A stretch of DNA of 64,000 nt from Octopus sinensis. Lineage: Eukaryota. The stretch lies in contig NC_043005.1 of assembly GCF_006345805.1 (NCBI RefSeq), positions 67,332,001-67,396,000 of the forward strand. Reading direction: 5' to 3'. The translations under genes were made by a program, and so were the position numbers. Of the stretch, positions 1-64,000 are shown one piece after another. The notes below the pieces were generated by a model. It was not told where the DNA came from, searched no databases, and saw only the letters and a program-made list of their open reading frames with translations. The stretch's first letter is position 1, and every line of letters begins with the position of its first letter.

Positions 1-158
1 CCGAGAGCTTCTTATAGTTACCACGTAATGTCGATGTTAGGGTGATATATCGGAAGATTGTAATAACTTGTCGAATCACAATTAATACTGTAGCTAAGCA
101 AATACTTAGATGTACTTGCATAGCAAGTGATTTGATCTGAGATCGTGTGCTGAAACGA

Positions 159-332
159 AAACAATTGCAGCGTGGAAGGTGCCTGTAAGCCATTTAAGAA
201 ACACACAAAAGCCGTTCGGTCTTAAAGGGACGAAAATATTTTGACAAATTAAACTTAAATGTTGAAGTGAATCGAACGGCTTTTGTGTGTTTCTTAAATG
301 GCTTACAAACACCTTCCACGCTTCAATTGTTT
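159..332. repeat. Inverted repeat, ~60-bp arms (159-218 / 273-332)
   Basis: aaacaattgcagcgtggaaggtgcctgtaagccatttaagaaacacacaaaagccgttcg is mirrored by cgaacggcttttgtgtgtttcttaaatggcttacaaacaccttccacgcttcaattgttt with few mismatches. Confidence 0.85.
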
Positions 333-543
333 GTTTGAATATATACTCTTTTTCTCATATAACAACATATATCTCATAACACCCATCACTCACACATGCA
401 CAGATTCTTACATACATTTGCATATATACACATATGTATGTATATATGAATGCATGTATGTATGTAAGTCACGTTATAATTAATACATATAAATACATAT
501 GTATGTATGTATGTATGTATAAATACATATGTATGTATGTATG

Positions 544-963
544 TCATTATTCAGTTCTATTTCAAGATTTCTGACCAATAAAGAAAAATCTTGTTTCTAG
601 CTTAGATCCAAGTCTCCTTTATTGGAATTTCAATATCAATAACAGGGTATCTTTGAATGCTTGCATGTATGTATGCATGTACGTACGTATACGTGAAGAT
701 TCTTGTGGCTTATGCATATACTTGCAAATCTAGACATGCTCATATATAATTAAATGATAAACTTCTGGGAAGTTTACAGATTTTACAGTTCCAGTGATGA
801 CTTGGATCTGTAGACTTAGAACCATCTTTCTGCTTTCTGGTTTTGGGAAGCCTAATATCTCAAGATTGGTATTTAGGCAGTCTATTACATATCCCAGTGC
901 CACAATAGTTACAGGTATATATCTGAACTTGTAATCTGGACAGAATAGCCGCAGATTTCTCAG
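544..963 (-). mobile_element. 3' fragment of an R4/Dong-like RLE non-LTR retrotransposon
   Basis: Reverse complement aligns by eye with 23180-23460 and 25050-25435 (C-terminal ORF plus 3' UTR); flanked by (TATG)n. Confidence 0.75.
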
Positions 964-1392
964 TATGTATGTATGTGTGTATGTATGTATGTATGTATGT
1001 ATGTATGTATGTATGTATGTATGTAGGTAAGGTAGATACGTAGGAATGTAGGTAGATAGGTAGGTAGGTAGGTAGGTAGGTAGGTAGGTAGGTAGGTAGG
1101 TAGGTAAGTAGCTAGGTAGCTAGATATATATGTATGTATGTAGGTACGTACGTACGTAGATATCTAAGTAGGTAGGTAGTAGGTAGGTAGGTAGGTAGGC
1201 AGACAGACAGGTAGGTAGGTAAGTAGCTAGCTAGCTACCTAGCCGTCTAGCTAGCTAGATATGTATGTAGCAAGCTAGATATGTATATATGTATGTATGT
1301 AGCAAGCTAGATATGTATATATGTATGTATGCATGCATGTATGTATGTATGTATGTATGTATGTATGTATGTATGTATGTATATGCATGTAT
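964..1392. repeat. Compound (TATG)n/(TAGG)n/(TAGC)n microsatellite
   Basis: Directly visible. Confidence 0.95.
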
Positions 1393-1805
1393 GAGTGTGT
1401 TCGGTCTCCATAAAAAATATTCACGTTAGTGAGTACCATGTATACATCTTTTTAAAGATCTGTTGATTACATAGATCACTTCAAATTCCTGCCAGTTTTA
1501 ATATATTCTCTTACTGCATTTTTATATATCTTTTATCAGCATATTCTTGGTATTACGACGCTTCATTAGTAGCGTCATCATAGATAGTCTTCCATCGATC
1601 TTTTATCATTTATGTAAATTTCCTCCTCAGTTCCATTGTTCTATTTGCTGAAGACTTAACCTCAACTATTCCTGCTTATTAGGACACTATATTTTTATCA
1701 ATCATTTTGTATACGACTTACGTAATGAAATCCAATATGCATGAATTATACTATATGTATGTGTTGATTATATACGTGTGTGTTTGTATATATATATATA
1801 TATAT

Positions 1806-1906
1806 TGGCCTGCTCGCTTAGCCAGCGGGGTGGCGTCATTCGAAGGCTAAAACAATGCGAACGCATTGTGACCAGCGATGTGTAACTACATCTGATGGAC
1901 TGGTCG
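1806..1906 (+). mobile_element. SINE family C, 3' fragment
   Basis: Matches 46673-46780 (ggtggcgtcatt.gaagg...aatgcgaa...cattgtgaccagcgatg). Confidence 0.6.
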
Positions 1907-1942
1907 TAAAAACAAAATTTTTTCTAAATATATATATATATA

Positions 1943-2330
1943 CTTAGCTTATTTTTCCTTGGTGCTGACCAGATTGGAGCAATCTCGAGTATAACCAGCC
2001 GAAATTTCAAAGATAATCTGGAACTTGACTGAGGAGAGAAAACGCCGAATGATCCGTCCTTGTTTTCCTTATAGCGTCTGTCTGGATATTTTGTTTTCCT
2101 GTTTTGGTTTCACCTAACTGTCTGGATGTTTTGCGTTCTTGTTTCATTTTTGTATCATATATATATATATATATGTTGTTGTATTTCGGGATAGTTATTT
2201 TCTTCCAAATAAACACACGCACTATATATTTATTCTTCACTGTTTTTTTCCTGTTCTTATTCTAACTCATGTCCACTATTCAGAAATATTTCGTCACACA
2301 TCTGTGATCGCTTCAGCGACAGCTTCTGAC
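1943..2330 (+). repeat. Interspersed repeat fragment related to the minus strand of 40500-40625
   Basis: Shared gctt..ttttt.cttgg..ctg...ttggagcaa...cagccgaaattt...gactga.ga...cgaatgat blocks; follows a (TA)n tract. Confidence 0.5.
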
Positions 2331-2938
2331 TTCGTATGTGTGAGTGTGTGTGTGTGTGGTGGGGGGCTATGCGTGTGTTTTTACGTGCACGCATGTATGC
2401 ATAGCTACAAGCATAAGTGTGTTGGTAAACATTTCGCTTCAAAACCTGTACTTCTATGACGAAACACTTGGTTGATCTTTTTTCTACTAGAGACATGCCA
2501 AGATTTATATGAATTAAATGTAGTAGACGAAACGTATTCAATTGCATATAAACATATTTCTATTCAGGTGTGTGTATATGATTATATGTGAATGTGTTTG
2601 GATGCTTCACTTGGTATATTGGAATGCATAATCGTCCTTTAAATCCGTTCGAATTATTTTCCCCTCTTCAATGGCCACTGTGCTTTTTCTTTCATATGAC
2701 AATAATTAGATACACTCTATGAATGCTACGTGTGATGATAGAATCGATTAAAATCCTTGATGCCCCAAACCAATAACGAAAATCACTAAAAGAAGAAAAG
2801 GTGAATGAAAATGTGGAAGGACTTAATCCGAAACCTCTGATGACTTCCCTTTCTCATGTAAAACTATCTTGAGTCCCAAGGCATCCCAACCATGATTGGG
2901 TAGTCCTCGTATCAAAGATGATCCATCCAATTATGCTG

Positions 2939-2999
<61 letters not shown>

Positions 3000-3888
3000 C
3001 TTTCACTCCATAGTGAAATGTAGTTTTCGTTTTGTATACTTTTTTCTTTCTAGTAAAATTGAAAGACACGTTCATTTAGTTGTGATGTGCATAGCATAAA
3101 TATACTGTTAGAAAATATATAATCTTACATTAAATCACATCTCAACAAGATAGCAATTGATAAAAAGAGACAATTTTTCGACTATCCTGAAGACATTTTA
3201 CCGCTAATGAATGTGTCCAAAGGCAACTGAAATAAAGTTGTGAAAATAATTGAAAACTCGTGATGATACCGTATTTAGAATGTGTAGTTAACCTACTTGA
3301 AATCCTACTGCATAACCCAATTATAATATTAAAAATGCAGTATGCCTTTAGAAATGACACGCAGTTTTCTTATATTGAAATTATATCCTACATTTTTGAC
3401 TTTCACTCTCAACTGGTTTGACGTTACTTTACATGACAGCAAGACATACCAAATGTTAGTATGAATATGACTTAAGAATTAATAACGTACGCACCTACTC
3501 TTAATGAGGACTTACAACTAAGTTCACTCATGGTTTAATGTATAAGTAGTTTGTATTTAGAGGAAGTGTTCTAGATATTATTTTTTTTATATACCAACTT
3601 AATCAGGTAGAATCATTTTTTTTTTTTTTTTAGATAGTAGTTACTTTAATATCATTTTGCACTTGTGATCTCCTAACTGTTGATGTTGAAGTAAAGAGTA
3701 AACAGGTTAAGGTATGAAAGAAAAAGAAATGTATTTTCAAAGCATGAATATTTAATTTAGGAGTAAAATCAATATAAACAGTACGATGTAACTTTGAGTT
3801 TGACTAAGCGCGAGTCTTCCTATTATAAAAGCTGTTAGATAACTACTCGATGCAACTTTCGTAATCTCTCTCTCCTCCCACATCACTG

Positions 3889-3955
<67 letters not shown>

Positions 3956-3976
3956 GTATATATATGTGTGTGTATG

Positions 3977-4023
<47 letters not shown>

Positions 4024-4934
4024 TTATACATACATACATAAACATATATATGCATATATATATAGGTTTGTCTGTTTGTGTGTGTTCCCCCAACTATAGC
4101 TCTTCTACCCCTTCCTCTCTTTAAATATGTGCACATGTGTGCGTATGTCTTGTGGTGTATGTTTATACATGAATATACATAGATTTCATTAAATACTTGC
4201 TTACACATAAACATACACGACTTCTTATCAACCATAAAATATCAGATTAAAGCGGTACCGAAATGAAATTTTGTAACGTTCAGAACTTATCATTTGTGTT
4301 TAGATATGGTAAACAATTTCGAGAATAAATATAAGGCTTGTATCTACGAAAGAAAGAATAAATAACACTTTCATTATCATATTCTTCATTATCATCATTA
4401 ACATTATGAATATCAATTAAAAAATAGCACCATTCTAGAATTTCAATGAAAGTTTAATCACACCAGATAAAGCTAAAATCAGATATAGTTACAAATATAA
4501 GGAACGTCAATAATATAGACAACAGAGTGCAATTTAGAGTGAGTTACCCGCTACATCAAATGCTAACAATGATAAGCAAGACTCCCTTGTCGGTTATTTC
4601 TTTTATCAACTTCTGAACGATAAATGACAAAGTCAATCCTGTGGGGATTTCAAATCAGGTTGTAACCGGAAGTAAATGTTATATTAGTCCCAACACCTTC
4701 GATTCTGACAATGATAATAATAAACACTAGGTTCCAATGTATTGATAGTCTTCACACAGTCTTCCTTCTACTGCAGCAATTTTAAACTGATCCGCGGAAT
4801 ATTTATATTTAAAGTAAAACCACAAATAATACATACGAGCATCTATAAACAAATGACTCTAATAATGATTTTTTTTCTGATAATATCAAAAATAGTTTAA
4901 ATATCTCCAATAACAATACTAATACAATCTACGA

Positions 4935-5120
4935 TAGACACAAAGCCTGAAATTTTGTGGGAATCAGTCTAGTCGATAATATTGACCTCAGTATTTAATC
5001 AGTGCTTATTTCATCGACTCCGAAAAGATGACTGGCAATTTCAAGACGGAATTTGAACGCAGCCACGGACAAAATGCTATTAAGCACTTTGCCCGGAGTG
5101 CTAACGATCCTACCGCCTTT
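4935..5120 (-). mobile_element. SINE family B, diverged copy
   Basis: Reverse complement of the 17588 head (ggcggtaggatcgttagcactccgggcaaagtgcttaatagc...gttcaaattccg). Confidence 0.65.
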
Positions 5121-5128
5121 CTACCTTG

Positions 5129-5240
<112 letters not shown>

Positions 5241-5405
5241 CAACATTCAGAAAATTGCACTACTAGGCACTACACACATCCTACGCAGAACACTTTCAAT
5301 ACAGTAACCATCAGAGCATCACAAAAAATCACAGCACATACCCAAGGCACACAGAGCTGCGCTCGGTAGTGAAGTGAAAGCACGTTATAAAAATAAAACT
5401 ACTGA
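5241..5405 (+). mobile_element. Extreme 3' end of a second Dong/R4-like LINE family, embedded in (AAT)n
   Basis: Encodes NIQKIALLGTTHILRRTLSIQ* (typical QK..LLGT..I.R C-terminus); near-identical copy at 58451-58635 on the minus strand. Confidence 0.75.
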
Positions 5406-5420
5406 ATAACAATAATAATA

Positions 5421-5464
<44 letters not shown>

Positions 5465-5691
5465 AATAATAATAATAATAATAATAATAATTGTAATAAT
5501 AGATTTTAAAAAGGATTGACGTAACTCTTCAAAAAGGTAAACAGTCAAGACGAAAATTGTAAGATATCTTATTTGTTGAACGATATTTCAACAGTACGTC
5601 TGTCTTTGTCAAGTCCAAAATAAGAAGTGATAAAAATTCAAAATTAAAGAAATTTAAACGTAAAGTGTGAACGAGAGCAACCAGCGTCCAC

Positions 5692-5788
<97 letters not shown>

Positions 5789-5812
5789 AAGAAGAAGAAG
5801 AGAAGAAGAAGA

Positions 5813-6322
5813 AATGCCCTGATGCAATACCAGACATGCCTCTCATGTCTCCTTGTCTCAATTGATTGGAAGTGTTAACATGTATATGTTTTGTCTTGGT
5901 ATAAAAAATGGATTCCAGCAAATATTTTGCTCAATGCCACAGATTTGCATGCCAGTTGTTTGGTCTTAATCAGTTGGGAGCTGACAATATGTGCATATCT
6001 GATCACAAGCAGAAGTATTGGGGGGAAGAATCATAGCCTTTGGGGTTTGACTTATTTTACCTCTGGAAACATGGGTGTTTCGTTCATCATGAATCAAATC
6101 TTATTAAGGGACCTTTGGAACGAGATCGGCTACTCGACGTGAAGTGAATTTTATCTGGGCCCCACCTACAAGGTCATGCACTTTTTATCTTGATATGAGA
6201 TCACCATAACGCGTAAATATGGTTGTGATGCATGTGTCTTGTGTTCTCTTATGAGACGGATAATCTGGGCTTCGTATATTCGTATTCCAGTATTTTTAAC
6301 AGTATGCGCTGCTCTCTCACAC
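5813..6322 (+). mobile_element. ~510-bp non-coding interspersed element with an (AAY)n tail
   Basis: Homologous to the reverse complement of 59639-60168; flanked by trinucleotide tracts. Confidence 0.75.
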
Positions 6323-6400
6323 AACAACAACAACAACAACAACAACAATAATAATAATCATCATCATCGTCGTTTAACGTCCGTTCTCCATGCTAGCATG

Positions 6401-6453
<53 letters not shown>

Positions 6454-6889
6454 TCCGCAATGCAAAATTTTAAATTTGGCAATTCCCTGTTATTGAAGGG
6501 GCAAAATAAAACAGAAAATTCACGAAAAGGTAGATGAGGAATTTAAAATTAAGCATATCACAATCTGGGTGAAAGCGAATACTATATAGAGCCGATATTA
6601 AGTGTGACTTTCCTACCCATGTGACTAGTACTGCCGCTGCTACTACAACTACTACTACAATTGCTACTACTTCTACATCTGCTGTTACTACCACTATCGC
6701 TGCTGCTTCTGTTGCTTATGCTTATGCTGCTGTAACTGCTGCTGTTGCTACTACTGCTTCTGCAACTTGAAAATATTGTTGACAATGAATGTGAGGAGGT
6801 CTAAAATATTGTATGATCATTGACTTGGCGGGTATCGCTGAATAACGACAAGTATATGATTAGATCTGTAGCAAAAAACTGTCATTGCA

Positions 6890-7060
6890 GAAGGCAGAAA
6901 ACTGGTAAAACAAAAATATTCGAAAGAAGAACGTGAGGCAGAAAAGCAAAGAAAATATGAAAATATGGAGCTATATGGCCAGTTTAAAAGAGATAGTAAG
7001 CCCTAAAATTTTTTAACTGTCATGGGATTGGTTGAGAAGTGAAACCTAAAGCGGAGATCT
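6890..7060 (+). mobile_element. Decayed R4/Dong-like post-RT fragment
   Basis: Translates with frameshifts to ELYGQFKRD...SWDWLRS..LKR, resembling the LHGQ...SW.WL...LK motif. Confidence 0.45.
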
Positions 7061-7301
7061 GCCAGTGTAAAGAATGCAGCCGAAAACCAGCGCCTTAATA
7101 AAATTTGTCCCATTGTGGGTACAGTTCAGTCACGGCCTGCTCGAAAGCGGTACTACTCTGCTTTGGGTTACAATTCATGTGGTCGCAGTAATTCGTCACA
7201 GATTGTTTTCTTCTCTGAAACTCCGTTGTCCGGACCCTTTAAAAAGCAATCAGTGTTTTAGCACACTGACACAAACAAACAAACACACACACACACACAC
7301 A

Positions 7302-7333
<32 letters not shown>

Positions 7334-7336
7334 ACA

Positions 7337-7377
<41 letters not shown>

Positions 7378-7440
7378 AATAAAACCCCATGCGTTTTCAG
7401 CGTCAAAAATAGTGAGGATCATTTCCGCCGCTAGCATATA

Positions 7441-7838
7441 GGGGCAGTTGTGGCTATGTGGTAAGAAGTTTGCTTCTCCACCACATGGTGTCGGGTTCAG
7501 CCCCACTGCGTAGAATCTTGGCAAGTGCCTTCTACCATAGAATCGAGCGGATCAAAGCCTTGTGAGTGGAATTGGTAGATAGAAACTGAAAGAAGCCCGT
7601 CTCATTTATATGTATATATGTATGCGTGCCTTTGTGCCAGTGTCTGACCCCCACTTCCATTGTTTGTGTATTTACGTCCCCGTAACTTAGCAGTTCGTCA
7701 AAAGTTTCGATAGAATAAGAAGTACCAGACTTAATAAAATAAGTCCTGGGGTCGATTTGTTCGACTAGAAGCCTACAACGCATTGGTGCCCCAGCATGGT
7801 CGCAGGTAGTTGACCGAAACAGGTAAAAGATAAAAGAT
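7441..7838 (+). mobile_element. tRNA-derived SINE family A
   Basis: A box-like tggctatgtggt and B box-like gggttcagccc; five near full-length copies in the window. Confidence 0.85.
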
Positions 7839-10679
7839 ATATTTTGGCATGTATTTCTCTGTACATCTCGTAAGAAATATAGTAGCACTGCAACCCTACT
7901 ATTCTCTATCGTACTCTGCTCCGATTCACATCACTTGTCGATCTCCTTCGTCAGTACTTGATCAACTAGTTCGTCAGTCTTAATGCTGAAGTCATCCATA
8001 CAAACGAATTTGTCACTATTTATTTACTCTCACTTGTTTACAAAAAGCAGGAATTTGTAGTCTATGTAGCTAACTAGTCAAAGTCTCAGATAACTTCAAA
8101 CAATGCTAACGGACAAACCGATGATTGTGTATAAGACGCTGAGTATGAAGTAAATAAGCCGATGTTTTCTTTTTCAAATCAACACTGGTGCAGCAAGAAA
8201 AATCCAAGCGAAATCTCAGTGAGTTGAAGCTTCTTGGGCAGGTTTGTGATCTTTTAAACCACTTTTACTTATATGCTACTAACATGCATCTTTTGAATGC
8301 ATCTTCTACATACAAAACATGGAATTGCAAGACGAATTTTTATGAGACTCGGGTTACAAAATATCCCGAAGCACACTAGGAGGGAAGGCAATTAATGACA
8401 AAAATATCAGATACACGCAACCCGATCACCTTAAATATTTTTCACACACTTGATCATATTCATTAGAAATATTGAACGAGGATTCCGTTAAAAGGTTTGT
8501 TTTATCGTCTTTTTACCAAGAAAAATTTTTGTAACCTCAAATATTTTTCATTCACTGTGGTAATTCTTATTCAAGTCAGAAACGTTAAAGGATTTTTTTT
8601 TCTTGCCTATGATACACTTTTTTTCCCGATCGAAAAAGCTTGATGCGTTACTCAATCTGTGATTAATAAAGATAATAATAATACTTCTTAAAACCCATGT
8701 TTTTATGTAGACCTCAATATTTGACCACTGACTGGTCTAATGACTGAAACAAGTGAAAGGTAAAAGGACAAAAGACCACCTCAAATTCCCCATCCTTCTG
8801 AGGTATCACATGTATGGATCAAAGGACTCACATCTACCAATACGTTTTTCTGTCTTGTGTAGAATAGTTGTGTTATTTTGCTTGCTGCTCTTTTGCAAAC
8901 ATGTTGCTTGGCATTCTTATATTTCTCCATCATGTTTGACATAAGAACTTCTATTATATCCTGGATCTACTTATCTACTTTTCCAACGCTTTCTGACGGA
9001 CCTATATGGCGCTGAGCCATATTATATTTAGGCTGGCGTAGTTCATTATTGCTTGTGCAGCCTAGAATCTTTCATTTATATATGAGTGGCATACTTCTAA
9101 CAATAAACCACTTGACGATGACAACACACTATACTCTATTGATTATTCATTCACAATTTTCATCAACACAATCTAAACACAAGACATAGTAGTATTTCCA
9201 ATTTGAAAAGATACCCACATACGGGGATACAATTTCCTGTGCCGCAAAATTACATTCGTTATTCATCTGAAATAATCTTGCGCTGCATGCTTCCTTATAA
9301 CTAAGTAGTACATAACATACGCTTTCAAAGTTGTTATTGTAGGATGCGAGGAAAATAACCATTTCTGTCAAACTCTTAATAACATCACATATAACACTTC
9401 AAAGTAGAATTATAAGAATATTCTTCTTCGAGGTTAGTAATTCTTCCGCCTTGATCAGTTTCTTCTGACATATTTCAAACTTCAGATGTCACTAACATTA
9501 AATATTTTCATCAATCTGTGTTAAGGCTATTGATTATTTCTAAGTAAAAACACACAAAACTGAGTTTGTTAAAAAGCAATCTGTTGATTAGCAAACAGTC
9601 AGTCAGCAAACACTGTAACAAATGTTTTATATATTCATTATTTCAACTATGACGGCTTCTGTGGCAAATAATTGTATATCTGTCTATTCACAAACGGAAT
9701 CTGTATTTTGGTCTTTATGAACGTCCTTAATACCTTTTACCGCTTTAAACTATTGCATAGTAACTGTCACTTTCCTCCAAACTCTAGTTACTAGTATGCG
9801 GGCAGCATATATATGTCCGTGATTAAAATGTTATTAAGCATATTTTCCAAGCTTATTACAGGTTTTCTTCAGTCGAGTACAATGCAGTAAATATTTGAAT
9901 ACTTGATATTTTATTGCTAACAATGAAATCCAACATCATAAAGGTTACTTTATAAGCTATAAAAGAGGATGAATGATGAGACGGGAAATATTCCCATAGA
10001 GATACTCAATCACAGTTTATATGGCGCTTTTGTATTCTTGTATTATAAAAAAGTAACTATGTTGTTAATTATGTGATTCAAAATATGCAGTTCACTAATG
10101 TTTATTGATGGTATCAGATGTTTGTGTTTTATTTCTCTTTTACAATATCAGGCTACAAATGTATTTTTGATATCTTCTGATGCCAAATTATGTTATTATA
10201 TCATAGCTTAGAAATTCAAATCCATAAGATACTTTGAGAAATTAGTATGCTACCGACTAAAAGAGTAAAATAAGGAAACTGAGACCGAAATTTTGAAGCT
10301 CAGGCTCGTTTATTTTATGTTTCATGTTTCAGAATCATACGGAACGGATTTCTTCTAACTCTGCTATACTGATATGCATCCTGGTGCGTTTAAAAGAAGG
10401 TAAAGTAAGATTATAACACTTACTTGTTGCGTGGAGAAGAAAGGGCAGTGCCCATGGCTTTGCAAGACATTCTAGACACCCTAAACTGATAAAATGGGTG
10501 GCATTAATGTTTCCTACCAATTTTTATGAAAACGTGTGAGAAAAATTAGGGCAGGAATTCCAGAGGAGAAAGAATTTTTATATTCCAGTTTGTGGGGTTG
10601 TTCAATATATTTACCAGCGAACACTAATCAAGCAGATATTTTTAATATTTATAATATAATGGATGGTGGAGTAATATCA

Positions 10680-10960
10680 ACTATGTTCCTTTCCTGGGAA
10701 AGGTAGAACCTGACATTTATAGTTTAGCCTAAGACATAAGACTTGCAACAGAATGGACTCTGCTAAAGGTAGATAAGATACTGGTGGAGGTGTTATGCTG
10801 GAAATTAACAGTATCATCCTTAAGTGCAAAGCAGCCAATGTGGGTCTGCACAACTCCTGTTTGTTTAATTCTTCATTTCCCACTCAAGGTCTGTATCGAT
10901 CTGAGAATATAGATAAGGTGCCGAATATGGAACTAGGTGATTGGATGATTGTGGCGTAAA
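10680..10960 (+). mobile_element. Possible decayed LINE APE-endonuclease remnant
   Basis: Order of short motifs PDI..L, GGGV, LYRS, GD resembles APE; very degenerate. Confidence 0.3.
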
Positions 10961-10989
10961 CTTCATACGACTAATAAACGCATACGACA

Positions 10990-12605
10990 AATAAACGCAT
11001 GCAAGATAGCCACAGACATAATAATCAAAGCCCCTACTCTTAATGATCTCAAACTGAGACCTATAATAGCTGGTGCCTCATATGAAACCCAGTGTCTCAG
11101 TAACTTTTTAGATACCCTCTTAAAACCACTCCTCGAGCATGCCAAAAGCTATATAAGAGACGAGCTGGATATGCTCAATCACCTTCCTATAATAATAAAG
11201 AAAAACACCCTACTAGTATCCTTTAATGTAGTCAAATTCTATTCCAATATCCCCCACAACCTAGGAATAGAGGCAATTCAATTCTGGCTGGAGAATTACC
11301 CCCAGTGAACTCCCACATCGCATGAAAACAGAATTCGTGATAGAAGGGCTAAAATTCATCCTGGATAATAACTACTTCGTCTTCAAATACAACTTCTACC
11401 GACAAAAATCGGGGACTGTGATGGGTACCAGAATCGCCCCTCCTTTTCTAACCTAGTCATGGGATGTCTAGAAATTAGTCTTTATCGTAAGGATCTAGAA
11501 AGATACGGCTCCCATTTTCCCTCTACATAGAAAATAACTGAAAGAGACACCTGGATGATTGTTTCATTCTTTGGTATGAACATGTAGAGAAACTTAAAGA
11601 ATTCCAAGCACATTTAAATGAACTTGACGTAAACATTCAATTCACAATGGAATATAGCCAGCAACAACTTGCCTTCCCAGACGTCCTCATTAAGAAATCT
11701 AACAACGTAATTGAAACAAATATATATACTATAAGCCTACAGACTCCAAGCAATATTTACCGTTCCACTCATGCCACTCCAGACACACCAGAATGAATAT
11801 CCCATTGAACCTAGCAAAAAGGATATGTACTATAGTTTCTAATGCAATCACCAGAGACACACGACTACATGGACTAAAGGATACACTCATCACCAGGAAC
11901 TACCCACCCTCACTAATTGACATATGCTTTCAACGTGCCCTTCAACTCAACATCCAGGAACGCAAACATCCCAAATTAAAGAAGGATTTACAACCAAAAG
12001 CCCTACCATACACCTCCACACACAACCCTCTCAACAACGAAGCATTTGACGCCATCCTTCAACACATTCCCCTGCTAAAAAGGGGCCACATAATGAACTT
12101 AGTACTCCAAACAGACACCATCATAAAAAGCAAGAGACAGCCCAAATCTATGAAAAGTCTCCTAACACAAGCCCGAATACGCTCAAGAACACAGAAGCCG
12201 TCAGTAAAAAAATACAGAAGACCCAACTGTGGGATATGCGTCAATTTAGTTGAGCGATGAGAGTTCTCCTTCAAACAGGGACAACGTTTCACAGCGAAAA
12301 GCAACTTCACATGTGCTTCGGAGAATATGATATACGCACTAACCTGCTCTGGCCAAACAAAAAACAGTCTACATAAAAGAATGGCTCTGCACAGATCCCA
12401 GATCAAAATTTCCCCAAAACAGAAAAATAGCATTCAGCCAACACATAGACATTTGCGCCAATAACAAAAATCCAAGCTTCAGAATTTTCCCCCTCTACCA
12501 ATTCAGGGACGATACAAACTGTAGCGAACGAGTAAAGAGACTCGCTTTAGTAAAGAGACTCGCTTTATTACAAAATACAGATACCTTTTGAACGCGTTTA
12601 TAACA
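10990..12605 (+). mobile_element. Penelope-like element, 5'-truncated RT + GIY-YIG pseudogene
   Basis: RPIIAG, SFNVVKFYSNIP, GTVMGT, LDDCF, YYKPTD, NIPLNLAKRIC, CGIC, FTCASENMIY across stops and frameshifts; colinear with 35426-36958. Confidence 0.9.
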
Positions 12606-12984
12606 AACGATATACCACCACGGCCTTAGAATAACACAAATACACACGCAAATATTAAAAATGATACACTCAAGAGATTCCCGAGAATTTATTAAAAAAC
12701 AGTCACAATCACTTCTATAATCCATAACGAGTCAATTTTAGGTCACATGCCCATTTAACACCTTACTGCTATCATACTAACTATATTCCTTCTTATTCTC
12801 CCTTCTCTGTCTCCTTCTTCTTCTTCGTCTTCTTCATCTCCGCCACCTCCTTCCTAACTTTACCACTATTGCTATTTAGAATAAGACCTACGCAAAATTT
12901 ATAAACGAAACATTCAAAAGAGATGTTTCAGGAATTCAATCACTACTGCCATCCACATCGGATCACTTGCAGGGCAGTTAACCA

Positions 12985-13300
12985 TCTTCTTCTTCTCCTT
13001 CTTCTTCTTCTTCTTCTCTTCTTCTTCTTCTTCTTCTTCTCCTCCTCCTCCTCCTCCTCCTTCTTCTTCTTCTTCTTCTCCTTTATCTTCTTGTTCTTCT
13101 TCTTCTCCTTCTTCTTCTTCTTCTTCCTCTCCTCCTCCTTCTTCTTCTTCTTCTCCTTTATCTTCTTCTTCTTCTCCTCCTCCTTCTTCTTCTTCTTCTT
13201 CTTCTCCTTTATCTTCTTCTTCTTCTTCTTCTTCTTCTCCTCCTCTTCTTCTTCTTCTTCTTCTTCTCCTCCTCCTCCTCCTCCTTCTTCTTCTTCTTTC
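12985..13300. repeat. (CTT)n/(CCT)n compound microsatellite
   Basis: Directly visible; produces the poly-E/K/R ORFs. Confidence 0.95.
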
Positions 13301-13534
13301 ACAACGACCTCGCACCCAAAAAAGTAAACAAGAGAGACTGAGAGAAACAGGCAGAAACAAGGAAAATGCCCCTTGTATTTGAACACTATGAAATATTCTT
13401 TTAAAAAACTTTTGTTTTAATTTTTCCAAAATATAATTGTTTTCCATACTTACATTTGAAAAGTTCCAATGACTGAAACGGGAACTGAATTGATTTTTAA
13501 AAAAATATTTTAGCATTTTCTATCTTGAGTTTTT

Positions 13535-13631
<97 letters not shown>

Positions 13632-14043
13632 ATATGTGGTGTATATATATATATATATATATATAAAGTTAAAAGTTATCGGTAAACGTTTTTGATTTTC
13701 ACTCTCGATAAATTCATCCCCTTTTGTGTTCCCAGCACTCGGAATCTTAATTTAGGAGCCCTTAATTGTATAACTACATGAATAATATTTTTCTATATGA
13801 ATAATATTTTTGTCTTATGACTAATTCGTCTTTTGTGCTGGGCACCTGGTAGTAAATAATATTACTACCCTTCTTGTTTATATTCGTATATTACATGATG
13901 GATTTATTCGTAAAATTCTTCCCGGCATGCCCTATACTGCCGTGTAAATTTTGCGTCTGCGCAGAGATTTGAAAAGTTAAGATCTGCTAGTAGTCGGGTT
14001 CAACACATGGTCCCACATCGCTGCAGACCTCGATTAAATTTAG

Positions 14044-14123
14044 GCGACTCGCTGATGAAGCTAGCCTTAGCAAACATATTCTGTGTTTTGCTAGAAAGAA
14101 GCAGAAACCGCGGTTCGAGTTGT
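14044..14123 (+). ncRNA. Type I hammerhead ribozyme motif, copy 1
   Basis: Stem I GCGACUCG/CGAGUUGU; CUGAUGA at 14052-14058; stem II GCU/AGC plus inner UAGCAAA/UUUGCUA hairpin; GAAA at 14104-14107; palindromic ACCGCGGU stem III; GUU cut after 14115. The 10.1-11.1 position is A.A rather than a canonical pair. Confidence 0.75.
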
Positions 14124-14497
14124 AAAAGTTATCGGTAAACGTTTTTGATTTTCACTCTCGATAAATTCATCCCCTTTTTGTGTTCCCAGCACTCGGCATC
14201 TTAATTTAGGAGCCCTTAATTGTATAACTACATGAATAATATTTTTCTATATGAATAATATTTTTGTCTTATGACTAATTCGTCTTTTGTGCTGGGCACC
14301 TGGTAGTAAATAATATTACTACCCTTCTTGTTTATATTCGTATATTACATGATGGATTTATTCGTAAAATTCTTCCCGGCATGCCCTATACTGCCGTGTA
14401 AATTTTGCGTCTGCGCAGAGATTTGAAAAGTTAAGATCTGCTAGTAGTCGGGTTCAACACATGGTCCCACATCGCTGCAGACCTCGATTAAATTTAG

Positions 14498-14577
14498 GCG
14501 ACTCGCTGATGAAGCTAGACTTAGCAAACATATTCTGTGTTTTGCTAGAAAGAAGCAGAAACCGCGGTTCGAGTTGT
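14498..14577 (+). ncRNA. Type I hammerhead ribozyme motif, copy 2
   Basis: Same core and stems as copy 1. Confidence 0.75.
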
Positions 14578-14950
14578 AAAAGTTATCGGTAAACGTTTTT
14601 GATTTTCACTCTCGATAAATTCTTCCCCTTTTTGTGTTCCCAGCACTCGGAATCTTAATTTAGGAGCCCTTAATTGTATAACTACATGAATAATATTTTT
14701 CTATATGAATAATATCTTTGTCTTATGACTAATTCGTCTTTTGTGCTGGGCACCTGGTAGTAAATAATATTACTACCCTTCTTGTTTATATTCGTATATT
14801 ACACGATGGATTTAATCGTAAAATTCTTCCCGGCATGCCCTATACTGCCGTGTAAATTTTGCGTCTGCGCAGAGATTTGAAAAGTTAAGATCTGCTAGTA
14901 GTCGGGTTCAACACATGGTCCACATCGCTGCAGACCTCGATTAAATTTAG

Positions 14951-15033
14951 GCGACTCGCTGATGAAGCTAGCCTTAGCAAACATATTCTGTGTTTTGCTA
15001 GAAAGAAGCAGAAAAAAACGCGGTTCGAGTTGT
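14951..15033 (+). ncRNA. Type I hammerhead motif, copy 3, with altered GAAA/stem III
   Basis: gaaaaaaacgcggtt instead of gaaaccgcggtt (mutation or homopolymer assembly error). Confidence 0.55.
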
Positions 15034-15264
15034 AAAAGTTATCGGTAAACGTTTTTGATTTTCACTCTCGATAAATCATCCCCTTTTTGTGTTCCCAGCA
15101 CTCGGCATCTTAATTTAGGAGCCCTTAATTGTATAACTACATGAATAATATTTTTTATATGAATAATATTTTTGTCTTATGACTAATTCGTCTTTTGTGC
15201 TGGGCACCTGGTAGTAAATAATATTACTACCCTTCTTGTTTATATTCGTATATATATATATATA

Positions 15265-16872
15265 CATTTGCGGCCAAAATGTTCAGAACGGCATTGTTTT
15301 CGTTAGAAAAGTAGGTATAAGTTTTTATTAAAGTTGTTCAATATTCTATAATTTTCAAAGACAATAAATACGATATGAATTGGTATTGTCTGAGATTTTG
15401 GTGTAATTGAATGGACAATACAAACGTTATGGATGATATAGTTATTTACTGCAAAACCTATGGCGGCCAAAACGATTAGAACGGTTGAAAAAATAACAAA
15501 ATAATCAAAAAGTGACAGAGAGTGCTGGAATTATTTCATATTTAGTGTGAAGCCCTTTAGCTTTAATCAAAGTTTGACATTTTTGACTGCATGGCGAAAT
15601 TAAATTTTCAATTTTTTACTGGGTGATCTTATCCCGTTCTTCCCGAAGAGCATTTCATAATTGCTCGGTTGTTTTAGGATTTCTGGCTTTCAAACGTTCT
15701 CCTAGAATATTCCACACATTTTCAATAGGATTGAGATCTGGGCTTTGAGCAGGCCAATCCATATCAATAACCTTTTCAGCCTTGAGGAAGTTCAGGACCA
15801 CCTTAGCCTTGTGACATGGGGCATTGTCCTGCATGAATATGGGTGGTCGCATAGTTGAATTTCTCAGCACAGGCAAGACATGATCTTTTACAAGTTGTTT
15901 ATAAACTCCTGCATTTACATTTCCATGTAATCGCACCAAAGGGCCCACAACATCTCCAGATATCATCTCCCAAACCATGACACTTCCTCCACCGAATTTA
16001 ACACTAGTCTTAAGGCATTTAGGTGACAATTTTCCACCTGCGTTTCGACGAACGTACTTTTTCCCATCTGAGTCAAATTACATAGACTTAGATTCATCAC
16101 TGAAATGCACCGTTCTTGAGACCACAACACATGTTCGGAGGCAAAGGTAAGACGACACTTTTTATTCTTGGAGCTGATCAGTGGCTTCACTGCAGGTGCC
16201 CTTGCTTGTAGGTCATGTTTAACTAAAGGACTAGACACAGTTTTTCGAGATAAAGTTTTCTTCAGTACAATGCTCATTTCCCGAGAAACAGCAGCAGCAG
16301 TTTTAAATCTGCCCTTTTTAACCAACTTTACCAAAGCACGATCTTCTCTCTTGGTCGTTTTTCTTGGCCTACCTGTAGACTTTCTTGCTTCACACGAACC
16401 AAAATCATCGTAGACCTTAAGAATACCGTTAACAACACTTTTTGACTTGTTAACAATCTTTGCAATAGACCTAATACTTAAATTATCCTTCTTTCGAAGC
16501 TTAATAATCTGCTGACGAATTGGTAACGGAGTAAGTGGCTTTATATTAACAAAGTACACTGCAGATATTCATATTAATGTTTAGTAAACGAACTGTCACG
16601 TAAACAAATTCAAAACATTAGAGTTCGACGGTTAAATATACTAAAACATGGAGTAAAAGCAACCGTTCTGATCATTTGTCCACCATGGGTTTTGCAGTAA
16701 ATCACTAAATCATGCATAACTTTTTTATTATCCTCTCAAATTACACCAAAATCTCAGACAATAACAAATAATATTGTATTTATTGTGAAAATTATAGAAT
16801 ATAAAACAACTTTGATAAAAACTTATACCTACTTTTCTGACGAAAACATTGCCGTTCTGAACATTTTGGCCG

Positions 16873-16878
<6 letters not shown>
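15265..16878 (-). mobile_element. Full-length Tc1 (DD34E) transposon with ~220-bp IR/DR-type TIRs
   Basis: TIRs at 15265-15487 and 16660-16878; TA on both sides; internal transposase. Confidence 0.92.
15540..16559 (-). pseudogene. Tc1 transposase, frameshifted
   Basis: HTH, GRPRKTT, FSDES (out of frame), GGGSVMVW, QDNAPCH-...-SPDLNPIEN with 34 residues between D and E. Confidence 0.9.
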
Positions 16879-16924
<46 letters not shown>

Positions 16925-17587
16925 ATACATGTGTGTTCGAGTGTGTATGACGGGGTTCTGCGCAAATTTAATCTACCAATCACAAGTCAGATACTTGCTC
17001 AAGGGCATCTAACTGTTAATGACATGATTGGGGAAGGATATTCTTAATATCAAACCCATACCAATGAATGGCAAGTGCCAATAGCTATACAAGATTATCT
17101 TCCAGTTGCTATAATTTGGTCTTGTATTTGAAACGGTGTTCGATCTACTTCAGGTTATCATGAAATCCACTTCGTAATAAAAGTGTTATAGAATGGGGTG
17201 GGGTGCAATATCCAATATTTTCTTATATGATTATGAGTTTGATATTCGATTGCTAATATAATCTGTCACATTTTTTCTTAGTTGTGGATGAGTGATCAGA
17301 GCTGATTTAACATATAATATTTCTCCATTTGACATTCGATTCATGTTACAGCTCAGTGGCGTTGAAATGTCAGGCCGTATCGATGAACTTCATTATTTTA
17401 AAGTTCAGCTTTATTGCAATTATTAGGTAAAACATTTTATACTCATTCCATTGTATGTGTACACACACATACAAAAAAACACATGCACACACACACACAC
17501 ATGCACGAACTCACACACACATACACACATGCATAAATATGTGTGTGAAAACATTCATGCACTAACAAATATATCTACATTCATAAA

Positions 17588-17935
17588 GGCGGCGAGCTGG
17601 CAGAAACGTTAGCACGCCGGGCGAAATGCTTAGCAGTATTTCGTCTGCCGTTACGTTCTGAGTTCAAATTCCGCCGAGGTCGACTTTGCCTTTCATCCTT
17701 TCGGAGTCGATTAAGTAAGTACCAGTTACGCACTGGGGTCGATATAATCGGCTTAATCCCTTTGTCTGTCCTTGTTTGTCCCGTGTGTATTTAGCCCCTT
17801 GTGGGCAATAAAGAAATAAGAAAGGTTAGCACGCCGGGCGAATTTCGCCAAGGTCGACTTTTCTTTTCATCCTTTCGGGGTCGATAAATTAAGTACCAGT
17901 TGTGTACTGGGGTCGATCTAATCGACTAGCCCCCT
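17588..17935 (+). mobile_element. tRNA-derived SINE family B with internally duplicated central domain
   Basis: ggcggcgagctggcagaaacgttagc head, gagttcaaattcc B box, two copies of the ..tttcatcctttcgg.gtcgat block; same structure at 45813. Confidence 0.85.
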
Positions 17936-20900
17936 ACTAATGTACTAATGATTAATATCCCTAATTTTTGAACGTGTAAATTGTTTGTTTTATAAGAGTA
18001 TAGTTTCGCAGGTAAAATCATCTATGAATTCTTTGCAAGACTGCCTTGAGTAAATTACACTATATAATATTATTCGTTTTGTTAAAAATTTAATTACGTC
18101 TCTTAGTAACAATTCGATTAGATTCTCAAGTACTGTGTTTTATTTTTGGTATCTTAGTAATAAAAAGTGGCCTGCTTTGGTGATGATATATCACGTTTAT
18201 TTCTTTAGTATTAAAGCTTTTAGCTATTACTATCAACTGGCTTTTTGCCTTATTTAACAGAATGATATGAACGAAAAATCATACTGCAATATCAATGCTA
18301 ATATGGTAGTCGCTGCTATAAGATCAGCAGTAGCAGCACTAGTTTCCATTCAGTGTTGATTCTTCTTATTATTCTTGTATCAAGCGTTTGTAACACTGCA
18401 CAATCTACTATTGAGTGACAGACTCTGATACGCATTAAAGGAATGTAAAACATAGAGTAAATGAGCGAAATCTTAGTGAATAGATTTTAAAGCATATTTA
18501 TCCATTAAGTCGAAATTGTTGCTAGGGTAACAGCTGATGCTGGGGAGATATTATGGACTTTCATTTAAATAGAATACGACTTAACTCTCATCAATAACAT
18601 TCAACAGATGAGAACCGATAGAATATCGATGGAATCTGCTTCAGTAACAGAACACAACTACCAAACAGAACGATATAGAGCGATAATTGATTGCAGAAGT
18701 CCGTCAATAATGCGATATAATGAGCAAAATGTATTGCGATTACTACTACTTCTACCACTACGTAAATTATTGATTTTACTCTAGAAACAAGATCATTTTT
18801 TTTCTTTTTTTTTTAAGCGACAATTACACATTCGATTAAAATATCTTCGATGAATTTCTGACATCTTTTTTCTCATTTTTAAGAAAATACGTCTTTTGAC
18901 GACAAGGCTGTTGATGTAAAGAGAGAAAATTAAACATTATAAATTGTCAACTTGCTGCCTTAACTAGCACTATTTTTGATTTCTTAGATATCACCGGAGA
19001 GCTTAGAAAAATACAAAAGCTGCGATTTACATAACTTTTCCGTGACCATTATCAGAGTTAATAAAATAAAATATATGATATAAGACTGCAATGGAGGCTC
19101 CATTATTTAGTATTATGTTTTTTGCTCTGCAACATTCAGCAGTTAAAAGCATCTTTATTGGGAGAGATGGCATAGTCAATTGAATCGATCCCGTTATATT
19201 ATAGGAATTTATTTTATTCTTCCTTTTCCGACGGGATCTATGCTCGTAATTTATAGATGCAAAATGAAGCAAAATAACGCAATTTAGTTTTACGAGTAAG
19301 TATTTCTGCCAAAGGCCACCCTTACAAGTGTAACAAATATTTGTGTGATCAGGGAAAATTTAAACCTACGGCAAAACACGCTAACAATCCAATTACAACT
19401 CTAAGTTTAAGCTAATATATTTCACTAACATGAATATTGTCAAAAAGAATGGTGTTCAAAGCCAAACAATATTAATCCCTTTAAATATGTATTACCTTTT
19501 GCCAATTACGTTATCAATAATAACTGCGATAATATAATAACAGAGCCATTACAAAACCACATGCGAAACTCTTCTATATGTAATTACATGACTTTCTGTG
19601 GCAAAATAAGAAATTTTGCTTTGATCATTAGAACTGACAAGATGAATTGCTTAGTATAAATAAATAGGATTAGCATTCCCCCACCTATTGCTTCTAATAT
19701 AAATGGAATAAATTATTTGGAAGCTGAGACCAGTAAGAATAAAAGAATATCAAAAAGATCACTGAAGAATAGCATGCATAAGAGAAACAGTAGTTGGGAG
19801 AAAACAAATGCAAATACGAACACATATACTTATACATACATCGTATATCTTATACATAAATGGCAATTTCTGCCTGTTACCATCTTGCTGCCTACACCAG
19901 TGAACAAATATTGGCGAAACTTTGCATACATGTTAAACTAACATCCAGTCCATTTATCAGCTAACTAGATTCCAATACAAATCTATAGGGATGTTGGAGT
20001 ATTATTTCATAAAATGAGAAGCGTGCAAAAATTGTTAGTGTGAGGGAAATGTGGTAGCATAATGAGTGTGGGTAATATCAGGGAAGAGGAGAACAGCGTT
20101 GCGTAGGCAACAAATATGGAGTGATAGTGGGGTGGTAAAGTTAATACAGATGTCAGTCACCGATGTACACGCGACGCTGCATACGTATAAGTAACGTTTA
20201 AAACGCCGAAGAAGAGAAACTAAGGTGGGGTGAGGAATACATAGCTTTAAGCAGAGACGTAGGTGGCTTTTTTGATGTCCATATATATATATATACACAT
20301 ACATACATGTGTACATAAATACTACATACATACATATATACATACACATGTCTACTATACACTATTCTAAACTTGTGATTAACTTCGTGTACGTTTGTAG
20401 ATGTGTGTGTATGTGTGTGTGTGTACGTGTGTATGTATGTGTGTGTGTGTGCCTCTGTGTTTGTGTGTGTTTGTGTGCGTGTGTGATGTCCTATAACTGT
20501 CTCTACTTTTGTAGGATCTTCCCTGTTGCTGTCACATATTGTGAAATTTTAAAAATATGTCAAAATTTTCAAATTTGATATGTTGTAATAATAATTCAGC
20601 GTTAAATCCGATTTTGTTAATTATTTGTTCCTGAAAAATAGCAGAAAATTGTTACTGAGGTTTAAAATTTAATCAATTTTACTTAATCAGAAAACGGGAT
20701 TTGGAAGCTAACATTTTCAGCATGATAGCCGTCTATCACAAAATAAAATCAAAATCTTTACGAAGAGGATTTTCTATTAAAAAAACTAAAGCAAAGTATT
20801 TCGACGACCAAAGTTGTAAGAACGTCTGAAGTATTAGTAAGTTTTGATGAATAAACGGTCGAATATGCATATAAATAATTTTAAAATAAAAAACAAATCC

Positions 20901-22939
20901 TCAGTGAAGTGTTTTTGCGAAAAATTGCATAAATCTGTCCTGACCAAGAAATCTATCTGTCGGGGAAGGCATGGTCTGACATGAAATAAACAAAAAAAAT
21001 AGAGAAAACACTCTGTTGTAAAACTGGTCAGCAACGGCATGCTCTTCAGCCAGCATATATATATATATTATATATATATATAATATATATATATTATATA
21101 TATATATATATATACATAAGACGGGCTTCTTTCAGTTTTCGTGTAAAATATCCAATATGTGTGTGTGTGTCTGTCTGTGTATGTGTGTGTGTGTGTTTGT
21201 ACAGATAGATAGACTGGCAGATGTAGATATATAATATAAATATATACTTGTGTACGCACACACACATATATAACTATATATTATTCAAGTATCATTATAT
21301 AGGAAGGAGTTTTACGTCTAATACTAGAGAAATTCGAGCCACGTTTGTTAGTTTATTATCACTCAGTGCATCTAGTCTGTGTATTTGTTTCGATATCTTC
21401 AGTTATGGAACTCGTAATATTTATTCGTTTCACTTCTACTCTGTCGTTTCTATCAATTTGTGTTCTGTGTTTTGACTAAAAACATTTCACCTTGTAGTGT
21501 ACCAACCAGAGATACTTCAGAGTCATTTTTGTAATTCTCCAAATACATATAGTTTAATATGTTACATGAATAATTTTTTGTGTGAAGCAAAATTATATTT
21601 GTTGCATTGAACAACAAAAATATCTTCGAACTGTTCTAAAATGCTTCTTAGAAGTAATATGTATACACGGAATAAGTCAAACAAACGTCAGAGCGATATA
21701 TTTCAAACAGTATCTAAACGCTGGGAGTATGTTTCGCTGTAAATTAGACATCTAAAGATGCAATGTAATGAACAAATACCATAATTGTAATGTAGTTTGT
21801 CACACAGTATATATTTAGGAGTATTATAGTCATTATTGCATAGAATGTTCAGTTGACAGAAAATAGACAGAGAAAAGAACGTATTTGAATCCCGAAAGAG
21901 AATGAAACTTGTGTTTCAGACATTATACGACTGGGGACTTTGCATATGTTTCATATATTGAGCTTCACTTGACAGAAAATATTACCATCAACATGTCGTT
22001 TATCATCTAATGAGATATTGCAGATGATTTTCAGGAAACAATTTGTAAAATCAGAATGAATGATATAAAATATTGCTAGCGCTTCTAAGTGATATTGAAT
22101 ATAGACTAATCCTGAAAGAATTTTATGGCTTTTATTGAGTGCGCCATTGACCTTCTAAGAGCACGGACACACGTAGCATCGAAATGACTCATGTACATCT
22201 AGAAATACTGCAAGTCGACAAATGTAAAAAAGATTATACTCAATGGTATGTGCTAACCTGGAAATAGAGACAAAGGCAGTTTGATGATTTTTTTTTCGAT
22301 GAATTGATGTGGAGGCCATTAGTTGTCACTAAATAGAGAGAACGTTGTAGTAGCAGTAGAAACATACAATCGAAGACCACAGTGAGTGAATATCTAGAGT
22401 AGTTTCGCATGTAACACCAGAGCTGACTTTAATGCAAATGAAAATCATTTGTTCGAGGTTGAAGAATTATCTGGCTTCAAAGAGAGAAGTTAATCAGTCT
22501 AAGCGTAACACGAAATAGCAATACTTCCTCTGAGTAAACATTATGCATTTCCAGAGAAGCCTGGGTATATCCTTAAAGGGCATACCAACACCAACCAGGA
22601 AGACTTATCTTGAATTGATACATCTAGAAATCATCGCCCTATTCGGTCTGACTTCATTATTATACACTATTCGACTATAGCACAAATTAACCAATCTGGA
22701 GTCCATTTATACAGCAGATACTCTAATAAGACTGACTCCATTTATACATATACTATAACAAGAGTTTGGAGTGATTTGTTCTATTCGACGGGAGTCGAAA
22801 ATTCCGATCAGATGCAACGCTTCTAAGCATAACACAGAATATCAACACACCCTAGCTGATTAAACATTGTCAGATCGTTCATTTTTAGGTTTTATTGTTA
22901 AAAATGCACACTTACATTCACCAAATTTCATCCCAATCT

Positions 22940-23468
22940 CAGCGAAAGATTGGATGATGAAGTACCCAGTATCATAGAAGCCATAGCCACTCATAATAAA
23001 AGGGAGTACTGGTGGAATATCCCAGTGAAAAACTCGATAAAATGTAAACAAAATTGAACTGATAAAGGATTTGAGATAGAGAAGAGAAACTATGCATAGT
23101 TGAGGAAATTAGCTGCCCAGCGGATGTTAACATAAAGCTGAAGATCAGTGAAAAAGAGAACACCTACGCTGACCTATTGAGTAATCTGCAGTTACTTTAT
23201 CCAGATTACAAGTTCAGGTTTATAGCTGTAATTATTGTGGTACTGGGATATGAAACATTCTGCCTAAATACCAATCTTAAGAAATTAGGCTTCACAAAAC
23301 TAGAAATGAGAAAGCTAATTCGAAGACTACAGATACAATCCATCACTGGAACTGTAAAAATCTGTAAAACTTCCCAGAAGTTTATCATTTAAATGTGTAT
23401 GAGCATGTCTAAATTTATAAGTATATGCATACGAGTAATACGTAAAACATGCAAATCTGCACGTCTGC
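22940..23468 (+). mobile_element. R4/Dong-like LINE 3' fragment (RLE domain plus 3' UTR)
   Basis: YWWNIPV...DREEKLCIVEEISCPADVNIKLKISEKENTY...LQIQSITGTVKICK; ends in (TAGA)n. Confidence 0.8.
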
Positions 23469-23525
<57 letters not shown>

Positions 23526-23587
23526 ATAGATAGATACATACATACATACATACATACATACACACATACATATATATATATATATAT

Positions 23588-23633
<46 letters not shown>

Positions 23634-23699
23634 TACATACATACATACATATATACATACACATACATACATATATAAATAAATACACACATACATATA

Positions 23700-25435
23700 T
23701 ACTGCTACGAAAAATCGAAGCAAAATCCGCTGTTGGCTATATGAATCGATTGAAATCATATTGGGATGATCTGCATTCAGAATTAAATCATTTTACTGCG
23801 AAGAAACTATGCCAACAAGCAAAATTGGTAGAACATAGACAGAAGGTTAGTGACTGTAACTTTATTAAAATATCGAAAATTAAAATTCTTTCCAACACTA
23901 TAAACAAAAATGATAACGTGCATTATATAAGACTACTACGTCGTTTCGCAGCTAGCGACATTCCAACAGATTTCATACTGCCTACCCGCGAAACTACATT
24001 ACTAGCCCAAGCAACTGACCACTGTCTACCTGCTACGACTGTAGGCACAATCACAACGGTTATTGTAGTGGTAATGGTAGTCCGGATTATATGCCGTTGA
24101 AATGTGCCCTTACTGAAATTTCCCGAGAAAAAAAAAATTTGGCTTTGAAGTACTCCCTCGAGGAGAGAGTATTCTCTACCAAAGTAAGTAAGTAAAAACA
24201 AAACACCAGATACAGTATTAAAAGCGGTTAACGAAATTGGTGATGAGTATTTACAACAGTGTGATGAACCCACATGCTGGCAGATTAAGGCATGTCTATA
24301 TGCTCTGGCTACCACTGTAAAGCAATGCTTAAATGATATTCAGAAAGTAAGCAAAACCGAAATAGCAAAGAAAGACTCACGTTAAGGAAGTCTAAGGATA
24401 TCTCACTGGTTCACAAAAATACCAATATAACACAGTTCTTTGTGGATGGCTTATAACTTTTTGCAAAGTATATGCATGAGATGAAAAAGATCCTTGACCT
24501 AGTTACAACATTCTCCAAGGTTGGTCAGGATAAATGGTGTATGGTTGTGAAAAGGAGGAAAACTATAAACAAGACTAGTAGCGTCTACATCAATGATTTT
24601 ACTGTTTTCCCTGTATCTGAACGGTAATGTTACAGGTACGTAGGGTTGGATGAAAATATATCTTACAATGCCACCTGTGAAAAAACACGTGTCACTAAAA
24701 AATATTACAGCCGAATAAAGAAAATTTGGACCTCAGAGCTCTCTGCACTCAATAAAACAGCAGTCCACAATGCGTTTGCAGTGCCAGTACTCATACCAAC
24801 ATTTGGATTGCTTGATTGGACGCTTGATGAGATCCGAACCATTGATGTGAAAACCCGAAAAATACTAACAAACACACATAATATCCACATAAACAGTGAC
24901 GTAGACAGTCCCTACCTAAAACGAAAACAAGGCGGCAGAGGCTTAACGTCGATCCAAAATGCCTTTGAATGTCGCATCATATCCCTTCAGCAACATGTTA
25001 ACATAAAGCGGAAGATCAGTGAAAAAGAGAACACCTATGCTGACCTATTGAGTAATCTGCAGTTACTTTATCCAGATTGCATGTTCAGGTTTACACCTGT
25101 AAATATTGGGGTACTACTATATGTAACACACTGCCTAAATACCAATCTTAGGAAATTAGGCTTCTCAAATCTAGAAATAAGAAAGCTAATTCGAAGACTA
25201 CAGATACAATCCATCACTGGCACTGTAAAAATCTGTATAACTTTCCACAAGTTTATCATTTAAATGTGTATGAGCATGTCTAGATATGCAAGTATATGCA
25301 TTAGAATACATACATAAAACATAAAAATCTGCACATACATACAAACAACAATACCCTGCTGTTGATGTTGAAATTCCACTGAAAGTTAGAAACCAGATCT
25401 TTGTCTCTGGCAAGAAATCTTGAAATAAAATACAT
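23700..25435 (+). mobile_element. Internally deleted R4/Dong-like LINE
   Basis: N-terminal [13 protein letters not shown] remnants FFVDG and YRYVG, YLKRKQGGRGL, fused to the RLE C-terminus shared with 23130-23390; followed by (TAGA)n. Confidence 0.82.
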
Positions 25436-25450
25436 AAGTAGACGGGCGGC

Positions 25451-25641
<191 letters not shown>

Positions 25642-26410
25642 TAAACAGTTCATTGAAATACAAGTTCATTATTCAGAAATATAAGATCAACTTGCATTAT
25701 ATGTACCTTCACTTCTCTACCATACATCCTCCCACACTCATACATCATCCCCGACTCTCTTCATAATTCTCCACCCGTTTTTCTAATTTCCTCATCGAAT
25801 TACTTAACCATCCTTTTTTCCCTCTTCAAAGAGTTAATATACATACATTTTCCTCTTGCTCTTTTCTCATCATTAGAATTTTGGAAACCATCAGCTTCTC
25901 CGGAAAACACAAAATGTACTCCACTTTCATAACATTGATTCTTCAACGTTAATTTTCCAGTCATTGATCACCGATTATATGCAGAAACATGCTCTACTTG
26001 AACTATGGATGTAAAGAGAGATATTCTATGTATATTTTTCTTGTAACTGATACAATATAAAATTATTATCCGTTGCTATCTTCCATAACACATGTAGTAT
26101 GGCCAGTGCAGTTCGAAGGTATTTAAAAGAATTTTAAAAAGTTAAATATAGGAAGAAAGTTTTTAAATAAAATTTTATTCATTTTGCCATGTTCATTAAA
26201 ATGGATTACTTATCGAAAAGTATAATTATGACATGCAACATATGCCGAATTATAATTCGTGTGGAGTTCCTGGATTTTTAGCAAATACCGTTGTATCAGG
26301 TGCTGATATAAAGTACAAACACGTCTAAAATTGTATTTTATGAATCATTGTTTCTTTCTTTCTGTCTCTATCTTTCTCTCCCTCTCTTTGCATACTCACA
26401 CACACATGCA

Positions 26411-26516
<106 letters not shown>

Positions 26517-27873
26517 TGTGTGTGCGTGTGTGTGTGTGTGTGTGTAATTATATATATTTATATATATATAAATATATACTTAGTTCCATTTGAAAAATCC
26601 ACCAGAATGGACGAAAGCGCTATTAAATATGATATATGATATAAGTTATATGTAATATACTAATAAATATCCGTAAACATAAAACCATCCGAATTTGTGA
26701 GTACCTTATTTCTTCTAATATAAAATACCTGTACATCATCTCCAATATATATATATATATATGTATATATATATGTATGTATATATATATATTCATATAA
26801 ACTTGCAAACATATATGTGTATGTGTAGTTAGGTAGCTAGCTAGCTAGCTAGGTATTATGTATATTTCATAAATGTTATAGCGGAGTGTGAAATATTCTT
26901 AATTGTTAATTAAGACAGTCTCATTTCTTTGAATATTCAATTTTAAACGGAGGAGTAATTACTAAAAAGAATTGGAAATTAATTTTTAATAAACAAAACC
27001 GAACAAATATTTAATAAATTGCGTAACATACTACTTTCTGGCACAATTGACTTTTGCCGGATACATTTTCATTTTCGTATTGAAAATATTGATGGATATT
27101 TCATTAATCGAACAACATATTCGAATGTTTTCTTTTTTCTTTTTGTATTTATTTACAAATAGTCTGCTGAAGTTAATGACTGAATTTCAATAACAGTCTG
27201 ACGTGTTGACGTTTTGGCATATTGAAAAATATTTGTAAAATAGAATTCCTACATACCACAAATATCTCATTCAAATTACATTGGTCATCAATGTAATTTC
27301 AAGACAAAGTCTCACTCTTGCAACACTGTTAATCTCTAACAATTTTTCTCTTTCGATTAACACGAAATTGAAGAAAGTTATCTATAACGAATATGATACA
27401 CTTGAGAACCTTTTGCACGACTTAATACTAGGTGTCCTATTTAAAATATTTTGTAGAGAAATCATTTGAAATCGTTAGTTAATAACAAAAAAAAAAACTA
27501 TTTGTTTTATATTTCACTCAAGAAAAAGTAATGACAAAATCGTGATACGAATAGTTAGTTGTTTCAACAATATTATACAATAGTATTCTATTATATAACA
27601 TGCTATGAAGTATACTGCATAATAAAGACAAGGCGTATCCAATATTGAAAAACTCTATATAATTTCCTTTCAATTTTTGAAAATTTGAAATACATTTTTC
27701 TCAGTTCCATACAGAGAATAATGTAATTTCAAATGCACACGAAATTTCTTTATGCACATATATTAATATACATGAAAGTAATTGTAAATGAAAATATTGT
27801 CAAGCTGTAAAAGCGTACTCGTACATGTCTTCCATTCGTACTCTCCCTTTATGCTTTCTTTATTCACCTGCAT

Positions 27874-28217
27874 GTGAAGGCGCATGGCTCAGTGGTTAGA
27901 GCGTCGAGCTTACGATCGTGAGGTTGTGAGCTCGAATCCCGGACCGGGCTGCGTGTTGTGTTCTTGAGCAAGGCACTTTATTTCACGTTGCTCCAGTTCA
28001 CTCAGCTGTAGAAATGAGTTGCGACATCACTGGTGCCAAGCTGTATCGGCCCCTTTGTCCTTCCCTTGGATAATATCAGTGGTGGGGAGAGGGAAGGCTG
28101 GTATGCATGGGCGACTGCTGGTCTTCCTTAAACAACCTTGCCCGGACTTGTGTCTAGGAGGGTAACTTTCTAGGTGCAATCCCATGGTCATTCATGACCG
28201 AAGGGGGTCTTTACCCC
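27874..28217 (+). mobile_element. tRNA-derived SINE family C with 16-bp TSD
   Basis: A box tggctcagtgg, B box-like gagctcgaatccc; ctttattcacctgcat at 27858-27873 and 28218-28233. Confidence 0.9.
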
Positions 28218-28643
28218 CTTTATTCACCTGCATTGCCTTTCTTCTTTCAATCCTTACACGTTCATCAACTTTGTCGATTACTCGTCCTCATCCGATAACT
28301 GATAGAAAAGAGAGGGAGATGATAAATAAAGCGGTGTGACTGATTGACACCTTGAAATAAAAAAAGAAGTAAATGATAAATATGTAAAATACACAAGATG
28401 CACGTAAAGCTTAGGATCTTTCGGCCTTCATTGTACCTAACGGTAGATTCAAAGCTTAAAGGTGACAATTCATCTTCAATTTTAGAATGTTGGTTTGTAT
28501 CTTTGTGGGTACGTTCTTTTATATTTTAATTCTTTAATTGCTTCAGTTATTTGACTGCGGTCATGCTGAAGTAACGCCTTTAGTCGAACAAATCGATCCC
28601 CAGTTATCAAGCGATGATGAGGAGACAAACACAGACACACAAG

Positions 28644-28680
<37 letters not shown>

Positions 28681-28722
28681 ATACACATATATATATTTTT
28701 TTCATAGCATTTTTTCGATGGC

Positions 28723-28790
28723 CCGATGACTGAAAAGATGCCGGCGTGGGTTTCCGCCCCGACATCCGAAACTCGGAGTTTTATCGTGGC
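28723..28790 (+). ncRNA. Degenerate type I hammerhead-like motif
   Basis: CGAUGA/UUAUCG stem I, CUGAAAA core (G8 absent), GAUG.CGG/CCG.CAUC stem II, GAAA, ACUCGGAGU stem III. Confidence 0.5.
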
Positions 28791-28887
28791 TACCGAATAA
28801 TTTTCACATATTATATTTACAGATAAATTCCTCTATTTACATAATATCGAGGTCTCTTTCATTCTTTTGTTGTCTTGCCATTTCTAT

Positions 28888-28925
<38 letters not shown>

Positions 28926-30564
28926 TTTCCGTCTACCAAATCCACCCACAAGACTGGGCTGATCCCAGAACCATGCAGTTGGGAAGCAAGCTTCTTACTA
29001 TACAACTGTGCCTTGCGCATATATTTTTTCTGGACTGGGTTGAATAATTCATTGAAGATGTGTATAGTTTTATGTATCTGCATGCATGTTTATTCGGGTG
29101 AGTGTACGAAGAAGTACGGCTGTGTGTATGCGTGAGAGAGAGAGAGAGTGAGAAAGAGAGAGAGAGAGAGAAAGAAAGAGAAAGTGAGAAAGTGCGCATA
29201 TATTAATATCTGGGTGGTATAAGTTGAGATTTACATTTGGCATGTATTTGTGTTAGTGTGTGACGTGAAATCTATTCAAAGATGCATATAGTGTATTTTT
29301 GTGTCTGTACGTATAGAACGATCTTTTCATTGATGTTTATATAGTCCTGAAATTTTTATTATGTATATTGTCTTACTCTTTTTTCTGTCACATTTTGATC
29401 TTTTATTAATATTTCTTCTACATTCATGTGTAACTCTCTGATCTATACATATTTGTCTTCGTTTAAGATGACGCATATAAGGACGGATTGCATCTTTGTA
29501 TGAAATACATACACGTATATACAAACACACACAATCACGCACTCACACACAAACACACACACAAACACGCTCTCACACACACATATACACATACGGTTTT
29601 ACGCATACTTTATGTATGTACAAAGTACGTTTGTATATACATATAGTAACACACATAAACACATACACCTATGTGCGTGTATTCATGTATATATATATAT
29701 AAAATATATATCAATCCGTATATAGTACCCAACGTGTTTATATATATTTACTGATTTATAAAAAGGCAATGACTAAGTAGTCATAAATGTCACATATACC
29801 TGGTGGGAACTATCACAAACTGAAAATCTCAGGGTGCACAGTTTTTTTTACGACTTGCCTTTTTCTGTTCACTTTTTGATGCACCTTATAATCTTCTTGC
29901 TGAGATATTCTATTTTTTTCTTATCTCCAACCACCACTAAACCATATTGACCTTTATATTATTTTGCTAAAATACCACATCTCATTACAACCGTTGATTA
30001 ATTCTAGCCATCAATAATAATTTCGTTGCTATTATGTTAAACTGTCGTATGTCTTAATTTGGCCAAATGCGTTTCTTTAAATATTTATTTTTTCTTGCAA
30101 CATCCGGTTATTTTGGTCAAACTATAGTATCTCCAGTTGCTTCAGATGCCAAAATACAAAAAAATCTCCAAGTGTAGTACAACAGTTTTGCTATGGAATG
30201 CTGAAACTATTTTCTTGTTTTCTAAAAAGGCAACGTTTTGGACTTACTACACTTTTGCATAATAACAACGATTTATAGAAAATATTGAAAATCATGTACG
30301 TTCCGGGAGTCAAAAAACACGCTCGAAAATATATATCCCGCATACTAGAAAATCTGCCCCTCAAACAGGGTGAACTGTTTATGCTGAATTCTGCTTCAAG
30401 AAAATCGAATCTAACCAACAGAATTTTACTAAAATTCTATTGAAAGCAAGACCTATAACACATCTAGAATTCTTTGCCGATATGACAGAGATTTGTAAGC
30501 ACAAGATACTAGCTTCAAACTTGGTAATACATCATAAAGCCTGCGACTGTTTAGATAACGTATA

Positions 30565-30735
30565 GGCGTAGGAGTGGCTGTGTGGTAAGTAGCTTGCTTA
30601 CCGGCGACATGTTTCCGGGTTCAGTCCCACTGCGTGGCAACTTAGGCAACTTTTTTCTACTATAGCCTCGGGCCGACCAAAGCCTTGTGAGTGGACTAGG
30701 TAGACGGAAACTGAAAGAAGCCCGTCGTATATATG

Positions 30736-30781
<46 letters not shown>

Positions 30782-30979
30782 TGTGTTTGTTCTCCTAACA
30801 TCACTTGACAACCGATGCTGGTGTGTTTACGTCCCCGTAACTTAGCGGTTCGTCAAAAGAGACGGATAGAATAAGTAGTAGGCTTATAAAAAATAAGTCC
30901 TTGTGCCGATTTGCTCGACTAAAGTTGGTGCTCCAGGATGACCACAATTAAATTACAGAAACAATTAATAGAGTAAAAA
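30565..30979 (+). mobile_element. SINE family A
   Basis: ggcgtaggagtggctgtgtggtaag head, internal (TA)(TG) tract, shared 3' tail. Confidence 0.9.
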
Positions 30980-31703
30980 TGTAATTAATTATGTGTATAT
31001 GCGTATAAACAATTCATCACTAAAAGATAGATTGATGCGAGGTTTGTCCTGAAATTAATGCAAAAGTGGGCATTAACAATATAGGTTGATTAATACACAT
31101 GTTGATGGATTAAATATCTGTATGCAATTACTCTTCTTCCTGGTATTATTTTTTGCAGGCCTATTATTGTGTCTATGCAAAAAAAAACAACTTTTATATC
31201 GGTATCATCTTCCCCAAAGGAGTAAGGCATATTGTCCGACATCCAGAAAAGGCCACAGGTTGTTTACGGTTTTAACGCTATTCACAAAAGCAATGAGTTA
31301 ACATGGATGAAGAAATTTAATGAAAGGACAACCAGCATTGAAAACACGCAGTGAAAGACCATCAACAGCGATGTCTAACATGAAAGATGAAAAGCAATGT
31401 TGGCTTCGGTGGAATTTGAACGCAGGACGCATAGCCGGAAGAAATGCAGCTAAGCAATTCGTCTGGCTCGGCACGGTTCTACCTGGACCTGATGTGAGTT
31501 GTTTCGCTTCACTATATCGTACTTTCAGGAGTTTTTATTTTTGCACCAGACGCATAGACAATATATTCTCCTACGCCAAAAACCGCAGCCGATCCACGAA
31601 TTAATATATACACTGTGTATGTGTTTTCGATTTTGCTTCTATACCTCGAGCCACTTCTAATCCATATTTGAAAATATATATATATATATACGCACGCACA
31701 CAC

Positions 31704-31772
<69 letters not shown>

Positions 31773-31951
31773 CAAATACAGATGCCTTGCAGTTGCGTTT
31801 ATAGAGATTATTTCAAATCTGTGCTGCCCTAGGGTATGTAGCTATACATCTTTAGACAATACGGTACGTATACATAAATGTAAATGATATATTTGCATTT
31901 ACGATATTCATTTATGATACACACATACACACAGATGAATATACATATGCG

Positions 31952-31983
<32 letters not shown>

Positions 31984-34659
31984 TATGTATATACATGTAT
32001 ATATATGTATGTATATGTATATGCATGCATGTATATACATGTATATATATGTATGTATATGTATATGCACGTATGTATATACACAGATATATTTATGTAT
32101 TGGGAGACAACGAAAGAAAGAAAGATAGATAGATAGATAAGTACACACGTTGCCTTCCACGCATACACGTCCATAATATGTGCAATTATTTAATTTACAA
32201 GCTATTCGTCTTTCTTCAGATTCTAAAACCCAATAAAACCATGCATAAATAAATTGGTTTCTACATCCATTGAGGTCCATTTTTTACATTGAAAGTAATA
32301 TATTGTAAAGAGATATTGTTCAGAGTTGTATTTTTTGTTGGTAATGTTGCAATCGTTTAGCCATTTGTCATGGGTCTGTAACCAATTCCCTGATATGTAT
32401 ATTTTACAGCTCGAAATTGATCGGCTTTAAGTCAAGTTCTTAGCAACACATTATGTGATTTGGAATTATAGCAATTTAGGATTTTTTCTTTTTTTTTTCT
32501 TGTTTTCTTTAAAGCAGCAATAATTTCAGAAAACATTAAAAAAAACTTAACTAATAGTTTGGCCTGACTATTATGACCAAATTCTAAAATTTCTCAGCTA
32601 TGAAGTAAGTCACCATCACCAACATTTTTTCAATAACTTTCAACGTTGTAATACTTAAATTAATACACCAACGATCGAAATGCGTAGTCGCATGACTCCG
32701 AATGTTCATATATACGTACAACCTCAGAAATACTAGAAATACTTTTGTGTGACATTACCAGACCAAATATCTCACTTTCTAAATTTTTAATTTCGATTAT
32801 TGCCTACCTTCACATTATTTACAAACTTCAGCCAATGAATACATCGACATTTTATGTAGGTCTTTATTTGGGAAAACAGTTGCATCTAAAGCTCTCTTTT
32901 ATTTTCCAAACTAACTACTTGTAAATGAAATCATACTCAACTTACGTAATGCTCCAAGAAAATGAGTGAGAGAAAAGTAAAAAGAGCTTAATTACTACGA
33001 ATAAAAGCAGCTAAAAGCTCAACAATTATGTCAAATATTCTATATTTCGTCTTGCACTTGCCTCTTTCATCATTAGAGCCGATCTGGGTCTAAAAGCTAA
33101 CAACAGTTACAAAAAACACTTGGTGGGGAACTATTAGTCAGATTGTCCAGCCTCTCTAGTCCACATTGTCTGGTAAAACTTTTGAGATTCATCCTCAGAG
33201 GCACATTTTTACTTATAACCATACAACTTCCCTACGGCCTCAAAATAAACACACGTCAGTGACTTTTAGCGACAATTCTGCATTTGTAACAACGCAGTAA
33301 CGCTAAACTTGTATCAACCACACTGAAATTTCAAAGTAAAATTTTAAACGTATTACTTATTATCTCAAAGCTCACTCCTTGCAAGCAATATAAAAGAAAG
33401 CCAAACATGAACAAAATTTGTTCTTAGATAATATGAATACACTACACAAACAAAAATTAAAAATAATCCTTGTTACTTAAAATTGCTCTATAATACTTAC
33501 AACAGACATGCATGGGCATGATCTGATTCGTTCTGAGTGGTAATTGAGAACACAATTTCAAGGCTTCTCTTGATATATAACATAACTTTAGACCGGGTAT
33601 TTTCATTTTAAAAAATAAGGCACTGAATTCCAGTATCTATATATTTTATGTAAATGGGAATTATATCTAAATTTAGACTGATTCGAAGTAAAACTACTGT
33701 CAAAGTTGTCAGACTACATATCTATTTAAGTATTCTGAACCTAGAAGGTTTAGATGAAAGTACAGTGGACAGCCGGTTGATTGAACATAGAAATATTTTA
33801 AACAGCTAAGAGAAGTAAGGAAGAGTGATTTCCTATTGTTTTGTATTCAAACTGAAATCGTATGAATTCTCTGAATGGAAGAAATATTTAAGAAATACTG
33901 TTATTCATATAAGAAAATTTAGATGGAGTAACGGCATTTCATTTTGCTATATTAGACTAGTCGGTGATATTATTAATGTGCAGAGTTTTGGCATTGAATT
34001 CGAGAGCATTATTAAACAAAACATTCAGAAAACGTATGGGATTTATTAAGTACGAAGTTCTTAATTATAATACTCGGTTAGTTTGAAAACTTATGGAGAT
34101 AAAGAGACACATAAGTTTGTGGTGTGGATAAAGAGGAAGCTATTAAGATCTAAGCTTAACTCAGGAGAGTGTTTGTTTTTTTTGCTAGTCAATCTATAAC
34201 TTATATACAATGTTATATTTTCTGGGGAATATGTTGGAACATTTGCAAGCAATCAAGAGTTTCTGGACATTAATTTATGAATGTTCGTTGTCTTCTCGTT
34301 GCTGATCCCCGACAATCCATCCAAAATTGCTTTCTGATTTTACACGACAATCTCGCACGGTTTAGTTGAATAGTTGGCTCTCATGGGATTACTGTAAGGA
34401 ATATTAGCAATTCGTTCCTCCAGTTTGGCTATTTCACATTATTGCTGCAATGCATACGTGAAAAACACCTATTTCCTACTAAAAATATGTTGGATGTCAC
34501 AAAAAGAAGAGCGAGAGTGGAGTTAGAGAACATATTACTTAAAAAGACAAATTTAGATATCTCACAAATTGACACCTTTATGTCTGTCATATATCGCTTT
34601 GTTTCTTTTAAGATAAACATGCGCTACTCCACTCTAAACGCTTTGCAACGTTTGTTTTC

Positions 34660-35216
34660 AAAAGTAGTAGTTTTTTAGTGCAGCCCTCCCGTGAAATCTG
34701 GCTTTGTGCTGCTCCCGGCGAACAGTTTTGGGGGACACTGGGTTCTCCAGGTGGTCATAAGCTCTGCAGTAATTTTGGGAGCTGTAGTTTTGTAATCCTT
34801 TCTAACAATTCGTGTAATAGTCCGACGATCCTTATCTGAAAATGTTAGTTTTCTTCCGGAGTTTTATTTTGATGAGGAGGTTTCTCTCTCTTTCTCAAAA
34901 GCTGTCATTACTTTCTAGACAGTACTTCTTGATACACCAAACATTTCGGCTGTTTTCGTTACACAAGTGTCTTCCATACGAACACCAACAATTTGACCTC
35001 TTTGACAGTCCGACAGATCTGTCATTTTAATGAATTTTAATTACCTTTTCTGATGATATCGGAAAAGAAACAGCAATTTTAGCAAAACATATTTAGCAAC
35101 ACTAATAATAAATGAAAAAAAAACATAAAAATAAAGAAGCTTTTGAAAGTTTTATAGATATTTCAATATTATAATGCTATGATGCTAGGAGTTTCGATTA
35201 TTTTGTCCAACCCCTG
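34660..35216 (-). mobile_element. Tc1 5' remnant (TIR plus DNA-binding region)
   Basis: ta|caggggttggacaaaataatcgaaac terminus; SDKDRRTITRIVRKDYKTTAPKITAEL...VSPKTVRRE. Confidence 0.7.
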
Positions 35217-35241
35217 TATATATATGTATATATATATACAT

Positions 35242-35341
<100 letters not shown>

Positions 35342-35425
35342 GAAAATTGGTTTGTGAAAGCACGTGGTTGAATATATAGAAAATAGTAAAAAGTGAAAAA
35401 CTACAGAAGGCTTAAAGGTTAAAAA

Positions 35426-36958
35426 ATGAAACCCTTCCTTAAACATATCGATAGCCATATCAGAGATGACTTAGATATGTTAAACCACCTTCCAAAAAAA
35501 GCCAAGGAAGAAACAATCCTGGTATCATTTGATGTAGTTTACTTATATACCAGTATACCTCATAATTATGGACTAGAGGCAATACAGTTCTGGCTGGACC
35601 GATTTCCGGAAGAAATACCAAAAAGGATCAGTACAGAATTCATTACTAAATCAATTGAATTCATCCTACATAATAACCACTTCATGTTTGACAATACATT
35701 TTACCGTCAAAAATCCGGAATTGCCATGGGTACAAGGGCAGCACCAGTCATTGTGAACCTAACAATGGGCTACATGGAAATAATCATTTACCAGGAATCT
35801 TTATCAATCTTTGGAAACCCCCTTTCTCAATACATAAAAGAGAATTGGAAACGATTCTTAGACGATTGCTTTATACTCTGGAATGAAAACACAGATAAAC
35901 TCCTAAAATTTAAAAACCTATTGAACAGCATAAACCCAAATATACAGTTCACAATGGAATACAACCAAAAGGAGCTCCCGTTCTTGGATATACTAATTAA
36001 AAAAATTAACCTTAAAATAGAAACAGACATTTTTTACAAAGCCACAGACGCCAAACAATACCTTCTTTTTAATTCATGCCACCCAAGACACACTAAAACA
36101 AACATCCCCTTCAACCTTGCAAGAAGGATATGCACAATAGTGTCAGAACAAAATACCAGGAACTTTAGACTGCAAGAACTCAAAAACACCCTAATTGACA
36201 GACATTACCCAACTCAACTCATAGAGGATGGGATCAAACGTGCAACAGAAATCAACATAGAAACTTTAAGAAAAGTTCAACACAACAACACACCTTCCCC
36301 GATAATACTACCTTACATATCTACATACAACCCCAGAAACAAAGAAGCCTTCACCATCATCACCCAGAATTTACCAATACTTCATAAGGACCCCAAATTA
36401 AAGGAAATTCTAAACATACACCAAATCATTAAAAGCTACTAACAACCTAAATCACTTAAAAAGATTCTCACAAAGGCAAAAATGTTTTCTGAAATTACGG
36501 ATGCAAAAGTAAAAAAATGTGGTAGATCGAACTGTGCAACATGTCCAAACCTGCTAGAAGGATCAGTATTCCTCTTTAAAGAGGGACAGAAATTCAAGAT
36601 CAAATCAAACTTTACTTGTGCCTCTGAAAACATAATTTATGTCATAAAATGCTCGGGCGGCCACCAAGACTACGTGGGATCCACGGGACTATCACTCAGA
36701 CGTAGATGTACACTGCATCGACAACAGATTGCATTCCCAGAATACAGAATGATACCTTTTAGTGAGCACATTGAGAAATGCGCAAAGCAACTACTACCAC
36801 AATTTTTAATCTTTCCATTTTACCAATATGCTATCGGATCAACACAAATTAGACTAAACAAGGAAACATTCTTCATTGAAAAGTACAAGCCCAGACTTAA
36901 CCATGCCAACATACTGATACAGAGAAATTCACACCAAGGGAAAAGAAAACAAATTTAG
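35426..36958 (+). pseudogene. PLE reverse transcriptase + Cys linker + GIY-YIG endonuclease, one in-frame stop at 36440-36442
   Basis: SFDVVYLYTSIP, QKSGIAMG, RFLDDCF, LPFLD, FYKATD; CGRSNCATC linker; NIIYVIKC...DYVGST...R...H; the two ORFs share one frame. Confidence 0.92.
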
Positions 36959-37074
36959 AAAAAAATTTTAAGCGATTATCTCCCTTACACCGGAAAAAAT
37001 CACTCATTACCTCCCCATATTTAGAACTCTTTTAAACATAACGAAAACTCTATTCAACATAAACATAACGTCGT

Positions 37075-37113
37075 AAGAAATTTGAAAAGCTAAACGCGAA
37101 ACCGGTCTTTCTT
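37075..37113 (+). ncRNA. Minimal hammerhead-like motif with UUGAAAA core in the PLE 3' region
   Basis: AAGAAA/UUUCUU stem I (one extra U), UUGAAAA, GC-UAAAC-GC, GAAA, ACCGGU palindrome, GUC. Confidence 0.5.
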
Positions 37114-37227
37114 CTAAATTATGTCATTGTAAGGAAAAATTTTTTTAATATTCTTCAGACATATTGACGCAAATATATATATTTTTTAACCTTTAAGCCT
37201 TCTGTAGTTTTTCACTTTTTACTATTT

Positions 37228-37308
<81 letters not shown>

Positions 37309-37336
37309 ATATATATATATATGTATATTATATATG

Positions 37337-37420
<84 letters not shown>

Positions 37421-38760
37421 TCAGATATATATATATATATATATGCATATATGTGTACGGGATATCAGCAACTCTAAATAATATGACGTACGAAAACAAA
37501 CGAGTTAAATATGCAAACCAAGAAAACATGGAAAATGGGAAAAGTAACACAAATAACCATCCTACATCAGTTGTTGGCGGTCTGTCTACACCTCATTTCA
37601 AACATTCAATAACAATATAAGTCTTTGAAGACAAGTAGTCCCATAACTTCCAAAATAAAATTTTGGATTTTATGGAGGGTCAAAGTTGGAAAACAAAAAC
37701 AGGCCAGTGGAGACATACAAGGGAATTGAATGGAAACAAGCATGGAGGGTCGTTACACCAGAACGAGGAGAAAATAGTTAACAATGAGAGAAATATTTTC
37801 TTTGAAAAGAGTAAAGATAGGAGAGGAAGATAGAAGACGTCCCCCATCCTTCTCTAATTCCTTTTTTCCCCTCACCGTGGGTTATATGCCTTTATTATCT
37901 CCGTTTCAACATACTGTAAGTTTAATGTTAACATCTCTTACTTCAAACATGTGGTAATTTTCACTATCTTAATAGAAAATACACCGTTGTAGTTTATCCA
38001 TTCAGACTCACCCACCGCCAACAGAAAGTTATGCTAACTTCCAAATGCAATACAGTAGACTCTTTCTTGTACAGTTTAGTAATGTATACGTTTATTTGTT
38101 CGTTAGATAATGTATCCATAGTTTTGTTAGCCCTTATATTTCCTTTGAAACTTTTTCAATGAATTGAATCGAATCTCATTTTTTACTGATGTCTATCGTA
38201 CATATTTACTAGCTTTACATAGATACCATCATTATTCACTCTTGAACATTTGATATATTCTGTGAAAGAAAGCAGGTGCTCTGCTAAGTTGATAGTTTGA
38301 AATCGTTACAAAATTCTATAACAACCAAACAAGCATTGTTCTTAAAGTTATATATTAACAGCAGGTTCATGCTGTAAGTTTATTGCAGATAGAATATAAT
38401 GTGAATTTGTGTTTGTGTGTGTTTGTGTGCGTGTGTGTGCGTGTGAGTGAGTGAGAGAGTGTGTGTGTGTGTGTGTGTGTGCTATTATTTTGGTCCGTTG
38501 GATCCAGAAGTCGCTAAGCTATAAATAATACCGTGTAAATATTGGGTATGGATAAAAACAGAGATAAATAGAGATAAATAGCTACCTATCTACCTAACTA
38601 CCTACACACACACACATATATATATGTATAAATAGATTCATACATACATTCATAAATATATATGTATGTATACACACACATATGTATATATATATATATA
38701 TACATATATGTGTATGTATATACAAATATATACATATATATATGAATATATACACATGTT

Positions 38761-38867
<107 letters not shown>

Positions 38868-39761
38868 TTGTACATGTTTATGTGTATATACGTATATATG
38901 TATGTATTTATGTATATATAAATGTATATATAAATCTATTTATTAAAACTTGTTTAATGATTGTTTGCAAATAGCTGAGCATGAGTATATCTGGTACTGT
39001 ATGTATTTTGGAATTATGAGACAGACACATTCTCCTTTATAATACATTAAAATATAAAGCATCAAAAAAGGAAAACGTATAACGATAGAATATTTTTCTT
39101 TAAAACATTTTTCCTTTGTAGGATTAATTAAATTAGCAAACGTTTTGCTTCACATTTGGAAACATTGAAAATATTTGAAGTGGCTCAAGTGAATTTACGT
39201 GATTTTAAAATTGCAAAAACTAGACAAATAAATGTATTCTGTGACGTTAGCAACTGGTAGGACAATCACTCTTCTACAACGTATATAAATATAGGTGCGT
39301 GTATGTGTGTGCGTGAGTGTGTATGTGTATGTATGTGTGTCTGTGTGTGTATAAGAGAGGTTTTATGTGTGTTTGCGTATGTAATTGTGTATATTATTAT
39401 ATATGTAACAAAACAAACATAAACTTACTCATAAACCACATACACACATACATACATATATGCATATATACATCGGTATATGTATATGTACAAATATATG
39501 AATATCTATCAATCTCTGTAGCTGTCTGTCTGTCTGTCTCTCTCCCTGTATATGTATATATATATATCAAGTGTATGAGAGGTATTGGTGTCAAGAAAAC
39601 TCAAAGGTATCAGGTAATGCTGAGTAATTGCTAGGGACAGACTATTGTTAATCTCCAAGTTCGATAATGATATGAGATAAAAAAAATCCAAGGCTGTGAA
39701 TAGTTTTGAGAACATTTATAAAGAGAAGGTTTTAATGTTTACTTAAACATTTTCTCGCACC

Positions 39762-39809
39762 GTCTCTGATGAAGGGATATATAAAATATCCCGGAAACAG
39801 TTGTAAGAC
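39762..39809 (+). ncRNA. Type I hammerhead ribozyme motif
   Basis: GUCU/AGAC stem I, CUGAUGA, GGGAUAU/AUAUCCC stem II (A.G at its base), GAAA, ACAGUUGU stem III, GUA. Confidence 0.7.
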
Positions 39810-39924
39810 CTTCTCTTTATAAATGTTCTGAAACCTATTCACAGCCTTAGATTATTTTTTTATCTCACCTGTTAAGTTATAGTTAGATAGATATGCATGT
39901 ATATTGACACTATTACATATCTTC

Positions 39925-39963
<39 letters not shown>

Positions 39964-39966
<3 letters not shown>

Positions 39967-40122
39967 GTAGGGGTGGCTGTATGGTAAGTAGCTTGCTTAC
40001 CAACCACATGGTTCTGGGTTCAGCCCCACTACGTGTCACTTTGGTCAAGTGTCTACTGTAGCCTCGGGCCTACCAAAGCCTTGTGAGTTGATTTGGTAGA
40101 CGGAAACTGAAAGAAGCCTCTC

Positions 40123-40193
<71 letters not shown>

Positions 40194-40389
40194 TATGTCA
40201 GTGTCCCTCCCAGCATTGCTTGACAACTGATGTTGGTGTCTTTATGTCCCCCGTAACTTAGCGGTTCAGTAAAAGACACCGATAGAATAAGTACTAGGCT
40301 TACAAAGAATAAGTCCTACGGTCGAATTGTTCGACTAAAGGCTTTGCAGCAGTATGGCCGAAATTAAATAATTGAAACAATTAATAGAA
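39964..40389 (+). mobile_element. SINE family A
   Basis: Homologous to 30565-30979. Confidence 0.88.
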
Positions 40390-40443
<54 letters not shown>

Positions 40444-40449
<6 letters not shown>

Positions 40450-41241
40450 AATGAATGATTTTATATATAATGAACGTGAAATACAGGAAGGGACGAACAC
40501 GGAACACAGACAAATCATTCGAAGCCTTCAATCTTCAGTCAGACACCGAATCATCATAGCAAATTTCGGCTGTTCAATTCTGATATTTGCTCCAACTCGG
40601 CCAGCCCCAAGAAAAAAACTAAGCTGTAAGCATTAGATTTCTTGGTAGAAGACAGGAATGTGAACGCACAAGACGGATGTAAATACAAGAGACGAAAACG
40701 AAATTGAAAACAGTAATGAATAAACAAAAATATATATAACGGTGGTTGTCATACGACTTTAGACCAAATGAGACAGAAACAACAACATAGCAGCTGGCGT
40801 AGAAATAATTACCGTTTCGGTAGCGGGGACACATGTTGGTCGAGATACGATGGCCAACAGAATGGTTTAAGAAGCAGCAGGTTGCAGGAGAGAGAGAGAA
40901 AGAGAGACAGAGAGAGAGGGAATCAAAGAGGGTGGAAGGCAGGGGACAGAATCAGTGACCAAGAGAAAAGGAGAAAGAAGGGATTAAGGAGGATGGGAGG
41001 AAGAGGGGAGGAGGATGGGAGGAAGAGGGGGGAAGAATCGGAGGGCGCCAAAAAGTTTGGTGAAGAAGCAATGGCGGGTAGGAAAGACAGTGTGTATAGA
41101 AGTCGTGCAGGGTTTAAAATTGGACAAACAAACGGGGGGGTGCACGTAACGCCGCAATAATATAAGAATGAATGTTTTTATATATAATGAACGTGAAATA
41201 CAGGAAGGGACGAACACGGAACACAGACAAATCATTCGAAG
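40444..41241 (-). repeat. Non-coding element with ~80-bp terminal direct repeat (period ~717 bp)
   Basis: ataagaatgaatg...acaaatcattcgaag occurs at 40444-40524 and 41161-41241; adjacent to (TA)n. Confidence 0.75.
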
Positions 41242-41422
41242 TCTGTGTGTGTACATGTTTTTCATTCATGCATATAAACGAAGTTATACATAAGTATAAA
41301 TATATGCATATATAAGTGTATGTTTGTGTGTACATATATGCGTAGTAACAGGTAGAGAGAAAGGAGAGAGAGGGAGAGAGAGGGGAGAGAGAGGAAGAGA
41401 GAGAGCAATAAACCAATCTAAC

Positions 41423-41563
41423 TTCGGTTGTGGATTTGAGAACTATCACTTCCTTTAGGTCACGGATGCCTCTATCAACAGGTGTCACATCAGGCAGTTT
41501 TACGCACTCTGTTTGAAAGGCTTGAAACTCAGTCAACCGAAACAGATCTCTATGTCTAAGTTC
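41423..41563 (-). CDS. Candidate host coding exon (141 bp, phase 0-0), product unknown
   Basis: ttccattttag acceptor, gttaga donor, only one open frame: ELRHRDLFRLTEFQAFQTECVKLPDVTPVDRGIRDLKEVIVLKSTTE; non-repetitive sequence. Confidence 0.45.
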
Positions 41564-42499
41564 CTAAAATGGAATAATTCTGTTTATTAACCTGACCTTT
41601 ATCTGTATACTTAAGATAAAATACATACCAGAAATACCCTCGTTTGCAAAAAAGACTCAATGTTTAAGGTTATAAGCCATAACTGATTTTGTGTCGTATA
41701 TTATCTCCGTTTCAGAATTATATATTAATTAAGAATATATATATTTTTTTCCAGTTGCCGTTCTATTTCTAATAGCGTAAATATTCTATCCCAACGTTGT
41801 TCTCCCCACCACCCTCACATTCAATTTCAATGTGTTTGCTTACTTATGTTCTATTATTCTTGTATTGTAATGGGAATTAGATTACTGGGTATTCGCTCGC
41901 CTAGCAGACGTCTATTTCAATTCCCATACTCCATCTGTCGACGTATATTAGTCATATGTCCACAAGAGATGCATACGACGTCTTAACAATGTGAAAAGAA
42001 GACAAATAAAATCAATAAGAAAGAATAAAATAGAATGAAGAGAGTGTGACATGAAATGTATATCTGAATATTTTAGTGTGTGTAGTTGAATTAACACTTA
42101 ACTGAGAAAAGAGAATTCCGATTAATAACATATTTCCATACTTCTAAGTTAGATCGGCAGTCGAGCATTTATTATAACTAACATGCTTTGTGATCAGAGA
42201 ATATTTTGGTATGAATATACCCGAATAAAAGAAAACTCTATTATTAGAAGTTAAGACAAGCTAATATGAAATTTTATGGCATTTTCAAATTGACACACAT
42301 GATTCAATTATATTTAAGTGAAGCCATTCGATTCGCAGCTCATGCTATGATCATGTTATAACGTGTGCCATGACATTGCGGCAAACCGGCATCGGTTACT
42401 AATAATCGAAAACATTCACCAAAGTATGAACACCTTCAGATTTTTCAGTCTTGTTCCCCTTACCCATTCTCTTCTATGAAGCTAACGCCTAATTTCAAA

Positions 42500-42576
<77 letters not shown>

Positions 42577-42876
42577 AAATGTTCTGCTGCTTACCCTTGT
42601 AATGTTAAATACCCGAGGAAAAAGAAACAAATATAATCATAAAAATGTTGTTTTCTGCGATTCTCAGTCAAAAATAGCCAAATAAATGAGAAATAAATTC
42701 TATAAAACAATTGCATTGACGATAATTTGGGGAATGGTGAAATATTACGGAATTACAAAATGCGCAGCGCATGAAATGTGAAATCATTTCCACAAATAAA
42801 TTTGTACGTATGTATACATATGTGTGTGTTTGTATATATGTATATACATATATATATATATATTTTTTTTTTTTTT

Positions 42877-43479
42877 TATATTATATAGAGGGCATTATTA
42901 CACATAAATGCCGCACGCTAGGAGGGACTTTTAAAGTCATAACTATCAAATATAAACAAATCGTACCGAATGCAATTCTCGAAGCGAGTCATTTAAAAAC
43001 AGAATTTAGCTACAGATCACCTGTGATTTCGCAATCAACGCAGTATCTGCGTCCCTTGCTCGTCAGTGAAGCGAATTCAAGATATATCATGAATGAACAA
43101 AATCAACATACCAGACAGAGAACCGTCGCATCCATCGTAGCATATGGAACTGTTCACCCCTCATACATCTATGTAAATGGCGGGCTTTTTCGAATTGCAT
43201 TTCGCTAACAACGTGCTTCTTCGGAACAAATTTCAAAAATAGGATAACATCTTAATAAGAAATGATCAAGTAGTTAGCGTGAAAAACCTCATAAGAGAAA
43301 AAAATCTGTAAATTTTTTCACTTGAAAATATTTATCTATATTATATAGAGGGCATTATTACACATAAATGCCACACGCTAGGAGGGACTTTTAAAGTCAT
43401 AACTACCAAATATAAACAAATGGTACCGAATGCAATTCTCAAAGCGAGTCATTTAAAATCAGAATTTAGCTACAGATCA
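42877..43479 (-). repeat. 1.3 tandem copies of a 460-bp HHR-containing unit (retrozyme/pLTR-like)
   Basis: 42877-43019 is repeated at 43337-43479; flanked by (TA)n. Confidence 0.9.
43002..43078 (-). ncRNA. Type I hammerhead ribozyme, canonical core
   Basis: Minus strand: GAAUUCGCUUCA CUGACGA GCAA GGG ACGCAG AUA CUGCGU UGA UUGC GAAA UCAC AG GUGA UC UGUAGCUAAAUUC; AUC cut between 43015 and 43014. Confidence 0.85.
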
Positions 43480-43534
43480 TATATATATATATATGCATGT
43501 ATGTATGTATTATGTATGTATACATACATACATA

Positions 43535-43574
<40 letters not shown>

Positions 43575-43779
43575 GTATGTATACATACAGGAAGCTAATG
43601 TCATTGTGTATATGTTAGTGCATAGCTCTGTGTTTGTGTTTGCCCCACGCCAAGACAAAGCAGTCTTCCTTTGTTCATGTCCCTCTAATTTAACATAAGC
43701 GAGTGATAGAATAATTACCAAGCTCAAAATTCCTGGGGTTGATTTCTTCGACTATAGGCCTTGAAGACGGTGCCCAGCT

Positions 43780-43910
43780 GTTACGAATTTTATCGACTTG
43801 GAGAGTATGAAAGACAAAGTCGGCATTCGCGGAAATTGAACAGAGAACGTGAAGACGACAAAATGCTGTTTCGCATTTTGCCCGGCGTGCTAACACTTCT
43901 GCCAGCTCTT
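43780..43910 (-). mobile_element. SINE family B fragment
   Basis: gagctggcagaagtgttagcacgccgggcaaaatgc head on the minus strand. Confidence 0.7.
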
Positions 43911-45812
43911 CGTCTTAAGTATGCACATATATATATTGCCACTTACACACAAATACATATGAGATTGTAAATACACACATGCATTTTATACATTCACCAC
44001 CCACCGCCACACATATATATGTGTATGTGTCTACGCGTACATAATTGCTAATATAACATAGAAAATACGAAATATTATACACATCAAGTATGAGCAACAG
44101 ATGTTCAAATATGTATATGTGTTTGTGTGCGTGTCTGTGTATGTATGTATGTATGTACGTATGTATGTATGTATGTATGTATGTATATATATACATGTCT
44201 ATAACTGCGGGTGAGAGTTTGTGTATATAATAGACATGCATATATATATATATATATATCTATACATATACAAGGAGAGACAGACAGACAGACAAAGAAA
44301 GAAGGGAACGGAGAGAAAAGGAAGAAGATTTCGAGGGCGAGAGAAAAACGTGTGAAAATGGAGGAGAGAAATTGATTGAAAATAGAACTAATATTATCTC
44401 CATATTTGTTCATGCCTATTTCCCTGCAAATATTCATAGATATTTACATCTTATTTAGTTTTGTTATTTCCCATTTTTCTAAATAACAATGTCTTCTTTT
44501 ATCTTGCTTCTTGTTTTATTCCGTGTAATGTATGAAAATATCTTTCGATTCTAGATAATGTGTGTTCGCCGTTGTATTTGCTACCACATTTTTCTCTATT
44601 ATTTAGTAATGATTATTTTCCTATTATACGTATCACTCGTTCTTTTTTCCAGACATTCTTTTTAGAGCTGTTAACTGAGATTGTGAAGGACTAGAAATTA
44701 TTAAAAGGCTGTATCTAGAGAACACAGTAATGCTCAATGAAGAATACAATCTATAAGTGTAACTCAGTTTACATTTTTTTTTTATTTCACATGAGTTATC
44801 ACGCTCTTAATAAAATATATGAATTTCACAATACCCCATTGATTCCCAAAACAGTAAGTTACTTGCAAAATAAGAGCTAGTTTTTTTTATATATATATAT
44901 GACGGGTTTCAAACTGTTGGTTCGTATTTCTGTAATTTTGAACTGTAGAGTATTTTCAAAAAGTGAGTTATACTTTTGATTGTTGTTCAACTGAGACTGC
45001 GCAGTGATGTACGGGCATACACACACGCGCAAGAAAAATATTGACAGCTACTATGCTTTCAATTGAAGTTCGCGTGGGCACGGTCTATCTTTTATATCTG
45101 AAATCTATCAATCGATATTTATCTTGCTACGTAGATTAGAGTGAAATAAAACCTATACTTGCTTTCCGATAACTCGAGTTCATGATTCAATTACGAATAT
45201 GTATTAAAAACATGCATTCTGTTTTCGTTTTTATTACTCATACCACTAATGCTCTGGAAAGGTCATGAATGACTTGCTCAATCTTTGTTTCTTTTTTAAA
45301 TATAGAACCTCCTTATAAAAGTCACCCCAAAGTAACTTTATGCAAATGCAGAAAGTTCCAGAATTGTAGGGAATGACATATTCGTTTCAAGTGATACGCT
45401 TGCTGAAGGTACGATAATTGATTGATGAATGCCAAAGTCAACTGTCTTGAAGTTGACATGCGGATTACACAACGAATTAAGTAAATGCTGTCAGGCATTT
45501 AGTCCAGCACCCTACTATTACTATCATTATATTTTACTGTGAGAGAAGTGATGTGGGAAAGCTTATTTCAGTGACCTCTGAATAAATTACAGTGATATAC
45601 TGTAAACACATATTTGTCTTTTACACTTCCCTTTATCCCTATTACTATAAAATAGTCATAGCTGAATAATACCTCCTGGAGATGATAATGTAGTTGACCG
45701 AAGTAGAAGCGGGCAGGAATACGTTTATATTTTTCTCAAGCATGTCACGCGGTTGCTGAATCGAATTATATCCATCATAGTTCAGTATTGTTATAATATA
45801 GTTAATTTATAT

Positions 45813-46212
45813 GGCGGCGAGCTAGCAGAAACGTTAGCACACCGGGCGAAATGCACAGCCGTATTTCGTTTGCCATTACGTTCTGGGTTCAAATTCCGCC
45901 GAGGTCGCCTTTGCCTTTCATCCTTTCGGGGTCGATTAAATAAGTACCAGTTACGTACTGGGGTCGATGTAATCGACTTAATCCGTTTGTCTGTCCTTGT
46001 TTGTCCTCTCTGAGTTTAGCCCCTTGTGGGTAGTAAATAAATAGGTAACTTGTCTGCCTTTACGTACTGAGTTCAAATTCGGCCGAGGTCGATTTTGTCT
46101 TTCATCCTTTCGGGGTCGATAAATTAAGCAACAGTTGTGTTCTGGGGTCGATCTAATCGGCTGGTCTCACGCCACCAAAAATGTTCGGGCTTTATTCCTG
46201 GAGTAGAAAAGA
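45813..46212 (+). mobile_element. SINE family B
   Basis: Homologous to 17588-17935. Confidence 0.85.
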
Positions 46213-46529
46213 ATATAGTTATTTGGGTATTTTTTTTTTTTACCTAGATCTGTCTCTCTTTCGCTCTTTCTCCCTTTCTCTTTCTCCCTTCAAATGTTAG
46301 CACCGCGCCTCGTTAAGGAAATACCTTTATTAATTTTGATTAAACAACGTGAGTTAAATTTTAGAAAACTGTGTTGTTTCTCCATTTTAATTTTTAGGTT
46401 ATCTTTAGTTACTTTAGGCGACAATCAAAGGTGGAGTTTATTTTTGGGACGGTCCTTTGGAAATGACACGTAACTTGTGTAGTGACCAAACTTTCAGCGT
46501 ACATACATCAAAAAGTAATGTGGGGGTAG

Positions 46530-46775
46530 TGTTTAGGCTACTTCACTCATCCACTACAATCACTAGATCGTGTGTTCGATTCCTTGACTAGGCGGCACGT
46601 TGTGTTCTTGAGCAAAGCACTTCATTTTATGCTGCTCCAACACCCCCTCTTTCAATCAGGGAGGGAATGTTGGGCTGGTCGCCTAACCAACGAGGTGGCG
46701 TCATTTGAAGGATGTAATAATGCGAAGTTGCATTATGAACAGCGATGCGTAGCAACATTTGATAACCTGGACGAT

Positions 46776-46782
<7 letters not shown>
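46530..46782 (+). mobile_element. SINE family C, diverged
   Basis: gttcgattcc B box and gttgtgttcttgagcaaagcacttt core shared with 27874. Confidence 0.65.
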
Positions 46783-46822
<40 letters not shown>

Positions 46823-47091
46823 TAGATAGATACATACATACATACATACGTATATAAATATTTTCTTTTTTATTTAGTTTTTGCTATTTTTATTCTTACT
46901 GTGCAACTGATGAGTACTCTTTGACAACTCATATTCTTAAAATGAATTTATTGTCTTTCTCTACGAAATGATCGTATATCGAAATGAATAAAAAAAAATA
47001 TATCTCATTCCATATTAACATCTAATCTCTATTTACGAAAAATATGATTGAATTTATCGAACTGCGTTCTATAAATTAAATCATATACTTA

Positions 47092-47150
<59 letters not shown>

Positions 47151-47616
47151 TTTGTGTGTGGAAGGATGTCATTCAGTACACTGTACTAGATGATATAATC
47201 AGTTAGGAATGATACATCGCGACACATATTTCAATAGCCATGTGTGTTGATAATTATCATACGGATTCAAACACTTAACCAAATGATGGTGATCGATACG
47301 AATTGATTTTTTTCTACGAAGTTTTCAATGTTGCAATATGGATTGTTGTTAGTTATAAGTCCTAACAAATTCTTATAATTACTTAATTTCCATGGTTTAA
47401 TTAAAATAACAAAGGTCACGTAAAGAAGATGTGATCAAACCTGGGAGAATTTTACAGCGTATATTATTTTATGGGGGGGGGGAAATTAATAACAACAATT
47501 GTTGAATATACGGTAGTACCTATGGAATACACTGTGAGAGTTTAATCTTGGGAAATAGTTAAGTATTATTCTTTCAAATCTTTCATTTGGTGGTGTTGCT
47601 GGTGTTGGTGGTGCTG

Positions 47617-47672
<56 letters not shown>

Positions 47673-48839
47673 GGTGGTGGTGGTGGGGTGGCGGTAGTAG
47701 CAGCAGCAACAGTAGTAGTAGTAGTAGTAGTAGTAGTAGTTGCTTTGAAAATTTTATTAATTTTCATTGAGTGCTCATTAGGGATATTGGGGTATATAGT
47801 TTCCAGAAGAGATTAAGTTGTGAAGAGTCACACTTAACACGATATTCTTTGTTTATTAAAATATGTTCTGTTTATGCTGTATTATAAACGATACAACTCC
47901 GAAAAACATACAGCATCGAAACACCAGAAGCCACCAGATTGAGGCTAAAGATCAGGCACACCACTCTGGTAAGTAGTCTGCTATCCAACCATATGGTCTT
48001 TAGTTCAGTCCCACAGCATGTCACATTGGCAGCTGTACATGATGGAATATCAATGTATGATGGCTTTATCAGTTACGCAATGCTGATAGAATTATCGACA
48101 TTATCTCCCGAAACGGAAAGTAAATACAGTACGTCAAATATATGTAGCTATTTTGGAAGTTAAATTTTTGCGGTAATACTTCAGCAAGATTTCTTCTCTC
48201 ATAAATAGATAAAGAAAAAATAAAAGCAGAATGCACTAAAGCTATCAAAAGGCAAATTGCATTTTAAAGAATATATTACATTCGACATCTCATTAGCATA
48301 AATATTAATAAGCTGGCCGTTCAACTAAATGTCAGATCAGAGCTTTTCAACGTGTAAATATGCACTGAAATAGTCGTTAAATACACGATTACATGAGAAA
48401 ATAAATTAATTTTTAAGCGTTTAACAAGATCAGTCGCACTCTCTATTTCTCTCTTCGTTTTTTACTCGCGAACAGACAGGATTTATAAATCTCTGCTATT
48501 TAAGCCAACAAACCTGAGAGTAACTCACTACACAACATAAAGATAAATTCATTGATAGCTAAACATTTTAAATCGTTATTTGTATTAGTAATTTATTGAA
48601 AACATTAAAATTTAATCATAAATAATAAACCCGCACCTTCGACATTTTTAACTAACTAGAGGAAAGCATATTACCGTGAATAATACATAATGAGTTATGT
48701 TTTTTTAAATATTTTCGCTTACAGAATTGCATATAGTTCTTCCTGATCAGTTTATTAACGAGTATAGCAGTCTCCACACATTACCAACAGATCCCGAAAT
48801 GGTCAATATATCTCTATTTAAAATAGCAGACATGAAAAT

Positions 48840-49720
48840 ATGAGTATTGCTAAGAGGTCCATAGGCTGACCGAGATACTCTCATGGAATGTAACCAGATG
48901 AGGTTTATTTTTCGATGTAGTCTCAGTTGCGGTCCGCACATTTCTTCCATCGATGTAATCAGGAGAATAGGTAGGGTGATCAACCAGTTCAAGCCACAGC
49001 CACACACATTGTCTGCTGGAGCATTGTCCTGATGAGACAAGACACCTTACGTCAGTCTTCCAGGGCATTTGGTCTTCATAGCCTTTCATAGCTGCCTCGG
49101 CCATAAACACAATGCCTTTTGCATCCCAGAAAACTGAAGCCTTCAACTTTCCTGCAGATGAAACGACCTTGGTCTTCTTTGCTGCAGGTGAGGAGATGTG
49201 TTTCCACTGCAAAGATTGTCTCTTTGTCTTTGGCTGAAAGTGAAGAAGCCAACTAATCCTGTGGAGGGAACATTTATAGTCAGCAGCTGTCATCCATCAT
49301 CATATGGTGGACGCGTTTAATGTTTTTTCCTCGCTGGTGGCAGTTGCAGGACATCAAGCCGTTGGATCGTATCGATACTCTTCCTTTCCTTCCTCGATTC
49401 AGTAGCCCACTTTTGTGCAGTTGATAAAGCTGGGACGTCATCTCCTAATGCAGCAAGAGAGTCAGCATGAATATCATTGGTGTTTAAACCTTTTTTTCTG
49501 AAAGTACATGATAACACCACAATGCCAAATTGTGTCAGCAATCAAGAAGAGTCGCTACCAGTTACATTTGAAATCTTCTTTGGATCGGCACATATAAGTT
49601 TACCTTGAAAGAAACAATGCAGTTATTAATAGGAATATTTGAAATTAATACTTGCAAGAATTCATAGGACCAACGTAGTTCCTTCATAGTCAGGCTCTGA
49701 ACTTTTCAGCTCACCCTCGT
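48840..49720 (-). mobile_element. Mariner-type transposon relic, internally deleted
   Basis: HTH (IHADSLAALGDDVPALSTAQKW), KRQSLQWKH, SAGKLKASVFWDAKG, HQDNAPA, HPTYSPD; terminal acgagggtgagctgaaaagttc. Confidence 0.85.
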
Positions 49721-49816
49721 GATTAAACTGTTTCTCTTGTTACAGCAAAATAATATATTTGTGTGTTCGCTCTCATTTTCTTCATTTATATGTCTGCATG
49801 TACGTATGTATACATG

Positions 49817-49853
<37 letters not shown>

Positions 49854-50332
49854 GTGTGTATGTGTGTGTGTTTATGTCAGCAGGAAACTATTGATTATAT
49901 GCAGTGTCTCCCTGGCTGTTGAAGTTAAATCTGGCATTGATTCAAGCCGTCAGCTAAATTTACCTGTGTAAAGTGAAGGTGACGGTGTGATTACAAAACA
50001 GTTTAATATCAATGTCATAGAAAATCAACATTACAGTGAAAGACTACGCTTCTGATATAACAACTGGCAAAACAAATCTCCATGCATAAACAGTTGGGAG
50101 TGTGTTTATGTATGTATGTGCCCTTTTACAGAAAACTCCATTTCCAATTTAGATATCTCCGCAGTATGATATCAGGGGAGTCCAAAGTATTAGTATTACT
50201 GAGTAGAAAAAGTTATCGTAATAAATGATTTTCACAGGAATGAACTGAACAAGTGAAGCATGTAAAATATTAAATCATAGTGTTGGAGTGTCGGTAGTCC
50301 TTGGAGATTTTATATGTATGTATATATATTTA

Positions 50333-50743
50333 TATTCTATTATTTGCTTCCGTCATTTGACGGCGGCCATGCTGGAGCACCGCCTTTAGTTAAACAAATC
50401 GACCCAAGGACTTATACTTTGTAAGCATAGTACTTATTCTATCGGTCACTTTTGCCGAACTGCTAAGTTACAGGGACGTAAACACACCAACATCGGTTGC
50501 CAAGAGATGATGGGGGAGCAAAGACACTCAAACGTATGCATATACATACATATATATATATGTATATATGTATATATGTATGTATGTATGTATATACAAG
50601 AGGCTTGTTTCAGTTTCCGTCTACCAAATACACTCACAAGACTTTGGTCAGCCCAAGGCCATAGTAGAAGACAGTTGCCTAAGGTACCACGCAGTGGGAT
50701 TGAACCCGGAACCATGTCGTTGGGAAGCAAGTTACTTCCCACA
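50333..50743 (-). mobile_element. SINE family A
   Basis: Reverse complement of the 30565 family. Confidence 0.88.
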
Positions 50744-52396
50744 CATCCGGAGAACGGAGAATTTTCTACATCTATAATAGTATCCAAACATTTTATTGAA
50801 CACAATTTTGTTATTTACAGCATACTTTCCAGGACCTACGCGTGTTTTAACTGTATCGTGTGCAAACTGCTAGATATGTATTCTGGAGTCATTGTCGGTA
50901 CAATTGCATCAGGTTCCATATTTACTACCGTTTCGAAGTGAAACTGAAAGAATCAATAAACTGAAAGAATAAAGTTTTTTCTCGGAGGCATGGCTGTGAC
51001 TAGAAATTGCTATAGTAGCATTGACCTCGTATTCAACTCCACTAATTGTGGTAGGTAATGTGAAATATAGTTCTAAAAATAGGTCAAAGTTAAATTAAGA
51101 GTTTGTGCAGATTCACTGGCATTATATGAAGTTTACCATCCCGCTTATTTCGAGGAGAATATTCTTAGTTTTAGAGGTATTCAATTAATTTTGATTTATT
51201 ATTTCTTTTTTTTATTTTCAGAATTGTTATTCTACTAATTTATTATTTTTCTTACTATTTTACGCGTAATGCGTTTATTTTAATTTTTTAAAAGTATATT
51301 TTTTGCACGAGACATCTTACCACATTTTTGTCTAGCGCATATTCAGAAGTGAAAATTTGGTACATTTCTTCAGCTCGTTACTCACATGTTTTACCTCATA
51401 TACTACACAGTTCAGCTTTACTAATAATATCCAAGCCAAATGAATATATTTTGTTACAGAAATTCAGCGATAAAATTAATTGACTTAGGCACGTATGATT
51501 TTTTTTTGTGTGTTTCTCTAACTGAAAGAAGTTTCATGGTTAGCTATTCTTTCTTTAATAAAACATGAACTGGTACTTATATAGAAATACTCTGTTTTCT
51601 GATTAAACTTTTCCCCTGTAAACCGCATTTTAAATTGTACATGCGGAGTTTAACGGATTTAGCCGTCGTCTTGCTCAATCTCAGTTTTCTCTCTTATTTC
51701 TCACTCACTCTGTATGCATATATATGTGTGTGCGTGCATGTGTGTTTGTGAGTGTGTGTGTGCGTGCCGAGTGAGTCGTGTAAAGACTGTGTTCATATCC
51801 GGCCGTATACCCAGAATAATAGTAGCAGCAGCTCATCCAACAATAATGGCGACAACAATGAAAGCGGCGGCAGACACGCCAACTCTAACAACTGCGACCG
51901 CAGCAGCAACAGCAACACTGCGGCTGGGGTTGACCACTAAATACAGCAACAGTTGTATCATTGCAACTACGGCATGTAATAACGGCACCGATGGCAGCGA
52001 CAGCGGCTCCAATAGCAGCAGCAGCAACAACAAGACCAGCAACATCAGGCCCAGGGTCAACAGAAGAAACTCCAGAGGAAATAACACAACTAGCACTCAT
52101 GTTCTGGGGTATATCTGTCGGGCCGGAAATGTCTTGAAGCGACTCCTGTTCATCCATAGGTCCTCTTTTTGGAATCCGGTAATGTGTTATATCAAATGAG
52201 ACACCCCAAGAAAGAAAGAACTCCATACGAAATTAAATGGAGGTCCAAAGGGTGGTGATTACCTGTTCGTGGATTAGGACCATAAAGATTTGCAGACCGG
52301 ATCGATCTAAGGTTCATAACCCGCCTCGTTTAAGGCTAAAACAATATACAATATTATTTTGTTTACAAATTATCTGACCGTAACGGTTTCCATCGC

Positions 52397-52988
52397 TGAA
52401 GTGGAGTGTATGTTAAGCTAATTGTTCAAGGCACGATGCTTATCGTAATCATTTGTAAGAGTAAAAAGTATGTTTCTGCCAGTGCTTACATTTATAGGAT
52501 TTCTCTATGAGTGTGTTTACAAGGGGAACCTTAGAGAAGAGGATATGGAAGAGCTCAGAGTTGCAAATGTTACAAAAACTCCTGACATTATCAAAAGGAA
52601 AGGATACAGACAGTATGAACCAATCTAACTTGAAATCTATATTGTTGTCTTTGAGACGCCAAACTAATTTACTTAGTCCTGTACTATATCGTATTTTACT
52701 ATCCCTGAATGTTGAATAATGTTTTGAAATTCTCTTGGATAACTGGGAAGAGGACGCTCCTATATAGAAGAAAACATGTATCCTTTCCTTTTGATAAGGG
52801 CAGGAGTTTTTGTAACATTTGCAACTCTGAGCTCTTCCATATCCTCTTCTCTAAGGTTCCCCTTGTAAACACACTCATAGAGAAATCCTATAAATGTAAG
52901 CACTGGCAGAAACATACATTTTACTCTTACAAATGATTACGATAGGCATCGCGCTTTGAACAATTAGCTTAACATACACTCCACTTCA
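52397..52988. repeat. ~210-bp near-perfect inverted repeat (52397-52608 / 52777-52988)
   Basis: The arms are visibly reverse complementary; the ORF track shows mirrored peptides. Confidence 0.92.
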
Positions 52989-53205
52989 ATAGTGAAATTC
53001 TTTCCTAAGCCTTTGAATATTCTTAATCAACATACCCTTCCCTTTCCACTGGTTCCCTACCTATCATTCCTTTAACCCTTCTCTTCCTACTATCTAACTT
53101 TGACGTCAAATCTAACGGTTTTTAAAAAAAATCACTTATTGATGTTTTGTTTACCATGTAGGCAGTCATCGAAATTTTTGTTTGTCTTGTTGCCGAGCGA
53201 GGCTC

Positions 53206-53298
53206 CCTTTCTTTCCTGATGAGAAGATTGCATCATACACCCTTTTTTCCTTTAGAATGAAACCATGTGGTCTTCGAAACATATGTCGAGAGTAAAGG
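53206..53298 (+). ncRNA. Type I hammerhead ribozyme, canonical core
   Basis: CCUUUCUUUC/GAGAG(U)AAAGG stem I, CUGAUGA at 53216-53222, GAAGAUU/GGUCUUC stem II, GAAA, perfect palindrome ACAUAUGU, GUC cut after 53287. Confidence 0.87.
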
Positions 53299-53350
53299 AA
53301 TTTTGTTAACATCTTCGTTCGACTCCATTCTTTCATTTATTCATATATAA

Positions 53351-53387
<37 letters not shown>

Positions 53388-53741
53388 GTGTGTGTGTGTG
53401 TGTGTGTGTGTGTACAGGGTGCGGTGAATAAACTTGCGTCTAAATTATGCAAGAACGAAAATAACACTGACATCTCATTTTAACAGATACATTTACCAAA
53501 ATTACATAAAAATGTCATAGAATACTGGAGAATAAATATTTTCAATAAAATTACCATTGGTTATAACCACAGCATCCAGACTATTTCGAAATTGCGTCAT
53601 CGTACTGTTTTAGACGGTACCCGGGTAACCCTACTATAATTTGTAGTCGACAAAATCAAAATCAAACAAAGGGTATGCACGAAATTAGGATTATAAAATG
53701 GCGACAATTTACGCATCTCAGCCTATATATATATATATATG

Positions 53742-53772
<31 letters not shown>

Positions 53773-54199
53773 CTGTATGTATGTATGTATATATATATAT
53801 ATACAAACACACACATACATATATTTATATATATATATGTGTGTGTGTATACATACCATATGTATATGTGTGTGTTGGGGTAAATGTGTAAACACACACA
53901 CACACAGGGAGAGAAAAAGTAGGGTATATAGATGTAATAATTCACTATGATAATTCTAGATGACCCTTCGATGCGAACAAAATCTGTATTTCTCGTAAGG
54001 TATCTGATTGGATTTAAGTCCGCTAATCTTTTGTTATGCACTCACACACACATATTCACTTGTATGTATGCGTATATATACACAGACATAAACAGAATAG
54101 AAATTTAATATCCTATCATTTCATTATATTATATTATATTATCTATTATCTTACATTATATTATAAGATTGTAAATAAAAACCGAAAATTCTTTGAGAG

Positions 54200-54240
<41 letters not shown>

Positions 54241-54321
54241 GTATGTATATATGTATGTCTACACACACACACACACACACCACACACACACACACATAAT
54301 ATATATATATATATTATATAT

Positions 54322-54374
<53 letters not shown>

Positions 54375-54663
54375 GTACATACAATACATACATGCATAAC
54401 TTATATATACATACATAACTTACAAACATTCATACAAACACGCTTTCAGCACCTACGCACAACTTGACAAATTAATTATTTGATAATGTAAATATCGTAA
54501 GTGAGAACTACGATGACAGATGATATATTTAAACCGTCAAACATATCGCATATAGCGCTTCGTCAAATACAGAAAAAATGTTTAACCCATTGATACCTGT
54601 GCACTTATATATACATATATACATACACACACATACACACACACACATATATATTATAATAAT

Positions 54664-54715
<52 letters not shown>

Positions 54716-55080
54716 GGAAAATTCAAATTGTAGCAGAGATACCCGGCATTGCTCAGGGTTAAAATGGCATCATCGATATATATATATATATATATCTATA
54801 TTATTATATATATATATATATATATATATATTGCAGTTATGTTGTAACTGATGATGCAGCATTGACGATATAAAATTTGTGGAGTAGATGATTAGCTAAT
54901 TCGACTAAGTGACATTCCATGCTTCCGTTCGGTGTACTTCAGGCCCTAATCTGCCATAGAAAATTAGCGGTGGGGGTTATGTGATTTTTGAACGCACCAG
55001 AAATCAGTGAATATACTCTTCTCTTCGGCAGTTGGCGCTGCGTCTAACATGAACCACCATCTGAGGTTTTGTCACCTCCT

Positions 55081-56020
55081 TCAGCTTTGTTGTCCTACAT
55101 CACTCATAAAGTAAATTTGGAAGAACTGTGGTTGTTCCTTTGTGGGTAACGGGGGACCAATAAGAAGATATACTAGTCCTTGAACTTTGAACGTTGGCGT
55201 AAATCCATGTTTAACTATCTTCTTAGAGGCACCAAATGATATCATTTGAAATGCTGAGTTGCAGTGTCTGATATTGTGCAGAAAATCCTTTGACTGGATG
55301 GAAGTGCCTTCCAGAAATCCATAAGACGTTGAAGAGGAACTGATAGTGTTAGCAATATTACCTGACCCCCTGAGCAGCACATGCCATTAGTTTCATATGG
55401 AAATTTTAAAGCTTTGCAGAAACGACAATTTGTGCTTATAAAAATGGGATGGATCATATCTGAAAGCGGCTGCAGGAGTTGTGAGGAACGAATTTGTACG
55501 TAGTTTGTTTCTGAGAGCTATTCTTTTGGACTTCTGTTTAATCATTTAAACGTTGATCCAGTATTAAGTACTACGGCATGCATTTGCTGATCTTGGCAAG
55601 TTCATCTCCCTTCTCTCTTGAGACTCCGTCAGACGTGCTGCAGCACGCCTTTTGTGATCCTGAGAAAGTCTCATGTCGCTTCTGTCGCGAGACTCCAATT
55701 GAAGTACTGCAGCAGGCATTTGCTGATCTTGGAAAAGTATCATCTCCCCTCTATATTGAGACCGCATCTGATGTGCTGCAACATGACTTTTCTTGTATTG
55801 AGAAAGTCAAATCCTGTTTCTATCTTGAGACGCCATTTGATGTACAGCAGCATGCCTTTGCTGATCTTTAGAAAGTCTCATCTCACTTTTGACTTGCTCC
55901 ATTTGACATGCTACAGTCTTATCTGCCTTCTCTCTTGAGACTCTCCCCTTAGGTTTTCTACAATCCTCCTTGCTTTATATTTTTTTCTGCAGAAATTATG
56001 TCCTTTCTTTGGTGACATTT
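55081..56020 (-). mobile_element. Helitron Rep/Hel N-terminal relic
   Basis: CRFCKALKFPYETNGMCCSGGQVIL zinc motif and FLHNIRHCNSAFQMISFG...PTFKVQG...PQFFQIYF, preceded by ESQERRE-type repeats. Confidence 0.85.
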
Positions 56021-56049
56021 TTTTCTCTATATTGTAAACAAAAAAATAA

Positions 56050-56860
56050 ATAACATAGAAAAAACATTATACATTAATCTCTACTTTTGTAAGCAGTTGT
56101 ATTTAGTATGTCTGTATTTTTGTATGCAGCAAAAATTAACCAATTAGAAGCAAATTAACCAAATAGGAGCACATGTATTAACTGATACTTTAACGGTAAG
56201 TGCCACTTTAATTATTATAAAGAAATGTCTTAATACACATATATTAAATACATGTATTAAATGTTAATTTAAGGATAAATATGTAAATGTAAATACCTTG
56301 AAAACTTACGACAATTATTAACTGGTAATTGAACGGTAATTATGTATTTTTATATACCTTGCACCTGCTATCTCACTGATTTTTATCAAGACTTTCACCT
56401 CCGGGCGTTCGTTATGTCAGTCAACACATAAACTGACACACCATTACGCTGTGGTGGCTGTAAAGACGGAACGTTGATGAGGCGTAATGTTGTTCACATT
56501 GGGATGTCAATTATTTATTTCAAGTATAATAGAAATAAGATGATCTTAGTCTTGTCACATTAGAATTAAAAGTGAAAGAATGAAAGTGAAAAGATACTAT
56601 AGCCTTATCGCATTAGAAAAGTGGAAGAATATATAAGTGAAACTATTATATCACAATTACATATTTACCCTTAAATTAACATTTAATACGTGTTTGATAT
56701 ATATGTATTAAGAAATTTATTTATAATAAATATTGTAGCATTTACCCTTAAATACATGTGCTTCTGTTTGGTTAATTTCTTCAGCATAAAAATATACAGA
56801 CATACTTCATACATACAACTGCTTACAAATATAGAGATTAATATATATTTTTCTATGTTC
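56050..56860. repeat. Degenerate ~220-bp inverted repeat (about 56050-56290 / 56652-56860)
   Basis: Blocks such as ttgtaagcagttgtat/atacaactgcttacaa and taaatgttaatttaagg/ccttaaattaacattta occur in mirrored order. Confidence 0.75.
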
Positions 56861-57280
56861 ATATAGATGTTGTTCTTTCACATGTGACACGTAATATCAT
56901 AATCCCGAATCAGAGCCTATATTATATTGTTTAATCCAAATGAAAAAAATTACATGTTGACACTCACGGGGTCTGATAATATTACCTTGTAAAATTTGAT
57001 TTGATTTGGTCGAGATGTTTTAGAATGCATAGATAACAGACAGACGAAGGATTTTGTTTGGGGAATTTTCCTTGTGTTGTATGTCATGTACTCTATTTTT
57101 TCGTTGTTTAAGAAAAATGTCCATTTCCTTGGTTTTGTGTTTATGTTTTCGTTTCTCATTGTGTTCGACGTTTTTTTTTTTTTTGGTGTCCTGTACCCAT
57201 ATATGCATGTATATATACATATAGATGTAGGTACGTACATATATGTATATACATATGCATATGTTTTATTTATTAATTTG

Positions 57281-57314
<34 letters not shown>

Positions 57315-57324
57315 TCTTTACACT

Positions 57325-57524
57325 TTTACTCTTTTACTTGTTCCAGTCATTTGACTGTGACCATGCTGGAGCACCTCATTTAGTCGAGCAAATCGACTCC
57401 AGGACTTATTCTTTGTAAGCCTAGTACTTATTCAATCGGTCTTTTTTGCCGAACTGCTAGCTTATGGGGACGTAAACACACCAGCATCAATTGTCAAGCG
57501 ATTTTAGGGGGACAAACAAAGACA

Positions 57525-57623
<99 letters not shown>

Positions 57624-57787
57624 GACGGGCTTCTTTCAGTTTCCGTCTATCAAATCCACTCACAAGGCTTTGGTCGGCTAGAGACTATAGTAGAAGTCAC
57701 TTGCCCAATATGTAACCCAGTGGGACTGAACCTGGAACAAAGTGGTTCGTAAGCAAGCTACTTCCCACGCAACCACTCCTACACCTA
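57325..57787 (-). mobile_element. SINE family A
   Basis: Reverse complement of the 30565 family. Confidence 0.88.
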
Positions 57788-58400
57788 GATTACATTAATA
57801 AATGAATATAAAAGTAAATATAGATATAATCCCTATAATTGTTTCGATTCAAATTTTGTTTCGCAAGCAAATGCATGGAACATCGATAAAGTTGTGCAGC
57901 ACCTTAACCAAGCAACCACCGTTGGCCAAAATGTGTTTCTGCTTATATTCTCTAACTCAGAATTGGTGCGGTTTATATTAGTGTCTCTATTTATCGCCCG
58001 TGAAATAGCAGTTTGACAAATACTGGTTGTTTCATATAAGCACCACTCTTATAAGATTCATTATATCCTACAGAATGTACACCTATCATACTGTAATCGC
58101 ATGAATAAATGGTCAGGTGTTAAGGAAAGGAATATAAATATATGTATTCATTAATTTGCAGAATCCATCAGCCGTGTCTTATTGAGTTTCTACGCAAACA
58201 TGCATTTTCATTTGACTGGAATAACATAGGTAAGCAAGATGCCTTTGAACATAGCAGTCAGATGAAGAAGCATGTTATAATAGTTATCCAGAAAAGTACA
58301 GCTGACATGTTTGTGCGCGCCAGTGTGTGTAAACATGTGTGTGTATATGATGTGTTAGACAAACACACACGCAAATATATAATGATTATTATTATTATTA

Positions 58401-58450
<50 letters not shown>

Positions 58451-58454
<4 letters not shown>

Positions 58455-58635
58455 TAGTTTTATTTTTATAGCGTGCTTTCATTTCACTACCGAGCGCAGC
58501 TCTGTGTGCCTTGGGTATGTGCTGTGATTTGTTGTGATGCTCTGATGGTTATTGTATGGAAAGTGTTCTGCGTAGGATGTGTGCAGTGCCTAGTAGTGCA
58601 ATTTTCTGTATGTTATATGTGTTTGTAAGTCCTGG
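58451..58635 (-). mobile_element. Dong/R4-like LINE 3' end in (TTA)n
   Basis: Same family as 5241-5405. Confidence 0.78.
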
Positions 58636-58884
58636 TGTTTTTGTTATGTTTAGTGTTTTTGTTATGTTTATGTTTTTGTTATGTTTATTGTTATTATTTT
58701 TATTATTATTATTATTATTATCATTATTATTATTATTATCATTATTATTTTATTGTCTTTGCACAGCTTCTAACGCTGGAGATGTACTACGGTGTCAACT
58801 GTTCACTACTAGTGAATTAAGGTAGCATCCGTAAAAAATAAACTAAACTAAACTAAAAAAATTCTTCTTCTTATTATTATTATT

Positions 58885-59228
58885 ATTCTATGTTTGAGTT
58901 TTGCTTTATATTTGTACAAGTTGGGTCCAAGTCTCACCCAGAGACCTCAAGAGACAACAGGTTGGAAGTTCATGTTGTTGTTATGCCTAGTGTGCCATAT
59001 ATTTGGGGGGGGGTGTTGTACTAATGAATGTCTTAAAAAAAAAATTATTAAAAAAATTTTTTTTTTCAAAAACCGAAAATTATGTTTGTTTTAAACCTTG
59101 AGATTACATAGAAAGTATCTTGCGTAGGATATGAGCAGTTCCCATGAGCACTATCGTTTGAATTTCTGCCATTTTTGGGTTTCCTCGTATCTGAGTTAGG
59201 CAGCTATCAGCCCCTTTTGCTATCATTA
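58885..59228 (-). mobile_element. Third Dong/R4-like LINE 3' end
   Basis: AEIQTIVLMGTAHILRKILSM* followed by 3' UTR and an (AAT)n tail. Confidence 0.72.
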
Positions 59229-59362
59229 TCTGTGGTATTGAGCAGAATATTTGCTGTGCCCCATCTTTTGTACCAAGACAAAACAATGTACATGATAACA
59301 TTTCCAATCAGTTAAGATCAGAAGCCATTATTATTATCATTATTATTATTATTATTATTATT

Positions 59363-59469
59363 GAGTGAGAGAGCAGTTCATGCCATCAAAGTGACACTGG
59401 GGTAAAATATACGAAGCCCAATATACCCATCATGACTACCCGTCTGATAAAGGTACACCAGGCACATGC
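59363..59469 (-). mobile_element. 5'-truncated copy of the ~510-bp (AAT)n-tailed element
   Basis: Duplicates 59639-59746; lies within (TTA)n. Confidence 0.8.
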
Positions 59470-59577
<108 letters not shown>

Positions 59578-59585
59578 TATTATAA

Positions 59586-59638
<53 letters not shown>

Positions 59639-60168
59639 GAGTGAGAGAGCAGTGCATGCTATCAAATTGACACTAGGGGAAAATATACGAAACCCAGTAT
59701 ACCCATCATGACCACCCGTCTGATAAGTGTACACTAGGCACATGCAGTACCACCATATGTGCGCGACATGAAGATCTCATATCAAGATAAACAGCACATG
59801 ACCTTGCAGGTGGGGCCCAGTTAGAATTTTCTTCTGGTTGAGTAACCTATCCTTGTCAAAAGGTCCCTGAATAAGAGTTGTTGAATGAAACACCCATGTT
59901 TCCGGAGTTGAATTATTCAAACCCCAAAAATCCTTCTCAACACATGGCTATGATTCTCCCCCACTACTTCTGCTCGTGATCAGAGATGCACATATCGTCA
60001 GCCACTAAGAGAATGCTCAACTGATTATGGTCAAACAACTGACAAGCAAATCTGTGGTATTGAGCAGAATATTTGCTGTGCCCCATCTTTTGTACCAAGA
60101 CAAAACAATGTACATGATAACACTTCCAATCAGTTAAGATCAGAAGCCATGAGGGCCACTGCCTGGTA
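59639..60168 (-). mobile_element. ~510-bp (AAT)n-tailed non-coding element
   Basis: Homologous to 5813-6322; (TTA)n on both sides. Confidence 0.8.
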
Positions 60169-60962
60169 TATTATTATTATTATCATTATTATTAGCAGGC
60201 CAGGTAGAATGCATAGCGGCATTTCGTTTGTCTTTATGATCTGAATTTGCCCGTATCGACTTTGTCTTTCCCCCTTACGTGGTCGACAAAATACGTACCA
60301 GTTGAACACTGGGGTCAATCTAGCCTTCCTCCGAACTTACAGGCCTTGTGGCAAAATCTGAAACCATTATTATTATGGAGACGAGATACATGTATTTATT
60401 CTATGCATTTATGAATGTGAGTTTGCGCATGTGTATGCATATATATGCGTATACGGGTGTAGTTGTACATACCTATACTTCGCGTTTTGCCAGCTGAGTT
60501 TCCCAACAGTGGAAAAATAGAGGCCAAAATTCGTCATTATCTACATTTTGTACAATAAATAGCATCTGGAAAGAACAAAGACCGACTCTGAAAAAGGAAA
60601 ATTGATATCGTTAACTACATCATTGTCAAGTAAGATAAGATTCTAGTGTTACTGCTTGCCAATGACGATCTTCGTACTAAAACGAGAAAAGATTAAATAA
60701 ATACAAAGGAATTGTAATTAAGCAATCAAATTAATATTACGTGAAACCTAAGAAATGTAGGAGACAAAATTAAAAGTTAAGCAAACCCATTATGTTGCCT
60801 GGAGATCAGATTTAGTAACTATTCTGAAATGGTAGCCACTAATTACTCAATATAACTGACTGGTGAGTGAATTACTATACAAAGGTCATATGTAGACTAA
60901 TAATGATGAATTTACAAATTCTGCTCCCATAAATATTTTTAGCTTTAAGTATAGCATTATGT

Positions 60963-61212
60963 GTGGAGGCGCGTGGCTTAGTGGTTAGGGTGTCAGCATC
61001 ATGATCGTAAGATTATGATTTCGATTCCAGGACCGGGCGACGCGTTGTGTTCTTCAGCAAAACACTTCAGTTCACGTTGCTCCAGTCCACTCAGCTGGAA
61101 AAATGAGTAACGCTGCAAAGGACTGGCGTCCCATCCAGCTGGAGAACACATGTGCCATTGAAACCGCGAAACCGGGCCCATGAGCCTGGCTAGGTTTTAA
61201 AAGGGTGCATTT
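60963..61212 (+). mobile_element. SINE family C
   Basis: ggcgcgtggcttagtggttagg head; core shared with 27874. Confidence 0.82.
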
Positions 61213-61249
61213 ATTTATTATTATATTATTATAGTTTACAAATATTGGT

Positions 61250-61443
61250 ATAAGGCCAACAAATTTGGGAAAATAGTAAGTCGATTATATCAAACTCAAA
61301 GCTCAGCTGGTACATATTTTATTGACTCGAAAGGCTAACAAGTCAAGTCGATCTTGTCGAATTTTGAATTGAGAATGTAAATACAGACGAAATGCTGCTA
61401 AACCTTTTTACCGGTGTGCTAACTATTCTGCTAGCTTACCGCC
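61250..61443 (-). mobile_element. SINE family B, old copy
   Basis: ggcggtaagctagcagaatagttagcacaccgg head on the minus strand. Confidence 0.6.
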
Positions 61444-64000
61444 TTAAATATATTATTATTGGTGCGATGTGTATGTACCATCCTACGAGTTGATACATAT
61501 ACATCACATCAAATTAGGTAATTGTGAAAAGAATATAACTTCTTCATTTATCATTTGAAAATAGTCCCCGTATCTGACTCATCTGAAATATTGAAGCACC
61601 TTTTCAACTCTAAAATGCAAACGGCGCCGAAAAGAATAAGGAAAATAACAACAAGACCGGATTTATTTTGCATTCTTTTTACATAATGTATTCTTTGCAT
61701 CCTTGCCACCGACTAAGCAAATTATGAGAATAAATTCTTGCAATTTTGAAGACATTTCCTCTGTACAGAAAGTGAGCATGGAAAGAATTTTATACATTGT
61801 AGTTTTCTTTAGTACCCGTTTCATAGACCTCTCACGGAGAACATTTTGTGTTTAAACTCAAAATACAAAGTAACCTAAGTTATCTAATCGAGGCACTGTA
61901 TCACATATTATAACACATTGACATCACTAACATTAAAATAGTTACAAATTTTGACACAAAGCAAGCAATTTTAGGGAATAGAATTAACCGATGACATTAA
62001 ACCCAGTATTTGATCGGTGCTTTATGTTACCGACCTCGAAATGTTAACAACTGAAGCTGAGCAAGTGGAATTAGAACACTAAATGTAAAGAGCCGGAAGA
62101 TATGCCCTCAAGTATTTTGTATGATGCCTTCACTAGTTTAATAATAAGAGCCAAAAACTTCGTTAAACAGTTATTATTTAAAGAACATCATGAATGCAAT
62201 TAACAATTTTGTGACAGAAATGCAATATTTTCTGGCTTCCAGACAGTTTCAGAGCAAATTGGATTGCCAATTATAAATATGAAGTATGTTTTCCTTTCAT
62301 CATATAATATTCGTTATAAAATCCAATTTATGACAATGTGTTTTGAAATATGGCTAAATGGCAAATAATTTGTACATTCCCTGTTAACACTTTCGTAACG
62401 AAACCAAAACTCTCCAAATGGTTATTTTATATCCTATTAAAATAGGTTAGTTCAACGAAAATAAATTTGAAATCGCCTTGATGAGATCTCTTTTAATTGC
62501 CAGCATGTAGGAGAAATGGTATATTACTTGGTTTATAGATTTATCGCTCATCATTTCTGTTTATCTATTTCGGTATCTATTTCTGTTCCCAGTAATCTTT
62601 CTCTCACATACACGCACACACACATACACACACACACTTTCTTTCACAAACACACTCTTTCTCTCCCTCAGTCTCTATCTATCTATGTCAGTCTGTCTAT
62701 CTATCTATCTATCTTTCATGTTTCCTTCTTTTTGTTTTTGATTATCTCCTTGCCTACTTCATTGCAAATATTTCTAAATAGAAATCCCCCTTCTTTCATT
62801 TCTACACTGTAAGCGTCATTGAACCAAGTTAAATGCATACTGAGTAATATAATTTATTTCAACAGCATTTTTAGTAGTAATCAGTGGTTGAGCAGTTGGC
62901 AGGCTATCCTGCTATTATGCACACAAGTTCGTATCTAAATATTGTGCTGTTGAGACTGAATCTGTGAAGTCCTAAATAACTGCTTACTGACCGCAATCCA
63001 CACTGCAGTACTTTGTGGTTGAGACTCTAAGTGGATTGCCACTTTCCATCTGTTTGTATTTCTCTTCCTTACAGATTGCGGCTGTTGCAGATTTACGTGT
63101 GTGAAGAATCACGAAACAAACTACTGTGTGAGTTTGCCCCGACAATAAGTATCCTCTTACTCACTAAGATTCTTACCAAGTCTTTCCATGGCCACACAGT
63201 AACTGCATGCCTTGTGGTGATAGTCTTATTTAAGAAGGACCGCTAAGCTAACGTGGGCTCCAAGATAATATGCTCGTTATTGCAATGGATATACCCTGAC
63301 ACTTATTAATCATTATCTTGCTGGCTTATGAATAAGTCCAGACAAAAATCATAGGTAAATACTCTCCGATACAGAAGCAAATTCAGTACTTTCTCATAGT
63401 AAGAATAACTTATTTGCAATGAACCGGATATATACAATAAAATCAGAAATCAGCGGCCATATGTACACAACTATGGGGAATTCTTTTGCATACTGTTAGC
63501 CACTATCAAATGAATAATCGGTCTGCGTGAGTTTAAAACATTTTTGGCAATTATTTTTGATAACCCACATATAATTTCCTTGATAGTTATTAGTCTGCAG
63601 TTTATTTATTTTCTATTCTCGAAAGTAACAGTTTCTAAATTTAGGTTATGTACATACTAGTAGCAGTATAAATATATAATGATTGTTATAGATGTCGTTA
63701 GTATTTATGTTAAGAGACATCACCTCGACCGGAATGACTTACAACCGTTCAATCCCACCAAGACTGTGAAACACTTCTGAACACTTAATCACATTGTTCT
63801 CCAGACACGCAAAAAATACAGATGAGTTACTCCCAGAAATAGATTTTTAAATGCTACTATTTCAAAATGCGAGATATTTCTCTCTTAGTTTTGAGTTGTT
63901 TGAGGGCTACAAGAAAAGAACCAAAGAAAAATAATTGCTGGTGGTTATCACAGGTGAACTTAAACTTGTTAATATTTATTTTAATATTCGTTATCATATT

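What the first reader, a model, noticed from the sequence alone, without database searches (positions are those of the whole stretch)
42877..43479. Second, unrelated 460-bp HHR unit on the minus strand
Seen: a canonical CUGACGA/GAAA hammerhead with a G-C closed stem II at 43002-43078 inside a 460-bp unit present 1.3 times between TA tracts. It shows no obvious sequence similarity to the 454-bp family but has almost the same unit length and layout. Inferred: an independent retrozyme-like family, suggesting a shared size constraint.
Basis: partly seen in the sequence, partly recalled or inferred. Interest (0 to 1): 0.8.

Follow-up and report, generated by a model that had tools for sequence, protein, structure and literature searches.

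The report
Self-cutting RNA repeat riding Penelope retrotransposons
This is one copy of a large family of short, protein-free repeats that carry a predicted self-cutting RNA (a hammerhead); their insertion scars show the two-start-site pattern of Penelope-like retrotransposons, which likely copy them from RNA circles, and that makes the open question of how such animal RNAs spread testable.

Summary
In detail: a type I hammerhead on the minus strand (predicted cut 43015/43014) in a 460-bp unit present 1.3 times between TA tracts. The family is large (386 and 1,995 exact motif hits), its stems covary, and a young subfamily forms arrays of up to 15 units. Copies are 5'-truncated, read across the cut site, sit in (TA)n and end at two fixed sites about 100 nt apart; 64 of 65 classifiable two-armed inverted insertions use one site each. 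That is the Penelope-like element (PLE) 'tail' signature, so this is an animal non-LTR retrozyme, likely moved by a PLE. 'Independent, unrelated' is doubtful: a structure model of this family's end domain picks out the 454-bp family in register (weak, E 0.02-0.1) and found a third hammerhead family (477 bp). Unit size runs 452-495 bp here, so 454 versus 460 is partly chance. This locus has one whole ribozyme with a stem I mismatch and is likely a spent copy. Cleavage, circles and the driving PLE are not shown; a young Neptune-type family, with a copy in this window, is the candidate.

The parts
42877..43479 (-). Whole insertion, about 1.3 units; RNA sense is the minus strand
43015..43474 (-). 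One unit from predicted cut site to predicted cut site (460 nt; the predicted RNA circle)
43001..43078 (-). Type I hammerhead: CUGACGA 43066-43060, stem II 43059-43031, GAAA 43030-43027, stem III 43027-43016, C17 at 43015, predicted cut 43015/43014; U-U mismatch in stem I of this copy
43475..43479 (-). 5' end of the insertion, 4-5 bases beyond the second predicted cut site (43475/43474); no second whole ribozyme
43272..43385 (-). End domain: closing stem enclosing a covarying hairpin (43372-43351) and the short (S) end site
43328..43335 (-). S end site in the first unit (unit position about 140-147); the same site in the second unit, 42877-42880, is this insertion's 3' end
43225..43232 (-). 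L end site (unit position about 245-247), about 100 nt past S; not used by this single-armed insertion
42863..42877 (-). A15 run after the 3' end; found after 1 of 111 S ends (this one), so not a family poly(A) tail
42835..42862 (.). (TA)n target tract, left side
43480..43494 (.). (TA)n target tract, right side
13728..15205 (+). Related, not part of this insertion: the four end domains of the 454-bp family (13728-13843, 14182-14297, 14636-14751, 15091-15205) matched by the model built from this family
35339..37229 (+). Candidate driver family, not part of this insertion: 5'-truncated Neptune-type PLE (RT, CxxC linker, GIY-YIG; one in-frame stop), two-armed with one L and one S end, in (TA)n

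Best explanation
The locus is a 5'-truncated copy of a protein-free hammerhead repeat family (an animal non-LTR retrozyme) inserted in a TA microsatellite, likely written in by the reverse transcriptase and endonuclease of a Penelope-like element from a predicted circular RNA. Steps: (1) tandem arrays would be transcribed and cut by the hammerhead into unit-length RNA, then ligated to circles (inferred from published retrozymes); (2) a PLE protein would bind the structured end domain and nick (TA)n DNA (target bias shown; binding inferred); (3) copying starts inside the RNA at one of two fixed sites, S or L, about 100 nt apart (end positions shown), and runs on across the cut/ligation junction, 0 to 14 times (shown); (4) when both DNA strands are primed, one uses S and the other L, giving head-to-head arms with the 100-nt tail on one arm only (pattern shown; two-primer mechanism inferred). 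This copy started at S, crossed the junction twice and stopped 4-5 bases past it; with one whole ribozyme it is likely a spent copy.
For: Core and stems: 93% of 857 cells paired, 43 cells changed on both sides against 21 in shuffles, 0 of 500 shuffles as high; slid controls 27-39% paired; CUGANGA intact in 74 of 78 copies that reach it, in a set chosen by an exact 3' half; the young subfamily has differently lettered but paired stems I and II around the same core. Ends: in 167 loci, 94 two-armed junctions, 67 with both ends at S or L: 66 L+S, 1 S+S, 0 L+L, or 64 of 65 after dropping two duplicated rows (binomial about 1e-18). (TA)3 follows 222 of 254 S/L ends against 214 of 2,318 control places. 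24 of 40 loci chosen by the 3' motif cross the cut site; of 27 5' ends within -12..+25 of it only one lies at it, ambiguously (counted by eye after setting 13 rows aside). Arrays are clonal: median 0 substitutions within an arm, 12 between loci (45 units, 11 loci), and both arms share one haplotype in 3 of 3 two-armed arrays. The same L+S rule holds in PLEs of this genome (5 L+S, 1 L+L among 30 loci). PMC11167929 shows in vitro that a PLE protein nicks and extends both strands and starts at two internal RNA sites that bound the genomic tail.
Against: No cleavage or circle was observed. No autonomous PLE with terminal sequence homologous to the unit was found (BLAST on 50 and 30 PLE loci; model search on 46 and 24 loci), so the driver is not identified. 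The tail is about 100 nt, not the 30-40 nt described for PLEs. PMC11167929 found hammerhead cleavage dispensable and uncut RNA the main substrate for its PLE, and 8 of 9 Xenopus retrozyme dimers did not cleave in vitro. 27 of 94 junctions had one end outside both classes. Clonal arrays can also come from a uniform donor array or from unequal crossing-over; two loci share one haplotype. Rfam does not recognise this hammerhead.
Confidence: 0.72

Rival explanations
1. Same PLE-driven insertion, but the template is an uncut linear multimer read from tandem arrays; the hammerhead is kept for another reason and circles play no part in spreading.
For: Reading across the cut site and the lack of 5' ends at it fit uncut RNA equally well; uncut RNA was the main substrate for the anole PLE in vitro (PMC11167929); loci L225 and L232 share a haplotype, as donor and daughter would.
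Against: Clonal arms of up to 15 units, and the same haplotype on both arms, need a donor at least as long and as uniform; compensatory changes keep the hammerhead across subfamilies 68-98% alike.
Confidence: 0.18
2. The unit is the terminal repeat (pLTR) of an autonomous PLE that my searches missed; these are its 5'-truncated ends.
For: All PLE insertion hallmarks are present; L002 has a PLE ORF upstream in the same orientation.
Against: The unit closes on itself: arrays of up to 15 units carry no ORF; upstream flanks of 80 loci gave no PLE ORF joined to the unit; in L002 an 85-bp piece of a mariner-like transposon lies between the PLE and the unit, and none of 29 other copies of that PLE continues into the unit.
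Confidence: 0.06
3. One reading: this and the 454-bp family arose independently and converged on one size and layout.
For: This copy shows no significant alignment to the 454-bp unit (z -0.4 to -0.2); only 1 of 9 reference units reaches z above 3 and its 98%-identical neighbour does not; a profile search found nothing; model E-values are weak and a flank with no hammerhead seen scored 22.2 bits; the reciprocal hit ranks behind two (TA)n hits.
Against: The model built without any 454-family sequence ranks its four window units next after its own two (21.7-25.5 bits, background at most 17.9), on the sense strand and with S ends aligned; it also matches the older 454-type domain in the loci; the reciprocal model returns exactly 43272-43385 (E 0.032); its top hit led blind to a third hammerhead family. 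Convergence on a protein-binding signal remains possible, but then the shared thing is the signal, not the size.
Confidence: 0.25
4. A satellite DNA spread by recombination or DNA rolling-circle copying, the hammerhead being incidental.
For: Tandem arrays with uniform units exist.
Against: Fixed 3' ends, ragged 5' ends, head-to-head arms with the one-tail rule and the (TA)n bias are retrotransposition scars; most loci hold fewer than two units.
Confidence: 0.03

Closest known systems
Animal non-LTR retrozymes (Cervera and de la Pena 2020, PMC7229834; parts 2-4 of 6 read, supplement not read)
   Same: Short AT-rich tandem repeats, one type I hammerhead per unit, no protein; PLEs proposed as drivers and rolling-circle reverse transcription proposed as the route.
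   Different: Unit 452-495 bp is above their 150-450 bp; their circles and cleavage were measured, ours are not; the main text has no mention of tails, inverted arms or microsatellite targets.
Vertebrate retrozymes as non-autonomous PLE derivatives (Li, Clavereau, Pollet, bioRxiv 10.64898/2026.07.22.740005; parts 1-3 of 5 read)
   Same: Same class; unit lengths 51-972 bp; monomers, dimers and multimers; co-occurrence with PLEs.
   Different: Their link rests on co-occurrence and pLTR homology; here no pLTR homologue was found, and the link rests on insertion anatomy, which their text does not treat. This locus fails their 'active' test of two whole ribozymes.
EN+ Penelope-like elements, Neptune/Poseidon (Craig 2021 PMC8557442, passages; PMC3846280, passages; Frangieh 2024 PMC11167929, parts 1-2 of 4)
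   Same: 5' truncation, partial tandems, an inverted 5' arm, a tail on one end only, AT/microsatellite targets, two internal start sites.
   Different: No ORF; a full-size hammerhead with long stem II rather than a minimal one; tail about 100 nt rather than 30-40; both arms can be long multimers.
The 454-bp family and a third, 477-bp family in G000
   Same: Type I hammerhead about 110-145 nt upstream of S, an L end about 95-115 nt further, (TA)n targets, L+S arms (14 of 14 two-armed loci in the third family, one arm L by the choice of query), shared end domain.
   Different: Little or no pairwise sequence similarity (454-bp family) or weak similarity (third family, z 2.6-3.8 against 5 of 9 references); different stems II and III.

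Membership tests
Type I hammerhead ribozyme | Core C3-U4-G5-A6-N7-G8-A9, G12-A13-A14-A15.1, U16.1, H17 | tested here: met
   All present; N7 and H17 vary as expected across 33 copies
Type I hammerhead ribozyme | Three stems, stem I open-ended, supported by covariation | tested here: met
   this copy has a U-U mismatch where close copies have G-U, A-U, G-C or U-G
Type I hammerhead ribozyme | Match to an Rfam hammerhead model | tested here: not met
   No hammerhead family at E up to 10 on 42870-43485; none among the 150 listed rows for the window, which also holds the 454-bp family's motifs
Type I hammerhead ribozyme | Loop 1-loop 2 tertiary contacts | not tested
   No analysis run
Type I hammerhead ribozyme | Self-cleavage | not testable with these tools
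   Needs an in vitro assay
Animal non-LTR retrozyme | Tandem units each with a type I hammerhead (family level) | tested here: met
   Arrays of up to 15 units with intact cores; dimers in older subfamilies
Animal non-LTR retrozyme | Two whole ribozymes at the locus ('active' by Li et al.) | tested here: not met
   One whole ribozyme plus 4-5 bases of a second; lowers 'active copy', not family membership
Animal non-LTR retrozyme | Unit of a few hundred bases, GC under 50%, no protein gene | tested here: met
   452-495 bp; GC 0.32-0.36 in the two 1-kb bins; the two stop-free frames of 120 aa or more that touch it run into flanking microsatellite
Animal non-LTR retrozyme | Expressed as linear and circular monomer RNA | not testable with these tools
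   No run on record as RNA holds it; only contigs available
PLE-mobilised element | Fixed 3' ends, 5' truncation, partial tandems, head-to-head inverted arm | tested here: met
PLE-mobilised element | Tail on one arm only | tested here: met
   64 of 65 classifiable two-armed loci; tail length about 100 nt differs from the published 30-40
PLE-mobilised element | Microsatellite/AT target bias | tested here: met
   222 of 254 against 214 of 2,318
PLE-mobilised element | Terminal sequence homologous to an autonomous PLE | tested here: inconclusive
   None in the PLE loci examined, which are a small part of 3,219 and 19,641 candidates; an older PLE family ends in nearly the same 15 bases as the S site
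Autonomous PLE | RT plus GIY-YIG ORF | tested here: not met
   No ORF in units or arrays

The most novel reading that the evidence does not exclude
Three hammerhead repeat families of 443-495 nt in one animal genome descend from one RNA circle and share a structured end domain that docks a PLE protein dimer; its two subunits prime the two nicked strands at sites about 100 nt apart on one circle and both run round it, writing two-armed multimeric arrays. This would be direct genomic evidence, and a base-level recipe for a test, that animal retrozyme circles are copied by PLE enzymes through a hairpin-defined start signal.
Probability: 0.3. Interest if true: 0.75.

Novelty: new member of a known kind. 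Interest (0 to 1): 0.52.

Why it matters
Animal retrozymes are a known class, and PLEs are their proposed drivers, but in the papers I read that link rests on shared ribozymes, co-occurrence and terminal-repeat homology. Here the insertions themselves carry the PLE two-start-site scar, almost without exception, with predicted start sites at base level, a covarying hairpin in front of one of them, clonal two-armed arrays that fit copying round a circle, and a young PLE family with many open ORFs in the same genome. That turns 'who moves retrozymes, and from circles or linear RNA?' into one in vitro experiment. I found no paper giving this anatomy for retrozymes (searches; term look-ups); supplements were not read and most subscription papers are not in the library. 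The single locus itself is an ordinary, likely inactive copy.

Tried and rejected
Rfam: no hammerhead hit; only microsatellite-driven microRNA matches. RNA evidence: no RNA holder listed; contigs from three runs guessed to be RNA and one unlabelled run cover the element in 17-22 of 30 bins, but contigs show no ends, strand or level, so this is not used for or against. Poly(A)-tailed SINE: rejected, the A run is in 1 of 111 S ends. 5' ends piling up at the cut, as a self-cleaved linear monomer would give: not seen. L002 as proof of the partner: a PLE piece, an 85-bp mariner-like piece and the unit lie joined in one TA tract on a 21-kb contig; one locus, could be template switching, nested insertion or misassembly; kept as a hint only. 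Terminal homology to PLEs: none; the hits in L272 and L306 are separate retrozyme copies beside the PLE. Pairwise and profile tests of homology to the 454-bp unit: negative or fragile. Earlier findings of the scan: none by place, words or sequence. Target-site duplication: cannot be read inside (TA)n.

Full report
Observation. The minus strand at 43078-43001 reads as a type I hammerhead: CUGACGA at 43066-43060, a stem II of 4 pairs, an internal loop and a 7-pair hairpin closed by G10.1-C11.1, GAAA at 43030-43027, a 4-pair stem III and AUC, with the predicted cut at 43015/43014. The unit is 460 bp and the repeated 140 bp match at 135 places. The 5' end lies 4-5 bases beyond the second cut site, so the locus has one whole ribozyme. 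This copy's lowest-energy fold is not the catalytic one (-22.4 against -18.2 kcal/mol; z -1.13), and one stem I pair is U-U where eight close copies have a standard pair. Rfam returns no hammerhead.

The family. G000 (2.72 Gb) gave 2,752 first-look candidates for the element, 386 exact hits to the core's 3' half and 1,995 to a 24-base motif near the 3' end, with 0 for both reversed controls. On 33 copies the stems hold in 93% of 857 cells, with 43 cells changed on both sides (shuffles 21; 0 of 500 as high; slid controls 27-39% paired); 6 pairs change on both sides, which 43 of 500 shuffles reach, so that measure alone is weak, and relatedness can inflate the others. Nine natural units are 68-98% alike and 460-495 bp long, and L002 has 452. 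A young subfamily forms arrays of up to 15 units with re-lettered but paired stems round the same core.

Insertion anatomy. I mapped 167 loci: 47 best DNA matches after removing 13 repeats of the same place, 80 taken in genome order from the core pattern and 40 from the 3' motif. 3' ends fall at two sites, S (unit position about 147) and L (about 247), followed by (TA)3 in 222 of 254 cases against 214 of 2,318 control places. 5' ends are ragged. There are 94 head-to-head two-armed junctions; 27 have one end outside both classes; of the other 67, 66 are L+S, 1 S+S and 0 L+L, or 64 of 65 after dropping two locally duplicated rows. Single arms use either site (61 S, 34 L, 5 other). Craig et al. 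(PMC8557442, passages) and PMC3846280 (passages) describe partial tandems, an inverted 5' copy and a 30-40 bp tail on one end as PLE hallmarks; Frangieh et al. (PMC11167929, parts 1-2 of 4) show the tail is the stretch between two internal start sites and that both strands are nicked and extended. The family therefore carries the PLE scar, with a longer tail.

Template. 24 of the 40 loci chosen by the 3' motif cross the cut site, up to 14 times, and 5' ends do not gather at it (1 ambiguous case of 27 within -12..+25, counted by eye), so the template was not a cut linear monomer. Units within an arm differ by a median of 0 substitutions, between loci by 12; both arms share a haplotype in L220, L244 and L253. 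That fits copying round one circle, as proposed by Cervera and de la Pena (PMC7229834, parts 2-4 of 6), but a uniform uncut multimer fits too.

Relation to the 454-bp family. Pairwise tests on this copy are negative and a profile finds nothing. But the 454-bp family also has two ends, about 110 and 225 nt after its cut, with S and L on opposite arms in L110, L113, L114, L116 and L137. S in our family follows a hairpin with compensatory changes (C-G 20, U-A 7; U-A 15, C-G 9) inside a closing stem. A covariance model of that domain alone ranks the four 454-bp units of the window directly after its own two copies, at E 0.023-0.12, sense strand, S on S; I had noticed the likeness by eye before building the model, but no 454-type sequence went into it. 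The reciprocal model returns 43272-43385 at E 0.032, behind two (TA)n hits. One flank without a visible hammerhead scored 22.2 bits, so single hits of this size are not proof. The best hit (26.2 bits) proved to be a third family: 2,318 candidates, a 477-nt unit, a type I hammerhead, L+S in 14 of 14 two-armed loci, and weak alignment to ours. I read this as a shared end domain, more likely by descent than convergence; it is not proven.

Driver. The window holds a Neptune-type PLE at 35339-37229 (RT, CxxC linker, GIY-YIG; both Pfam scores are just under the curated cut-offs; clade named from the linker described). Its family is young, with copies 86-97% identical in protein, many with open frames of about 800 aa, and 19,641 candidates; it targets (TA)n and shows 5 L+S and 1 L+L two-ended loci among 30. 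It shares no clear terminal sequence with the unit. An older PLE family ends in nearly the same 15 bases as S and is joined to the unit, through a mariner-like piece, at one locus (L002). The driver is therefore likely a PLE but is not identified.

Verdict. A new member of the animal non-LTR retrozymes, whose membership tests are met at family level except for untestable cleavage and circles; the locus itself fails the two-ribozyme test of Li et al. (bioRxiv 10.64898/2026.07.22.740005, parts 1-3 of 5). What is new, as far as my searches reach, is the insertion-level PLE signature in a retrozyme and the end domain shared by three families. Supplements of these papers were not read and could list such families. 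Interest 0.52.

Noticed in passing
window 35339-37229 (+): Two-armed, 5'-truncated copy of a young, very abundant Neptune-type PLE family with many open ORFs; its hammerhead-like motif has U in place of C3 and a changed core in all listed copies.
   Followed up: partly
window 10950-12600 (+): Older, broken PLE copy of similar type (RT, CxxC linker, GIY-YIG remnants) upstream of the 454-bp array.
   Followed up: no
L358:797-990, L394; G000: Third hammerhead repeat family, 477-nt unit, 2,318 candidates, same end layout; one stretch resembles the reverse complement of a stretch in the young subfamily of this family (seen by eye).
   Followed up: partly
L002:131-2098 (G000:C1188): Patchwork in one TA tract: inverted PLE tail, truncated PLE ORF and 3' region, 85 bp of a mariner-like transposon, then 1.4 retrozyme units.
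   Followed up: yes
window 13670-15253 and loci L108-L137, L338-L367: The 454-bp family is young (mostly 93-99% to the window copy), forms long arrays and has an older subfamily about 80-88% alike.
   Followed up: partly
window 43475-43479 (-): The few bases kept upstream of the second cut site are the 3' strand of stem III plus C17, so the downstream ribozyme could in principle pair with and cut that site too; speculative.
   Followed up: no
window 15655-16568 (-) and 48850-49296 (-): Tc1-like and mariner-like transposase remnants.
   Followed up: partly
window 52449-52850 (-), 24628-25263 (+); L004:637-1107 (-): Frames that look from recall like other retroelement pieces (GIY-YIG-like, LINE-like, PLE-like); no Pfam match.
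   Followed up: no
L324:3229-3338: Stretch with a closing stem like this family's end domain but no inner hairpin or hammerhead seen; treated as background.
   Followed up: partly
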